Source: a bacterium
GTDB lineage: Bacteria > SAR324 > JACQKK01
Direction: 5' to 3'
Length of the DNA: 64,000 nucleotides
NCBI GenBank assembly: GCA_965240465.1
Contig: OZ251219.1
Span: 864,001 to 928,000 of the forward strand
The notes under the pieces were generated by a model. The model was not told the origin of the DNA. It ran no database searches and saw only the letters and a program-made list of their open reading frames with translations. A program made the position numbers and the translations under genes. Of the stretch, positions 1 through 64,000 are shown piece by piece. Each line of letters starts with the position of its first letter. Positions within the stretch are counted from its first letter, which is position 1.

Positions 1-427
1 CTGGACGAGTTATCTTAGGAACCTCCCGCAATCGCTCAGGATGATTATCAATCACCGAAAATGTCTGCTCTCCAAAAGTCTGCACAATCCGCTTGGCAGT
101 CCGAATGCCAATCCCCTTAAAACTGGCTGCTAAATAACGCTCCATCCCCTCATTTGTATTAGGAGGCAAGGGCTTATATTTCACAAATACAAACTGCAAT
201 CCATAATCCACATGCTCATCCCAACTACCGCGCAACAATAATCGCTGACCCTCCCTCGCATCTGGCAATAAACCCCGAACAGTTACCACATCCCCACCCT
301 CCTCGTTGGAAAACCTCCCCACCAAAAAACAATTGTCAGGATTATAAAACGTCACCCGCTCCAACATCCCCACCATCTCTTGACCCCCGCAATCCCTACC
401 AAACAATAAGTTCTGCTCGCTGTCCAT
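1..427 (-). CDS. recD2: RecD-like (RecD2) ATP-dependent DNA helicase, N-terminal part (runs off window start)
   Basis: Hand translation from ATG at 427 (RBS AGAGGTGA at 431-438): MDSEQ...LERVTFYNPDNCFLVGRF...GSWDEHVDYGLQF...GMERYLAASFKGIGIRTAKRIVQTFGEQTFSVIDNHPERLREVP. This is the typical RecD2 N-terminal and HhH region. Not in the ORF track. Confidence 0.88.
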   Translation of the reverse strand, partial: MDSEQNLLFGRDCGGQEMVGMLERVTFYNPDNCFLVGRFSNEEGGDVVTVRGLLPDAREGQRLLLRGSWDEHVDYGLQFVFVKYKPLPPNTNEGMERYLAASFKGIGIRTAKRIVQTFGEQTFSVIDNHPERLREVPKITRP

Positions 428-603
428 GCATCACCTCTTACTAAGTCACCTACCCCTACCCCCTCTTAGCATATGCTATTTACTTTCGGTAATGAAAGAC
501 AAAGCATGATAGCCTTTTAACCAAAAAACATGGAAATATATCTCAATGAAATGAGGCTTTATTGTACCTCCCAACTCGTTAATGTTTATCTGGAATATTC
601 TCC

Positions 604-2511
604 GTGAATGTTTTTACCCAAGAGATTAAAAAACTACTAGGGCATCATCTAAATTTGATGTGGGAGAAACATCCCTCTAAACCAGTCACATATAATTTAG
701 ATCTGGAAGCCTCGATTGAACATGCCCTGAGTACTCCTCCCCAGCCTGACATGGGAGATTATGCCTTCCCTTGCTTTGTGATGAGCAAGAAAATAACCCT
801 GACGCCCGCTGAAATTGCCAAGCAATTAGCTGAGTCGGTAGCTGAGCAATTAGCTAAATCGGTAGCTGATGAAGAGCTGAAACCGCTCATTAAGAAAGTC
901 CAAGCCCAGGGGGCCTATCTAAATATCTGGGTGGACAAGGAAATAATGGTACAAGAGAGCATTCCCAAGGCACTGGATGGCAGTTTATTCAAACCCAAGG
1001 AACTTGAACCTCAAAAGATAGTGGTGGAATACTCTCAGCCCAATACTCACAAGGGCTTTCATGTTGGTCATATGCGTAATGTGGCTTTGGGAGATTGCTT
1101 GGTACGACTACTAAAACAGCAAGGACATGAAGTAATTGCGGCTAGCTACTATGGGGACATGGGTACTCATGTCGCCCGTTGCTTGTGGATGATGAAAAAC
1201 TGTCAAGAGCTAGCTCCTCAGCTGGCTACTAAAAAGCCCAACCCTAGCTATCATATGCGAAGCGAGTGGCTGGGTGAATGCTATACCGCTGCTTGTCAAT
1301 ATTTGCAACAAGCTGACTCACCAGAGCAACAACGCTGCCAGCAGGAGATCGGCAAGTTACTTAAGGATTTAGAAGCGGGAGAAGCGTCTATCCGTAAAAA
1401 TTGGAAAATGACTAGAGAATGGTCTTTGGGCTCATTTAGGGAGATTTATGAATGGCTGGATGTCCGCTTTGATAAAGAATACTACGAATCTGATATGGGC
1501 GAAGAAGGGAAGCGTCTAATCAATAAATATCTGGAGGAAGGAAAGCTGATCCGTTCTGAGGGAGCCATCGGCATTGATCTAGATGAGGGATCCTCGCAAC
1601 AAAAGCTTGGCTTCTTAATGTTCTTGAAATCCGATGGTAATACCCTCTATGCCACCAAGGATTTAGCTCTCGCTAAGACCAAGTTTAATGACTACGACAT
1701 GGACATCTCCATTTATGTAGTGGGAGATGAGCAATCATTTTATTTTAGACAGTTATTTGCGGCCTTTCTCAAGCTGGAAATATCAGCTAGCCCCTATGAT
1801 TTTAGTAAGCGTGTACCTAATGTTTCGCAATCTATTAAGCGTGCCATAAAGTATTGCACATATGATCATCTCTCCTATGGGCTGGTCACCCTGCCCGATG
1901 GCAAGATGAGTTCCCGAGCTGGCAATGTCGTTCTTTTCTCTAAACTCAGAGCAGCAATGACTGAGTACATCTTGAGGAACTACCTTGATAATCGGCAAGG
2001 CGAGTGGACGGAGGAGGAGATTCTAGAAACCACTCGTCGCATTAGTACCGCAGCCATCCGTTATCAAATGGTGAAGCAAGATCCTCTTAAGCCGATTGTC
2101 TTCAGGCTGGATCCATGGCTAGTCAGCGAAGGAGATACGGGGGTTTATCTTTGCTATGCGATGGTACGCATGAATAGCTTGCTGCAGAAAGCAGCCCAAA
2201 AGGGAATTTATCCCGATCCCGCAGCTGACTTCCAAACCCTCACAGACCCTCTGGAGCATATCCTCATCCGCCATATCCATGACCTTCCTTCCATCACTCA
2301 CAAGGCTGCCGAAAGGCTAAAGCCGAGTCTGCTAGCTAATGCCATCTTCCAATTTGCTAAGGATTTCCATCGCTTCTATACGGTTTTGCCCATTCTTAGA
2401 GCGGAAGTGCCGAAGCTTCAGACGGCTCGGTTGACGCTGGTCAAGGCTGCCAGAGAGACCTTAGTGCATGGATTAAATTTGTTAGGTATTACTTCTCCTG
2501 AGCGGATGTGA
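604..2511 (+). CDS. argS: Arginine--tRNA ligase
   Basis: GDYAFPCF, EYSQPNTHKGFHVGHMRN (HIGH-like), GKMSSRAGNVV (KMSKS-like), C-terminal DALR-type end GLNLLGITSPERM. Confidence 0.97.
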   Translation: MNVFTQEIKKLLGHHLNLMWEKHPSKPVTYNLDLEASIEHALSTPPQPDMGDYAFPCFVMSKKITLTPAEIAKQLAESVAEQLAKSVADEELKPLIKKVQAQGAYLNIWVDKEIMVQESIPKALDGSLFKPKELEPQKIVVEYSQPNTHKGFHVGHMRNVALGDCLVRLLKQQGHEVIAASYYGDMGTHVARCLWMMKNCQELAPQLATKKPNPSYHMRSEWLGECYTAACQYLQQADSPEQQRCQQEIGKLLKDLEAGEASIRKNWKMTREWSLGSFREIYEWLDVRFDKEYYESDMGEEGKRLINKYLEEGKLIRSEGAIGIDLDEGSSQQKLGFLMFLKSDGNTLYATKDLALAKTKFNDYDMDISIYVVGDEQSFYFRQLFAAFLKLEISASPYDFSKRVPNVSQSIKRAIKYCTYDHLSYGLVTLPDGKMSSRAGNVVLFSKLRAAMTEYILRNYLDNRQGEWTEEEILETTRRISTAAIRYQMVKQDPLKPIVFRLDPWLVSEGDTGVYLCYAMVRMNSLLQKAAQKGIYPDPAADFQTLTDPLEHILIRHIHDLPSITHKAAERLKPSLLANAIFQFAKDFHRFYTVLPILRAEVPKLQTARLTLVKAARETLVHGLNLLGITSPERM

Positions 2512-2554
2512 GGGGTGGGGGGTCGGAGGTGAGAGGGGGGGGGTGGGGGGTGGA

Positions 2555-4045
2555 TTATTTGAACAAGCCCATTTCCTGCAAGCTGGTGTAGTGTTCTTGT
2601 CCAATGATTATGTGGTCTTGGAGGGGAATGCCTAGGGTATTGCCAGATTGAATTAATCCCTTGGTGACGGCAATATCCGCTTTGGATGGTTGAGGATCTC
2701 CCGAGGGGTGATTATGTACCACGATTATGGAGTGAGCATTGTACTTAATGGCTGGGTTGAACACTTCACGTGGATGGATGGGGCTGGCATCCAGAGTACC
2801 TTGGGTGATTAGACATTCTCCGATAAAGCGTCTTTTTTTATCTAGCATTATGATGAAGAATTGCTCTTGTTTAAGAGTTCGGAAGCGAGCTTGGAAGTGT
2901 TTGAAGATTTCCCAAGCAGTTTTAACGGGAGCATGGGTAGGGATGAGTTCAATTTCGAATCGGCGGCAGATTTCCAGCAAGGCACGCAAGTTATCTGTAG
3001 GGATAGATAAGGTTCGGCACCATTGCTGAAGTTCCTGAGGAGGCAGTTCTACCAGGGATTTCAGTCCGTGTTTAGGCAATATATCGGTCAAGGTTTGTGT
3101 TTGCGATTTATCTAGGGAGAAGATGGTTTCCATCAATTGAGGTAGCAAGAGATGTTGTTCTTGTGCTGAGGAAAAGAGTGCTCCTGGGCTATAGTGTGAT
3201 TGAGCTGGGATCTTGAGATACCAGCTGCATGATTGTCGCAAGCAACATTTATAGCAATGGGGTTTTTCTTGGCAGGGTCCCTGGGCATTGAGAGAACCGA
3301 AACCATCACCGAAGTTGGCTAATAGGAAATGGACGGCAGCTGGTCCATATTGAGGATCTTGGAGCATTTGCTGGCTGTCAGCACCGAGTTTGAGAGTTGG
3401 TGATTTCAGCAGTATTTTTTGTGCTACAGATAGGATATTTTCATCAAAGAGCGAGTGCCATACTGGATGATTTAATTTACCGCTGAGGTATCTCCATAAT
3501 AATCTACAGGTAGAAAGGCTAGCTGATGGAAGTAGTCCTGCCGATTGTAGGATAGTCAAGCTGGGAAGTTTCCATTCTGAGGGGAAGCAACCGAGCCAGC
3601 GGTGGGTATCCAGCAAGCTGATCAAGGGAGAAGGGAAAGAACTAGGAAAGCCTTGGCTGTTGAGTACCATAATATCGGAGATGGTTCTTACCACCTTGTG
3701 ATGCCAATGTTTTTCCATGCATTCCAGCGTGTTTTCTATTTGCTCTGGCATGATGTAGAGCGGGTCGGCAACTGAATGAAGACGAAATAGCTCCGCCCAC
3801 TCTCGGTATTTGGAACCTGGAAAGTCGGGAGTTCCGGTCCATTCCAGCAGGGAATGGCAAAGGGATTGGTAAATTTGTTCCTGCAATTCAGAACGGCTGA
3901 AGGCAATCGGCTTCAGGTGGTAACGACGGAATAATCTAAGCACTTCGGGAGTGTATTCCCACGCAGCTAATTGCTCAAACAGCAATACGACCCGATCTCT
4001 TTGAGTCGGCGATTCTGGTATCTGGATCCCCGATCCAATAGCCAT
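2555..4045 (-). CDS. radC: RadC/UPF0758 JAB-domain protein with long N-terminal extension containing a Cys4 cluster
   Basis: C-terminal QEQF...GTLDASPIHPREVF...HNHPSGDPQPSKAD...DHIIIG JAB motif; ~270 extra N-terminal residues ending in CQEKPHCYKCCLRQSC. Confidence 0.85.
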   Translation of the reverse strand: MAIGSGIQIPESPTQRDRVVLLFEQLAAWEYTPEVLRLFRRYHLKPIAFSRSELQEQIYQSLCHSLLEWTGTPDFPGSKYREWAELFRLHSVADPLYIMPEQIENTLECMEKHWHHKVVRTISDIMVLNSQGFPSSFPSPLISLLDTHRWLGCFPSEWKLPSLTILQSAGLLPSASLSTCRLLWRYLSGKLNHPVWHSLFDENILSVAQKILLKSPTLKLGADSQQMLQDPQYGPAAVHFLLANFGDGFGSLNAQGPCQEKPHCYKCCLRQSCSWYLKIPAQSHYSPGALFSSAQEQHLLLPQLMETIFSLDKSQTQTLTDILPKHGLKSLVELPPQELQQWCRTLSIPTDNLRALLEICRRFEIELIPTHAPVKTAWEIFKHFQARFRTLKQEQFFIIMLDKKRRFIGECLITQGTLDASPIHPREVFNPAIKYNAHSIIVVHNHPSGDPQPSKADIAVTKGLIQSGNTLGIPLQDHIIIGQEHYTSLQEMGLFK

Positions 4046-4178
4046 TTTTTATTATTCCATGACAGAGAACAATGGATGCACCCTTAATACAAGGAGATCG
4101 CTTCTTTCTACACCACTTCTTTTGTCTTATTCATTAATTACAATAAACAGCAATCCTAAATTATAATAAATAACAATC

Positions 4179-5315
4179 CTAAAGCGAACCCACTTCCAAC
4201 ACAGAAGGAAATTCACTTATAAATCCTAAAAATAATTGCCACAAATCTATCGGTACCAAATTGCACTTCACCCTAGCACATCCTATACTTCTAAGCAATA
4301 TAAATCTTAAACTTCCTTGAAAAAATTTCTTATCCCGACTCAATAATTGACAGAACTGCTCTTCCGTTAACGGAGGAATAACAATTGGTTTCATCAAGGG
4401 TAACAATGCCTCGCAAATCTGCTGCCACTCCTCTTTTGATAACCCCTCCTTATGATAAGATACCCAAGACGCAAATAACATGCCTACCGCCACCGCCTCA
4501 CCATGAAGACAAGCACCATACTGAGTGTGAGTTTCAATCAAATGACCCAAACTATGCCCAAAATTAAGCAATACTCGCCTACCTTGCTCCCTTTCATCAG
4601 CAGCTACCACCTTCGCCTTAACCCGACAACTTAATTCCACCAACCGAATCCAACCATCAGAAGATATTTCACCCAGCTCGGTCACTCGCTTCTGATAGTC
4701 AAGGGCTCGTTGAAACAAACCCGCATCCGCAATTAAACCATGCTTAATCAACTCAAACCATCCGCTACACAACTGACGCTCTGGCAAGGTGTGCAAAAAC
4801 CTAGTGTCCATCACTACCCCCACCGGATGCTTAAAAACACCAATCATATTCTTGCCTAAGGCATGATTAACTCCCGTCTTTCCCCCAATACTACTATCCA
4901 CAAATGACAGCAAGGTAGTCGGAACATGCCATAAAGGCAAACCTCGCATATAACAAGCAGATGCAAACCCACCCATATCTCCGATAACTCCGCCTCCCAA
5001 AGCAATCACCCCACTCGCACGAGATATACCCAAATCCAACATCTCATTCCAAATCAAGGTCAGCGTATCCAGATTCTTATGCTCTTCGCCAGCCGATACC
5101 TGTATGAAGTCCAAAGGTAATCGCAATGAAACCGCAATTCCCCTCAAGGCTCTTTCCGACCAGCTATTCAAAGAAAGCATCCTCTCATCGGCAATCACTA
5201 CCAACCTCTCCAAACCCAGTGGATTCAATAACTTTTCCAACTCCAAAGCTAAGATCCTCTCCCCGATCAACAAGGGATATTCCCCTCCATCCAGCCTGAC
5301 AATCACCTCTTTCAC
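4179..5315 (-). CDS. aroB: 3-dehydroquinate synthase
   Basis: GEEHKNL, ALGGGVIGDMGGF, PTTLLSFVDSSIGGKTGVN, KNMIGVF, LLNFGHSLGH, HGEAVAVGM. Confidence 0.97.
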   Translation of the reverse strand: MKEVIVRLDGGEYPLLIGERILALELEKLLNPLGLERLVVIADERMLSLNSWSERALRGIAVSLRLPLDFIQVSAGEEHKNLDTLTLIWNEMLDLGISRASGVIALGGGVIGDMGGFASACYMRGLPLWHVPTTLLSFVDSSIGGKTGVNHALGKNMIGVFKHPVGVVMDTRFLHTLPERQLCSGWFELIKHGLIADAGLFQRALDYQKRVTELGEISSDGWIRLVELSCRVKAKVVAADEREQGRRVLLNFGHSLGHLIETHTQYGACLHGEAVAVGMLFASWVSYHKEGLSKEEWQQICEALLPLMKPIVIPPLTEEQFCQLLSRDKKFFQGSLRFILLRSIGCARVKCNLVPIDLWQLFLGFISEFPSVLEVGSL

Positions 5316-5459
5316 TTTAGCTTATCTCGTAGGATAATAATTTATTAGCTCATAATTTGATAAAATCTTAATACTATACTCAGTAACAAAGCATTCTTTT
5401 AGCATAAGAAACCATAAAGAATAATCAGACCTATAATACCCCTCCAAGGTCCCCCCGAA

Positions 5460-7406
5460 ATGCCTGTTTCAACAGAAAAAACATCCACAGAAACCTCCCA
5501 GTCCCTCAAAGAAAGCTTGGCTCAACTGCCTTATCAAGTAGGTGTCTACTTGCACAAGGATTCTGAAAATCGCATCCTGTATGTAGGTAAAGCCAAAAAT
5601 CTACGCCATCGGGTGAATAGCTACTTTCAGCCCTCTGCCAAGCTGGGAGTACGATTATCGTCTTTGGTGAGCAAGGTGCATAAAGTGGAGACCATCTGCA
5701 CCGAATCCGAGGCAGAAGCACTCATCCTAGAAGCTAATCTAATCAAAAAACATCGCCCTCGCTACAACATCCACTTCAAAGATGATAAATCCTACCCTTT
5801 CTTCAAACTTACCACCAACGAAAAATACCCCCGCTTGTCCCTCACTCGCGAAAAATGCGAACCCGATGCCGAATACTACGGACCCTTCGCTTCCATATCC
5901 GATGCTCGCGAGACCCTACGACTTCTACAAAAACACTTCCAACTCCGTACCAGCAAAATGAACCTAAACGGCATCAAAACCTATCAACCCTGCATAAACT
6001 ATCAACTGAAAAAATGCCTCGCTCCCTGCAAAGGCGATGTCCCCGTAGCTGAATATCAAAAAGCAGTCCAAAAGGTACGACTATTCTTCCAAGGACGCGA
6101 CCAAGAACTACTCCAATACCTGCGAGAAGAAATGAAAACTCAATCCCAAACCCAACAATATAGAGAAGCCGCCCGCACTCGCGATGCCCTGCACTCACTA
6201 CAACGATTGCTGGAAAAACAACGCGTGGTCCTACCTAATCAGAACGCTCAAATAGATATGTTCGGGCTTGCTCGGCAGTCTGGAGTAGCTGGCATCCAAA
6301 TAATGTTCGTACGCGGCGGACGGCTTATCGGCTCCGATTTCCAACTGCTTGAAACAATCGCTGAACGCTCCAATGCAAAAATACTAGAAGCCTTCCTCAG
6401 TAGATTCTATAGCCGACCACATATAATCCTTCCCCAAGAAATCTGGATCCCCGAATCCTCCACAAAATATGCCGTCCTGCAGCAGTGGCTTATGAAATCT
6501 CACGCAGTCAAAATTACCACTCCCCAACGCGGAAAACGAGCAGCCCTCTTCCAAATGGCACAAGAAAATGCCGCCAAACAACTTAAAAATCGCCTCACAG
6601 GATACCTCCAATCCGAACAACTCACCCTTGTACTACAACGAACCCTAAAACTAAAACACCTCCCCGAACACATTGAAGCCTGCGACGTCTCTCACTTGCA
6701 AGGGCAACATTCTACCGCCGCAATCGTCTGCTGGCAACACAACCAACCCCTCCGTTCTCAATACCGAAGCTATCGCATCCACAAGCATCTAGACACTCCC
6801 GCTCCCGACACTGCTCCCGACACTGCTCCCGACACTGCTCCCAATGATACTGCCGCCATCTATGATGCCATCCTCAGACACGGAAAAAATAAAATCAAAC
6901 TACAACAGCCCATGCCACAACTACTCCTGATAGATGGCGGTAAAGCACAAGCCAATGCAGCCCTTAAAGCCTTGCTAGAACTTGGCATCAGCCCTACCCA
7001 AATGGATATATGTGCTCTGGCTAAAGGACGCAGCCTTAAAAAATCTCCCAATCAAACGCGAAACCCTCTGCGGCAAAGACTAAACACACCTGAATACATC
7101 GTCTTTCCACACCGCAAAGCCCCGCTCTTCCTGCCCGCACACTCCCCGAGCTTATTGTTGCTACAACGCATCCGAGATGAAGCTCATCGCTTTGCTCTGC
7201 ATAAACACCAAAAAATGCGAACCAAATACACCCTCACCAGTACCCTCCAGCAAATCCCCGGGGTAGGAAAACAACGCACCGCCCAACTCCTCAAAACCTT
7301 AGGCAGTCTCAAAAAAGTGAGATCCGCTAGCTTGCAACAACTAGAACAAATCCAAGGCTTTTCAAAGAAACTCGCTAGTACTATTTATCAGCAATTTCAC
7401 CCCTAG
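5460..7406 (+). CDS. uvrC: Excinuclease ABC subunit C
   Basis: GIY-YIG (GVYLHK...LYVGKAKNLR), PRYNI..KDDKSYP, LLLIDGGKAQ, LQRIRDEAHRFA, C-terminal HhH IPGVGKQR. Confidence 0.97.
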   Translation: MPVSTEKTSTETSQSLKESLAQLPYQVGVYLHKDSENRILYVGKAKNLRHRVNSYFQPSAKLGVRLSSLVSKVHKVETICTESEAEALILEANLIKKHRPRYNIHFKDDKSYPFFKLTTNEKYPRLSLTREKCEPDAEYYGPFASISDARETLRLLQKHFQLRTSKMNLNGIKTYQPCINYQLKKCLAPCKGDVPVAEYQKAVQKVRLFFQGRDQELLQYLREEMKTQSQTQQYREAARTRDALHSLQRLLEKQRVVLPNQNAQIDMFGLARQSGVAGIQIMFVRGGRLIGSDFQLLETIAERSNAKILEAFLSRFYSRPHIILPQEIWIPESSTKYAVLQQWLMKSHAVKITTPQRGKRAALFQMAQENAAKQLKNRLTGYLQSEQLTLVLQRTLKLKHLPEHIEACDVSHLQGQHSTAAIVCWQHNQPLRSQYRSYRIHKHLDTPAPDTAPDTAPDTAPNDTAAIYDAILRHGKNKIKLQQPMPQLLLIDGGKAQANAALKALLELGISPTQMDICALAKGRSLKKSPNQTRNPLRQRLNTPEYIVFPHRKAPLFLPAHSPSLLLLQRIRDEAHRFALHKHQKMRTKYTLTSTLQQIPGVGKQRTAQLLKTLGSLKKVRSASLQQLEQIQGFSKKLASTIYQQFHP

Positions 7407-7467
7407 CCAACAAAAGAGAGAGAGGGGAGGAGGGAGCGGGAGCAGCTAGCAACAACGTGCAGTCCTC

Positions 7468-7502
7468 AAAAAGAAAAAGGTAGTGAATTAATACTCACTC
7501 CC
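7468..7502 (-). terminator. Intrinsic terminator, copy of the array's shared GGGAGTGAGT..ACTCACTCCC hairpin
   Basis: Imperfect inverted repeat 7479-7502, followed on the minus strand by TTTTTCTTTTT; lies between convergent uvrC and paralog 1. Confidence 0.7.
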
Positions 7503-7550
7503 AGAAAAATGCTCGGCTACCTTTTTTAAGCAGTCGGGAGGGGGTCTAGC

Positions 7551-9278
7551 CTAAGGCGTAGTGGGAGGGGGACACTGAACGAAGTCTTCTTCGGGTAATT
7601 GCCCACAGAGTAATTTGCCCTTAGCTTTTAGAGTGGGGTAGAAGCCAGCGGTGAACTGCCAGTTCTTGGCACTCCAGCCTGTAGTGCGGGTATTTAAGGC
7701 TTTTAGTTGGCGGCTGGGTTTGCCTTTAGCCTGGGCGTTTTTAAGGGTTAACACGGTCTCACCATTTTTCAATGGACTAGTACTATTATAATAGTTGCTG
7801 GTAATTGTAATTCTCCCAGTACCTTTTTTGCCAAGCAAGCGACCCACATGATCCATACCAGCACCCCCATCAACAATACCTAAGGAATAACTGTTAGCGA
7901 TAGTCCCAGAATCAATAAATCCCACCAAGCCACCCACATCGTCATCACCATCACGGACACCGGCACCATCGCCAGTGGCATCGCCAGTGGCATAGCTGTT
8001 CTGGATCGTGCCACTATTCACACCTACCAAGCCACCCACATAGTCATCACTTTCACCGCCAAGAACAAATCCAGTGGCATAGCTGTTCTGGATCGTGCCA
8101 TCATTTAAACCTACCAAGCCACCCACAAAGTCCCTACCATCACCGAAAGAAATAACAGAGCCAGTGGCATAGCTATTACTGATGGTGCCTTTATTTTCAC
8201 CTACCAAGCCACCCACAGAGTCATGGATACCAGCACCACCATTGGCATAGCCAGTGGCAGAGCTATTACTGATGGTGGCATCACTACTATTACGACCTAC
8301 CAAGCCACCCACATATCTACCGCCAGTGGCAGAGCCAGTGGCATAACTATCTTGGATGGTGCCTTTGTAATTAGCACCCACCAAGCCACCCACATTGTCA
8401 TCACCATCACCGCCAGTGGCATCGCCAGTGGCATAACTATTACCGATGGTGCCATAATTCCCACCTACCAAGCCACCCACAGAGGAACTGCCAGTGGCAT
8501 CGCCAGTGGCATAGCTATTACTGATGGTGCCAAAATTTAAACCTACCAAGCCACCCACACTATCATAACCACCATCACCACCAGCAACAAAAAAGCCAGT
8601 GAAATAACTATCACCGCCATCGGCATAGCTATCTTGGATGGTACCGCCATTACTACCTACCAAGCCACCTACTAAGTCATAGTAACCTCCGCTGGCAGAA
8701 ACTGAGAACCCAGTAACAGAAACACCCGATATTGTTCCATTATTTATGCCTGCCAGAACCCCTACATGGTTACGTTCGTCACTAGTACCATTAGTGTATC
8801 TAGTAGCAACTGAACCTGTTGCAAAGGACAAATTTTGGACTTTACTACCAGAAGCTAAGGATGTAAAGAAGCCAGTGTACTTGGTAACATTGTCAATGGT
8901 TAAGTTGCGGATGGTTTTGCCATTGCCTTCTAAGGTAGAGGTAAAATCCCCAGCAATTGGGACCCAGTTTCTAATGGAAGCTAGGCTAATATCATCCGCT
9001 AGTTCGTAGCCCTTGCAACCTCTCTTGATAGGACAACCCTTATTGGATGGATTACCTGTCCTGTCATTATAGTGGCTACCGTCCAAATCATAGCGGATGT
9101 TATTGAGCTCGGCAGCATTGTGAAGCTCTATTAGACCGTCATTGTCGTCATCTACATCAACGGAGTTAGGAATGCCATCACTGTCTTTATCAACATTGAT
9201 AATGCTACTGATAATACTACAGCTGCCTAAAAAAAGAGTAAGAACAAAGCTGGCTAAGAGTAGCGATAATCTCTTCAC
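7551..9278 (-). CDS. GLUG-repeat lipoprotein, paralog 1
   Basis: Likely GTG start at 9278 (GGAGG upstream) giving (M)KRLSLL...FLGSC lipobox; DDDNDGLIE..ELNNIRY..GCP..CKGYEL domain; repeated VGGLVG..SYATG; C-terminal LLCGQLPEEDFVQC. Confidence 0.85.
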   Translation of the reverse strand: MKRLSLLLASFVLTLFLGSCSIISSIINVDKDSDGIPNSVDVDDDNDGLIELHNAAELNNIRYDLDGSHYNDRTGNPSNKGCPIKRGCKGYELADDISLASIRNWVPIAGDFTSTLEGNGKTIRNLTIDNVTKYTGFFTSLASGSKVQNLSFATGSVATRYTNGTSDERNHVGVLAGINNGTISGVSVTGFSVSASGGYYDLVGGLVGSNGGTIQDSYADGGDSYFTGFFVAGGDGGYDSVGGLVGLNFGTISNSYATGDATGSSSVGGLVGGNYGTIGNSYATGDATGGDGDDNVGGLVGANYKGTIQDSYATGSATGGRYVGGLVGRNSSDATISNSSATGYANGGAGIHDSVGGLVGENKGTISNSYATGSVISFGDGRDFVGGLVGLNDGTIQNSYATGFVLGGESDDYVGGLVGVNSGTIQNSYATGDATGDGAGVRDGDDDVGGLVGFIDSGTIANSYSLGIVDGGAGMDHVGRLLGKKGTGRITITSNYYNSTSPLKNGETVLTLKNAQAKGKPSRQLKALNTRTTGWSAKNWQFTAGFYPTLKAKGKLLCGQLPEEDFVQCPPPTTP

Positions 9279-9343
9279 GCGAAATACCTCCATTAGCTTT
9301 CCAAAAGGGCTTTCCCAGAACACAGGAACAAGCAACATCGCCC

Positions 9344-9372
9344 ACGCTAACCCTAGTAGGTGGCGTTGTCAA
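9344..9372 (-). promoter_or_regulatory. sigma70-like promoter of paralog 1
   Basis: TTGACA-17 nt-TAGCGT on minus strand. Confidence 0.55.
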
Positions 9373-9419
9373 ATTTCTCGGGCAAAAAGCCTGAGGAAAG
9401 TAAGAGAAAATGGAGGGGA

Positions 9420-10997
9420 CTACGGACACTGAACGAAGTCAGCTGCACGCTGCCCGCAGAGCAGAGTGCCTGGGATTTGGATAGGATTGCCATCGGCGTC
9501 AGTACCTTCTGTCTGGTAGGATTTCAGGCTGGGGTATTTGCCGTTAGTGAAATCCCAATTTTTAGTGTCCCAGCCCGTGCCAAAGTCAGTTTTGGTGTTA
9601 TTGGCGGTCAAGGCTTTTAAGCTACTGCTGTTTTTGCCTAGTGCTTCTCTAGCTGTAAGGGGTGTGATGGTTTCGCCATTTAAGGCACTAGCACTATTAT
9701 AATAGTTGCTGGTAAATATAATACTTGAAAAACCATGTTGGGTGCCAAGCAAGCGACCAACTTCATCGCTACCACTCCCCCCATTCACATTGCCTAAGGC
9801 ATAACTGTTATCGAGGCTCATATAACCATGTTGAGAATTTGAAATCTCTCCCACTAAGCCACCCACAGAGTCATTACCAGCACCGCCTTTGGCATCACCA
9901 GTGGCATAGCTATTACCGATGATGCCCTCATAACTATAACCCACTAAGCCACCCACAGAGTCATTACCAGCACCGCCTTTGGCATAGCCAGTGGCATAGC
10001 TATTACCGATGGTGCCAATAAAATGATTACCTACTAAGCCACCCACAGAGTCATTACCAGCACCGCCTTTGGCATAGCCAGTGGCATAGCTATTACCGAT
10101 GGTGCCATAATTATTAAAACCTACCAAGCCACCCGCAGCGTCTGCACCAGCATCGCCATTGGCATTGCCAGTGGCATAACTATTACCGATGGTGCCAACA
10201 TTATAACCTACCAAGCCACCCACCCTATCATAATGACCAGCACCGCCTTTGGCATTGCCAGTGGCATAACTATCTTGGATGATACCACCATCATAAAAAT
10301 GCGACCCATTATAACCTACCAAGCCACCTACTGAGTCATTTTCACCTGTGCTAGCAAAAACCGATAAATCCGAAGAAACACCCGATATTGTTCCAATATT
10401 TCTACCTGCCAGAACCCCTACACAGTTGGGATAATCTGTACTACCACTATTGTTGCTACTGGCAACTGAACCTGTTGCAAAGGACAAGTTTCTGACTGTG
10501 CTACTCGTACCCAAAACCGCAAAGAATCCCGTGTATAGGGTGGAATCGGTGGCAATTTTTAGGTTACTGATGGTGTAATCATTACCTTCAAAGGTAGCCG
10601 TGAAAGGATTGCCTAATTGTCCAATGGGAACAAAGTTGGTAATGGAAGAGAGATTAATGTTGTCGGCTAGTTCGTAGCCATTACAACCAGAGCTAGGACA
10701 GCCCGTACTAGATGGAGCATTCGTGCCATCATTATAACTAGTGCCTGCCAAATTATGTCGGATGTTGTTTAGCTCGGTAGCATTGTGAATCTCTATTAGA
10801 CCATTGCCGTCTTTGTCGGCAGCAGATCTACCACCCTCCCCGATGTTGTTTAGCTCGGTAGCATTGTGAATCTCTATTAGACCATTGCCGTCTTTGTCGG
10901 CAGCAGATCTACCACCCCCGATGCTGCTAACCCCGCCACAGCTGGCTAAAAGCAAAGCAATAACAAAACTGATTGATAGTAGCGATAATTTTTTCAT
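9420..10997 (-). CDS. GLUG-repeat lipoprotein, paralog 2
   Basis: MKKLSLL...LLASC; duplicated 26-aa GGRSAADKDGNGLIEIHNATELNNI block; GLUG repeats; LLCGQRAADFVQCP. Confidence 0.87.
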   Translation of the reverse strand: MKKLSLLSISFVIALLLASCGGVSSIGGGRSAADKDGNGLIEIHNATELNNIGEGGRSAADKDGNGLIEIHNATELNNIRHNLAGTSYNDGTNAPSSTGCPSSGCNGYELADNINLSSITNFVPIGQLGNPFTATFEGNDYTISNLKIATDSTLYTGFFAVLGTSSTVRNLSFATGSVASSNNSGSTDYPNCVGVLAGRNIGTISGVSSDLSVFASTGENDSVGGLVGYNGSHFYDGGIIQDSYATGNAKGGAGHYDRVGGLVGYNVGTIGNSYATGNANGDAGADAAGGLVGFNNYGTIGNSYATGYAKGGAGNDSVGGLVGNHFIGTIGNSYATGYAKGGAGNDSVGGLVGYSYEGIIGNSYATGDAKGGAGNDSVGGLVGEISNSQHGYMSLDNSYALGNVNGGSGSDEVGRLLGTQHGFSSIIFTSNYYNSASALNGETITPLTAREALGKNSSSLKALTANNTKTDFGTGWDTKNWDFTNGKYPSLKSYQTEGTDADGNPIQIPGTLLCGQRAADFVQCP

Positions 10998-11063
10998 CGG
11001 TAATCCTCCAATATAGATATGAAAGACTAGGGCATTCCTCAGCTTTGAGAAATCGCCAATCTT

Positions 11064-11092
11064 ACCATAGCAAGCATAGGTGGCGTTGTCAA
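11064..11092 (-). promoter_or_regulatory. sigma70-like promoter of paralog 2
   Basis: TTGACA-17 nt-TATGGT with extended -10 TG. Confidence 0.6.
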
Positions 11093-11142
11093 GTTATTTT
11101 TTTTCATGCCATCTGACATGCCTTTAAGAGCAGGGTGATAAA

Positions 11143-11162
11143 GGGAGTGAGTACTCACTCCC
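11143..11162 (-). terminator. Terminator-like palindrome downstream of paralog 3
   Basis: Perfect palindrome GGGAGTGAGTACTCACTCCC, short U-tract. Confidence 0.6.
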
Positions 11163-11206
11163 AGAAAAATGCTCGGCTACCTTTTTTAAGCAGTCGGGGG
11201 GCTAGC

Positions 11207-12646
11207 CTAAGGCGTACACTGAACGAAGTCTGCTTTGGGTAATTGCCCACAGAGTATTTTTCCAGTAACTTGTTCACCACTGGAATTCTCTTTGTAAGAC
11301 TTCAGGCTGGGGTATTTGCCGTTAGTGAAATCCCAATTAAATTCACTCCAGCCATTACCAGTGAATTCAGTTTCGGTGTTACTGACATTCAAGCTTTTTA
11401 AGCCACCGCTGGTTTTGCCAACCGCCTCGGCGGCTGGAAGGGTTAGTGTGGTTTCGCCATCTAAGTTACTCCCGCTATTATAATAGTTGCTGGTGGCGTT
11501 ACCACTGCTTTTTACGCCAATCAAGCGGCCTATCTTATCGTCTCCAGTCCCTCCATCAACAGCTCCTAAGGAATAACTATTATTGATAGATACACCATCA
11601 AAATATCCCACCAAGCCGCCTATTTTGTCATCACCAGCACCGCCATCAGCAGTACCTGAATAATAACTGTTTCGGATGGTACCAAGAGAACGTCCCACCA
11701 AGCCGCCAACCTCGTCATTACCCCCTTGGCCGTTAACCTCACCAGTGCTGTAGCTGTTCTGGATAACGCCCTGAAGATATCCCGCCAAGCCACCAATAAA
11801 GTTCGGACCGTTATTGCCGTTAACATTACCAGTGCTATAGCTGTTTTGGATAACACCACTATTATTAATACTAACGTCTTGGTAACCACTGCCTATTAAG
11901 CCACCTACCATTGTGTTATCATTACCAGTAGCAGATACCGGCAAGTTTGAAGAAACATTGTCTATAAATCCACTATTCCGGCCTGCTAGAGAACCTACAT
12001 GGTCAACTCCTCCATAACTGGCAACCGAACTAGAGGTACTAGATAGGTTAAGATTTCTTACCGTGCCATTTTTACCTATATAACTAAATAAGCCTACAGA
12101 AAGTTGATTACTATTGATATTCAAGTTAAGTATGCTAAAGCCATTGCCTTCAAAAACAGTCTGAAATCTGACGAATCTACTCTGAGCAACATTGCCAATG
12201 GGTTCCCAATCTGATTGTGAAGCCATATCAATGTCATTGAGTAGCTCATGACCGATGCAACCTCGAGCAGGACAACCCACATCAGAGGCTACATTATTAA
12301 TATAATCTTTGATATCACTGCCGTCGTACAGGTAGTAACGAACCTCGTTTAGTTCCTTGTAAGTGGTAATATCTCTAAGACCGTTGTTGTTATCATCAAC
12401 ATCTTCCGTATCATTTTTGCCATCGTTGTCATCATCGGTGTCTTCGCCAGCATCCTCGCAACCGTCGCCATCAAAGTCAGTGATGGGGGTGCTAGTGAAA
12501 GACTCAGGGCTATCTGGGCATACTGTATCTTGGTCGTTAGGTATGCCGTCACCATCTTTGTCGGTACTTTCATCCTCTTTATCGCCACAGCTGGCTAAAA
12601 GTAAAACAATAACAAAACTGATTGATAGTAACGATAATTTTTTCAT
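11207..12646 (-). CDS. GLUG-repeat lipoprotein, paralog 3
   Basis: ATG 12646 MKKLSLL...LLASC; DxDGDG Ca-binding repeats; GLUG repeats; ILCGQLPKADFVQCTP. Confidence 0.87.
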   Translation of the reverse strand: MKKLSLLSISFVIVLLLASCGDKEDESTDKDGDGIPNDQDTVCPDSPESFTSTPITDFDGDGCEDAGEDTDDDNDGKNDTEDVDDNNNGLRDITTYKELNEVRYYLYDGSDIKDYINNVASDVGCPARGCIGHELLNDIDMASQSDWEPIGNVAQSRFVRFQTVFEGNGFSILNLNINSNQLSVGLFSYIGKNGTVRNLNLSSTSSSVASYGGVDHVGSLAGRNSGFIDNVSSNLPVSATGNDNTMVGGLIGSGYQDVSINNSGVIQNSYSTGNVNGNNGPNFIGGLAGYLQGVIQNSYSTGEVNGQGGNDEVGGLVGRSLGTIRNSYYSGTADGGAGDDKIGGLVGYFDGVSINNSYSLGAVDGGTGDDKIGRLIGVKSSGNATSNYYNSGSNLDGETTLTLPAAEAVGKTSGGLKSLNVSNTETEFTGNGWSEFNWDFTNGKYPSLKSYKENSSGEQVTGKILCGQLPKADFVQCTP

Positions 12647-12869
12647 AATAGACACCTCTACGAGATTTCTAAAAAATCCCAGGATCTAAAAAATCCCAGA
12701 ACACAATAATAAGCAAGATAACTCCATGCTAACTCATAGAGGGGGACTTCGTCAAGCTCAGGTAGTTGGGGGGGGGCAGGGTGATGGGGTGATGCAGGGT
12801 GATGGAGAAATCAAGGTGAGGGGGGAGAGGGTTTTTTTTGGGGGGGGGGTGGGTTTTTGGGGGGGGGTA

Positions 12870-13532
12870 GAATGAAAGAGGCTTGGTGAGGAATGTCATC
12901 GCTTGCTCCATTATTCTCAAAAATCCTCACCCTGAGATGATGGCACGGTCCTCCCGCGAAGTCTTACGGTTTGCAATGACGACCTCAGCTTCGCTAGTGG
13001 CTACCGAAAGGATGCCACTAAGTGAACCGAGACTTACGTTCGCTTTCGCTCTGGCAATGCAAACTAGCAATGCAAACTGGCAATTAATTAAAATTGCTCA
13101 GTCCCAGCTCGGTACTAGGCGTGAAATTATACCTTGGAAAAAGTACTAAAAGTACTCACCAAAACAGAAACGGCGTTCCACGACCTTCGGAGCTATTAAA
13201 CTCCCGCCAGTGTTTCTGCGACTGCTTGATCCGCGTTTTAATCCCTTAATGGCAGGAATCTAGGACTTGCCTAGGTTCTACTCATTTGCGGAGGGGAGAA
13301 GAGATTTCGGTGCAATCTACCTCCTCATCTTCCTCGTCATTTGCGTGTGCCAAAACATATGCCAAAAAGCAAACAAAGGACACACATGATCCACCCTTCG
13401 GTATGAACGGAACCTCAGGCGGTCACTACCCACCAATCCCCTTTCATTCGTTATCTAAAACCCTTAGCGAACCTATCCTTACCAGCCTAGGTTTGGCATA
13501 ACTGCAGTTTGGATCACTAAAAATGTTTTGAT
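12870..13532 (-). ncRNA. Candidate large structured ncRNA (~580-660 nt), family not assigned
   Basis: Dedicated promoter at 13539-13567; 21-bp long-range stem (13429-13449 with 12870-12890; 18 WC, 2 G-U, 1 mismatch on minus strand); nested 8-bp stem 13412-13419/12931-12938; several local hairpins; no credible ORF. Confidence 0.65.
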
Positions 13533-13538
13533 AATGTG

Positions 13539-13567
13539 AGTGTAGGGTATCGCGATCGGTTTGTCAA
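13539..13567 (-). promoter_or_regulatory. sigma70 promoter pointing into the non-coding element
   Basis: TTGACA (13567-13562)-17 nt-TACACT (13544-13539), just downstream of paralog 4's terminator. Confidence 0.7.
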
Positions 13568-13596
13568 GTGCTGAAAAGAGATTAGTTGTCCCCCCA

Positions 13597-13630
13597 GAAA
13601 GAAAAAGGGAGTGAGTATTAACTCACTCCC
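13597..13630 (-). terminator. Intrinsic terminator of paralog 4
   Basis: GGGAGTGAGT-4 nt-ACTCACTCCC hairpin followed by TTTTTCTTT on minus strand. Confidence 0.8.
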
Positions 13631-13676
13631 AAAATGGTCTGCTCTATTTTTCAAGCAGTCGGGGGGGGGGTCTAGC

Positions 13677-14948
13677 CTAGTTTGTAGTACACTGAACGAA
13701 GTCGGTGGGTTGGTTACAGAGTAGATCACCTGCGATTTGGGCATTGCTAGCATTCACCTTGAAGGATTTCAGGCTGAGGTATTTGTCAGCGGTGAAATCC
13801 CAGTTTAATGCCTTAAAGCCTGTACCATTAACAAACTCAGTTGCAGTTGCAACTGTTACAGATGCATCTGCAAGTTCATCGCCACCTGCCGCCACTGCTT
13901 TTAGTTCAGTGCCGCTCTTTCCAATGGCCCCGTTTACCCCTGTAAAGGCCAATGAAACATCGGTGCCAGTGGAATCGGCAACCAGTTTGTCGGTAGTGCT
14001 GTCAAAGTAGTTACCAGTAACTGTAACATCCGAAGCTGCTACTTTGCCAATAAAGAGGCTAACTAAATCATCTCCAGCACCACCATCAACGGTACCCAAG
14101 AAGGAGAAGCTGTTCGTGACTGTTCCACTAACAAGTTCTCCAAGCAAGCCGCCTATCTGGTCAACTCCAGCACCGCCAACAACATTGCCAGTGGCAAAAG
14201 TATTTTGGATGGTACCAGAGGTATTTTTACCTACCAAGCCGCCTACAGAGTTAGCCGCAGCACCGCCAGTAACACTGACACTGGCAAAGCTATTTTGGAT
14301 GGTACCACCATTACCATTATAGCCCACCAAGCCACCTAAGGAAGAAGCATTGCCAGTTACAGAACCGACAGCGGTAGTAGCAGTAGCAGAGCTATTTTCT
14401 ACGGTACCGGTATTATTACCTACCAAAACACCTACGGTGCTATTAGCAGCAGTACTAGTACTGGAAACCGTGGCCCCAACAATACTTAGATTTTTTATCG
14501 TTCCAGATGAGTCGGCGAAGAAACCGGTGTTTACGGAGTCACCACCAATTACCAGGCCAGTGATTTCCTTGTTACCGCCATCAAAGATACCTGTGAAACC
14601 TACAATGGAGGCAAAGTTGCTGGTATCACCTGTGAAGGCAATGTCATTGTCTAGTTCATAGCCTTTGCAAGTTGCTTTTTTGGCAGTTCCTGTACCAATT
14701 TCAGGGCAACCAGAAGCATCGCCTTCACCTGTTGCACTTGTTTTATAGCTAGTACCATCCAAGTTGTTCTTGATGTTTTTCAGCTGGGCAATAGTGCTAA
14801 TATCTATTAGACCATTGCCATCATCATCAGCATCAACTTTTTTGGTTGTTGCCTTAGTGGTAGATTTCTTGTCGTCACCACTGCCACAGCCTGCTAACAC
14901 AAGAGCAAAAGCGACCAAGAATAGTGATAATAGTGATAATTTTTTCAT
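13677..14948 (-). CDS. GLUG-repeat lipoprotein, paralog 4 (shortest intact, divergent)
   Basis: MKKLSLL...VLAGC; GLIDI..QLKNI..GCP..CKGYEL; few GLUG repeats; LLCNQPTDFVQCTTN. Confidence 0.87.
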   Translation of the reverse strand: MKKLSLLSLFLVAFALVLAGCGSGDDKKSTTKATTKKVDADDDGNGLIDISTIAQLKNIKNNLDGTSYKTSATGEGDASGCPEIGTGTAKKATCKGYELDNDIAFTGDTSNFASIVGFTGIFDGGNKEITGLVIGGDSVNTGFFADSSGTIKNLSIVGATVSSTSTAANSTVGVLVGNNTGTVENSSATATTAVGSVTGNASSLGGLVGYNGNGGTIQNSFASVSVTGGAAANSVGGLVGKNTSGTIQNTFATGNVVGGAGVDQIGGLLGELVSGTVTNSFSFLGTVDGGAGDDLVSLFIGKVAASDVTVTGNYFDSTTDKLVADSTGTDVSLAFTGVNGAIGKSGTELKAVAAGGDELADASVTVATATEFVNGTGFKALNWDFTADKYLSLKSFKVNASNAQIAGDLLCNQPTDFVQCTTN

Positions 14949-14971
14949 TTTAAGCCCTTTTCAACTTAATG

Positions 14972-15323
14972 TTATAAATTACTTGCTACAAAAACGTAGC
15001 CTCAGGGTGATAAGACACCTAAGCTTCGGTTGTATAGGACAATTTGAGCTAGTGTCAAGTCTTTTTATTCAGATATTTGCTTTAATCTAAGATTATAAAA
15101 TTACTTGCCACAAAAACGTAGCCTTAGGTGATAAGACACCTCAGCTTCGGTTGTATAGGACAATTTGAGCTAGTGTCAAGTCTTTTTATTCAGATATTTG
15201 CTTTAATCTAAGATTATAAAATTACTTGCCACAAAAACGTAGCCTCAGGGTGATAAGACACCTCAGCTTCGGTTGTATAGGACAATTTGAGCTAGTGTCA
15301 AGTTTTTTTATTCAGATATTTGC
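14972..15323. repeat. 121-bp tandem triplication of the paralog 4 upstream region
   Basis: Near-identical units start at 14972, 15093, 15214; each has TTGACA on the minus strand (TGTCAA at 15053, 15174, 15296). Confidence 0.95.
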
Positions 15324-17645
15324 CTAAGGCGTGGTACACTGAACGAAGTCAGCTACGGGTAATTGCCCACAGAGTAGATTGCCCATATCGGCATCCTCTT
15401 CGTAAGACTTCAGGGTGGGATAGAAGCCAGCAGTGAAATTCCAGTTGAATTCATTCCAGCCGTTGTTGTCGCCTTCAAAGTCAGTTTCGGTGATGTCGGC
15501 AGTCAAGGCTTTTAGTTTGGCGCTGGTTCTGCCAAGCCCCTCGGCGGCGGTATAGGTTAATACGCTCTCAGCACCCTCAAATCTACCCCCACTATTATAG
15601 TAGTTGCCGGCAAGTGTAGTATCAGCATCTTCTTCTGGTTCCCTCCCGCCGATCAAGTAGCCAACATAGTCATCACTACCAGCACCCCCATCAACATCGC
15701 CTAAGAAATAACTATTATTGATGCTTCCAGAAGCAATATATCCCACCAAGCCACCTACAAAGTCATCACTCGCATCTCCAGTAGCATTACCAGTGGCATA
15801 GCTGTCTTGGATGATGTTGAAATTAGTACCCGCCAAACCACCCACAGCAATACCGCCAATAGCATTGCCAGTGGCATAGCTATTTTGGATGTTACCATCA
15901 GCACTATTGGTACCTACCAAACCACCCACGTGGTCAGTTCCATCACCTCCAGCAGTAACACCTCCACCAGTAACCTTGCCAGTGGCAGAGCTGCTTTGAA
16001 TGATGTCAAAATTACGACCCACCAAGCCACCTACAAAGTCATTATTCGCACCTCCATCAACCTTGCCAGTAGCAGAGCTGTCTTGGATCATGCTGTAATT
16101 ATCACCCACTAAGCCACCTACACGGTCATCACCAGCATTGCCAGCAGCATTGCCAGCAGCAGAGCTGTCTTGGATGATGTTGAAATTAGCACCCACCAAG
16201 CCACCTACATAGTCATCACTCGCATCTCCAGTAGCATTACCAGTGGCATAGCTGTCTTGGATGATGTTGAAATTAGTACCCGCCAAACCACCCACAACAA
16301 TACCGCCAATAGCATTGCCAGTGGCATAGCTATTTTGGATGTTACCATCAGCACTATTGGTACCTACCAAACCACCCACGTGGTCAGTTCCATCACCTCC
16401 ATCAGTAGTACCTCCACCAGTAACCTTGCCAGTGGCAGAGCTGCTTTGAATGATGTCAAAATTACGACCCACCAAGCCACCTACAAAGTCATTATTCGCA
16501 CCTCCATCAACCTTGCCAGTAGCAGAGCTATTTTTAATGGTGCTAATATTACCACCCACTAAGCCACCTACACGGTCATCACCAGCATTGCCAGCAGCAT
16601 TGCCAGCAGCAGAGCTGTCTTGGATCATGCTGTAATTAACACCCACCAAACCACCCACAAAGTCATAATCACCAGCACCACCAAAAACATTGCCAGTGGC
16701 AGAGCTGTCTTGGATTATGTTGTAATTACCACCCACCAAGCCACCTACATAGTCATAATCACCACCGACGGCAGTAACCGAGATCCCCGTAATAGAAACA
16801 TCGGATATAAATCCATCATTGGCGGCGGCTAGAACCCCTACATAGTTGGGACTGTTTTGAATGCCATTAACATAGTTACTGGTAACTGAACCTGTTGCAA
16901 AGGATAAGTTCCGTACCGTGCTATTAGCAGTCAAGTGTATAAATAAGCCCGCGTCTTTGGTGTTAGCGTCAGTGACAATGATTAGGTTGCTGATGGTGTT
17001 GTCATTGCCTTCTAAGATAGCGCTAAAACCACCCATAATGGGTTCAAAGCTGATGGATAGCAAGTCAATGTTATTGACTAATTCATAGCCCTTGCAAACA
17101 GGACCTGAACCTATGTCTGACTTTGGACAGCCTACATTATAGCCTACATTACTGGGGCTGCCATCCAGGCTGTAGCGGATATTGTTTAGCTCGGTAGCAG
17201 TGGCAATCTCTATCAGACCGTCATTATCATCATCCACGTCCACTGCATCGCCAAATCCATCGCTATCAGTATCGGTATCATCGCTACCATTGCCATCATC
17301 ATCGTCGTCTTCATTTTGGTCTCGACAGCCATCAGAATCGTAGTCGTTGATATATTTAACGCTGATAAAACTTATGAGGCTTTTTTGGCAACCATCAACA
17401 CCATCTTCTATGCCATCATTGTCGTCATCGGTGTCTTCGCCGTCATCTTTGCAACCGTCTCCATCGTAGTCGTTTTCGGGGGTACTGACGAATTTCTTAT
17501 AAGCACTAGGGGAGCATTGGTCTACAGTATCAAGGACGCCATCGCCATCGGTATCAGCAGGCTTGGAACTGCCAGTACCGCCTCCGCAGCTGGCTAAAAA
17601 TAGAGCAAAAATACAAGCTGAAATTAAGGATAATCTGTCCATCAA
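15324..17645 (-). CDS. GLUG-repeat lipoprotein, paralog 5
   Basis: MDRLSLI...FLASC; DYDGDGC repeats; ~450-bp internal duplication in the GLUG region; LLCGQLPVADFVQCTTP. Confidence 0.87.
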   Translation of the reverse strand: MMDRLSLISACIFALFLASCGGGTGSSKPADTDGDGVLDTVDQCSPSAYKKFVSTPENDYDGDGCKDDGEDTDDDNDGIEDGVDGCQKSLISFISVKYINDYDSDGCRDQNEDDDDDGNGSDDTDTDSDGFGDAVDVDDDNDGLIEIATATELNNIRYSLDGSPSNVGYNVGCPKSDIGSGPVCKGYELVNNIDLLSISFEPIMGGFSAILEGNDNTISNLIIVTDANTKDAGLFIHLTANSTVRNLSFATGSVTSNYVNGIQNSPNYVGVLAAANDGFISDVSITGISVTAVGGDYDYVGGLVGGNYNIIQDSSATGNVFGGAGDYDFVGGLVGVNYSMIQDSSAAGNAAGNAGDDRVGGLVGGNISTIKNSSATGKVDGGANNDFVGGLVGRNFDIIQSSSATGKVTGGGTTDGGDGTDHVGGLVGTNSADGNIQNSYATGNAIGGIVVGGLAGTNFNIIQDSYATGNATGDASDDYVGGLVGANFNIIQDSSAAGNAAGNAGDDRVGGLVGDNYSMIQDSSATGKVDGGANNDFVGGLVGRNFDIIQSSSATGKVTGGGVTAGGDGTDHVGGLVGTNSADGNIQNSYATGNAIGGIAVGGLAGTNFNIIQDSYATGNATGDASDDFVGGLVGYIASGSINNSYFLGDVDGGAGSDDYVGYLIGGREPEEDADTTLAGNYYNSGGRFEGAESVLTYTAAEGLGRTSAKLKALTADITETDFEGDNNGWNEFNWNFTAGFYPTLKSYEEDADMGNLLCGQLPVADFVQCTTP

Positions 17646-17836
17646 AAGTTTTTCAATTTAATCTTTTGTGAAATATTGGCTAAAAAGTATTGCCAAGCCC
17701 AACCAGCACCCTACCCACATGAGTATGCTATTTAACTCCTTGTCAAGCTTTTTTTTTTGATGAGACGATATTTTTTTAAGTGCCGAGTTTAGATAGGTTG
17801 TATTTCACAGAAGCGGGCAATCAGTCGGGGTCTAGC

Positions 17837-19903
17837 CTAAGGTGTGAGACACTGAACGAAGTCGGTGGGTTGGTTACAGAGTAACTTGCCATGAATTTGG
17901 GCATTATTGGAATTCTCCTGATAGGATTTCAGGCTGGGGTATTGGCTTGTTGAACCAAAATCCCAATTTTTGGCACTCCAGCCGTTTGTAAAGTCAGCTT
18001 CGGTGATGGCAGCAGTCAAGTTTTTTAGGTCGGTGCTGGTTTTGCTTTTAACATTGTCGTCGCTAAGGTTTAATACGTTCCCATTATTCAACTGGCTATT
18101 ACTATTATAATAGTTGCTGGTAATTGTAATTGTCCCAGTCCCAGCACCTTTTTTGCCAAGTAAAACCCCCACTTCATCGGTTCCTTCGTCCCCATCCACA
18201 TTGCCTAAGGAATAACTGTTCTGGATGATTGTTACATAAAAATGCTCATCATTATCAATATATCCCAGCAAGCCACCTACAACGTCATTTTCGGTACCGC
18301 CAGCAACATTGCCAGTGGCATAGACATTTTGGATGATGCTGTTGCTGACAGATCCTGCCAAACCACCTACCTTGTCATCACCAGCACCTCCAGTAGCTTT
18401 GCCAGTGGCATAGACATTTTTGATGATGTTGTTGCTGACAGATCCTGCCAAACCACCTACCTGATCATCACCAGCACCTCCAGTAGCTTTGCCAGTGGCA
18501 GAGCTGTTTTGGATGGTACTAAAATTACCACCCACCAAGCTACCTACAACGTCATTTCCGGTACCGCCATCAACATCGCCAGTGGCATAGCTGTCTTTGA
18601 CGGTGCCAAGTGAAATACCAACACCTACCAAGCCACCTACCTGGTCATCACCAGCACCTCCAGTAGCTTTGCCAGTGGCAAAGCTGCTTTGGATGGTACT
18701 AAAATTACCACCCACCAAGCTACCTACAACGTCACTATCACCTTTACCACCATCAACATTGCCAGTAGCAGAGCTGTTTTGGATGGCACCGAAATTAATC
18801 CCTACCAAACCACCTACAACGTCACTATCACCTTTACCGCCTGTAACGACAGTAGTAACAGCAGAGCTATTTTCGATGGTGCCAGTATTATTACTCACCA
18901 AGCCACCCAGTTTATCATGATCATCATAACCGCCAGTAACAGAGCTATTAGTGATAGAGCTATCTTGGATAATGTTCAAATTATCACCTACCAAGCCACC
19001 TACATAATTAGACATACCAGCACCGCCAGTAACAGAGCTATTAGTGATAGAGCTATTTTCGATGATGCCAGTAACACCATTATAACCCACCAAGCTACCT
19101 ACATAGTCATAATTACCACCGCCGGCAATAACCGAGATCCCCGTAGTAGAAACATTGGATATTGTTCCCATATTACCGGCAGATAGGACCCCTAAATAGT
19201 TGGCACTTTTTGAAGTGCCGCCAGTATAGCCACTGGTAACTGAACATGTTGCAAAGTACAGGTTCCGTACCGTGCTACCAGCAGCCAAGAATATAAATAA
19301 GCCCGCGTCTTTGGTGCTAGCGTCAGCGACAATGACTAGGTTGCTGATGGTTTTATTATTGCCTTCTAAGGTAGCGGTAAAATCACCAGCGATAGGCACC
19401 CAGTTTCTGGTATCAGGAGCAGTTGGAGCGTCTAAGATAATGTCCCTGACTAGTTCATAGCCACTACAAGCTGGACCTGAACCTGTGTCTAGACAGCCTG
19501 CATTAGAGCCTTGATCACTGGCACCTTCTTTATAGAGGCTGCCGTCCAGGCTGTAGCGGATATTGTTTAGCTTCTCAGCAGTGGTAATCTCTATCAGACC
19601 GTTATTATCATCATCCACGTCCACTGCATCGCCAAATCCATCGGTATCAACATCGGTATCGGGGTTACCATCGCCATCATCATCGGAGTCTTCATCTTGG
19701 TCTCGACAGCCATCAGAATCGTAGTCGGTGCTACCATCACTGATGAAGCCTCTGGGGCTGTTGGGGCACTTATCTACCAGATCGGTGATGCCGTCGCCAT
19801 CGGCATCATTAGTTCCGCTACTGCCACTATTATTGCCACAGCTGGTTAAGAAAACAGCAAAAATACATACTGAAGTTAAGAATAATTTGTTCATAAGCGA
19901 CAC
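17837..19903 (-). CDS. GLUG-repeat lipoprotein, paralog 6
   Basis: MNKLFL...FLTSC; same domain order; LLCNQPTDFVQCLTP. Confidence 0.87.
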   Translation of the reverse strand: MSLMNKLFLTSVCIFAVFLTSCGNNSGSSGTNDADGDGITDLVDKCPNSPRGFISDGSTDYDSDGCRDQDEDSDDDGDGNPDTDVDTDGFGDAVDVDDDNNGLIEITTAEKLNNIRYSLDGSLYKEGASDQGSNAGCLDTGSGPACSGYELVRDIILDAPTAPDTRNWVPIAGDFTATLEGNNKTISNLVIVADASTKDAGLFIFLAAGSTVRNLYFATCSVTSGYTGGTSKSANYLGVLSAGNMGTISNVSTTGISVIAGGGNYDYVGSLVGYNGVTGIIENSSITNSSVTGGAGMSNYVGGLVGDNLNIIQDSSITNSSVTGGYDDHDKLGGLVSNNTGTIENSSAVTTVVTGGKGDSDVVGGLVGINFGAIQNSSATGNVDGGKGDSDVVGSLVGGNFSTIQSSFATGKATGGAGDDQVGGLVGVGISLGTVKDSYATGDVDGGTGNDVVGSLVGGNFSTIQNSSATGKATGGAGDDQVGGLAGSVSNNIIKNVYATGKATGGAGDDKVGGLAGSVSNSIIQNVYATGNVAGGTENDVVGGLLGYIDNDEHFYVTIIQNSYSLGNVDGDEGTDEVGVLLGKKGAGTGTITITSNYYNSNSQLNNGNVLNLSDDNVKSKTSTDLKNLTAAITEADFTNGWSAKNWDFGSTSQYPSLKSYQENSNNAQIHGKLLCNQPTDFVQCLTP

Positions 19904-20035
19904 TACGGTTCAATTGTTGTGAAATGCTGGCTAAAAAGTGGGGCGTTCTGTTAGTATGGTTGCAAAAGACCAGTCTTAAGGCATTCCTTAAAAAGGAATG
20001 CCTAATGTCAGGAAAAGCAACAACAGATAATCTGC

Positions 20036-22588
20036 CTAGGGATCAACCTGGGGACACTGAACGAAGTCAGGGTCGGGTTGCCCACAGAGTAACCTGCCAT
20101 GAATTTGGGCATTACCATTATTGGGATTCTCTTGGTAGGATCTCAGGCTGGGGTATTGTTGGGTGGTACCAAAATCCCAGCTGAATTCATTCCAGCGATT
20201 GCTCTCCCCAAAATCAGTTTCGGTAGTACCAACAATCAACCTTTTTATTGCATCGTTGGTTCTGCGGACAGCTTCATTATTGCCGTCAAGCACTTCTTCT
20301 GTATCATCATCATCAATAGCTAAGCTACTAGTACTACTATAATAGTTGCCGGCGACTGTGATCGTAGAATATCCTTTATTGCCAATAAAGTGGCCTACAA
20401 GGTCTGTACCACCACCACCAGTAACACTGCCTAAGGAATAATTTGTCTGGATGGTTCCACCAGCTAAATATCCCACCAAGCCGCCGACCCTATCATAATC
20501 ACCAGCACCGCCAGCAACATTGCCAATGGCATAGCTATTTTCAATGATGCTGCCATAATTTTCACCTACCAAACCTCCCATCCTATTATCATTACCAGTA
20601 ACATCATTACCAGCAGCATTGAAAGCGACACTGATAGCGACATTGCCAGTGGCATAGCTATTTTTGATGTTGCCACCATCATTGTGACCTGCTAAACCGC
20701 CCACAAGACCTTTAAGACCATTACTGCCAGTAACATTGCCAGTGGCATAGCTATTTTCGATGGTGCCACCATCATTTGAACCTACCAAACCTCCCGCCCT
20801 ATTATTATAACCACTAGCGACAATAACACTGCCAGTGGCATAGCTATTACTTATGGTGCCGCTAGCCCTATTAACACCTGACACGCCGCCTACACTATCT
20901 AAGGAACCAGCACCGCTAGTGATATCTCCAGTGGCAGAGCTGTTTTGGATGGTGCCGAAATTGTCACCCACCAAGCCACCTACATAGTCACCTGCAGAAC
21001 CACCCGAACCGCCAGCAATCAAGCCTCTAGAGTAGCTGTTTTGGATGGTTCCAAAATTTAACGCCGCCAAGCCACCTACATAATCACTACCCTTACCGCC
21101 ATGGACATCTCCTAAGCATCGATTGCCTTGGATATTGCTATTTTTATTGTACCCCACCAAGCCGCCTACTCCGTCATTATCCTCATCGCCATAGACATTT
21201 CCAGAGATTTGGTTGTTCTGAACGGTACTATCACGGCTGTAAGCTATCAAGCCAGCTACATAATCATTACCCTTACCGCCATGTGTATTTCCAGAGACTT
21301 GGTTGTCTTGGATGGTGCTTTTCTCACTGTACCCCACCAAGCCACCTATAGATTCCCTACCACCACTGCCATATGTATTTCCAAAGACTTGGTTGTTTCG
21401 GACAGTGTCAATATAACTGTAACTTACCAAGCCTCCCACATAGCCACCGTCACCGTAAGCTCCTCCATAGCCAGTCACATTTCCAAATACTCGATTGTCC
21501 AGGACGATGCCACCCCTATTGAAACCTACTAAACCGCCCACAAAGCCGTAACCAGCGACGTTCCCATAGGTTTTGCTGTTTTGAATGGTGCCCCCCGAAT
21601 TAAGAGCAACCAAACCACCCACATAACCGTAATTTTTATTGTCAGCTCCAGAAGAGATCGCAACTTTCGAAACAATATTACTTAATACCCCTCTGTTCAA
21701 CCCAAAAACACCCACATGACCCTTATGCATTATAATCCCTTCATGGCTACTGAAAATTGAACCACTCTCAAATATCAAGTTCTTCACCCTGCCATAAATA
21801 CTCACATTCGCAAAAAAGCCAACATATTGCTCATCAGAAACAATGGTCAAATTACTGATGGTATGACCATTTCCATTAAAAATAGCTGAAAAATATCCTC
21901 CTAAACCACCTATCGGCACCCAATTGCTGATAGCAGGAGCAACCAGATCCGCTAAATCAACGTCAGCTTCTAACTCATAACCCCGACAACCCGTACTGGG
22001 ACAACCTACCTCAGAACCTATATTCTCACCCTCGTCATCCTCCTCATCATCGTAGTGAGTACCATCCAAGTCATAGCGAATGTTACTTAAACCTTCAGCA
22101 TCGTAAAGCTCTATTAAACCATCGCCATCAGCATCCAAGTCTTCGGTATCTAGCACGCCATCATTGTCGTCATCAGTATCCACTGCATCCGCCACCCCAT
22201 CATTGTCCGCATCAGTCCCAGCACCACCATCTTTGTCTTCGCCTCCCTCATCTCGGCAACCATCGCCATCCTTGTCGGTGGTTGTTTTGTTGCTAGTCCA
22301 GCCAACATCACCTCTTTCACAAGCGTCAAATATGTCTTCTACCCCATCATTATCATCATCAGCGTCCTCTGAGCCATTATCTTGACAACCATCGCTGTCA
22401 TGGTCGGTACTCTCGTTACTGACAAAACCCGCAGGACTATCCGGGCATAGCAAATCTTCGCCATTGAGGACGCCATCTGAATCGGTATCAGCAGACCTTC
22501 CACCATCGCTGTCTACAATCCCACCACCACAATTGGCTAAAACAATGGTAAAAATAATACTGACTGAAAGTAGTGATAGTTTTTTCAT
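20036..22588 (-). CDS. GLUG-repeat lipoprotein, paralog 7
   Basis: MKKLSLL...VLANC; Asp-rich repeats; long GLUG region; LLCGQPDPDFVQCP. Confidence 0.87.
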   Translation of the reverse strand: MKKLSLLSVSIIFTIVLANCGGGIVDSDGGRSADTDSDGVLNGEDLLCPDSPAGFVSNESTDHDSDGCQDNGSEDADDDNDGVEDIFDACERGDVGWTSNKTTTDKDGDGCRDEGGEDKDGGAGTDADNDGVADAVDTDDDNDGVLDTEDLDADGDGLIELYDAEGLSNIRYDLDGTHYDDEEDDEGENIGSEVGCPSTGCRGYELEADVDLADLVAPAISNWVPIGGLGGYFSAIFNGNGHTISNLTIVSDEQYVGFFANVSIYGRVKNLIFESGSIFSSHEGIIMHKGHVGVFGLNRGVLSNIVSKVAISSGADNKNYGYVGGLVALNSGGTIQNSKTYGNVAGYGFVGGLVGFNRGGIVLDNRVFGNVTGYGGAYGDGGYVGGLVSYSYIDTVRNNQVFGNTYGSGGRESIGGLVGYSEKSTIQDNQVSGNTHGGKGNDYVAGLIAYSRDSTVQNNQISGNVYGDEDNDGVGGLVGYNKNSNIQGNRCLGDVHGGKGSDYVGGLAALNFGTIQNSYSRGLIAGGSGGSAGDYVGGLVGDNFGTIQNSSATGDITSGAGSLDSVGGVSGVNRASGTISNSYATGSVIVASGYNNRAGGLVGSNDGGTIENSYATGNVTGSNGLKGLVGGLAGHNDGGNIKNSYATGNVAISVAFNAAGNDVTGNDNRMGGLVGENYGSIIENSYAIGNVAGGAGDYDRVGGLVGYLAGGTIQTNYSLGSVTGGGGTDLVGHFIGNKGYSTITVAGNYYSSTSSLAIDDDDTEEVLDGNNEAVRRTNDAIKRLIVGTTETDFGESNRWNEFSWDFGTTQQYPSLRSYQENPNNGNAQIHGRLLCGQPDPDFVQCPQVDP

Positions 22589-22793
22589 TAGAAATCCTGT
22601 TTTCCGGTAAAGTGAAAATAAAACTGTCTAAAAACAACGATAATTTCTTCATGGTAAATTCTATATCTTGATAATGGAGAGATGGCTAGAAGGCATTCCG
22701 CAGAAGGCATGCCTCAAACGCAAAAACAACTAGCTTCACCATATAACCAAATTGATACAAAAGTCAAGTTTTTTGTATTAGTTAAAATTACCC

Positions 22794-25640
22794 CTAAGGC
22801 GTAGGACACTGAACGAAGTCAGCTTCGGGTAATTGCCCGCAGAGTAGAGTGCCTGCGATTTGGGCATTGCTGGAATCCACCTTGTAGGACTTGAGGGTGG
22901 GATAGAAGCCAGCTTGGAATTCCCAGTTGAAGGCGTTCCAGCCAGCTAGATTCCCGCCAGTACATGTATTAGAAGCATGCCAAGTTCCGCCAGCTGCTTC
23001 GCAAGCAGCCTGATTATTGGGGGTATCCAGATTGATGGCTTTCAGCTGGGCTTTGGTTTTGCCTATCCCCAAGACTAATAGAGTACCGCCTGTAGCAGTA
23101 CTATTTTTATCATAATAGCTGCTCGCAATACTACCACTAACTCTATTGCCAACCAAGCGACCCACCTTATCGAATCCAGCCCCTCCATCAACAGCACTTA
23201 GGGAATAACTGTTACCGATGGTTCCAGAAACATAATCTCCTACCAAGCCACCTACCTTATCCCTACCACCAGCACCGCCAGTGGCAGAGCCAGTGGCATA
23301 GCTATTTTGAATGGTGCCAGCATTTATACCTACCAAGCCACCCACCCTATCATTATCACCAGCACCACCATCGGTCTTGCCAGTGGCAGAGCCATTTTGA
23401 ATGGTGCCAGTATTCCTACCTACCAAGCCACCCGCCCTATCATCATCACCATCACCGCCATCAACCTTGCCAGTGGCAGAGCTATTTTGAATGGTGCTAG
23501 AATTAAGGCCTACCAAGCCACCTACACTGTCATTATTACCATCACCGCCATCAACCTTGCCAGTGGCAGAGCTATTTTGAATGGTGCCAGTCTTATTATA
23601 ACCTACCAAGCCACCTACACTGTCAGCAATAGCACTGCCATTAACATCGCCGGTGGCAGAGCTATTTCGGATGAGGGCTGCACCATTACCGTGATTAGTA
23701 CCATTATTACCTACCAAGCCGCCCACATCGCCATAGGAACCTGAGTTGACAGATACCAAGAGCCCCGTAGCAACACCCGATATTGTTCCATAATTATAAC
23801 CTGCCAGAACCCCTATATAGCCCCGACCCCCGTGCGTACTGGTAACTGAACCTCCTACAAAGGACAAGTTTTGGACTGTCCCCCCCAGGGCCCCCAAAAA
23901 GCCCGTGTACTGGGAGCCATTGCTAATGGTTAGGTTTCTGATGGTGAAACCATTGCCTTCTAAGGTAGCGGTAAAAGGATAGGTAAAGTTACCAATGGGA
24001 TCCCAGTTGCTAGTGTCAGAGCCAGTTAGATCTGCTAATCTGATGTCCTGAGTTAGTTCATAGCCCTTGCAACCTACGGGATTAGTAGTAGGACAGCCCT
24101 CGTTAGATGAATTACTGCCATCATTATAGTGAGTGCCGTCCATATCGTGGCGGATGTTGATTAGCTCCTCAGCAGTGGCAATTTCTATTAGACCGTTGTT
24201 GTCGTCATCCACGTCATCGGTATCTAGGATGGTGTCATTGTCGTCATCGGTATCCTCACCAGCATCCCGACAACCATCGCTGTCGTTGTCGGTGTCGCTT
24301 CCGCTCGTCCAGCCTTTGTCGCCGTTCTCGCACTTATCAAGCTCAGCATTATTGATGTCAGTGCCAGAAATACCATCATTATCTTCATCAGTGCCATCAC
24401 CACCATCTCGGTCCTCGCTAGTAGCATCCTGACAACCATCATCATCTTTGTCAGTGCCAGTGGTGGCGTCAGTGGTGCTGAGCCAATTTGTGTCACCTTC
24501 GGGACAGCTATCATCAACATCAGCTTTGCCATCATTGTCGTCATCAGTGCCATCACCACCATCTCGGTCCTCGCTAGTAGCATCCTGACAACCATCATCA
24601 TCTTTGTCAGTGCCAGTGGTGGCGTCAGTGGTTCTGCTCCAACCTATGTTACCTTTGGCACAGCTATCACTATCATCATCTTTGCCATCATTATCGTCAT
24701 CAGTGTCTTCAGTGCTGTCATCTTGGCAACCATCGGAATCGTAGTCGGTGGTGTCGTCGCTGGTGAAGAAATTGCCTTTTCGGCATTCGTCTAGATCGCT
24801 ACCGACTGCATCAACATCGTCTACCCCGTCATTGTCGTCATCAGTGTCTTCAGGGCTGTCATCTTGGCAACCATCGGAATCGTAGTCGGTGGTGTCGTTG
24901 CTGATGAAGAAATTGCCTTTTCGGCATTTGTCTAGCTCGCTGCCGTCTGCATTAACATCGTCTACCTCGTCATTGTCGTCATCGGTATCCTCGCCAGCAT
25001 CCCGACAACCATCGCTGTCGTAGTCGGTGGTGTCGTTGCTGATGAAGTCTTTATCAAGACTTTTTCGGCATTTGTCTAGCTCGCTACCGTCTGCATCAAC
25101 ATCGTTGACCTCGTCATTATCGTCATCGGTGTCCTCGCCAGCATCCCGACAACCATCGGAATCGTAGTCGGTGGTGGTGCTGCTGATGAAGTCTTTATCA
25201 AGACTTTTTCGGCATTTGTCTAGCTCGCTGCCGTCTGCATTAAAATCGTCTACCTCGTCATTGTCGTCATCAGTGTCTTCAGGGCTGTCATCTTTGCAGC
25301 CATCGGAATCGTAGTCGGTGGTGTCGTCGCTGATGAAGTCTTTATCAAGACTTTTTCGGCATTTGTCTAGCTCGCTGCCGTCTGCATTAAAATCGTCTAC
25401 CTCGTCATTATCGTCATCGGTGTCTTCAGGGCTGTCATCTTGGCAACCATCGGAATCGTAGTCGGTGGTGTCGTCGCTGATGAAGTTCTCGTTAAGGCTA
25501 TTTTCACACAGATCCTTGCTGTCGGGGACGCCATCGCCGTCTTTGTCAGCAACTCCACCTCCTCCACCCCCACTGCTCCCCCCGCAGCTAGCTAGAAATA
25601 GAGCGAAAATACAAGCCGAAAGTAGTGATAATTTTTGCAT
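22794..25640 (-). CDS. GLUG-repeat lipoprotein, paralog 8 (long Ca-binding stalk)
   Basis: MQKLSLL...FLASC; many TDYDSDGCxD..EDTDDDND repeats; LLCGQLPEADFVQCPTP. Confidence 0.87.
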   Translation of the reverse strand: MQKLSLLSACIFALFLASCGGSSGGGGGGVADKDGDGVPDSKDLCENSLNENFISDDTTDYDSDGCQDDSPEDTDDDNDEVDDFNADGSELDKCRKSLDKDFISDDTTDYDSDGCKDDSPEDTDDDNDEVDDFNADGSELDKCRKSLDKDFISSTTTDYDSDGCRDAGEDTDDDNDEVNDVDADGSELDKCRKSLDKDFISNDTTDYDSDGCRDAGEDTDDDNDEVDDVNADGSELDKCRKGNFFISNDTTDYDSDGCQDDSPEDTDDDNDGVDDVDAVGSDLDECRKGNFFTSDDTTDYDSDGCQDDSTEDTDDDNDGKDDDSDSCAKGNIGWSRTTDATTGTDKDDDGCQDATSEDRDGGDGTDDDNDGKADVDDSCPEGDTNWLSTTDATTGTDKDDDGCQDATSEDRDGGDGTDEDNDGISGTDINNAELDKCENGDKGWTSGSDTDNDSDGCRDAGEDTDDDNDTILDTDDVDDDNNGLIEIATAEELINIRHDMDGTHYNDGSNSSNEGCPTTNPVGCKGYELTQDIRLADLTGSDTSNWDPIGNFTYPFTATLEGNGFTIRNLTISNGSQYTGFLGALGGTVQNLSFVGGSVTSTHGGRGYIGVLAGYNYGTISGVATGLLVSVNSGSYGDVGGLVGNNGTNHGNGAALIRNSSATGDVNGSAIADSVGGLVGYNKTGTIQNSSATGKVDGGDGNNDSVGGLVGLNSSTIQNSSATGKVDGGDGDDDRAGGLVGRNTGTIQNGSATGKTDGGAGDNDRVGGLVGINAGTIQNSYATGSATGGAGGRDKVGGLVGDYVSGTIGNSYSLSAVDGGAGFDKVGRLVGNRVSGSIASSYYDKNSTATGGTLLVLGIGKTKAQLKAINLDTPNNQAACEAAGGTWHASNTCTGGNLAGWNAFNWEFQAGFYPTLKSYKVDSSNAQIAGTLLCGQLPEADFVQCPTP

Positions 25641-25725
25641 GGAAAGTCCTATGTCAGAATGCCTGAAAATGCCAGCCCCTAAGGTAGCACCCGAAGAGGC
25701 AAGAAGTCAAGAGGTAAGGAATAGC

Positions 25726-28700
25726 CTAAGGCGTAGGAGGACATTGAATGAAATCGGTGGGTTGGTTACAGAGTAGAAAGCCATAAACTTGGGTTACTAC
25801 GCCATAGATATCAGTTATAGTCAGGTAAGACCTTAGGCTGGGGTATTTGTCAGTTCCAGCGTCCTCCCAACTTAAGGTATCCCACTGATTGCCAACACCA
25901 AAGTCAATAGCAGTGGTACCGATATACAATTCTTTTAGTTCATTGCTAGTTTTTTCCGTGCCAATGATTAGTACGGTATCATCAGCACTATCCAGGATAC
26001 TATCACCGTAATAATAGTTGCTAGCAATTGTTGCAGCGGTCTCTTCACTGCCGATTAAGCGGCCAATTAGATCGCTTCCAGTGCCTCCAGCGACAGCACC
26101 TATGGAATAAGTGTTTTTGACGGTTCCAGAAGCAACATATCCCACTAGGCCACCTACTACGTCATCATCATCATCGCCAGCGGCAGAACCTGTAGCATAG
26201 CCGTTTTGGATGGTATCGCCGCCAGTATAACCTATCAAGCCTCCTACATAGTCCATACCGTCACCGCCAGTGGCACTGCCGTGTGCAGCCCAGCTGTTTT
26301 TGATGGGCCCCAGGTTATCACCGACCAAGCCTCCGACCCTGTCATCACCCGTACCGCCAGTGGTAGAGCCAGTGGCACTGCTATTTTGGAGAAAGGCACC
26401 GGTACTATTATCACCGACCAAGCCGCCGACATTGTCATTATCGGTGCCGCCAGCGACAGGACCGATTGCAGAGCCGTCTTCAATGGTGCCGTAGTTACTA
26501 CCGACCAAGCCGCCGACATTGTCATTATCGGTGCCGCCATCTACAGAGCCGATTGCAGAGCTGTTTTCAATGGTGCCGTAGTTACTACCGACCAAGCCTC
26601 CGGCCTTATCGCTACCCGTATCGCCATCGACAGAACCGATTGCAGAGCTGTATTCAATGGTGCCGTAGTTACTGCCGACTAAGCCGCCGACATTGTCATT
26701 ATCCGTGTTGCCAGCGACAGAGCCAGTAGCAGAGCTGTATTCAATGGTGCCGTAGTTACTACCGACCAAGCCGCCGAGGTTGTCGTAGCTACTAGTGCCA
26801 GCAGAAACTGGGAGTTCAGCAGAAATGTCGTCGAGGTCGCCGCTACTCTTACCCGCTAGAACTCCTATATGGCTAGCGTTGGCATTAGTTCCAGTATGGA
26901 AGCCACTGGTAATTGAACCTGCTACAAAGGACAAGTTTTGTATTGTGCTATTAGAACCCAGGATAGTAAAGAAGCCAGTATATTGGGTATTATTGTCAAT
27001 GGTTAGGTTTCTGATGGTATTATCGTTGCCTTTTAGGATGGCGTTAAAGTTTCCTGGGATAGGGATCCAATTTCTAGTATCAGTGCCAAGTGGGGTTGTC
27101 AGAATGATGTTATTTACTAGTTCATAGCCATTGCAACCAGAGGGAGGACAGCCCAAGTTATATTTATTACCCGTATTGTCATCATAGTGAGTTCCATCCA
27201 GGTCATAGCGGATGTTGTTTAGTTCGGCAGCCGTGGAGATTTCTATCAGGCCGTTGTTATTATCATCTATGTCTTCGTCTGAGTCTCGGCAGCCGTCGCC
27301 GTCGTAGTCGGTGGTGGGGGTGCTGATGAAGCCAGAGGGACTTTTGGGGCATATGGTGTCATTTATATCTAGTATGTGATCACCGTCGTCATCATCGTCT
27401 TCAGAATCTTTACAGCCGTCGCCGTCGTAGTCGGTGTCGGTGAGGGGACTTTCTGGACATGCTGTGTCATTGATGTCTAGTACGCCATCATCGTCGTCAT
27501 CGTTGTCTTCAGAATCTTTACAGCCGTCAGAATCGTAGTCAGGCCCGGTGAGGGGGCTGAAATGGCATATGGTGTCATTGATGTCTAGTACGCCATCATC
27601 GTCGTCGTCGTTGTCTTCAGAATCTTTACAGCCGTCAGAATCGTAGTCAGCTTCGATGAGGGGGCTGAGAGGGCATATGGTATCATTGCCATCTAGTAAG
27701 CCATCATCGTCGTCGTCGTAGTCTTCGGAATCTTTACAGCCGTCACCATCGTGGTCAGGGTGGGTGAGGGGGCTGAAATGGCATAGGGTGTCATTTATGT
27801 CTAGTACGCCATCATTGTCGTCGTCGGGGTCTTCGGGGTCGTCATCTTTACAGCCGTCGGAATCGTGGTCGGTGTCACTGTCGCTGAGGAAGTTGTGATC
27901 ATTGCTTTTTCGGCATTGGTCTAGGTCAGTGCCGTCTAGCTTATAATCGTTGATGCCATCATCGTCATCATCATCGTCTTCAGAATCTCTACATCCGTCA
28001 GAATCGTAGTCTATTTCGTTGAAGGGACTGAGAGGGCATATGGTGTCACTGGCGTCTAGTACGCCATCATTATCGTCATCGGTGTCTTCGGGGTCGTCAT
28101 CTTTACAGCCGTCGGAATCGTAGTCGGTGATATTGTCGCTGAGGAAGTTGTGATCATTGCTTTGTTGGCATTGGTCTAGGACAGTGTCGTCTAGATTATA
28201 ATCGTTGATGCCATCATTGTCGTCATCATCGTCTTCAGAATCTCTACATCCGTCAGAATCGTAGTCAATTTCGTTGAAGGGACTGAGGGGACATATGGTG
28301 TCACTGGCGTCTAGTACGCCATCATTATCGTCATCGGTGTCTTCGGGGTCATCATCTTTACAGCCGTCGGAATCGTAGTCGGTGATATTGTCGCTGAGGA
28401 AGTTGTGATCATTGCTTTGTTGGCATTGGTCTAGGGTAGTGTCGTCTAGATTATAATCGTTGATGCCATCATTGTCGTCATCATCGTCTTCAGAATCTCT
28501 ACATCCGTCAGAATCGTAGTCAATTTCGGTGAGGGGGCTGAGAGGGCATATGGTGTCACTGGCATCTAGTACGCCATCATTGTCGTCATCGGTGTCTTCG
28601 GGGTCGTCATCTTTACAGCCATCGGAATCGTAGTCGGTGATATTGTCGCTGAGGAAGTTGTGATCATTGCTTTTTTGGCATTGGTCTAGGTCAGTGCCGT

Positions 28701-29700
28701 CTAGCTTATAATCGTTGATGCCATCATTGTCGTCATCATCGTCTTCGGGGTCGTCATCTTTACAGCCGTCGGAATCGTAGTCGGTGGCACTATTGCTGAT
28801 GAAGTTGTGATCATTGCTTCTTCGGCATTGGTCTAGGGTAGTGCCGTCTAGCTTATAATCGTTGAGGCCGTCATTATCGTCATCGTGGTCTTCGGGGTCG
28901 TCATCTTTACAGCCGTCGGAATCGTGGTCGGTGGCACTATTGCTGAGGAAGTTGTGATCATTGCTTTTTTGGCATTGGTCTAGGGCGGTGTCGTCTGGAT
29001 TATAATCGTTGATACCATCATTGTCGTCGTCGGTGTCTTCGGGGTCATCATCTTGGCAGCCGTCGGAATCGTAGTCGGTGGCGGAGGTGCTAACGAAGTT
29101 TTTATCGTTGCTTTTTTGGCATTGGTCTAGGTCAGTGTCGTCTGGATTATAATCGTTGATGGCATCATTATCGTCATCGGTATCTTCGCCTGAGTCTTGG
29201 CAGCCGTCGGAATCGTAGTCGGTGGCGGGGGTGCTGATGAAGTTTTCATCATCGCTTTTTTGGCATTGGTCTAGGATTTCTTTTCTTCTATCAATATCAT
29301 TGACTCTATCATTGTCGTCATCGGGGTCTTCGTCTGAGTCTTGGCAGCCGTCGCCGTCAAAATCGGTATTAGAGTTGCTATTCCATTCTTTGGATCCGTC
29401 TTCGCATTTATCACGTTCGGTGTTATCTAGATTGGTGCCAAATAAGCCATCATTATCTTTATCTTCACCAGTACCGCCATCTTCATCTTCGGTGAAGTCT
29501 TGGCAGCCATCGGAATCTGCATCAGATATGCTGTTGCTGACAAAGGTTTGATCAGCACTTTTTAGGCATAAATCTGTGCTATCAATGATGTTATCACCAT
29601 CGGCATCAGCGGGCTTGGTACTGCCATCATTAGTATCACTACAGCCAGCTAGGAAAAGGATGAGAATAAAATTGGATAAGAATAGTAGGAACCTTTTCAT
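25726..29700 (-). CDS. GLUG-repeat lipoprotein, paralog 9 (~800-aa TSP3-like stalk)
   Basis: MKRFLL...FLAGC; ~20 DYDSDGCKD..DDDDDNDG repeats; LLCNQPTDFIQCPPTP. Confidence 0.87.
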   Translation of the reverse strand: MKRFLLFLSNFILILFLAGCSDTNDGSTKPADADGDNIIDSTDLCLKSADQTFVSNSISDADSDGCQDFTEDEDGGTGEDKDNDGLFGTNLDNTERDKCEDGSKEWNSNSNTDFDGDGCQDSDEDPDDDNDRVNDIDRRKEILDQCQKSDDENFISTPATDYDSDGCQDSGEDTDDDNDAINDYNPDDTDLDQCQKSNDKNFVSTSATDYDSDGCQDDDPEDTDDDNDGINDYNPDDTALDQCQKSNDHNFLSNSATDHDSDGCKDDDPEDHDDDNDGLNDYKLDGTTLDQCRRSNDHNFISNSATDYDSDGCKDDDPEDDDDDNDGINDYKLDGTDLDQCQKSNDHNFLSDNITDYDSDGCKDDDPEDTDDDNDGVLDASDTICPLSPLTEIDYDSDGCRDSEDDDDDNDGINDYNLDDTTLDQCQQSNDHNFLSDNITDYDSDGCKDDDPEDTDDDNDGVLDASDTICPLSPFNEIDYDSDGCRDSEDDDDDNDGINDYNLDDTVLDQCQQSNDHNFLSDNITDYDSDGCKDDDPEDTDDDNDGVLDASDTICPLSPFNEIDYDSDGCRDSEDDDDDDDGINDYKLDGTDLDQCRKSNDHNFLSDSDTDHDSDGCKDDDPEDPDDDNDGVLDINDTLCHFSPLTHPDHDGDGCKDSEDYDDDDDGLLDGNDTICPLSPLIEADYDSDGCKDSEDNDDDDDGVLDINDTICHFSPLTGPDYDSDGCKDSEDNDDDDDGVLDINDTACPESPLTDTDYDGDGCKDSEDDDDDGDHILDINDTICPKSPSGFISTPTTDYDGDGCRDSDEDIDDNNNGLIEISTAAELNNIRYDLDGTHYDDNTGNKYNLGCPPSGCNGYELVNNIILTTPLGTDTRNWIPIPGNFNAILKGNDNTIRNLTIDNNTQYTGFFTILGSNSTIQNLSFVAGSITSGFHTGTNANASHIGVLAGKSSGDLDDISAELPVSAGTSSYDNLGGLVGSNYGTIEYSSATGSVAGNTDNDNVGGLVGSNYGTIEYSSAIGSVDGDTGSDKAGGLVGSNYGTIENSSAIGSVDGGTDNDNVGGLVGSNYGTIEDGSAIGPVAGGTDNDNVGGLVGDNSTGAFLQNSSATGSTTGGTGDDRVGGLVGDNLGPIKNSWAAHGSATGGDGMDYVGGLIGYTGGDTIQNGYATGSAAGDDDDDVVGGLVGYVASGTVKNTYSIGAVAGGTGSDLIGRLIGSEETAATIASNYYYGDSILDSADDTVLIIGTEKTSNELKELYIGTTAIDFGVGNQWDTLSWEDAGTDKYPSLRSYLTITDIYGVVTQVYGFLLCNQPTDFIQCPPTP

Positions 29701-29872
29701 GATGACTCTACTCCCCTTATTAGAAGGGGAGGGCTGGAGATTAAGAAAGTATGTCTACTTAATATAGTATCAGTAAAAAGGTTCTCAGGTCAAATTTAAG
29801 GAGAATCTCCCCTTGGTCCCTCCCCTTACACTCCCTCTATCCCCCTACTCCTCCTAGTCCTCCCCTTAAAAT

Positions 29873-29907
29873 AAAGAAAAAAAGGGAGTGAGTTAATACT
29901 CACTCCC
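29873..29907 (-). terminator. Intrinsic terminator of paralog 10
   Basis: GGGAGTGAGTTAATACTCACTCCC hairpin (29884-29907) plus U-tract. Confidence 0.8.
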
Positions 29908-29985
29908 AGAAGGATTCGGTTGCCTTTTTCAAGCAGTCTGCCGAAGGTATAGCCTAGGGTGCAATTGGGGGGGGGGGGGTCTAGC

Positions 29986-32121
29986 CTAGGGATTACTGGT
30001 ACACTGAACGAAATCGGTGGGTTGCTTGCAGAGTAACTTGCCTGCGATTTGGGTGATAACGGAGGGGGTGCTGGTATCAGTGGTAGTCTTATAAGACTTG
30101 AGGGTGGGATGGAAGCCAGCTTGGAATTCCCAGTTGAAAGCGTTCCAGCCAGCTAGATTTCCGTCAGTACATGATGATGCAGTGTCATTCCAAGTTCCCC
30201 CAGCTGCTTCGCAAGCAGCCAGATTATTGGGGAGATCCAGATTGATGGCTTTCAGCTGAGATTTGGTTCTGCCTTTAGCTTCATTAGTACCTGTAAGTTC
30301 TTCTATGGTCTCACCATTATTCAACTGGCTCTCACTATTGTAATAGTTGCTGGCAATTGTAAGTGCCCCAGTCCCAGTACCTTTTTTACCCAGCAAGCGT
30401 CCCACTTCATCGGTTCCCTCGCCCCCATTCACATCGCCTAAGGAATAACTGGTACCGAGGGTGACAGAAGCATACTCATTATCAGCATATCCCATCAAGC
30501 CGCCTACATTGTCATCATCAGCACCGCCATTAGCGGTGCCAGTGGCATAGCTATTTCCGACGGTGCCATTATAACCCACCAAGCCGCCTACATTGTCATC
30601 ACCAGCACCGCCATTAGCAGTGCCAGTGGCGTAGCTATTTTGAATGGTGCCACTATCACCAACAGAACCCACCAAGCCGCCTACATAGTCATTACCAGCA
30701 CCGCCATTAGCAGTGCCAGTGGCGTAGCTATTTTGAATGGTGCCACCATAATTTTCACCTACCAAACCACCTACATAATCACCATTACCATTACCGACAC
30801 TCACATTGCCAGTGGCAGAGCTGTTCTGGATCGTGCCAGCCTCATTAACACCCACCAAGCCACCTACATAGTTATTGGAACCTGAGCCAGCAACAACCGA
30901 GATCCCCGTAGAAACACCCGATATTGTTCCATTATTTCTGCCTACCAGAACCCCTATCCTGCTGGGGGTAGAGGCAATGCTCCTGCGCGTACTGGTAACC
31001 GAACCTTCTACAAAGGACAAGTTTTGGACTGTCCCATCCAATACCGCAAAAAATCCCATATTTGGGGTATCACTAACTATGATAAGGTTACTGATGGTAT
31101 TGTCATTGCCTTCTAAGGTAGCGGTAAAAGGATCTGCGTTGCTACCAACGGGATCCCAGTTTTTAGTGTCAGAGCCAGTTAGATCTGCTAGTCTGATGTC
31201 CTGAGCTAGTTCATAGCCCCTGCAATCCGTGCTGGGACAGCCCGCATTAGATGAATTACTGCCATCATTATAGTGAGTGCCTGCCAAATTACGGCGGATG
31301 TTGTTTAGCTCCTCAGCAGTGGCAATATCTATTAGACCATCGTTGTCGTCATCCACGTCAGTGACGTCTAGGATGGTGTCATTATCGTCATCATCGTCCT
31401 CGTCTGAGTCTCGGCAGCCGTCGCCATCAAAGTCGTTGATGTTATCGCCAGTGCTAATGCTGGTGAATAACTTGCCTTTGGGGCATCCGTCATCTTTGGT
31501 AGCGTCGCCGCCTGGATCAACATCGGGGACCCCATCATTGTCGTCATCTTTGTCTTCTCCATTAGGGTCGTCATCTTTGCAACCGTCGCCATCATAGTCG
31601 TTGATGTTATCGCCAGTGCTCATGCTGGTGAATAAACTGCCTTGGGGGCATTTGTCATCTTTGGTAGCGTCGCCGCCTGTATCAACATCGGGGACCCCAT
31701 CATTGTCGTCATCGGTATCCTCGCCAGCATCCCGACAACCATCGGAATCGTAGTCGGTGATAGTTACAGCAGGGTCAGTGCTAGTGCTTATGCTCGTCCA
31801 GCCTTTGTCGCCGTCTTCACACTTATCACGCTCAGTTCTAGTAGCGGGGTCGTCGCCATAAATACCATCATTATCTTCATCACTGCCATCACCACCATCT
31901 TGGTCTTCGGTACTGTCCTCGCAACCGTCCTTGTCGTCGTCGGTGGTGCTGCTGCTGATGAAGTTCTCCTCAAGGCTATTTTTGCACAGATCCTTGCTGT
32001 CGGGGACGCCATCGGAATCGGTATCAGTAGTGCCAATAGCTCCACCCCCGCCCTCGCTCCCCCCGCAGCTAGCTAAAAATATAGCGAAAATACAAGCCGA
32101 AAGTAGTGATAATCTTTGCAC
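29986..32121 (-). CDS. GLUG-repeat lipoprotein, paralog 10
   Basis: GTG start (M)QRLSLL...FLASC; Ca repeats; GLUG; LLCKQPTDFVQCTSNP. Confidence 0.87.
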   Translation of the reverse strand: MQRLSLLSACIFAIFLASCGGSEGGGGAIGTTDTDSDGVPDSKDLCKNSLEENFISSSTTDDDKDGCEDSTEDQDGGDGSDEDNDGIYGDDPATRTERDKCEDGDKGWTSISTSTDPAVTITDYDSDGCRDAGEDTDDDNDGVPDVDTGGDATKDDKCPQGSLFTSMSTGDNINDYDGDGCKDDDPNGEDKDDDNDGVPDVDPGGDATKDDGCPKGKLFTSISTGDNINDFDGDGCRDSDEDDDDDNDTILDVTDVDDDNDGLIDIATAEELNNIRRNLAGTHYNDGSNSSNAGCPSTDCRGYELAQDIRLADLTGSDTKNWDPVGSNADPFTATLEGNDNTISNLIIVSDTPNMGFFAVLDGTVQNLSFVEGSVTSTRRSIASTPSRIGVLVGRNNGTISGVSTGISVVAGSGSNNYVGGLVGVNEAGTIQNSSATGNVSVGNGNGDYVGGLVGENYGGTIQNSYATGTANGGAGNDYVGGLVGSVGDSGTIQNSYATGTANGGAGDDNVGGLVGYNGTVGNSYATGTANGGADDDNVGGLMGYADNEYASVTLGTSYSLGDVNGGEGTDEVGRLLGKKGTGTGALTIASNYYNSESQLNNGETIEELTGTNEAKGRTKSQLKAINLDLPNNLAACEAAGGTWNDTASSCTDGNLAGWNAFNWEFQAGFHPTLKSYKTTTDTSTPSVITQIAGKLLCKQPTDFVQCTSNP

Positions 32122-32204
32122 GGAAAGCCTATGTCAGAATTCCTGAAAGTGCCAGTCCTAGGATAGCACCCGAGGAGGCAAGAAGTCAAGATGTAGGGAA
32201 TATC

Positions 32205-33965
32205 CTAAGGCGTAGGAGTACACTGAACGAAATCGGTGGGCTGCCCGCAGAGTAACTTGCCTGCGATTTGGGTGATCACGGGGGGGGTGCTGGTATCAGT
32301 GGTAGTCTCATAAGACTTGAGGCTGGGGTATTGGGTGTTTGTGCCAAAATTCCAGTCGTTGGTACTCCAGCCGTTATTGTCGCCTGTAAAATCAGTTTCG
32401 GTAGTGGGGGCAGTCAATCTTTTTAAGTTATCTCTGGTTTTGGCAACTGCCTCGGGGTCGTTAAGGGTTAATTTGGTCTCACCATTATTCAACTGGCTCT
32501 CACTATTGTAATAGTTGCTGGTAATTGTAATTGCCTTAGTCCCAGTACCTTTTTTGCCAAGCAAGCGTCCCACTCCATCGGCTCCATTACCACCATCCAC
32601 ATTGCCTAAGGAATAACTGTTCTGGAGGGTTACAGAAAAATTATCATTACCAGCATATCCCACCAAGCCGCCTACATAGTCATTGCCAGTACCGCCATTA
32701 GCAGAGCCAATGGCATAGCTATCTAGGATTCTGCCCTCAATCTGACCTACCAAACCGCCCACACGGTCATCAGTACCGTTTCCACCGTTGGCAGTGCCAA
32801 TGGCATAGCTATTTGTGATGATGCCAATATTATGACCTGCCAAGCCACCCAAAGTACCATGACCACCCGTACTGGCAGTAACCGATAGACTCTTGGTAGA
32901 AACATCGGATATTGTTCCCATATTAACGCCTACCAGAACCCCCACAGTGCTACTATCGTTTCCATCAGCAGAAACGTAGGTACTAGCAACTGAACCTGAT
33001 ACAAAGGACAGGTTTCGGATTGTGCTACCAGTAGCCAAGAATGTAAAGAAGCCAGTGCGTCGAGAGCTAATGTTAATGGTCAGGTTGTTGATGGTATTGT
33101 CATTGCCTTCTAAGATAGCGGTAAAATTACCCGTAATGGGTTCAAAGTTGGCGGATAGCAAGTCAATATCATTGGCTAATTCATAGCCCTTGCAAGCTGG
33201 ACCTGAACCTGTATCTTCACAGCCCGCATTAGAGCCTTGATCACTGGCACTTTCTTTATAGCGGCTACCCTCCAGCTGGTAGCGGATGTTTTTTAGCTCA
33301 TCAGCAGTGGCAATTTCTATCAGACCGTTGTTGTTGTCATCTACATCTTCTGTGTCTTTACAGCCGTCGTTGTCGGTATCGAGACCGACGGTGCCAATTG
33401 TGCCTCTGGGACAAGCGTCATTAGTATCTACTTTGCCATCATCGTCATCATCGTCATCCGCTGAATTTTTTTCACCATCCTTGTCAAGGTCAATATCTTC
33501 GTCGGTGCCATCTTCACAGCCGTCGCCATCAACGTCGTTGTTAACGCCGTTGACAATAGTACCACTGACGAAACCGGTACTATTTATACATTTGTCGTTG
33601 GCATTGCCATTTGTCACACCGTTGACCCCATCATTATCGCTATCAATGGTGGAGTCGTCGCAGCCGTCGTTATTATCATCGGTATTGAAGCCGTCAAAAG
33701 GGCATTTATCGTTAGCACTGCCGTCTGCACCGACACCGTTGACCCCATCATTATCGCTATCGGTAGTGGAGTCTTCGCAGCCGTCGGTATTATCATCGGT
33801 AGTGAAGCCGTCAAAAGGGCATTGGTCTAGAAGATCTGGGATCCCATCGCCATCGGCATCAATAAGCACGCTACCCCCTCTCCCCTCTCCTGTGATGGGG
33901 CTACCGCCACAGCTAGCTAAGAATAGAGAGAAAATACAGGCTGAAAGGAGGGATAATTCTTTCAT
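32205..33965 (-). CDS. GLUG-repeat lipoprotein, paralog 11
   Basis: MKELSLL...FLASC; short GLUG region; LLCGQPTDFVQCTPTP. Confidence 0.87.
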   Translation of the reverse strand: MKELSLLSACIFSLFLASCGGSPITGEGRGGSVLIDADGDGIPDLLDQCPFDGFTTDDNTDGCEDSTTDSDNDGVNGVGADGSANDKCPFDGFNTDDNNDGCDDSTIDSDNDGVNGVTNGNANDKCINSTGFVSGTIVNGVNNDVDGDGCEDGTDEDIDLDKDGEKNSADDDDDDDGKVDTNDACPRGTIGTVGLDTDNDGCKDTEDVDDNNNGLIEIATADELKNIRYQLEGSRYKESASDQGSNAGCEDTGSGPACKGYELANDIDLLSANFEPITGNFTAILEGNDNTINNLTINISSRRTGFFTFLATGSTIRNLSFVSGSVASTYVSADGNDSSTVGVLVGVNMGTISDVSTKSLSVTASTGGHGTLGGLAGHNIGIITNSYAIGTANGGNGTDDRVGGLVGQIEGRILDSYAIGSANGGTGNDYVGGLVGYAGNDNFSVTLQNSYSLGNVDGGNGADGVGRLLGKKGTGTKAITITSNYYNSESQLNNGETKLTLNDPEAVAKTRDNLKRLTAPTTETDFTGDNNGWSTNDWNFGTNTQYPSLKSYETTTDTSTPPVITQIAGKLLCGQPTDFVQCTPTP

Positions 33966-34020
33966 GGGTAATTCTTGAGTAATTAGAGGCTGTGCTGCCA
34001 GAAAGTGCTACCCCCACGAT

Positions 34021-34117
34021 AGCAACCGTAGCAACCGTAGCAACCGTAGCAACCGCAGCAACCGTAGCAACCGTAGCAACCGCAGCAACCGTAGCAACCG
34101 TAGCAACCGCAGCAACC
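34021..34117. repeat. 9-bp VNTR AGCAACCG(T/C) x ~11
   Basis: Direct inspection; lies upstream of paralog 11. Confidence 0.95.
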
Positions 34118-34170
34118 AAGGGGGCAAGAGTTGCTACAGTTGCTGTAGTCAAAGATGTATTAGGTGTAGC

Positions 34171-37100
34171 CTAAGGCGTAGGACACTGAACGAAATCGGT
34201 GGGCTGCCCGCAGAGTAACTCACCCTCAATTTGGATAGGGTTGCCATCGACGTCAGTACCTTCTGTCTTATAAGACCTCAAGCTGGGGTATTGGCTTGTT
34301 GAACCAAAATTCCAGTCGTTAGTACTCCAGCTTGTATCGGTGGAGGTCAAGGCTTTTAAGTCATCGCTGGTTTTGGCAACCGCTTCGGGGTCTATAAGGG
34401 TTAATACGGTCTCACCATTATTCAACTGGCTCCCACTATTATAATAGCTGTTGGTAATTGCAATTGCATTAGTCCCAATACCTTTTTTGCCCAGCAAGCG
34501 TCCCACTCCATCGTCTCCCTCGCCCCCATCCACATTGCCTAAGGAATAACTGTTTTGGAGGGTTACAGAAGAATTATCATTATTAGCATATCCCACCAAG
34601 CCGCCTACATAGTCATTGCCAGTACCGCCATTAGCAGAGCCAATGGCATAGCTATCTAGGATTCTGCCCTCAAGCTGACCTACCAAGCCGCCCACACGGT
34701 CATCAGTACCGTCTCCACCGTTGGCAGTGCCAATGGCATAGCTATTTGCGATGATGTTGATATTATGACCTGCCAAGCCGCCCACATAGTCATCATCATT
34801 ACCGCCATCGGCAGTGCCAGTGGCATAGCTACTTGTGATAACTCCATAATTAGAACCAACCAAGCCGCCGACAAAATCATACTCTGCACCGCTAGTAGCG
34901 TTGCCAGTGGCATAGCTATCTCGGATGATGCCGCTACTCTCATTAGAACCAACCAAGCCGCCCACATATGCTGTAGAATCACCGCCGATAGCATTACCAG
35001 TGGCATGGCTATTTTGAATGGTGCCTCCATTACTGCCTGCTAAGCCGCCCACATTGTCCTTATTACCACCACTGCCATTGACAGTTACATTATTGGCATA
35101 GCTACCATCGATAGTTCCAGCATTATAACCCACCAAGCCACCCAAAGTACCATAACCACCCGTACTGGCAGTAACCGATAGACTCTTGGTAGAAACATCG
35201 GATATTGTTCCCATATTAACGGCTACCAGAACCCCCACAGTGCTACTATCGTTTTCATCAGCAGAAACGTAGGTACTAGCAACTGAACCTGATACAAAGG
35301 ACAGGTTTCGGATTGTGCTACCAGCAGCCAAGGATGTAAAGAAGCCAGTGCGTCGAGAGTCAATGTTAATGGTCAGGTTGTTGATGGTATTGTCATTGCC
35401 TTCTAAGATAGCGATAAAATCACCCGCAATGGGTACCCAGTTGCCAGTGGCAGTACTAACCAGGTCTGCTAAATCAATGTCCCCGATTAGTTCATAGCCC
35501 TTGCAAGCTGGACCTGAACCTGTATCTTCACAGCCCGCATTAGATGAATTACTGCCATCACCATAGTAAGTGCCATTCAGGCTGTAGCGGATATTGTTTA
35601 GCTCCTCAGCAGTGGCAATTTCTATCAGACCGTTGTTGTTGTCATCCACATCAATGTCGTCGGTTACGCCATCGGCATCGGCATCGGCAGAAGTAACAGG
35701 CGTGGGGGGGGCGACAGGGCCACACTGAACGAAGTCAGCTACGGGTAATTGCCCACAGAGTAACTCACCCTCAATTTGGATAGAGTTGCCATCGACGTCA
35801 GTACCTTCTGTCTTATAAGACCTGAGGCTGGGGTATTGGGTATCTGTGCCAAAATTCCAGTCGAATTCATTCCAGCCGTTATCGTCGCCTGTAAAGTCAC
35901 CTTCGGTGATGTCGGCAGTCAAGGCTTTTAGTTTGGTGCTGGTTCTGCCAAGCCCCTCGGCGGCGGTATAGGCTGATACGCTCTCAGCACCCTCAAGTTG
36001 ACCCTCATTATTATAGTAGTTGCCGGCAAGTGTACCAGAGCTTTTCCCGCCGATCAAGTAGCCAACATAGTCACTACCAACACCACCATCAACATCGCCT
36101 AAGACATAACTATTATTGATGCCTCCAGAAACAAAACCTCCCACCAAGCCACCTACATAGTCATCACCAGCACCGCCAGTAGCATTACCAGCGGCATAGC
36201 TGTCTAGGATGATGTTGTAATTACCACCCACCAAGCCACCTACGAAACTACCGCCAGAACCATCAGTAACATTGCCAGTGGCATAGCTATTTTTGATGAC
36301 GCCAGCATTACCACCCACTAAGCCACCCACACGGTCATTACCAGCATTGCTTTTAGTATTGACAGTAGCAGAGCTGTTTAGGATGGCATTGTAATTACTC
36401 CCTACCAAGCCACCTACGAAACTACTGCCAGAACCATCAGTAACATTGCCAGTGGCAGAGCTACCCTGGATGATGCCAGTATTAGTATTATCACCTACTA
36501 AACCGCCCACGCTGTCATCTCCAGCACCGCTATTAACAGTGCCAGCGGCAGAGCTGCTTTGGATGATGTTGTAATTACGACCCACTAAGCCACCTACAAG
36601 GTCATAATCACCATCGCCGGTAGTAACCGAGATCCCCGTAATAGAAACATCGGATATTGCTCCAAGATTACTAGCGGCTAGAACTCCTACAAAGTTGGGA
36701 CTGTTTTTAGTGCCACCAACATAGTTACTGGTAACTGAACCTGTTGCAAAGGACAAGTTCCGTACCGTGCTACCAGAAGCCAAGAACACAAAGAAGCCCG
36801 CTTTTCTGGTGTTAGCGTCAGTGACGATGACTAGGTTGCTGATGGTTTTATTATTGCCTTCTAAGATAGCGGCAAAACTACCCTCAATGGGTTCAAAGTT
36901 GGCGGATAGCAAGTCAATATCATTGGCTAATTCATAGCCAATGCAACCCACAGGATTAATAGTAGAACAGCCCGCATCAGATGAACTACTGACATCACCA
37001 TAGGAAGTGCCATTCAGGCTGTAGCGGATATTGCCTAGCTCATCAGCAGTGGCAATTTCTATCAGACCGTTGTTGTCGTCATCTTTGTCTTCGCCATCAT

Positions 37101-38439
37101 CTTTGCAACCGTCGCTATCACGGTCATTGGTGGCACTGCTTCTAAAGGCGGTGTCTGTGCTTATTATGCATTTGTCAGAATCGTCGAATACCAGATCACC
37201 ATCGGTATCGGTAGTGGTGTCTTCGCAGCCGTCGGTATTATCATCGGTAGTGAAGCCTGCAAAAGGGCATTTATCGTTAGCACTACCGTCTGCACCGACA
37301 CCGTTGACCCCATCATTATCGCTATCGGTAGTGGAGTCTTCGCAGCCGTCGGTATTATCATCGGTAGTGAAGCCTGCAAAAGGGCATTTATCGTTAGCAC
37401 TACCGTCTGCACCGACACCGTTGATCCCATCATTATCGCTATCGGTAGTGGTGTCTTCGCAGCCGTCGGTATTATCATCGGTAGTGAAGCCGTCAAAAGG
37501 GCATTTATCGTTAGCACTACCGTCTGCACCGACACCGTTGACCCCATCATTATCGCTATCGGTAGTGGAGTCTTCGCAGCCGTCGGTATTATCATCGGTA
37601 GTGAAGCCTGCAAAAGGGCATTTATCGTTAGCACTACCGTCTGCACCGACACCGTTGATCCCATCACCATCGCTATCGGTAGTGGTGTCTTCACAGCCGT
37701 CGTTATTATCATCGGTATTGAAGCCTGCAAAAGGGCATTTATCGTTAGCACTACCGTCTGCACCGATACCGTTGACTCCATCACCATCGGTATCGGTGGT
37801 GGAGTCTTCGCAGCCGTCGTTATTATCATCGGTATTGAAGCCTGCAAAAGGGCATTTATCGTTAGCACTACCGTCTGCACCGACACCGTTGATCCCATCA
37901 TTATCGCTATCGGTAGTGGTGTCTTCGCAGCCGTCGGTATTATCATCGGTAGTGAAGCCTGCAAAAGGGCATTGATCTAGCTTGGTGCCGTCTGCATTAA
38001 GATCGTTGACAGTATCATTGTCGTCATCTTCGTCTTCGCCAGCATCTTCGCAGCCGTCGCCATCGTAGTCGTTGATAGCTGCGGGATCGCCGGTGCTAAC
38101 GCTGACAAAGCCTGAGGTTTCGCTGGTGCGGCATTTGTCTAGCTCGCTGCCGTCTGCATTAAAATCGTTGACCTCGTCATTATCGTCATCAATGTCTTCG
38201 CCGTCATCTTTGCAACCGTCTCCATCGTAGTCGTTTTCGGGGGTACTGACGAATTTCTCATCTTTACTAGGGGAGCATAGGTCTAACACGTTGCCTTTTT
38301 CATCAAAATCAGGGACGTCGTCGCCATCGGTATCAACAAGCTTCACAGTCTTGCTACTGGTACCTCCTCCACTAATGCCACAGCTGGCTAGGAAAAGAGT
38401 GATAACAAAAATGCTTGAGAGTAATGATAATTTTCCCAC
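34171..38439 (-). CDS. GLUG-repeat lipoprotein, paralog 12 (two complete modules fused)
   Basis: GTG (M)GKLSLL...FLASC; 117-bp repeats; internal LLCGQLPVADFVQC followed by a second GLIEI/GYEL/GLUG module ending LLCGQPTDFVQCPTP. Confidence 0.87.
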   Translation of the reverse strand: MGKLSLLSSIFVITLFLASCGISGGGTSSKTVKLVDTDGDDVPDFDEKGNVLDLCSPSKDEKFVSTPENDYDGDGCKDDGEDIDDDNDEVNDFNADGSELDKCRTSETSGFVSVSTGDPAAINDYDGDGCEDAGEDEDDDNDTVNDLNADGTKLDQCPFAGFTTDDNTDGCEDTTTDSDNDGINGVGADGSANDKCPFAGFNTDDNNDGCEDSTTDTDGDGVNGIGADGSANDKCPFAGFNTDDNNDGCEDTTTDSDGDGINGVGADGSANDKCPFAGFTTDDNTDGCEDSTTDSDNDGVNGVGADGSANDKCPFDGFTTDDNTDGCEDTTTDSDNDGINGVGADGSANDKCPFAGFTTDDNTDGCEDSTTDSDNDGVNGVGADGSANDKCPFAGFTTDDNTDGCEDTTTDTDGDLVFDDSDKCIISTDTAFRSSATNDRDSDGCKDDGEDKDDDNNGLIEIATADELGNIRYSLNGTSYGDVSSSSDAGCSTINPVGCIGYELANDIDLLSANFEPIEGSFAAILEGNNKTISNLVIVTDANTRKAGFFVFLASGSTVRNLSFATGSVTSNYVGGTKNSPNFVGVLAASNLGAISDVSITGISVTTGDGDYDLVGGLVGRNYNIIQSSSAAGTVNSGAGDDSVGGLVGDNTNTGIIQGSSATGNVTDGSGSSFVGGLVGSNYNAILNSSATVNTKSNAGNDRVGGLVGGNAGVIKNSYATGNVTDGSGGSFVGGLVGGNYNIILDSYAAGNATGGAGDDYVGGLVGGFVSGGINNSYVLGDVDGGVGSDYVGYLIGGKSSGTLAGNYYNNEGQLEGAESVSAYTAAEGLGRTSTKLKALTADITEGDFTGDDNGWNEFDWNFGTDTQYPSLRSYKTEGTDVDGNSIQIEGELLCGQLPVADFVQCGPVAPPTPVTSADADADGVTDDIDVDDNNNGLIEIATAEELNNIRYSLNGTYYGDGSNSSNAGCEDTGSGPACKGYELIGDIDLADLVSTATGNWVPIAGDFIAILEGNDNTINNLTINIDSRRTGFFTSLAAGSTIRNLSFVSGSVASTYVSADENDSSTVGVLVAVNMGTISDVSTKSLSVTASTGGYGTLGGLVGYNAGTIDGSYANNVTVNGSGGNKDNVGGLAGSNGGTIQNSHATGNAIGGDSTAYVGGLVGSNESSGIIRDSYATGNATSGAEYDFVGGLVGSNYGVITSSYATGTADGGNDDDYVGGLAGHNINIIANSYAIGTANGGDGTDDRVGGLVGQLEGRILDSYAIGSANGGTGNDYVGGLVGYANNDNSSVTLQNSYSLGNVDGGEGDDGVGRLLGKKGIGTNAIAITNSYYNSGSQLNNGETVLTLIDPEAVAKTSDDLKALTSTDTSWSTNDWNFGSTSQYPSLRSYKTEGTDVDGNPIQIEGELLCGQPTDFVQCPTP
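37200..37975 (-). repeat. 117-bp (39-aa) coding tandem repeat x ~6.5 in paralog 12
   Basis: AAAAGGGCAT recurs at 117-bp spacing from 37261 to 37963; unit DKCPFAGFTTDDNTDGCEDSTTDSDNDGVNGVGADGSAN. Confidence 0.92.
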
Positions 38440-38651
38440 TGAGATTTCTCCTATTTGTTAAGTTCAATGATGGAGTAACACAAATCGCCGTAAATCGACA
38501 CACTTTAGGGCATAAAACAACCCCAGCTAGCCAGTGCTACACTATAAATTATCTAATGTCAAGCTTTAATTGTTAACACACTAAAAAAGTCAGCCAGAAC
38601 TTCATTGGCGATAAGTTTATCAAGTGCTTAAAAGAGCAACACGCAGTTCCC

Positions 38652-38686
38652 AAAAAGAAAAAGGGAGTGAGTTAATACTCACTCCC
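38652..38686 (-). terminator. Intrinsic terminator of paralog 13
   Basis: Same hairpin (38663-38686) plus TTTTTCTTTTT. Confidence 0.8.
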
Positions 38687-38734
38687 AAATGCTCTGCTGC
38701 CTTTTTCAAGCAGTCGGGGGGGGGGGGGTCTAGC

Positions 38735-41485
38735 CTAGGGATTACTGGTACACTGAACGAAATCGGTGGGTTGCTCGCAGAGTAACTCACCCTCAATTTG
38801 GATAGAGTTGCCATCGGCGTCAGTACCTGTCTTATAAGACCTGAGGCTGGGGTATTGGGTATCTGTGCCAAAATCCCAGTCGAATTCATTCCAGCCAGCC
38901 AAACTCAAGCCAGAGCATGTACTGCTAGCGGTATCCCAATCTCCGCCAGCTGAGGTGCAAGCATTTTCCGTGATAATAGTGCATGTACCACCACTAAAAG
39001 TTCCGCCAGCTGCGGTGCAAGCATTTTCCATTGTGATGTCGGCAGTCAAGGCTTTTAGTTCGGTGCTGGTTTTACCAAGCCCCTCGGCGGCGGTATAGGT
39101 TGATACGCTCTCAGCACCCTCAAGTTGACCCTCATTATTATAGTAGTTGCGGGCAAGAAGTGTACTTGTACCAGATCTCTCGCCGATCAAGTAGCCAACA
39201 TTGTCATCACCAACACCACCATCAACATCGCCTAAGACATAACTATTTGAGGCATAACTCTTACCAGAAAAAACTCCCGCCAAGCCACCTACATAGTCAT
39301 CACCAGCACCGCCAGTAGCATTACCAGCGGCATAGCTGTCTATGATGGCGCCGTACTTATCATCACTGCCGGTGTAATTACCACCCACCAAGCCACCTAC
39401 GACACTATTGCCAGAACCATCAGTAACATTGCCAGCGGCATAGCTATTATAGATGTTGCCATTATTACCACCCACCAAGCCACCCACACTGCTATTACCA
39501 GCATTGCTTTTAGTATTGCCAGCGGCATAGCTATTTCCGATGCTGCCACCATTATAACCCGCCAAGCCGCCTACATAGTCACTACCATCACCGCCATTAA
39601 CAGTGCCAGTGGCAGAGCTGCTTTGGATGTTGTTGTAATTACCACCCACCAAGCCACCTACAAGGTCATTACCAGCACCGCCAACAACATTGCCAGCGGC
39701 AGAGCCATTTTTGATGGTGCCAGCACTAGCACCCACTAAGCCACCTACACGGTCATAATCACCATCGCCGGTAGTAACCGAGATCCCCGTAATAGAAACA
39801 TCGGATATTGCTCCAAAATTAAGAGCGGCTAGAACTCCTACAAAGTTGGGATAGTCTTCAGTGCCACCAACATAGTTACTGGTAACTGAACCTGTTGCAA
39901 AGGACAAGTTCCGTACCTTGCTACCAGAAGCCAAGATCACAAAGAAGCCCGCGTTTCCGGTGTTAGCGTCAGTGACAATGACTAGGTTGCTGATGGTATT
40001 GTCATTGCCTTCTAAGATAGCGGTAAAACTACCCGTAATGGGTTCAAAGTTGGCGGATAGCAAGTCAATATCATTGGCTAATTCATAGCCCTTGCAAGCT
40101 GGACCTGAACCTGTATCTTCACAGCCCGCATTAGAGCCTTGATCACTGGCACTTTCTTTATAGCGGCTACCGTCCAGCTGGTAGCGGATGTTTTTTAGCT
40201 CATCAGCAGTGGCAATTTCTATCAGACCGTTGTTGTCGTCATCTACATCTTCTGTGTCTTTACAGCCGTCGTTGTCGGTATCGAGACCGACGGTGCCAAT
40301 TGTGCCTCTGGGACAAGCGTCATTAGTATCTATTTTGCCATCATCGTCATCATCGTCATCCGCTGAATTTTTTTCACCATCCTTGTCAAGGTCAATATCT
40401 TCGTCGGTGCCATCTTCACAGCCGTCGCCATCAACGTCGTTGTTAACGCCGTTGACAATAGTACCACTGACGAAACCGGTACTATTTATACATTTGTCGT
40501 TGGCATTGCCATTTGTCACACCGTTGACCCCATCATTATCGCTATCAATGGTGGAGTCGTCGCAGCCGTCGTTATTATCATCGGTATTGAAGCCGTCAAA
40601 AGGGCATTTATCGTTAGCACTACCGTCTGCACCGATACCGTTGACTCCATCACCATCGGTATCGGTGGTGGAGTCTTCGCAGCCGTCGTTATTATCATCG
40701 GTATTGAAGCCTGCAAAAGGGCATTGATCTAGCTTGGTGCCATCTGCCTCGAAATCGTTGACAGTATCATCGTCGTCATCTTTGTCTTCGCCAGCATCTT
40801 CGCAGCCGTCGCCATCGTAGTCGTTGATAGCTGCGGGATCGCCGGTGCTAACGCTGATAAAGCCGGAGTTTTCGCTGGTGCGGCATTTATCTTTCTCGGT
40901 GGTGCCATCTGCCTCGAAATCGTTGACAGTATCATTGTCGTCATCTTCGTCTTCGCCAGCATCTTCGCAACCGTCGCCATCGTAGTCGTTGATAGCTGCG
41001 GGATCGCCGGTGCTAACGCTGATAAAGCCGGAGGTTTCGCTGGTGCGGCATTTGTCTAGCTCGCTGCCGTCTGCATTAAAATCGTTGACAGTATCATTAT
41101 CGTCATCGGGGTCTTCGGGGTCATCATCTTTACAGCCGTCGTCATCGTAGTCGGTGGTTCTATCGCCGCTGAGGAAGCCTTTGGGGCTTTTTTCGCAGTC
41201 ATCAACAGCATCTTCTTTGTTATCATTGTCGTCATCAGTGTCTTCACCGTCATCTTTGCAACCGTCTCTATCGTAGTCGTTTTCGGGGGTACTGACGAAT
41301 TTCTTATCAGCACTAGGGGAGCATAGGTCTAACACGTTGCCTTCTTCATCAAAATCAGGGACGTCGTCGCCATCGGTATCAACAAGCTTCACAGTCTTGC
41401 TACTGGTACCTCCTCCACCAATGCCACAGCTGGCTAGGAAAAGAGTGATAACAAAAATGCTTGAGAGTAATGATAATTTTCCCAC
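38735..41485 (-). CDS. GLUG-repeat lipoprotein, paralog 13
   Basis: (M)GKLSLL...FLASC; Ca repeats; GLUG; two CxxAGGx(W/F) inserts; LLCEQPTDFVQCTSNP. Confidence 0.87.
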   Translation of the reverse strand: MGKLSLLSSIFVITLFLASCGIGGGGTSSKTVKLVDTDGDDVPDFDEEGNVLDLCSPSADKKFVSTPENDYDRDGCKDDGEDTDDDNDNKEDAVDDCEKSPKGFLSGDRTTDYDDDGCKDDDPEDPDDDNDTVNDFNADGSELDKCRTSETSGFISVSTGDPAAINDYDGDGCEDAGEDEDDDNDTVNDFEADGTTEKDKCRTSENSGFISVSTGDPAAINDYDGDGCEDAGEDKDDDDDTVNDFEADGTKLDQCPFAGFNTDDNNDGCEDSTTDTDGDGVNGIGADGSANDKCPFDGFNTDDNNDGCDDSTIDSDNDGVNGVTNGNANDKCINSTGFVSGTIVNGVNNDVDGDGCEDGTDEDIDLDKDGEKNSADDDDDDDGKIDTNDACPRGTIGTVGLDTDNDGCKDTEDVDDDNNGLIEIATADELKNIRYQLDGSRYKESASDQGSNAGCEDTGSGPACKGYELANDIDLLSANFEPITGSFTAILEGNDNTISNLVIVTDANTGNAGFFVILASGSKVRNLSFATGSVTSNYVGGTEDYPNFVGVLAALNFGAISDVSITGISVTTGDGDYDRVGGLVGASAGTIKNGSAAGNVVGGAGNDLVGGLVGGNYNNIQSSSATGTVNGGDGSDYVGGLAGYNGGSIGNSYAAGNTKSNAGNSSVGGLVGGNNGNIYNSYAAGNVTDGSGNSVVGGLVGGNYTGSDDKYGAIIDSYAAGNATGGAGDDYVGGLAGVFSGKSYASNSYVLGDVDGGVGDDNVGYLIGERSGTSTLLARNYYNNEGQLEGAESVSTYTAAEGLGKTSTELKALTADITMENACTAAGGTFSGGTCTIITENACTSAGGDWDTASSTCSGLSLAGWNEFDWDFGTDTQYPSLRSYKTGTDADGNSIQIEGELLCEQPTDFVQCTSNP

Positions 41486-41699
41486 TGAGATTTCTCCTAT
41501 TTGTTAAGTTCAATGACATGGAGTAACACAAATCGCCGTAAATCTACACACTTTAGGGCATAAAACAACCCCAGCTAGCCAGTGCTACACTATAAATTAT
41601 CTAATGTCAAGCTTTAATTGTTAACACACTAAAAAAGTCAGCCAGAACTTCATTGGCGATAAGTTTATCAAGTGCTTAAAAGAGCAACACGCAGTTCCC

Positions 41700-41734
41700 A
41701 AAAAGAAAAAGGGAGTGAGTTAATACTCACTCCC
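41700..41734 (-). terminator. Intrinsic terminator of paralog 14
   Basis: Same hairpin (41711-41734) plus U-tract. Confidence 0.8.
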
Positions 41735-41780
41735 AAATGCTCTGCTGCCTTTTTCAAGCAGTCGGGGGGGGGGGTCTAGC

Positions 41781-44249
41781 CTAGGGATTACTGGTACACT
41801 GAACGAAATCGGTGGGTTGCTCGCAGAGTAACTCACCCTCAATTTGGATAGAGTCGCCATCGGCGTCAGTACCTTCTGTCTTATAAGACCTGAGGCTGGG
41901 GTATTGGGTATCTGTGCCAAAATTCCAGTCGAATTCATTCCAGCCGTTATCGTCGCCTGTAAAGTCACCTTCGGTGATGTCGGCAGTCAAGGCTTTTAGT
42001 TCGGTGCTGGTTTTGCCAAGCCCCTCGGCGTCGGTATAGGTTGATACGCTCTCAGCACCCTCAAGTTGACCCTCATTATTATAGTAGTTGCGGGCAAGAA
42101 ATGTACTTGTACCAGATCTCTCGCCGATCAAGTAGCCAACATTGTCATCACCAACACCACCATCAACATCGCCTAAGACATAACTATTTGAGGCATAACT
42201 ATTACCAAAAAAACCTCCCGCCAAGCCACCTACATAGTCATCACCAGCACCGCCAGTAGCATTACCAGCGGCATAGCTGTCTAGGATGGTGCCGTACCTA
42301 TCATCACTGCCGGTGTAATTACCACCCACCAAGCCACCTACGACACTATTGCCAGAACCATCAGTAACATTGCCAGCGGCATAGCTATTATAGATGTTGC
42401 CAGCATTACCACCCACTAAGCCACCCACACTGTCATCACCAGCATTGCTTTTAGTATTGCCAGCGGCATAGCTATTTCCGATGGTGCCACCATTATAACC
42501 CACCAAGCCGCCTACATAGTCACTACCATCACCGCCATTAACAGTGCCAGTGGCAGAGCTGCTTTGGATGTTGTTGTAATTACCACCCACTAAGCCACCC
42601 ACATTGTCATTACCAGCACCGCCAACAACATTGCCAGTGGCAGAGCCATTTTTGATGGTGCCAGCACTAGCACCCACTAAGCCACCTACAAGGTCATGAT
42701 CACCATCGCCGGTAGTAACCGAGATCCCCGTAATAGAAACATCGGATATTACTCCAACATTAGCAGCGGCTAGAACTCCTACATAGTTGGGATAGTCTTG
42801 GGTGCCACCAACATAGTTACTGGTAACTGAACCTGTTGCAAAGGACAAGTTCCGTACCTTGCTACCAGAAGCCAAGAACACAAAGAAGCCCGCGTTTCTG
42901 GTGTTAGCGTCAGTGACAATGACTAGGTTGCTGATGGTATTGTCATTGCCTTCTAAGATAGCGATAAAACTACCCGTAATGGGTTCAAAGTTGGCGGATA
43001 GCAAGTCAATATCATTGGCTAATTCATAGCCCTTGCAAGCTGGACCTGAACCTGTATCTCCACAGCCCGCATTAGAGCCTTGATCACTGGCACTTTCTTT
43101 ATAGCGGCTACCCTCCAGCTGGTAGCGGATGTTTTTTAGCTCATCAGCAGTGGCAATTTCTATCAGACCGTTGTTGTCGTCATCTACATCTTCTGTGTCT
43201 TTACAGCCGTCGTTGTCGGTATCGAGACCGACGGTGCCAATTGTGCCTCTGGGACAAGCGTCATTAGTATCTATTTTGCCATCATCGTCATCATCGTCAT
43301 CCGCTGAATTTTTTTCACCATCCTTGTCAAGGTCAATATCTTCGTCGGTGCCATCTTCACAGCCGTCGCCATCAACGTCGTTGTTAACGCCGTTGACAAT
43401 AGTACCACTGACGAAACCGGTACTATTTATACATTTGTCGTTGGCATTGCCATTTGTCACACCGTTGACCCCATCATTATCGCTATCAATGGTGGAGTCG
43501 TCGCAGCCGTCGTTATTATCATCGGTATTGAAGCCGTCAAAAGGGCATTTATCGTTAGCACTGCCGTCTGCACCGACACCGTTGACCCCATCATTATCGC
43601 TATCGGTAGTGGAGTCTTCGCAGCCGTCGGTATTATCATCGGTAGTGAAGCCGTCAAAAGGGCATTGATCTAGCTTGGTGCCGTCTGCATTAAGATCGTT
43701 GACGGTATCATCGTCGTCATCTTCGTCTTCGCCAGCATCTTCGCAACCGTCGCCATCGTAGTCGTTGATAGCTGCGGGATCGCCGGTGCTAACGCTGATA
43801 AAGCCGGAGGTTTCGCTGGTGCGGCATTTGTCTAGCTCGCTGCCGTCTGCATTAAAATCGTTGACAGTATCATTGTCGTCATCTTCGTCTTCGCCAGCAT
43901 CTTCGCAGCCGTCGTCATCGTAGTCGGTGGTTCTATCGCCGCTGAGGAAGCCTTTGGGGCTTTTTTCGCAGTCATCAACAGCATCTTCTTTGTTATCATT
44001 GTCGTCATCGGTGTCTTCACCGTCATCTTTGCAACCGTCTCTATCGTAGTCGTTTTCGGGGGTACTGACGAATTTCTTATCAGCACTAGGGGAGCATAGG
44101 TCTAACACGTTGCCTTCTTCATCAAAATCAGGGACGTTGTCGCCATCGGTATCAAGAGGCTTGCTACTGATACCTCCTCCACTAATGCCACAGCTGGCTA
44201 GGAAAAGAGTGATAACAAAAATGCTTGAGAGTAATGATAATTTTCCCAC
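41781..44249 (-). CDS. GLUG-repeat lipoprotein, paralog 14 (near-duplicate of 13)
   Basis: Long stretches identical to paralog 13; LLCEQPTDFVQCTSNP. Confidence 0.87.
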   Translation of the reverse strand: MGKLSLLSSIFVITLFLASCGISGGGISSKPLDTDGDNVPDFDEEGNVLDLCSPSADKKFVSTPENDYDRDGCKDDGEDTDDDNDNKEDAVDDCEKSPKGFLSGDRTTDYDDDGCEDAGEDEDDDNDTVNDFNADGSELDKCRTSETSGFISVSTGDPAAINDYDGDGCEDAGEDEDDDDDTVNDLNADGTKLDQCPFDGFTTDDNTDGCEDSTTDSDNDGVNGVGADGSANDKCPFDGFNTDDNNDGCDDSTIDSDNDGVNGVTNGNANDKCINSTGFVSGTIVNGVNNDVDGDGCEDGTDEDIDLDKDGEKNSADDDDDDDGKIDTNDACPRGTIGTVGLDTDNDGCKDTEDVDDDNNGLIEIATADELKNIRYQLEGSRYKESASDQGSNAGCGDTGSGPACKGYELANDIDLLSANFEPITGSFIAILEGNDNTISNLVIVTDANTRNAGFFVFLASGSKVRNLSFATGSVTSNYVGGTQDYPNYVGVLAAANVGVISDVSITGISVTTGDGDHDLVGGLVGASAGTIKNGSATGNVVGGAGNDNVGGLVGGNYNNIQSSSATGTVNGGDGSDYVGGLVGYNGGTIGNSYAAGNTKSNAGDDSVGGLVGGNAGNIYNSYAAGNVTDGSGNSVVGGLVGGNYTGSDDRYGTILDSYAAGNATGGAGDDYVGGLAGGFFGNSYASNSYVLGDVDGGVGDDNVGYLIGERSGTSTFLARNYYNNEGQLEGAESVSTYTDAEGLGKTSTELKALTADITEGDFTGDDNGWNEFDWNFGTDTQYPSLRSYKTEGTDADGDSIQIEGELLCEQPTDFVQCTSNP

Positions 44250-44463
44250 TGAGATTTCTCCTATTTGTTAAGTTCAATGATATGGAGTAACATAAATCGT
44301 CGTAAATCGACACACTCTAGGGCATAAAACAACCCCAGCTAGCCAGTGCTACACTATAAATTATCTAATGTCAAGCTTTAATTGTTAACACACTAAAAAA
44401 GTCAGCCAGAACTTCATTGGCGATAAGTTTATCAAGTGCTTAAAAGAGCAACACTCAGTTCCC

Positions 44464-44498
44464 AAAAAGAAAAAGGGAGTGAGTTAATACTCACTCCC
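44464..44498 (-). terminator. Intrinsic terminator of paralog 15
   Basis: Same hairpin (44475-44498) plus U-tract. Confidence 0.8.
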
Positions 44499-44543
44499 AA
44501 ATGCTCGGCTGCCTTTTTCAAGCAGTCGGGGGAGGGGTCTAGC

Positions 44544-45524
44544 CTAGGGATTACTGGTACACTGAACGAAATCGGTGGGTTGCTCGCAGAGTAAAACACC
44601 TGCGATTTGGGTGATCACGGGGGGGGTGCTGGTATCAGTGGTAGTCTTATAAGACTTGAGGGTGGGATAGAAGCCAGCTTGGAATTCCCAGTTGAAAGCG
44701 TTCCAGCCAGCTAGATTACCAGAAGTACACGATGATGCAGTACCATCCCAAGTTCCCCCAGCTGCTTCGCAAGCAGCCTGATTATCAACCTGGGCCGGCA
44801 ACAACCGAGATCCCCGTAGAAACACCCGATATTGTTCCATTATTTCTGCCTGCCAGAACCCCTATACTGCTGGGGTTAGAGTTACTGCCACTGTACGTAC
44901 TGGTACTGAACCTTCTACAAAGGACAAGCTTTGTACCGTGCTACCAGATGCCAAGCCTGTAAAGAGACCAGAATATCTGATATTATTGGCCACAACAAGG
45001 TTTCTGATGGTATTGCCATTGCCTTCTAAGGTAGCGGTAAAATGCTCGCTTTTGCTACCGATGGGATCCCAGTTTTTAGTGGCAGAGCCAGTCAGATCTG
45101 CTAGTCTGATGTCCTGAGCTAGTTCATAGCCCTTGCAACCTACGGGATTAGTAGTAGGACAGCCTGCGTTAGATGAACTATTGCCATCATTATAATGAGT
45201 GCCTGCCAAATTATGGCGGATGTTGTTTAGCTCCTCAGCAGTGGCAATATCTATTAGACCATCGTTGTCGTCATCCACGTCAGTGACGTCTAGGATGGTG
45301 TCATTATCGTCCTCGTCTGAGTCTCGGCAGCCGTCGCCATCATGGTCGGTGGTGCTACTGCTGATGAAGTTCTCGTCAAGGCTATTTTCACACAAATCCT
45401 CGCTGTCAAAGATACCATCGGAATCGGTATCAGTAGTGTTAATAGCTCCACCCCCGCTACCCCCGCAGCTAGCTAAAAATAGAGCGAAAATACAAGCCGA
45501 AATTAAGGATAACCTGCTCATCAA
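44544..45524 (-). pseudogene. GLUG-repeat lipoprotein paralog 15, frameshifted and internally deleted
   Basis: Intact signal and N-domain; 1-nt loss near 44905 (GGTTCAGTACCAGT vs paralog 10 GGTTCGGTTACCAGT) leads to TAG at 44862-44864; GLUG repeats missing at a junction near 44788; C-terminal cap retained. Confidence 0.85.
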
Positions 45525-45664
45525 AAGGCCTCCAGTTTAATAGTGGTGAATTTAACATTGTGAATTTAACGCGGCGAGATGCTGGCTAAAAAGCCCCGAC
45601 CAAGCATCCTAGCCCCGCTGGGATACCACGATTTAACTCTGTGTCAAACTTTCTTGTGGGGATA

Positions 45665-45847
45665 TTATTGCTTTTTAGGGCTGATTTTATCAGTTTTGCT
45701 GGTTTTTTTGGTTTCCTTGAGGTTCTTACGGAAGTTGGTGATCATCTTTCCCATGCCATCCCCTATTTGAGGTAGGCGGGAAGCTCCGAACACCACTACT
45801 ACAATCATCAAGATGATAACTAATTCTTGTGTTCCTAGTCCGAACAT
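45665..45847 (-). CDS. tatA: Twin-arginine translocase TatA/TatE subunit
   Basis: MFGLGTQELVIILMIVVVVFGASRLPQIGDGMGKMITNFRK. Confidence 0.95.
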   Translation of the reverse strand: MFGLGTQELVIILMIVVVVFGASRLPQIGDGMGKMITNFRKNLKETKKTSKTDKISPKKQ

Positions 45848-45973
45848 GTTTTATCCTTTGGTGATAGATGATACTAGACAATGTTATTAAGGTTTGCAAC
45901 GGTAATGGCAAATCGCTGATTTTACGGTTTGGCGAGTGTATTTTCACATCATTGCATAGATGAGTTTATCATG

Positions 45974-46065
45974 GCAACCTGCCGAGCAACCTGCCGAGCA
46001 ACCTGCCGAGCAACCTGCCGAGCAACCTGCCGAGCAACCTGCCGAGCAACCTGTCCGAGCAACCT
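45974..46065. repeat. 12-bp VNTR GCAACCTGCCGA x ~7.5
   Basis: Direct inspection; in the divergent intergenic region between tatA and the phosphatase. Confidence 0.95.
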
Positions 46066-46102
46066 ATCTATTTAATTGGTTCTTATGGTTATAGGTAAAA
46101 AC

Positions 46103-47113
46103 ATGTTAAGACGCATATTTGGGGTCATTAAAATACGAATTATTTGGTACTCAATAGGCGTTCTGTTGCTTTTGATGGGGTTGCTGATCGGAATGCTGGT
46201 TTTTTGGATGTTGTCGGATGTTGATTGTTTTAGGGATGGTGGCAGAGTAGAGATACCACCATCTTTGAATGATGTTTCAGGGTCGGTAAGGTTACTGGCA
46301 TTAGGAGATGTTGGTAGCGGTGATGTGCATCAGCATCGGTTGGCACAGACCATGGGGAAGGTTTGCGAGCAGCGTGGTTGTGATGCGGCATTGTTACTGG
46401 GCGATAATTTTTATCCTAATGGAGTAAAAGATGTAGACGATCCGCAGTGGAAGAGCACTTTTGAAGATGTTTATGCGGATCTCGGGATACCTTTTTTTGC
46501 GGTGTTGGGGAATCATGACACTTATCAGTCTGGAACGGCTCAGATTGAGTACACTGGGCATAGTGATTGGTGGTATATGCCTGATTATCATTATGATTTT
46601 CGTTTAGGGTCGGTGCAGGTTTATGCTAGGAACAGCAATTGTAGTATTTTCACTTGGGGTCGTACTCCACGGGTATGGCCGCCGGTGCGGTCTGCTGATT
46701 CTCCTTGGGTGATAGTGATGGGACATCACTCTATCTATAGTACGGGTTCGCATAATGATGCTGATATTCTTAGCATTTACTGGTGGCGTCAGAAATGGGA
46801 TCCTCACACCGATATTCTTCTCACTGGACACAATCATGTTTTGGAGTCTCTCACTCGTCCTCCAGAGAGGACGCTCCATCTGGTTTCTGGGGCTGGGGGC
46901 AGACTAGGGGGGAGGCCCTATAGGGTTCGTGATGCCAAAGGGAGGATAAAGCCTCTACTCTCCTCTGTTGCCGACAGCGAATTTATGTACCGAAGTAGCA
47001 CTGGATTTATCTGGTTGGAGTTCACCTCCGATGAGGCCAGGATCATCTTTTATGGCAAAGATGGGCAGATACTCCATCAGCAGCGTTTGAGGAAACCAGC
47101 AGAGGCGGGATAA
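46103..47113 (+). CDS. Calcineurin-like metallophosphoesterase (purple/tartrate-resistant acid phosphatase type), exported or membrane-anchored
   Basis: GDVG, LLLGDNFYPNGV, VLGNHD, VMGHH, TGHNH metal motifs; N-terminal hydrophobic segment; start could also be 46076. Confidence 0.9.
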   Translation: MLRRIFGVIKIRIIWYSIGVLLLLMGLLIGMLVFWMLSDVDCFRDGGRVEIPPSLNDVSGSVRLLALGDVGSGDVHQHRLAQTMGKVCEQRGCDAALLLGDNFYPNGVKDVDDPQWKSTFEDVYADLGIPFFAVLGNHDTYQSGTAQIEYTGHSDWWYMPDYHYDFRLGSVQVYARNSNCSIFTWGRTPRVWPPVRSADSPWVIVMGHHSIYSTGSHNDADILSIYWWRQKWDPHTDILLTGHNHVLESLTRPPERTLHLVSGAGGRLGGRPYRVRDAKGRIKPLLSSVADSEFMYRSSTGFIWLEFTSDEARIIFYGKDGQILHQQRLRKPAEAG

Positions 47114-47114
47114 T

Positions 47115-47455
47115 ATCTACCACCGATGCGAGGATCTACCACCGATGCGAGGATCTACCACCGATGCGAGGATCTACCACCGATGCGAGGATCTACCACC
47201 GATGCGAGGATCTACCACCGATGCGAGGATCTACCACCGATGCGAGGATCTACCACCGATGCGATGGAGGTGAAAGCTCTTTCGGATCATTATTGCAGGG
47301 GGGCTATATCTTTTTGGGGGGATGCGAGGATCTACCACCGATGCGATGGAGGTGAAAGCTCTTTCGGATCATTATTGCAGGGGGGCTATATCTTTTTGGG
47401 GGGATGCGAGGATCTACCACCGATGCGATGGAGGTGAAAGCTCTTTCGGATCATT
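47115..47455. repeat. Nested tandem repeat: 19-bp ATCTACCACCGATGCGAGG x ~8, then 82-bp unit x ~2.6
   Basis: 19-mers at 47115, 47134 ... 47248; 82-bp units at 47239, 47321, 47403. Confidence 0.93.
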
Positions 47456-47481
47456 CAGGGGGGGGGGTATTGCGGGGGGTG

Positions 47482-47694
47482 CTATAGGTATTGCCCAGTG
47501 CGTTCACGTTCTCGGCGGGCTTCTCGGCGGCGCATTTTTTCTGCTTGGGCACGCTTGATACGCTTAGCCAGCGAAGGTTTAATGTTAAATTTTCGCCTAC
47601 TTAATTCTCTAAAAAGTCCCTCTTTGATCAGCTTTCTTTTTAGATCTCGGATGGCACGTTCTATTTGCTCGTTGACTACTTTTATTTGGGTCAT
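47482..47694 (-). CDS. rpsU: 30S ribosomal protein S21
   Basis: MTQIKVVNEQIERAIRDLKRKLIKEGLFRELSRRKFNIKPSLAKRIKR (70 aa); the upstream extension in the ORF track is probably not real. Confidence 0.92.
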   Translation of the reverse strand: MTQIKVVNEQIERAIRDLKRKLIKEGLFRELSRRKFNIKPSLAKRIKRAQAEKMRRREARRERERTGQYL

Positions 47695-47836
47695 AGGGAA
47701 GGATTTATCTTTCATTCTAAGGCTAAGATGCTCTGCGATTAAACTCACATTATTTGGTAGAAATGCAAGGCTTATTTTATATTTTATCAACAAGTAAGGT
47801 GCTATTTTTTCCTATGGGGTCGGTTAATTAACACAG

Positions 47837-49846
47837 CTAGGGCTTTTTGTGTCCGTAGAATCGGATGCCCCACTCGGTTACTTGGTGGGTTGATTCAGCC
47901 AATAGATCCGCGATTTTCAGGGTCCAGTTGCCATTGGGGGTTTCTCCTAGGTGGCGGGCGGAACCGAATTCTACCTCAGTGGGAGTTGTAAAACTGCAGA
48001 TAATCAATACTTTAGATTTGTTAAAACAAAGATGTGTCTCAGCTAAGATGCTGGTTGTATGTGTGGGTGAGGTGAGCGATATTTGCAAATTGCCGTAGTA
48101 TTCTCCACTCAATTTTATGGTGATTTCTAGATATTCAATGAAATCCAGGGTTGGGTTCAGCTCGGCTACGGTGAGGATGCTGGTTATTCCTGATGGTTGG
48201 TTATCGGGGATGTTTTGCTCATCTTTTGGGATTATCACCGAGTATCCTTCTGCTTTCACCATGGGACCTACATTGTTCCAGTTATGGGCTTTTTTGACCG
48301 CGGCTTCAGCATCAACGAGTCCGAAGCCGTACTGGTGATTGTGATGGTAGGGTGTTTCTGAGTATTCACTACCAGTATAGCTATTGGCTCCATCAAACCA
48401 TCCTGTGTGGCTGGGTTCTATTTTGCGAGCGGTAGCTGCCATGATCAGTCGTACATCTCTCCAGCCCAATCGGGGATTGATAGAACGCATTAAAGCGGCT
48501 ACTCCAGACACGATAGGAGCAGACCCAGATGTACCACTAAAGGTATCTGTATAATCTGTAGGGTTATAACCCATCTCGCCAGGGATATCGGTGGTGACCA
48601 GTCCTGTTGAGCCGATACCATCTCTTGATAGTCCACAAATCCATAGGTTGGCACCCATTTCCGAATAAGTAGCTCGGGAGCCATTATAGTCAACTGCACA
48701 AACGGTAGTTACTCCATGATACTTGGTACGAGCACGGTAGTTGGAATTGTTAGCCCTAAGACCTTTAATCAGGTGATTATTACCTGCTGAAAGGACGTAA
48801 AAAATTCCCTTACCATCGTAGCCAGTTTGGATTCCTTCATCAATGGCAGCCTTCCAGCTACTGGGAGTAGGGACGAAAGTTCCTATGGGAGTACTCCCCC
48901 AGCTATTGTTGGAAACCGCGGTTTCCAGTTTGTGTCTTAGCATGGCATCAACATAATTACCTTTGAGACTCTCTAGCAGATTAAGCCCAAAAAACTTGGA
49001 ATCAGGAGATACTCCGATGACTCCCAGACCATTATCCTTTGCAGCTACTATTAAACCAACTACCGCAGTTCCATGTTCCGATGCACCCTTATTAGCGGGT
49101 TCATGGGGGTCGTTGCCCTTACTTACGTAATTATAACTATACCCATCCTTATGATTAGCACTTAAATCGGGGTGTGATATTATTACCCCGTCGTCAACCA
49201 CGGCTATCAACACCTGAGACAACACCTGAGAACTTCCCTCAATGATCTGCCAGGCCTCGGGAGCATTGATGTCAACATCATTTTCATTATGCAAGTGCCA
49301 CTGAGCCGAGTACAAGGGATCGGCATTGCCAATAACCGTAGGCGAATTCACCACTACCTCAATACCACTGGTGCAGTGGGTGACTTTTGTTAAACAAGCT
49401 CCATAATAATATGTCCCTGGGATGGATCTGTCCCTACGGGGAGTGGTATCTCTTTTGGTACCATTAGCACCGATGCTGCTGAAGAGTACCCCGTCTAATA
49501 GGGTGTCCCTATGAGTGATTTTGTCATTAATGGAACGATAATAGGAAATATCCGCGGGAATGGGTTTGTTGGTGCGATTCCTTACATCCACCGAAAGGGT
49601 AATTCTACTATTAAAGTCAAATGTTGCTGGAGTAACCGATAGGTTTTCCAGTACTAAATCAGTCAGTGGCTCAGGAGGTTCAGGAGGCCCAGGAGGCTCA
49701 GGAGGATCTACGATAGTGGCTTCTTTAGTCCCTCCAGACTCCGAACCCTCGCTTTTGCTACACTGAGAAAGCCACAAAGACGACAATAAAACCACACTCA
49801 GCGACCAAAATAAGCGGTGGCAAGCGTATTTGGTAAGAAACGACAT
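47837..49846 (-). CDS. Kexin/furin-like S8 serine protease with CARDB-like N-domain and P-domain, probable lipoprotein
   Basis: WLSQC signal end; DPLYSAQWHL; triad VAVVDDG-type (IAVVDDG) / HGTAVVG / GTSGSAP; oxyanion AGN; WRDVRLI; HQYGFG; P-domain GNWTLKI; ends YGHKKP. Confidence 0.93.
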   Translation of the reverse strand: MSFLTKYACHRLFWSLSVVLLSSLWLSQCSKSEGSESGGTKEATIVDPPEPPGPPEPPEPLTDLVLENLSVTPATFDFNSRITLSVDVRNRTNKPIPADISYYRSINDKITHRDTLLDGVLFSSIGANGTKRDTTPRRDRSIPGTYYYGACLTKVTHCTSGIEVVVNSPTVIGNADPLYSAQWHLHNENDVDINAPEAWQIIEGSSQVLSQVLIAVVDDGVIISHPDLSANHKDGYSYNYVSKGNDPHEPANKGASEHGTAVVGLIVAAKDNGLGVIGVSPDSKFFGLNLLESLKGNYVDAMLRHKLETAVSNNSWGSTPIGTFVPTPSSWKAAIDEGIQTGYDGKGIFYVLSAGNNHLIKGLRANNSNYRARTKYHGVTTVCAVDYNGSRATYSEMGANLWICGLSRDGIGSTGLVTTDIPGEMGYNPTDYTDTFSGTSGSAPIVSGVAALMRSINPRLGWRDVRLIMAATARKIEPSHTGWFDGANSYTGSEYSETPYHHNHQYGFGLVDAEAAVKKAHNWNNVGPMVKAEGYSVIIPKDEQNIPDNQPSGITSILTVAELNPTLDFIEYLEITIKLSGEYYGNLQISLTSPTHTTSILAETHLCFNKSKVLIICSFTTPTEVEFGSARHLGETPNGNWTLKIADLLAESTHQVTEWGIRFYGHKKP

Positions 49847-49965
49847 GGCAAAATATAGGCAATCCAGTTACTGAGTTATACAATGAATAAGTGACGGATG
49901 TCAATAATCGCCATTTTTAGCCGTTTAAGAAATAGATTAAACATGGTATGCTGGAAGAACATTCT

Positions 49966-50120
49966 GACGCAAATGAGAGTGCAAAAGCAGGGGACGCAAA
50001 TGAGAGTGCAAAAGCAGGGGACGCAAATGAGAGTGCAAAAGCAGGGGACGCAAATGAGAGTGCAAAAGCAGGGGACGCAAATGAGAGTGCAAAAGCAGGG
50101 GACGCAAATGAGAATGCAAA
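49966..50120. repeat. 27-bp VNTR GACGCAAATGAGAGTGCAAAAGCAGGG x ~5.7
   Basis: Units at 49966, 49993, 50020, 50047, 50074, 50101. Confidence 0.95.
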
Positions 50121-50288
50121 TGGAAATTCAAGTGATGCCTCTGATTTGGTGCTAGATGCCGATGGTGTAGGTCTAATATGTGGCTATCGGATAAAAAACC
50201 ATGATTTTCTTGCTTTCTTGACAATTTATGTGTGATACTCACCGCAGGAACCTTTGTACCATTGCTTGACCTCCTAGGAGAAATGTAT

Positions 50289-50999
50289 ATGTTTGCTATT
50301 GTAACAAGAAAAAATCAGCATCGCAGAGGTATATTGATGGGACTAGTTGCTCTGGTCTTTGCCCTTGCCTTTGTCTTGCCTTTGGCGTCAACGGCTTGGT
50401 CGCAGAAGATCAAGACAGGAGATCTGGCAGAACTGAAAAAGCAAATCCTGAAAAGGGAAAAGGCTGAGGCAGAAGCTCGTGCTTTGTCCAATGAGCCAGA
50501 ACCAGAGCCCCTCTATTGGTACGATGGCGATGAACGCCGCACAGTATTTGTAGACAACAGATACTATGCAATTTTTCGCAGTGGAGACTCCGTCAAGGAA
50601 CGCACTCAGCCGCCTAGTTTGGGTCAAGGTGAAGAAGTAGTTGTTTCAAATGCTTTTGTGTCTATTGTAAAGAAAGGCAACTCAGAAGCACAAACTCAAA
50701 GCACTTATGACGATAGTCACGATCTTGTTTTTAGTAATCAATATGGTCAATTGCTAGCTCTGCCCGGGGGGGTACTTTTGTTCTTTAACAAAAATATAAC
50801 AGATGCAGAAATTGAACGATTCTTCGTCTCTAAAAACATCCCTAGTAGTCAGTACAAGAAAAACCCCGACATGAGAAACTTCTATGTGGTGGAAACAGAA
50901 CCCGGATTGCCATCACTTGAATTGGCCAACAAACTGAAGCTTTCCCCAGAGTTGTTTATCTCCAGTCCTAACTGGTGGCAAAAATATGAACTGCATTAG
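50289..50999 (+). CDS. Secreted stand-alone subtilase prodomain-like protein (putative external chaperone/inhibitor)
   Basis: RBS AGGAG at 50276-50280; hydrophobic signal ending AWS; C-terminal ALPGGVLLFF..TDAEIERFF..NFYVVET.PGLPSLELANKL..SPEL.ISSPNWW pattern resembles S8 propeptide (I9-like) sequences. Confidence 0.6.
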   Translation: MFAIVTRKNQHRRGILMGLVALVFALAFVLPLASTAWSQKIKTGDLAELKKQILKREKAEAEARALSNEPEPEPLYWYDGDERRTVFVDNRYYAIFRSGDSVKERTQPPSLGQGEEVVVSNAFVSIVKKGNSEAQTQSTYDDSHDLVFSNQYGQLLALPGGVLLFFNKNITDAEIERFFVSKNIPSSQYKKNPDMRNFYVVETEPGLPSLELANKLKLSPELFISSPNWWQKYELH

Positions 51000-51057
51000 A
51001 TAAAATGCTGGCATCAATCTGGAACTTATTTAATCGATTGATGGACGAAAATGGTGG

Positions 51058-53445
51058 GTGCTGAGAGGGTGTGGTTTTCGGATGGTTGTTTTGTCTGGTG
51101 GGGGTGTTGTGAGGACGTTATTTTCAGGTAGTTATTTTGCTCACTTGCTTCGCGGTAGCTTGGGCTGGCTTTTGTTGGCAGGTTCCCTGTTTTTGCTGGT
51201 CCAATGTGGAGGTGGGAGTAACAGTGGTGGGAGTAACAGTGGTGGCAGTGGCGAAGGTGAGAGTGGTACTCCCGATTTGGTAATTGTCGGGAGCAAGCTT
51301 AGTTCAAAGAGTGCTGTACTCGGTGGAAACTTGACGATTACCTCAACGATCAAAAATCAGGGTACGGGAATCTCGGGTGGTGCTGATAGTCTACAGACGG
51401 TCACCTTTTATCGTTCTAGCAATAAATTCATTAGTCCCAGAGACGAGGTGCTAGGTACAGCTCCCTTGGATGCTCTGGCACCCAATGCGGAAAGTAATCC
51501 CAGTTTTTCTTTTCTAGCTCGGGCTGGCGATAGTTATTATGGTGCTTGTTTGGGGTTCACCAATGATTGCCAAATTGGAATCAAGCTCAGCGTTCCTAGC
51601 CCTGATATATCTGGTAGTTCAAATAGTGCTACTTGTCAGCTTTCTAAGGGAGGTGTATTTGCATCTGTGCCATCAAGCTCGGCAAATCGTGTGTTGCTGG
51701 ATATGAGTACAAACACTTTTACTGAAAGCATAAGGATAAACCAAGGCAAAATCACACAATATCTTATGCAAATAAAGCAAAAAGGGGTTCTAGATATCTG
51801 GAGTACAGGTTCCGAGGACATGAGTGCTTTACTATTTGATGGGAATTGCAAGGCTATTAGTGAACATTACTATGCCGAAGATGGAGGAATAGGTGGTAGC
51901 AATAACTTCCAGATTTCAGCTATCGCAGCGGAGGGTTATTATTTCTTAGTCCTTTATGAGGAATCTATGAAGCATGCTAGTTTTCGGATAACAGCTAGTC
52001 TTAATTATCCTCCTAGGGTGAAAGGTAGTGACCCGTTGTATCCCCAGCAATGGCACTTAAACAATCCAAATGACCAAGAGATTGATATCAATGCCCCCCA
52101 AGCCTGGGAAATTACACGGGGAAACCCTGAGGTGTTGGTCGCTGTTATTGATACTGGGGCGGAGGTTATACACCCAGATCTAGCCCCGAACCACGATGAT
52201 CGCTATGACATAGAGGTGGATAGTGATACTCCAGATCACGGAACTGCGGTAGTGGGTGTGATAGTCGCAAAAGGAAATAATGGCATAGGCGTTAGCGGAG
52301 TAGCCCCAGAGGTTAGTTTTGTGTCGCGAGGTGCCACACTTGGTACGGATGAGTATATAGCGGGTTCCCTAATCAAAGATAAAGAGCAAGTAGCCATTTC
52401 CAATAATAGTTGGGGTAAGAATTCTAGAGGACGTTTTGTTACAAATTATGAAATCTATAGGGTTGTCCTTGAGGACGGAGTTACCAATGGATATGGTGGC
52501 AAGGGAATTTTCTACGCATTTGCAGGGGGGAATAATCATGAAATAGGTTATAATTCTAACTACGCATTCCCTCAAAGATATTACAGTGTTGCTCCCATTT
52601 GTGCTGTTGGTAAGAATGGTGAAAGAGTCAGTTACTCGGAGAAAGGGGCCAACCTATGGGTTTGTGCTCCCTCTAAGTCCCGCAATCAAATAGGAATTAC
52701 AACTACCGCTGCTGGAGGAGGCTATAAGAGTGATTTCGGGGGCACCTCTGCGGCGGCCCCGATCGTGGCTGGAGTAGCTGCCTTGATGCGTTCTATAAAC
52801 CCAGAACTGGGCTGGAGGGATATACGCCTTATCTTAGCCGTCACCGCCCAAAAAAATGATAGTCTTAACTCAGGATGGTTCCACGGTGTTACTAGCTATG
52901 ATGGTAGCAATTATTCGGGCAGTTTATATCAGCATAATCATGAATATGGCTTCGGGCTTGTCAACGCCGAAGCTGCGGTCCTGAAGTCTCAAAACTGGAA
53001 TAATGTAGGCCAGATGGTGAGAACTCCCTTTTATTCTCAGGATATCCCAACAGCTAAACAGCGGGTCCGTTATGGAGGTACTGGGCTGAGCAGTGTTATT
53101 AAGGTGACAGGCTTAAATGATACCCTTGATTTCATAGAATATATTGACATTGATATTAAAATTAGCGGAAAACACTATGGAAACTTACAGATAAATTTAA
53201 TTTCTCCTGCCAATAAGACCAGTTACTTGGCAGAACAACATCATTGTGTCTATAGTACTATCTATGGTATTATCCAGGGTACATGTGTTTTTAGTGCACC
53301 TACCAAGGCCTACTTTGGTTCAGCCCGCCACTTAGGTGAATCTCCCGATGGAGATTGGACCTTAGAGGTCGTGGATGATGTTATTAACTACAACAACAAT
53401 GTTTATTCCTGGGGTCTTAAGTTCTACGGGCATAAAAAACCGTGA
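51058..53445 (+). CDS. Kexin-like S8 protease lipoprotein (CARDB-PPC-S8-P)
   Basis: FLLVQC; PDLVIV..NQGT CARDB-like domain; PPC-like YLMQ..STGSED..LFDG..NFQI; triad VIDTG/HGTAV/GTSAAAP; ends YGHKKP; true start probably slightly downstream. Confidence 0.93.
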   Translation: MLRGCGFRMVVLSGGGVVRTLFSGSYFAHLLRGSLGWLLLAGSLFLLVQCGGGSNSGGSNSGGSGEGESGTPDLVIVGSKLSSKSAVLGGNLTITSTIKNQGTGISGGADSLQTVTFYRSSNKFISPRDEVLGTAPLDALAPNAESNPSFSFLARAGDSYYGACLGFTNDCQIGIKLSVPSPDISGSSNSATCQLSKGGVFASVPSSSANRVLLDMSTNTFTESIRINQGKITQYLMQIKQKGVLDIWSTGSEDMSALLFDGNCKAISEHYYAEDGGIGGSNNFQISAIAAEGYYFLVLYEESMKHASFRITASLNYPPRVKGSDPLYPQQWHLNNPNDQEIDINAPQAWEITRGNPEVLVAVIDTGAEVIHPDLAPNHDDRYDIEVDSDTPDHGTAVVGVIVAKGNNGIGVSGVAPEVSFVSRGATLGTDEYIAGSLIKDKEQVAISNNSWGKNSRGRFVTNYEIYRVVLEDGVTNGYGGKGIFYAFAGGNNHEIGYNSNYAFPQRYYSVAPICAVGKNGERVSYSEKGANLWVCAPSKSRNQIGITTTAAGGGYKSDFGGTSAAAPIVAGVAALMRSINPELGWRDIRLILAVTAQKNDSLNSGWFHGVTSYDGSNYSGSLYQHNHEYGFGLVNAEAAVLKSQNWNNVGQMVRTPFYSQDIPTAKQRVRYGGTGLSSVIKVTGLNDTLDFIEYIDIDIKISGKHYGNLQINLISPANKTSYLAEQHHCVYSTIYGIIQGTCVFSAPTKAYFGSARHLGESPDGDWTLEVVDDVINYNNNVYSWGLKFYGHKKP

Positions 53446-53562
53446 TGATTGCCTCAGCGGTGATTTTGTGTTACTCTGCGGTATGCTTGGAATATATTGT
53501 AGGGGGGAGTACCAATGGTTCACCGCTAGTCCCGATCACCAACTCTAATAAGGGACAGAAAT

Positions 53563-55971
53563 ATGAACTGGAAAGCATCATTCTTAGGTAGTTTTACTCA
53601 CTTGCTTCACCGAAGCTTGGGCTGGTTTTTGTTGGCAGGTTCCCTGTTTTTGCTGGTCCAATGCGGAGGTAGTGGTAGCGAAGGTACCGTTCCATCACCA
53701 TCTCCGCCACTGCCATCTCCGCCTGTTGGTACTGATGATTGTAAAACTGAGGCTGAGGGTGCAACTGGTCTGACAATTGTCGGGAGCAAGCTTAGCTCAA
53801 AGAGGGCCTCAATCGGTGATAATCTAAGAGTTACGGTAACGATAAGAAATAAGGGTACGGCTACTTCAGGCGGTACTGGTAGCCCACAGACGGTCACCTT
53901 TTATCGCTCTAGTAATAAATTCATTAGTCCCAGAGACGAGGTGCTAGGTACAGCTTCCTTTGGCACTCTTAGGCCCAATGCGGAAAGTAATCCCAGTTTT
54001 TCTTTTCTAGCCCAGAAAGGCGATAATTATTATGGTGCTTGTTTGGGGACCACCAATAATTGCCAAATTGGGGTCAAGGTCAGCGTTACCAGCCATGATA
54101 TATCCGGTAGCGATAGTTATACTGATCCCTGTACGCTTTATAAGGTGGATAGAACTCCGATTACTACTTCAGCTTCAATAAATGCTAAGTCGCTGACCCT
54201 AGGCAGGACAGTTGATATTGTTACAAGCGTAGAGCAAAATCAAGCCAGATACTATTTGTTGCAAGTAGAGCAAGAAGGGCTTTTGGATATCTGGAGCACC
54301 GGCTCACAAGACACGGTTGCTTTACTATTTGATGGGAATTGCAAGGCTATTAGTGAACATTACTATGCCGAAGATGGAGGAATAGGTGGTAGCAACAACT
54401 TCCAAATTAAGGCTACTGCGGAGGCTGGTTACTATTTTTTAGTGGTTCATGAGAAGTCTCTCAAGGCTGCTAATTTTATGATAAACATCAGGCTTAATGG
54501 TTTTCCAGGGACAGGTGAAGACCCGCTGTATTCTGATCAATGGCACTTAAACAATCCGAATGACCAAGAGATTGATATCAATGCTCCCCAAGCTTGGGAG
54601 ATTACGCGGGGATGTCCTAGTGTGCTAGTTGCTGTTATTGATACTAGGGCGAATGTTGCACACCCAGATTTAGCCCCTAACTACGATGATCGCTACGATA
54701 ATTTTAATCCACCACTTATGCATGAACACGGAACATTAGTATCAGGTGTGATTGCAGCTGCAGGCAATAATGGGATAGGTGTTAGCGGAGTGGCTCCAGA
54801 GGTTGGTTTTGTGTCACGGTTTGCCATTGGGGCGTCGGGTAGTGTTAATTGGAGTATATCAGATGCCCTGATCGGAGATAAGGTGCAAGTAGCCATTTCC
54901 AATAATAGTTATGGTTTGGGGTATATAGTTCAAGGAGACTTTGAGCTAAATAAGGCAATCCATCAGACTGTCCTTGAGGAAGGAATTACCAGTGGATATG
55001 GTGGCAAGGGGATTTTCTACGTATTTGCAGCGGGGAATGATCATGTGTATGGCGATAATTCTAACTATCATAGTCCTGAAAGATATTACAGTGTTGCCAC
55101 CATTTGTGCTGTTGGTAAGAATGGCACCAGATCCTCTTATTCGGAGAAAGGAGCCAACCTGTGGATTTGTGCTCCCTCTTCTGCGTCTGTCACTAACGTA
55201 CAGGCAGGAATCGTAACTACAGATATTGTAGGCAGCGAAGGATCTAGCACAGGTGATTATGCCGATGATTTCAGGGGCACTTCTGCGGCGGCCCCGATCG
55301 TTTCTGGGGTAGCTGCCTTGATGCGTTCTATTAACCCAGAATTGGGTTGGAGGGATGTACGCCTTATCTTAGCCGTCACCGCCCAAAAAAATGATAGCAC
55401 CAACCCAGGATGGTTTGAAGGGATGGCTAGTTATGATGGCAGCAATTATTTGGGCAGTTTATATCAGCATAATCATGAATATGGCTTTGGGGTTGTAGAT
55501 GCCCAAGCTGCGGTCAGTCAATCTCAAAGCTGGAATAATGTAGGCCAGCTGGTAGTAAGTTCTTCTCAATCCAAGGATATCCCAACAGCTAAACAGCAGG
55601 TACCTGATGGAAATACAACTGGGCTAAGCAGTGTTATTACGGTGGCAGGCTTAAATGATACCCTTGATTTCATAGAATATATTGACATTGATATTAATAT
55701 GGATGGAAAACACTACGGAAACTTACAGATAAATTTAATTTCTCCCGACAACAAGACCAGTACTTTGGCAGAAGAACATCATTGTGTCTATAATCGTATA
55801 CTGATTACATGTGCTTTTAATACACCTACCAAGGCCTCCTTTGGCTCTGCCCGCCATTTGGGTGAGTCTCCTGATGGAGATTGGACCTTAGAGATCGTGG
55901 ATGATGTTATTAACCACAACAACAATGTTTATTCCTGGGGTCTTAAGTTCTACGGGCATAAAAAACCGTGA
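53563..55971 (+). CDS. Kexin-like S8 protease lipoprotein (CARDB-PPC-S8-P)
   Basis: FLLVQC; triad VIDT/HGTLV/GTSAAAP; AGN; P-domain; YGHKKP. Confidence 0.93.
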   Translation: MNWKASFLGSFTHLLHRSLGWFLLAGSLFLLVQCGGSGSEGTVPSPSPPLPSPPVGTDDCKTEAEGATGLTIVGSKLSSKRASIGDNLRVTVTIRNKGTATSGGTGSPQTVTFYRSSNKFISPRDEVLGTASFGTLRPNAESNPSFSFLAQKGDNYYGACLGTTNNCQIGVKVSVTSHDISGSDSYTDPCTLYKVDRTPITTSASINAKSLTLGRTVDIVTSVEQNQARYYLLQVEQEGLLDIWSTGSQDTVALLFDGNCKAISEHYYAEDGGIGGSNNFQIKATAEAGYYFLVVHEKSLKAANFMINIRLNGFPGTGEDPLYSDQWHLNNPNDQEIDINAPQAWEITRGCPSVLVAVIDTRANVAHPDLAPNYDDRYDNFNPPLMHEHGTLVSGVIAAAGNNGIGVSGVAPEVGFVSRFAIGASGSVNWSISDALIGDKVQVAISNNSYGLGYIVQGDFELNKAIHQTVLEEGITSGYGGKGIFYVFAAGNDHVYGDNSNYHSPERYYSVATICAVGKNGTRSSYSEKGANLWICAPSSASVTNVQAGIVTTDIVGSEGSSTGDYADDFRGTSAAAPIVSGVAALMRSINPELGWRDVRLILAVTAQKNDSTNPGWFEGMASYDGSNYLGSLYQHNHEYGFGVVDAQAAVSQSQSWNNVGQLVVSSSQSKDIPTAKQQVPDGNTTGLSSVITVAGLNDTLDFIEYIDIDINMDGKHYGNLQINLISPDNKTSTLAEEHHCVYNRILITCAFNTPTKASFGSARHLGESPDGDWTLEIVDDVINHNNNVYSWGLKFYGHKKP

Positions 55972-56052
55972 TGATTGCCTCAGCGGTGATTTTGTGCTAC
56001 GCTGTACTTGTCTGGGACCAATTTGCGTTATAGGGGAAATATAGGCGGGGCG

Positions 56053-56129
56053 GTGTCAATCCCGAGTAGTGTCAATCCCGAGTAGTGTCAATCCCGAGTA
56101 GTGTCAATCCCGAGTAGTGTCAATCCCGA
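56053..56129. repeat. 16-bp VNTR GTGTCAATCCCGAGTA x ~4.8
   Basis: Units at 56053, 56069, 56085, 56101, 56117; ends 27 bp before ATG 56157. Confidence 0.95.
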
Positions 56130-56156
56130 TCGCCAGCCCTGATAAGTGACAGAAAT

Positions 56157-58535
56157 ATGAGCTGGAAAGCATCATTCTTAGGTAGTTTTGCTAACTTGCT
56201 TCGCGGTAGCTTGGGCTGGCTTTTGTTGGCAGGTTCCCTGTTTTTGCTGGTCCAATGTGGAGGTGGCAGTGGCGGAGGTGGCGGAGGTGGCGGAGGTGAG
56301 AGTGATACTCCCGATTTGGTAATTGTCGGGAGCGAGCTTAGTTCAAAGAGTGCTGTACTCGGTGAAAACTTGACGATTACCTCAACGATCAAAAATCAGG
56401 GTACGGGAATCTCGGGTGGTGCTGATAGTCTACAGACGGTCACCTTTTATCGTTCTAGTAATAAATTCATTAGTCCCAGAGACGAGATACTAGGTATAGC
56501 TTCCTTTGGTACGCTGGAACCCAATGCCCAAAGCACTCAATCTTTCAATTTTGAGGCTCGGGCTGGCGATAATTATTATGGTGCTTGTTTGGGGTTCACC
56601 AATGATTGCCAAATTGGAATCAAGGTCAGCATTTCCGTCCCTGATATATCTGGTAGTTCAAATCGTACTACTTGTCAGATTTCTGGGGGAGGTGTATCTG
56701 CGTTCATGACTTCAGGTTCAGAAATTCCTAGGATTCTGTACAGTAGTAAAAACACTTTTACTGAGAGAATGAAGCTAGACCGAGGCGGAGTAGGATACTA
56801 TTTGCTGAAAGTAGAGCGAAAAGGGACTCTAGATATCTGGACTACCGGTTCCGAGGACATGAGTGCTTTACTATTTGATGGGAATTGTAATGCTATTAGT
56901 GAACGTTACTATGCCGAAGACGGAGGAATAGGTGGTGGCAATAACTTCCAGATTTCAGCTATCGCAGCGGAGGGTTATTATTCATTAGTCTTTTATGAGA
57001 AATCCTTCAAGGTCGCTACTTTTGATATCACAGCCATACTTAATTATCCTCCTAGGGTGATAGGGGATGACCCGCTGTATTCTGATCAATGGCACTTAAA
57101 CAATCCGAATGACCAAGAGATTGATATCAATGCCCCCCAAGCTTGGGAAATTACGCGGGGAAACCCTGAGGTGTTGGTCGCTATTATAGATGGTGGGGTG
57201 GAGATTACACACCCAGATCTAGCCCCGAACTACGATGATCGCTATTATGATTTAGAAGATGTTAATGATTACTTAGATCACGGAACATCAGTGGCAGGTC
57301 TGATAGTCGCAAAAGGCAATAATGGCATAGGCGTTAGCGGAGTGGCTCCAGAGGTTAGTTTTGTGTCGCGAGGTTTAGATGCCCCAGGGTCTGATGAATG
57401 GGGTACATTAAGTGCCCTCATCAAAGATAAAGAGCAAGTAGCCATTTCCAATAATAGCTGGAGTACGTCTGGTTCTTTCAAGGGGATATTTTATCCAAGT
57501 GATAGATATGCATCCTATGGGACTGTCATTACAGAAGGAATTACCAGTGGATATGGTGGCAAGGGGATTTTCTACGCATTTGCAGGGGGGAATGATCATG
57601 AAGAAGGTAATAATTCTAACTACACAGTCCCTGGAAGATATTACAGTGTTACCACCATTTGTGCTGTTAGTAAGGATGGCACCAGATCCTCTTATTCGGA
57701 GAAAGGAGCCAATCTGTGGATTTGTGCCCCCTCTTCTGAGTCTGTCACTAACGTACAGGCAGGAGTTGTAACGACAGATGTTACAGGCATGGAAGGAACT
57801 AGTACGGGTGATTATTCCGATGATTTCGGGGGCACTTCTGCGGCGACTCCGATCGTTTCTGGGGTAGCTGCTTTGATGCGTTCTGCTAACCCAGAATTGG
57901 GCTGGAGGGATATACGTCTTATCTTAGCCGTCACCGCCCAAAAGAATGATAGCACCAACCCAGGATGGTTTGAAGGGATGGCTAGTTATGATGGCAGCAA
58001 TTATTCGGGCAGTTTATATCAGCACAATCATGAATATGGCTTTGGGGTTGTAGATGCCCAAGCTGCGGTCAGTCAATCTCAAAACTGGAATAATGTAGGT
58101 GAGATGGTGGTAGGTTCTTCTCAGTCCAAGGATATCCCAACAGCTAAGCAGCAGGTACCTGATGGAAATACAACTGGGCTAAGCAGTGTTATAAGTGTGA
58201 CTGACCTAAATGCTACCCTTGATTTCATAGAATATGTTGACATTGAACTTAATATGGATGGAGAAAACTATGGAGACCTACAGATAAATCTCACTTCTCC
58301 CGCCAATAAGACCAGTACTTTGGCAGAACGACATGATTGTTCTAATATCGAGGTGGTTTTAGTGGTTTTTAAGTGTGTTTTTGACACCCCTACCAAGGTC
58401 TCCTTTGGTTCCGCCCGCCACTTAGGTGAATCTCCTGATGGAGATTGGACCTTAGAGGTTATAGATGGAATTACTGGCGACAACAACAATGTTTATTCTT
58501 GGGGTCTTAAGTTCTACGGGCATAAAAAACCGTGA
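56157..58535 (+). CDS. Kexin-like S8 protease lipoprotein (CARDB-PPC-S8-P)
   Basis: FLLVQC; triad IIDGG/HGTSV/GTSAATP; P-domain; YGHKKP. Confidence 0.93.
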   Translation: MSWKASFLGSFANLLRGSLGWLLLAGSLFLLVQCGGGSGGGGGGGGGESDTPDLVIVGSELSSKSAVLGENLTITSTIKNQGTGISGGADSLQTVTFYRSSNKFISPRDEILGIASFGTLEPNAQSTQSFNFEARAGDNYYGACLGFTNDCQIGIKVSISVPDISGSSNRTTCQISGGGVSAFMTSGSEIPRILYSSKNTFTERMKLDRGGVGYYLLKVERKGTLDIWTTGSEDMSALLFDGNCNAISERYYAEDGGIGGGNNFQISAIAAEGYYSLVFYEKSFKVATFDITAILNYPPRVIGDDPLYSDQWHLNNPNDQEIDINAPQAWEITRGNPEVLVAIIDGGVEITHPDLAPNYDDRYYDLEDVNDYLDHGTSVAGLIVAKGNNGIGVSGVAPEVSFVSRGLDAPGSDEWGTLSALIKDKEQVAISNNSWSTSGSFKGIFYPSDRYASYGTVITEGITSGYGGKGIFYAFAGGNDHEEGNNSNYTVPGRYYSVTTICAVSKDGTRSSYSEKGANLWICAPSSESVTNVQAGVVTTDVTGMEGTSTGDYSDDFGGTSAATPIVSGVAALMRSANPELGWRDIRLILAVTAQKNDSTNPGWFEGMASYDGSNYSGSLYQHNHEYGFGVVDAQAAVSQSQNWNNVGEMVVGSSQSKDIPTAKQQVPDGNTTGLSSVISVTDLNATLDFIEYVDIELNMDGENYGDLQINLTSPANKTSTLAERHDCSNIEVVLVVFKCVFDTPTKVSFGSARHLGESPDGDWTLEVIDGITGDNNNVYSWGLKFYGHKKP

Positions 58536-58653
58536 TGATTGCCTCAGCGGTGATTTTGTGTTACTCTACCGTGTGCGGTCGGAATATATTGTAGGGGGAG
58601 TATCAGTGGTTCACTGCTAATCCTGATCGCCAATTCTAGTAAGGGGCAGAAAT

Positions 58654-60999
58654 ATGAACTGGAAAGCATCATTCTTAGGTAGTTTTGCTAACTTGCTTCA
58701 CCGAAGCTTGGGTTGGCTTTTGTTGGCAGGCTCCATGTTTCTTTTGGCACAATGCGGAGGTGGGAGTAGTAGCGGGAGCGGAACGGTTGCTAGTAGTAAT
58801 GATTGTAAAACTGAGGATGACGATGCAACGGGTTTGACAATTGTGGATACCAAGATTAGCTCTCAGAAGGCTGAAATCGGTGATAATCTAAGGGTTACAG
58901 TAACTGTAAGAAATCAGGGTACAGCTACTTCAGGCGGTGCTGGTAGCTCACAGATTGTCACCTTTTATCGTTCTTATAGTAAATTCATTAGTCCCAGAGA
59001 CGAAATGCTGAGTACAGCTCCCTTAGACGCCCTGGAACCCAATGCGGAAAGTAATCCCAGTTTTTCTTTCCCAGCCAGTTCGGGAGATAATTATTATGGT
59101 GCCTGTTTGGGGACCATCAATAGTTGCCAAATTGGGATAAAGGTTAGTGTTCCCCATCCCGATATATCCGGTAGCGATAGTTATACTGATACCTGCACGC
59201 TTTACAGGGTAGATAAAATTCCGATTACTACTTCAGCTTCAATAAATGCTAAGTCGCTGACCCTAGGCAATTCAGTTGAAATTGCGGATGAAGACGTCAA
59301 TCAAAACGAAGCAAAATACTATTTGCTACAATTAAATCAAAAAGGAATCCTGAGTGTCTGGACCACAGGTTCCGCGGACACGGTTGCCTTACTATTTGAT
59401 GGGAATTGCAATCCTGTTAATGGACATGACTATGCTGATAATGGAGGAATAGGTGGTGAAAATAACTCACAGATTTCAGCCACTGCAGAGGCGGGCTACT
59501 ATTTTGTAGTGGTTCATGAAAAGTTCCTCAAGGCAGCGACCTTCTCTGTCCGGTCCAGGCTTGCCTATCCTCCACAAGAAATTGGTGAAGACCGGCTGTA
59601 CCCAAAGCAATGGCACTTAAACAATCAGGATGACATTGATATCAATGCCCCCCAAGCTTGGGAAATTACGCGGGGATGTCCTAGTGTGCTGGTTGCTGTT
59701 CTTGATGGTGGGGTGGAAATTACACACCCAGATTTAGCCCCTAACCACGACGATCGCTATGACAATCCTGGTGTTGAGTATGATACAGCTCACGGAACTG
59801 CGGTAGCGGGTTTGGTCGCTGCGGTAGGCAATAATGGCATAGGCGTGAGCGGAGTAGCTCCAGAGGTTAGTTTTGTGTCACGATTTATCATTGGGTTTGG
59901 CAACACTCAGAATATAGCGGAAGCCCTTGTACGAGATAAAGAGCAAGTAGCCATTTCCAATAATAGTTGGAATAACAAGGGGTTTTACGGAGACTTTGAG
60001 TCAAATAATGAAATCCGTAGGACTGTCATTACAGAAGGAGTTACCAATGGATATGGTGGCAAGGGGATTTTCTACGCATTTTCAGGGGGAAATGGACATT
60101 TGTATGGTGATAATGCTAGCTACAGTACTCCTGAAAGATATTACAGTGTTGTTGCCATTTGTGCTGTCAATAAAAATGGTGAAAGATCCTCTTATTCTGA
60201 GAAAGGAGCCAACCTGTGGATTTGTGCCCCTTCTGGCGGCGTTCCGAATGGAGGACTTGTAACGACAAATATTTCAGGTAATTATACCAATAGTTTCGAT
60301 GGTACTTCTGGTGCAGCCCCGATAGTATCTGGGGTAGCTGCCTTGATGCGTTCTGCTAACCCAGAACTGGGCTGGAGGGATGTACGCCTTATCTTAGCGG
60401 CTACCGCCAAAAAAATTGGTAGCAAATCAGGATGGTTCCAAGGAGTAGCTAGCTACAATGGTAGCGATTATTTCGGAAATCCCTACCAACACAATCATGA
60501 ATATGGCTTCGGGCTTGTCAACGCCCAAGCTGCTGTCAGTCAATCTCTAAACTGGCATAATGTAGGCCAGATGGTGAAAACATCTTATAAATCTAAGGGT
60601 ATCCCGATGGCTAAACGGCAGGTCCGTTATGGAAACCAAAACGGGTTAAGCAGTGTCCTTAAGGTGACGGGCTTAAATGATACCCTGGACTTCATAGAAC
60701 ACGTTGACATTAAAATTAATATATATGGACTAAGCTACGGGGACTTACAGATAAATTTAACTTCTCCCGCCAATAAAACCAGTATTTTGGCAGAAGAGCA
60801 TACTTGTTATAATAGGGGTAATGATAGGTATTATGTCTGTCTTTTTAACAGACCTACCGATGCTTTCTTTGGTTCAGCCCGCCATTTGGGTGAGTCTCCC
60901 GATGGAGATTGGACATTGAAGGTCGTAGATAAGGTTCTCGGCAACACCAACAGGATTTATTACTGGGGTCTTAAGTTCTACGGGCATAAAAAACCGTGA
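58654..60999 (+). CDS. Kexin-like S8 protease lipoprotein (CARDB-PPC-S8-P)
   Basis: FLLAQC; triad VLDGG/HGTAV/GTSGAAP; P-domain; YGHKKP. Confidence 0.93.
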   Translation: MNWKASFLGSFANLLHRSLGWLLLAGSMFLLAQCGGGSSSGSGTVASSNDCKTEDDDATGLTIVDTKISSQKAEIGDNLRVTVTVRNQGTATSGGAGSSQIVTFYRSYSKFISPRDEMLSTAPLDALEPNAESNPSFSFPASSGDNYYGACLGTINSCQIGIKVSVPHPDISGSDSYTDTCTLYRVDKIPITTSASINAKSLTLGNSVEIADEDVNQNEAKYYLLQLNQKGILSVWTTGSADTVALLFDGNCNPVNGHDYADNGGIGGENNSQISATAEAGYYFVVVHEKFLKAATFSVRSRLAYPPQEIGEDRLYPKQWHLNNQDDIDINAPQAWEITRGCPSVLVAVLDGGVEITHPDLAPNHDDRYDNPGVEYDTAHGTAVAGLVAAVGNNGIGVSGVAPEVSFVSRFIIGFGNTQNIAEALVRDKEQVAISNNSWNNKGFYGDFESNNEIRRTVITEGVTNGYGGKGIFYAFSGGNGHLYGDNASYSTPERYYSVVAICAVNKNGERSSYSEKGANLWICAPSGGVPNGGLVTTNISGNYTNSFDGTSGAAPIVSGVAALMRSANPELGWRDVRLILAATAKKIGSKSGWFQGVASYNGSDYFGNPYQHNHEYGFGLVNAQAAVSQSLNWHNVGQMVKTSYKSKGIPMAKRQVRYGNQNGLSSVLKVTGLNDTLDFIEHVDIKINIYGLSYGDLQINLTSPANKTSILAEEHTCYNRGNDRYYVCLFNRPTDAFFGSARHLGESPDGDWTLKVVDKVLGNTNRIYYWGLKFYGHKKP

Positions 61000-61086
61000 T
61001 GAGTGCCTCAGCGGTGATTTTGTGTTACTCTGCCGTGTGCGGTTTTCTGGAATATTTTGATGGTTTTTTGGAGTAGGAGCTCGCAC

Positions 61087-62787
61087 ATGTATGTTTTTTT
61101 TAGAAATAAAGTAGATTGGCAAGGTTTTAGCTGGTTTTTGATGTCTGTGTCATTATTTGTCCTATATCAGTGTGCTGATGGCGGTATTGATAAGGGGAAA
61201 GAAGAAGATCCCTACTACAAATATCAATGGCATTTAAATGATCCCGTTAACGATGTTGATATCAATGCTCCCGAAGCTTGGAAGATCTCTGAAGGAGAAG
61301 GAATAACGGTAGCTGTTAATGATGACGGAACTATCGTTAATCATCCAGATTTGGCAGATAACCACAGACCAAAATTGAGTTTTAACTTTGTAACAAAAGG
61401 TATTGATCCAGATCTTCCTTGGAAGAGGGGTGCATCGGATCATGGAACGCTTGTGGCGGGCTTAATTATAGGGGTAAGCGGTAATGGCAAGGGAATCAGG
61501 GGGGTTGCCCCCAAGTCTAAATTTTTTGCTTTGAACATTCTAGAAGGAAAAGGCGTTGTGGACCAGGCACTATCATTTACTAAAAATTTTATTGTAGATG
61601 GAAAACCTAGTAATTATGCTGTTTCAAATAATAGCTGGGGACCTATCCCCGCAGGGGGATGGGGAACTTCTAATTTTGTTATTAATAGTGCATGGGAGGC
61701 AGGACTTAACGAAGGCTTTGGTGGGAAGGGGGTCTCTTATTTGTTTGCAGCCGGTAATGATCGTCATGTATCTTATAAAGATCCCATCTCTGATGCGGCT
61801 ACTTATTATAGATTTGATGATCTGAATTATGCTTGGTCAGGTAAGCACTACGGTGTTATGCAGATTTGTGCTATTAGTAGTTTTGGTAAGATATCTTTTT
61901 ATTCAACACCTGGGGCTACTTTGTGGGTTTGTGGACCATCTAGCGATAGCGGTCCTGATGGAAGCAAGCTCGGTTTGACAACAACAGATAAGCCTGGAGA
62001 AGAAGGGTATAATGCTGGAATACCTTCGCTGGCATACCCAGATTATCGTGATGCTGATTATACCAGTAACTTTGGTGGGACTTCTGGTGCTGCCCCGATT
62101 GTTTCTGGAGTGGTGGCTTTGATTAGATCTGCCAATAAGGAATTAACTTGGAGAGATGTGAAACTTATTTTAGCTGCAACATCTAGAAAAGTTGATCCTG
62201 CTCATAAAGGATGGTTTCTGGGAGTAGATAGTTATGATGGCACCAAATCTGGGTCAGAACGCTACTCTGGTAAGAAGTACAATCATAGTCATGATTATGG
62301 GTTTGGTCTTGCTGATGCTGGACGTGCTGTTAAGGTGGCCCAATCATGGCAAAGTATAGGGGCTGAGTTTATGAAAATAGCAGTGGGGGAAAATAATAAC
62401 ATCCTTGTGGGTGAGAGGAACATTTCGGATAATGATGTAACTGGTAGAATCTATGAACTAACGGTTTCTGATCCTAGAATTGATTTCATAGAATTTGTAA
62501 GTGTCAATGCTTGGTTTGAGGGTAATAGTGCTGGGGATTTACGGGTGGAATTAACTTCGCCGGCAGGAATGACTAGTGTTCTTGCCGAGCCGCATGCTTG
62601 TTTTTATGATGGAAGCCCAACCAGATGTTCGATTTCAGCAAATACTGAGTATGATTTTAGTTCTGCACGTCATCTTGGTGAAGACCCAAATGGAGTTTGG
62701 ACTTTGAGAGTGGTAGACGAGGTTGAAAACGATATTCACCAAATTTATGGCTGGATAATATCTGTTTATGGACATAAGAAGGACTAG
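61087..62787 (+). CDS. Kexin-like S8 protease lipoprotein, minimal (S8-P only)
   Basis: RBS AGGAG at 61075-61079 then ATG 61087; VLYQC followed ~12 aa later by DPYYKYQWHL; VNDDG/HGTLV/GTSGAAP; YGHKKD. Confidence 0.92.
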   Translation: MYVFFRNKVDWQGFSWFLMSVSLFVLYQCADGGIDKGKEEDPYYKYQWHLNDPVNDVDINAPEAWKISEGEGITVAVNDDGTIVNHPDLADNHRPKLSFNFVTKGIDPDLPWKRGASDHGTLVAGLIIGVSGNGKGIRGVAPKSKFFALNILEGKGVVDQALSFTKNFIVDGKPSNYAVSNNSWGPIPAGGWGTSNFVINSAWEAGLNEGFGGKGVSYLFAAGNDRHVSYKDPISDAATYYRFDDLNYAWSGKHYGVMQICAISSFGKISFYSTPGATLWVCGPSSDSGPDGSKLGLTTTDKPGEEGYNAGIPSLAYPDYRDADYTSNFGGTSGAAPIVSGVVALIRSANKELTWRDVKLILAATSRKVDPAHKGWFLGVDSYDGTKSGSERYSGKKYNHSHDYGFGLADAGRAVKVAQSWQSIGAEFMKIAVGENNNILVGERNISDNDVTGRIYELTVSDPRIDFIEFVSVNAWFEGNSAGDLRVELTSPAGMTSVLAEPHACFYDGSPTRCSISANTEYDFSSARHLGEDPNGVWTLRVVDEVENDIHQIYGWIISVYGHKKD

Positions 62788-62984
62788 ACCATAGTTTCTC
62801 CCCAGTAGGTTTTTTAGGGCGGCCTATTAAAATCCAGAGTTCTTATATTGGTGTTAGGATATCTGCCAGAGCAGTCTGAGTTGAGAAAATATTGTACTAT
62901 TTTTTCTATAAAGTGTTTACAAACGGTTGTCTTTACACTAGAAAGGATATATTTATATTGAAACGTAGCGAGAATTTGAATTAA

Positions 62985-64000
62985 GTGTATTTATTTCTTC
63001 CAAATAGAGTGTTTCAGCAAGGTTCTGGTTGGGTTTTGCTGTCTGCGTCGTTGTTTTTTCTTGCTCAGTGCGGTGGTGACGGAATATCTGAAGTGAATGA
63101 GGATGAGGATCCCTTGTATCGGTATCAATGGCACCTAAATGACCCCGATAACGATATTGATGTCAATGCTCCTGAAGCTTGGAAGATTACAGAAGGAGAA
63201 GGAATAATTGTAGGTGTTAATGATGACGGGGCTATAATTAATCATCCAGATCTGGAGGCTAACCACAGTAGTGGATTAAGTTATGACTATGTTAACAAAG
63301 ATATAGATCCGCATGCTCCTCAAATTAGTGGTGCCTCAGTGCATGGAACGGCTGTGTCAGGTTTGATTGTAGGAGTGAAAGATAATGATAAGGGAATCAG
63401 GGGGGTGGCCCCAAAGGCTAAATTCTTTGCTACGAACGGTCTAGAAGCCGGTAGATTGCTTGATGGCCTTACGATAAATTTGAGTAATACTCAGTATGCT
63501 GCTTCAAATAACAGCTGGGGTTCTGTTTTTGGGGGAACATTGAATTCTATCAGTGCTACGTATCATGAAGCATTTGATAATGGGGTTAAAAACGGATTTG
63601 GTGGAAAGGGTATTGTTTATTTATTTTCAAGCGGTAATGATCGTTACAGAAGATATAGGGATCCCGTGTCTAAAAAGGATGTTTATTATGTTTATGATAA
63701 TTCAAATTATAGTAACGCACTTAAGCACCCTGGTGTTTTTCCTATTTGTGCTGTTAATAGTTATGGTAAGGTTTCTTTTTACTCAGAACCCGGGGCTAAT
63801 TTACTTGTTTGTGGACCATCGGGCGATGGCGGTCCTGATAGAAGCAGAAGCAAGCGTTCTTTGACAACAACGGATAGGCCTGGAGTAGACGGGTATAATA
63901 GGGGGTCCAGTTCGAGTAATTATAAGAATTATAATTATACCAATACATTTAGTGGGACTTCTGGTTCGGCACCAATTGTGACTGGAGTGGTGGCTTTGAT
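62985..64000 (+). CDS. Kexin-like S8 protease lipoprotein, minimal; runs off window end
   Basis: Hand translation from GTG 62985: (M)YLFLPNRVFQQGSGWVLLSASLFFLAQCGGDGISEVNEDEDPLYRYQWHL...VGVNDDG...HGTAVSG...SGND...GTSGSAPIVTGVVAL; not in the ORF track. Confidence 0.9.
   Translation, partial: MYLFLPNRVFQQGSGWVLLSASLFFLAQCGGDGISEVNEDEDPLYRYQWHLNDPDNDIDVNAPEAWKITEGEGIIVGVNDDGAIINHPDLEANHSSGLSYDYVNKDIDPHAPQISGASVHGTAVSGLIVGVKDNDKGIRGVAPKAKFFATNGLEAGRLLDGLTINLSNTQYAASNNSWGSVFGGTLNSISATYHEAFDNGVKNGFGGKGIVYLFSSGNDRYRRYRDPVSKKDVYYVYDNSNYSNALKHPGVFPICAVNSYGKVSFYSEPGANLLVCGPSGDGGPDRSRSKRSLTTTDRPGVDGYNRGSSSSNYKNYNYTNTFSGTSGSAPIVTGVVAL

Follow-up and report, generated by a model that had tools for sequence, protein, structure and literature searches.

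Within the genome of a SAR324 bacterium (assembly GCA_965240465.1), two genes for GLUG-motif surface lipoproteins, both on the minus strand, are separated by a gap of about 1 kb (12655-13677 of the window, by which we mean the whole 64,000-nucleotide stretch analysed, positions 864,001 to 928,000 of contig OZ251219.1). The question raised by this locus is whether the gap contains the gene of a large structured RNA and, if so, of what kind. An initial annotation of the DNA had described it as the only large gap in an array of lipoprotein genes, occupied by a large, ornately structured noncoding RNA with a minus-strand promoter of its own. The gap is indeed the widest inter-ORF interval among those listed for 8000-19000, and the description of the RNA has stood up well, since seven paralogues with the same layout, covariation, the lack of a conserved reading frame and a bias towards the sense strand all agree with it. 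From these sequence comparisons, the presence of a real structured RNA gene family is very probable. The fuller proposal, which we regard as reasonably probable, is that of a structured noncoding RNA gene of ~663 nt, transcribed from its own sigma-70 promoter, belonging to a seven-member family and acting in trans as a scaffold.

The locus and its promoter

The lipoprotein gene upstream of the RNA unit (13677-14948, minus strand; Pfam Glug, E 2e-10) is followed by a canonical terminator at 13630-13607, and the promoter of the RNA lies 40 nt beyond it on the minus strand; on the other side of the unit a second lipoprotein gene is found (11207-12655, minus strand; Pfam Glug, E 2.4e-9). The promoter is near-consensus, as originally read, with 10/12 matches in a promoter scan: the -35 hexamer TTGACA (13562-13567, minus strand), which is part of an extended motif, ACTTGACAAAC, common to 7/7 copies, is separated by 17 nt from the -10 hexamer TACACT (13539-13544, minus strand). 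The -10 boxes of the other copies, at the same spacing, are TATACT, TACGAT or TAGATT, and the layout consisting of ACTTGACAAAC, a 17-nt spacer and TAnnnT is present in all seven. Promoter-like sites in the region number 6, against 1.7±1.5 in shuffles, while genome-wide TTGACAAAC occurs at 23 sites, seven of which are the promoters of RNA copies.

Further information comes from eight array spacers without the RNA, in which about the first 27 nt of the promoter region are left in a decayed state (TTGATA or TTGGTA, with the -10 box absent) and the lipoprotein gene's own promoter comes directly after the remnant. Since the promoter is intact where the RNA is present and degenerate where the RNA has gone, these spacers offer indirect evidence that promoter and RNA have been selected together. 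We read them as a sign that most array units would have lost the RNA, leaving promoter remnants behind.

The predicted RNA (~663 nt) would cover 12870-13532 on the minus strand, with a start deduced from the -10 box and a 3' end placed at the end of the closing stem, P1, because homology between the copies stops there. It would be transcribed as a stand-alone RNA from its sigma-70 promoter. A terminator scan found no canonical terminator after P1 at the locus. Transcription would probably end at or just past P1, because the upper part of this stem is GC-rich and is followed by the U-rich CUUUCAUUC/U and, in most copies, by a C-rich, G-poor stretch. In the window, this stretch appears just 3' of the RNA as a tract in which the sense strand has runs of 9-10 C (12766-12867, minus strand), the 100 nt after the closing stem containing 59 C vs 3 G; a similar C-rich, G-poor 100 nt is found 3' of the stem in 5/7 copies, of which c1-c3 are not independent. 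Such a stretch after P1 could load Rho, and the tract in the window may have this role or may be phase-variable.

Seven copies and their common fold

The genome is a single contig of 1.6 Mb in which the RNA unit is present seven times, as five long and two short copies. The long copies (c1-c5, 635-673 nt between the inferred start and the end of P1) were recovered by a DNA search of the genome, and the short ones (c6, 467 nt; c7, 339 nt) by a covariance model, R1, built on 135 nt of the long copies only; with this model c6 scored 33 bits and c7 26 bits, rising to 80 and 76 bits once the short copies were included. An eighth model match, inside uvrB (12.4 bits, E 0.05), was weak and was discarded as noise before the seven-copy alignment A4 and the covariance model R2 were built. 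Taking as reference c1, the window locus at 12870-13567 (minus strand), identity is 97% for c2 (genome 716071-716785), 95% for c3 (347951-348627), 74% for c4 (530651-531361) and 69% for c5 (1210646-1211344); c6 lies near genome position 1328586 and c7 near 1572150. In c4 and c5 only window positions 13572-12868 have a counterpart, so that the homology to c1 begins with the -35 box and stops with the final base of the 3' P1 arm. Among c1-c3 the resemblance extends into the flanks, as these three copies sit in segmental duplicates of lipoprotein arrays. The short copies retain the promoter, the closing stem, the P2, P3 and P5 hairpins and the invariant blocks and are without an internal domain of ~310-330 nt, which at the sequence level they show to be an optional module; the greater length of c6 is due to its leader, expanded by a 16-nt tandem repeat. 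Tandem repeats were observed inside c2 and c6.

The predicted molecule, all of it on the minus strand, would begin with P0, a 5' leader hairpin of ~85 nt (13451-13534) in which AAACUGCAG is invariant in the long forms. The closing stem P1 would be formed by GAAUGAAAGGGGAUUGGUGGG (13429-13449) as 5' arm and CUCACCAAGCCUCUUUCAUUC (12870-12890), whose 3' end is U-rich, as 3' arm. Within P1 are found the hairpin P2 (13386-13426), a co-varying stem with the invariant UGAGGUUC in its loop, and the hairpin P3 (13345-13385), variable in both sequence and length. P4 would pair GCAAAUGACGA (13334-13344) with UCGUCAUUGC (12973-12982) and in the five long copies is either invariant or altered on one side only. 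The hairpin P5 (13297-13333) carries the blocks GAGGAGGU, UGCACCG and AAUCUCUU, invariant in 7/7 copies. The long-form-only domain, with several hairpins, is located within P4 (12983-13293, ~310 nt), and a 3' junction region (12891-12972) contains GCAAGC at 12901-12906, invariant except in c7, where it reads GCGAGC.

The closing stem had been described as a 21-bp helix around ~580 nt. In the predicted fold 20 pairs form, two of them G·U, and one position is an A·G mismatch (-29.9 kcal/mol); a repeat search delimits the arms of the stem as 12870-12895 and 13424-13449 (26 nt, 81% complementary). P1 forms in 7/7 copies, with energies from -20.6 to -30.8 kcal/mol, and in c5 and c6 a deletion in one arm is matched by a deletion in the other. 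On A5, a plain MAFFT alignment of the P1-bounded domain, 98.4% of the cells are paired, with 3 compensated pairs and 6 one-sided G·U exchanges, against 41-56% of cells when the partners are slid. For the 5' core (A4, seven copies, 40 pairs) the paired cells amount to 96.6% and double changes are seen at 16/40 pairs, vs 5.6±1.8 in shuffles (0/500 reach the observed value) and 2-5 with partners slid by 1-3 columns; these figures are not probabilities, because the fitting of A4 to the model favours pairing and the sequences are paralogous, seven from one genome with about five effectively distinct. Per helix, the double changes involve 7/7 pairs of P3 and 5/10 pairs of P2, and those of P0 (alignment columns 45-131) fall at columns 51/124, 67/110, 71/109 and 83/98. 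Applied to the five long copies, RNAalifold predicts 191 pairs, with compensation at 21 of these, and the short forms fold as a P1-closed multi-helix junction with z of -6.2 and -4.6. The MAFFT settings were picked by consensus folding energy, and the variable domain of c4 is still partly misaligned.

Several of the inner helices first read in c1 recur in c4 and c5. CAGAAAC/GUUUCUG, UAGUGGC/GCCACUA and GGAGU/GCUCC are kept in both, as is AGUACU/AGUACU, whose version in c5 is GAGUACC/GGGUGCUU, and some of the kept helices show two-sided changes. ACCGAG/CUCGGU is identical in c5 and corresponds to AUCAAG/CUUGGU in c4, where the automated columns are misaligned and the match was made by eye. GCAAUU/AAUUGC is found in c1-c3 but only there, and the CUAGG/CCUAG hairpin is deleted in c5, as read from the alignment rows; both are variable peripheral elements. 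The long-range helix CCUGAGGU/AUCUCAGG was not borne out, since 5/8 of its pairs are left in c4 and c5 and a local hairpin competes with it. As for the two pseudoknots that had been suggested, the one between 13492-13500 and 13358-13366, which would join UAUGCCA of the leader to UGGCAUA in P3, persists in c4 (-10.8 kcal/mol) and fails in c5 (-3.4), and the one between 13510-13516 and 13387-13393 is unconserved (-4.6 and -1.6), its 3' partner sitting within a co-varying stem.

A comparison with dinucleotide shuffles, performed on the enclosed ~581 nt, gives -202.8 kcal/mol for the minus strand (z -4.7, 0/100 shuffles as good), but the plus strand folds equally well (z -5.3). Since both strands beat the shuffles, energy alone does not choose between them. 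Other data do differ between the strands: the structures predicted on the sense strand contain 140 G·U cells vs 14 A·C cells, a count biased by this choice of strand, and the consensus folding energy is -287.7 for the sense strand vs -251.7 for the antisense, calculated on the same alignment reverse-complemented. The modelled pairing asymmetry and consensus energy would favour the promoter strand, and all seven promoters are oriented alike.

With regard to coding capacity, c1, c4, c5, c6 and c7 share no ATG frame of at least 25 aa on either strand, and even the most conserved block differs between long and short forms by 1- and 2-base indels, from which we conclude that the unit is non-coding. 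Compensatory changes and the lack of coding potential, by which large structured noncoding RNAs are generally recognized, are thus found together. These observations also bear on the type I toxin mRNAs, such as those of hok/sok and AapA/IsoA, in which 5'-3' fold-back pairing locks the translation of a small toxic peptide. The unit resembles them in being chromosomal and multi-copy, with its own promoter, a long-range 5'-3' closing stem and a Shine-Dalgarno-like sequence within the structure. However, a small hydrophobic frame is conserved on neither strand, the conserved core contains frame-breaking indels, an antisense promoter was not noted in the scan, and the 663 nt are well over the usual size of such mRNAs; we regard a toxin mRNA as extremely improbable.

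A different reading makes the RNA a regulator of the translation machinery or a decoy for it: GAGGAGGU would pair with the anti-Shine-Dalgarno sequence of 16S rRNA, either docking or sequestering the 30S subunit, or else a short peptide would be translated from a UUG/CUG located 3-5 nt downstream. The invariance of GAGGAGGU in all seven copies and its partial location in the P5 internal loop in the folds are in line with this idea, as is the fact that in every copy UUG/CUG is followed by CAC CGN AAU CUC UU(C/U), in which the three variable bases are, by eye, synonymous. We nevertheless hold it to be improbable, since beyond HRNLF the peptide is unconserved in sequence and length (~11-31 residues, by eye), the P5 stem accounts for the block equally well, only ~4 nt separate GGAGG from the start codon in the long forms, and GAGGAGGT occurs 75 times in the genome and hence is not distinctive.

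Comparison with known RNA families and repeated elements

The initial annotation offered two branches, a remote member of the OLE, ROOL or GOLLD families or a new class. Rfam 15 gives no match over the whole window at the gathering score; at E<=10, the interval 12700-13700 yields only six matches, attributable to chance, in microRNA, snoRNA and small-RNA families and with E>=2 throughout, and at E<=1 the loci of c4-c7 give none. The absence of Rfam matches means that the models of OLE, ROOL, GOLLD, HEARO, RNase P, tmRNA and introns all fail, so that the first branch had to be abandoned and the new class is the one left. ARAGORN finds no tRNA or tmRNA gene in 12000-14500. GOLLD was rejected on this ground too, together with the lack of an Rfam match and of any DNA match in phage records. 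Reverse transcriptase (PF00078, RVT_1), TnpB-type (PF07282) and Ro/TROVE (PF05731) domains are absent from the whole genome, control genomes being positive in each case, which excludes retron-type, omega and Y RNAs; HEARO and omega RNAs were tested through the Rfam models and PF07282. A sponge of the CsrB/RsmZ type was also rejected, the GGA motifs numbering 13-18 per long copy vs ~11-12±3 in shuffles and lying below the shuffle means in the short copies. In the portions of the literature available to us, records on SAR324 with noncoding RNA contain nothing related, and those on large ornate RNAs consist of reviews and structure papers only.

The RNA is comparable to OLE, ROOL and GOLLD in its size class (~600-800 nt), many helices, own transcription unit, non-coding nature and lack of known catalysis. 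It differs from them in matching none of their Rfam models, in its host, and in having diverged paralogues within one genome, among them short forms missing a whole domain. OLE adjoins oap genes, and ROOL and GOLLD are found in prophages near tRNA genes, whereas no tRNA gene lies near this locus (12000-14500). The paralogous regulatory RNAs Qrr1-5 and LhrC1-5 likewise consist of diverged copies within a genome that each have a conserved promoter, but they are base-pairing small RNAs of ~100 nt, and the RNA described here is 3-6x larger. OLE, ROOL and GOLLD are all reported to form homo-oligomeric RNA assemblies (PMC12286853), and this type of assembly is a plausible model for the action of the seven-copy RNA.

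The distribution of the family was explored in other genomes. A DNA search of 60 relatives produced no real match, a single 33-nt match in one of them (G043, E 2.5e-4) being treated as chance, and nothing was found by covariance model R1 in 150 relatives or by R2 in 87 other genomes of the phylum. The same-genus genome G001, a single contig whose orthologous proteins are 56-73% identical, gave no match at E<=10 and E<=5 and has no ACTTGACAAAC site; its sites after the helicase and the glutathione-reductase-like orthologues have no such gap or RNA (best score 6.8 bits), and the hutH orthologue was not found in it. A strict pattern with 23 specified bases gave no match in either the genome or the metagenome contig collection, and two patterns gave none in a viral contig collection; such searches could overlook distant relatives in which the invariant blocks do not match exactly. 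With a looser pattern 38 metagenome and 16 genome loci were collected, about the chance expectation, and all 54 score at most 19.7 bits with R2 (filters off), the alignment mostly covering the pattern itself. One of these loci (L053) was read and proved unrelated. Phage and plasmid records yielded no DNA match. Among the genomes searched, the family is apparently confined to one lineage and known from one uncultured genome. A fast-evolving functional RNA and a dispensable or selfish element are equally compatible with its absence from the same-genus genome.

Such a distribution would also suit a selfish or neutral transcribed intergenic repeat, similar to ERIC, BOX or Correia, which would have spread by duplication and recombination and would have a palindromic fold and no cellular function. 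The multi-copy state in one lineage (0/150 relatives and 0/87 other genomes of the phylum, the same-genus genome included) agrees with such a repeat, as do the long and short modular forms, the three copies that move with segmental duplications of lipoprotein arrays, the disappearance of the RNA from most array units with remnants left, and the orthologous sites without such a gap in the sister genome. ERIC, BOX and Correia elements likewise occupy intergenic sites in multiple copies, are specific to a lineage, occur as long and short variants and have a strong RNA fold, but they are simple palindromes of 100-250 bp bounded by inverted repeats and present in tens to hundreds of copies, whereas the unit measures 340-670 nt, folds into a branched multi-helix structure with invariant loops and starts, at its promoter, outside the inverted repeat. 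In fact, it begins ~120 nt upstream of the inverted repeat, at a promoter intact in 7/7 copies and decayed only where the RNA has gone, and by eye neither the P1 arms nor the ends of the unit show target-site duplications. The P1 arm motif, moreover, is present on no other genomic element: with one mismatch allowed it has 14 matches, 11 inside copies and the other 3 as isolated single sites. Furthermore, several independent inner helices co-vary, the invariant loops survive at 69% identity or less, and the G·U asymmetry indicates selection on RNA and not on DNA. On balance we judge a selfish repeat unlikely, and a structured RNA gene family remains the preferred reading. A MITE, which the initial annotation had named as an outcome that would dismiss the RNA, was rejected: the 5' arm of the inverted repeat is internal, no target duplications are seen and no partner element bears the arms, and for these reasons the MITE reading fails.

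Relation to the lipoprotein arrays and possible role

The genome contains 54 GLUG-paralogue loci in 12 clusters, corresponding to ~9-10% of its length. The distance to the nearest cluster is <=0.5 kb for c1-c4, 2.7 kb for c7, 14 kb for c6 and 38 kb for c5. If c1-c3 are counted as one event, 2/5 copies lie beside clusters, and by our binomial estimate the chance of at least 2/5 is ~0.08. The RNA had been presented as embedded in a surface-lipoprotein array; this is true of the position of c1, but statistical support for a link is absent, and the placement inside the array may be incidental.

The same distances concern the possibility that the unit acts in cis on the phase-variable GLUG lipoprotein gene downstream of it, as a long 5' leader or 'expression site'. 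A same-strand lipoprotein gene does come next, past the C-tracts, in c1 and c3, and 4/7 copies are within 0.5 kb of a paralogue cluster. However, c2, c4 and c5 are followed by a convergent gene, for which reason the unit is not a 5' leader; the nearest paralogue is 38 kb away from c5 and 14 kb from c6, the association with clusters is not significant in the above estimate, and the downstream lipoprotein gene of the window has a promoter-like site of its own at 12755-12726. This explanation is thus highly improbable, and the unit is better regarded as a separate RNA gene.

As to the mechanism, analogy with other large ornate bacterial RNAs suggests a stable folded RNA that might act in trans as a scaffold, either for a protein partner or in an RNA-only assembly, with the invariant loops as putative contact surfaces. 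A candidate contact with the ribosome could be made by GAGGAGGU through its 8-nt complementarity to the anti-Shine-Dalgarno tail with which 16S rRNA generally ends. From its sequence, the RNA appears to represent a new family among large structured RNAs, with a substantial chance of being a truly new functional class. That it is such a class of large functional RNA, working as a ribozyme or as the scaffold of an RNA-only or ribonucleoprotein assembly and kept for a lineage-specific process, is a tentative proposal to which we give a little less than an even chance; the process might involve the ribosome or the variable surface lipoproteins.

To our knowledge, fewer than about ten bacterial noncoding RNA classes of more than 500 nt with complex conserved structure have been described. 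Each of them is a ribozyme, the core of a ribonucleoprotein or, in recent cases, a self-assembling RNA cage, and since all have turned out to be functional, a further class is a concrete target for structural and functional work. If the proposal is correct, the new class would be a seven-member multigene family with an optional ~330-nt domain, kept in a reduced genome; both the multigene organisation and the optional domain would be unusual for a large structured RNA. The seven paralogues in 1.6 Mb imply either a strong demand for the RNA or selfish spread. Finally, the short forms delimit a minimal core of ~250 nt and an optional domain of ~330 nt, and in this way provide a natural dissection of the molecule.

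Promoter remnants in the lipoprotein arrays

The promoter of the RNA gene persists as a decayed remnant, AGCACTTGATAAAC..ATCGCCAAT, in eight lipoprotein-array spacers of the 1.6-Mb genome (G000), and the -10 box is absent from all eight. Five remnants lie on the plus strand (G000:C1 329282, 332796, 345926, 704595 and 710541) and three on the minus strand (G000:C1 902628, 905676 and 908440, corresponding to window positions 38628, 41676 and 44440); directly 3' of each is found the TTGACA promoter belonging to the lipoprotein gene itself. The occurrence of these remnants suggests that the array repeat unit formerly included the RNA gene, which has since been deleted from most units. Genome-wide, the GLUG-motif lipoprotein paralogues amount to 54 loci in 12 clusters and occupy about 143 kb, i.e., 9% of the genome, a very large investment in a single surface-protein family.

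Repeats within and around the RNA copies

The window copy of the RNA (c1) carries two copies of a 13-nt unit, CTGGCAATGCAAA (window 13051-13076). At least one additional unit is present in the long copy c2 (L008, about 1960-2010), while in c3, also a long copy, the unit is deleted along with its hairpin; a peripheral helix of the RNA appears to have been remodelled by replication slippage. The short copy c6 has an enlarged leader, in which a 16-nt tandem repeat, GCATTAGAACATGCAA, present in about ten copies, lies downstream of the promoter and ahead of the closing stem (G000:C1 about 1328330-1328560; L017).

On the plus strand, the RNA gene is flanked by runs of 9-10 G (window 12766-12867 and 13660-13669). 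Their lengths vary among c1, c2 and c3, which is what slippage-prone and possibly phase-variable tracts would be expected to show. The lipoprotein gene downstream has, in its 5' untranslated region, a perfect 15-nt direct repeat, TCTAAAAAATCCCAG, with two copies 17 nt apart (window 12668-12699), which overlaps a terminator-like hairpin.

The neighbourhood of copy c5

The long copy c5 has a UvrD-like helicase gene on one side and a convergent gene on the other (G000:C1 1208196-1213260; L019 and L020). The latter has a match to AAA_15 and a weak, below-cut-off one to Toprim, an OLD-nuclease-like combination. The pair calls to mind the Gabija defence genes, from which it differs in not lying within one operon.
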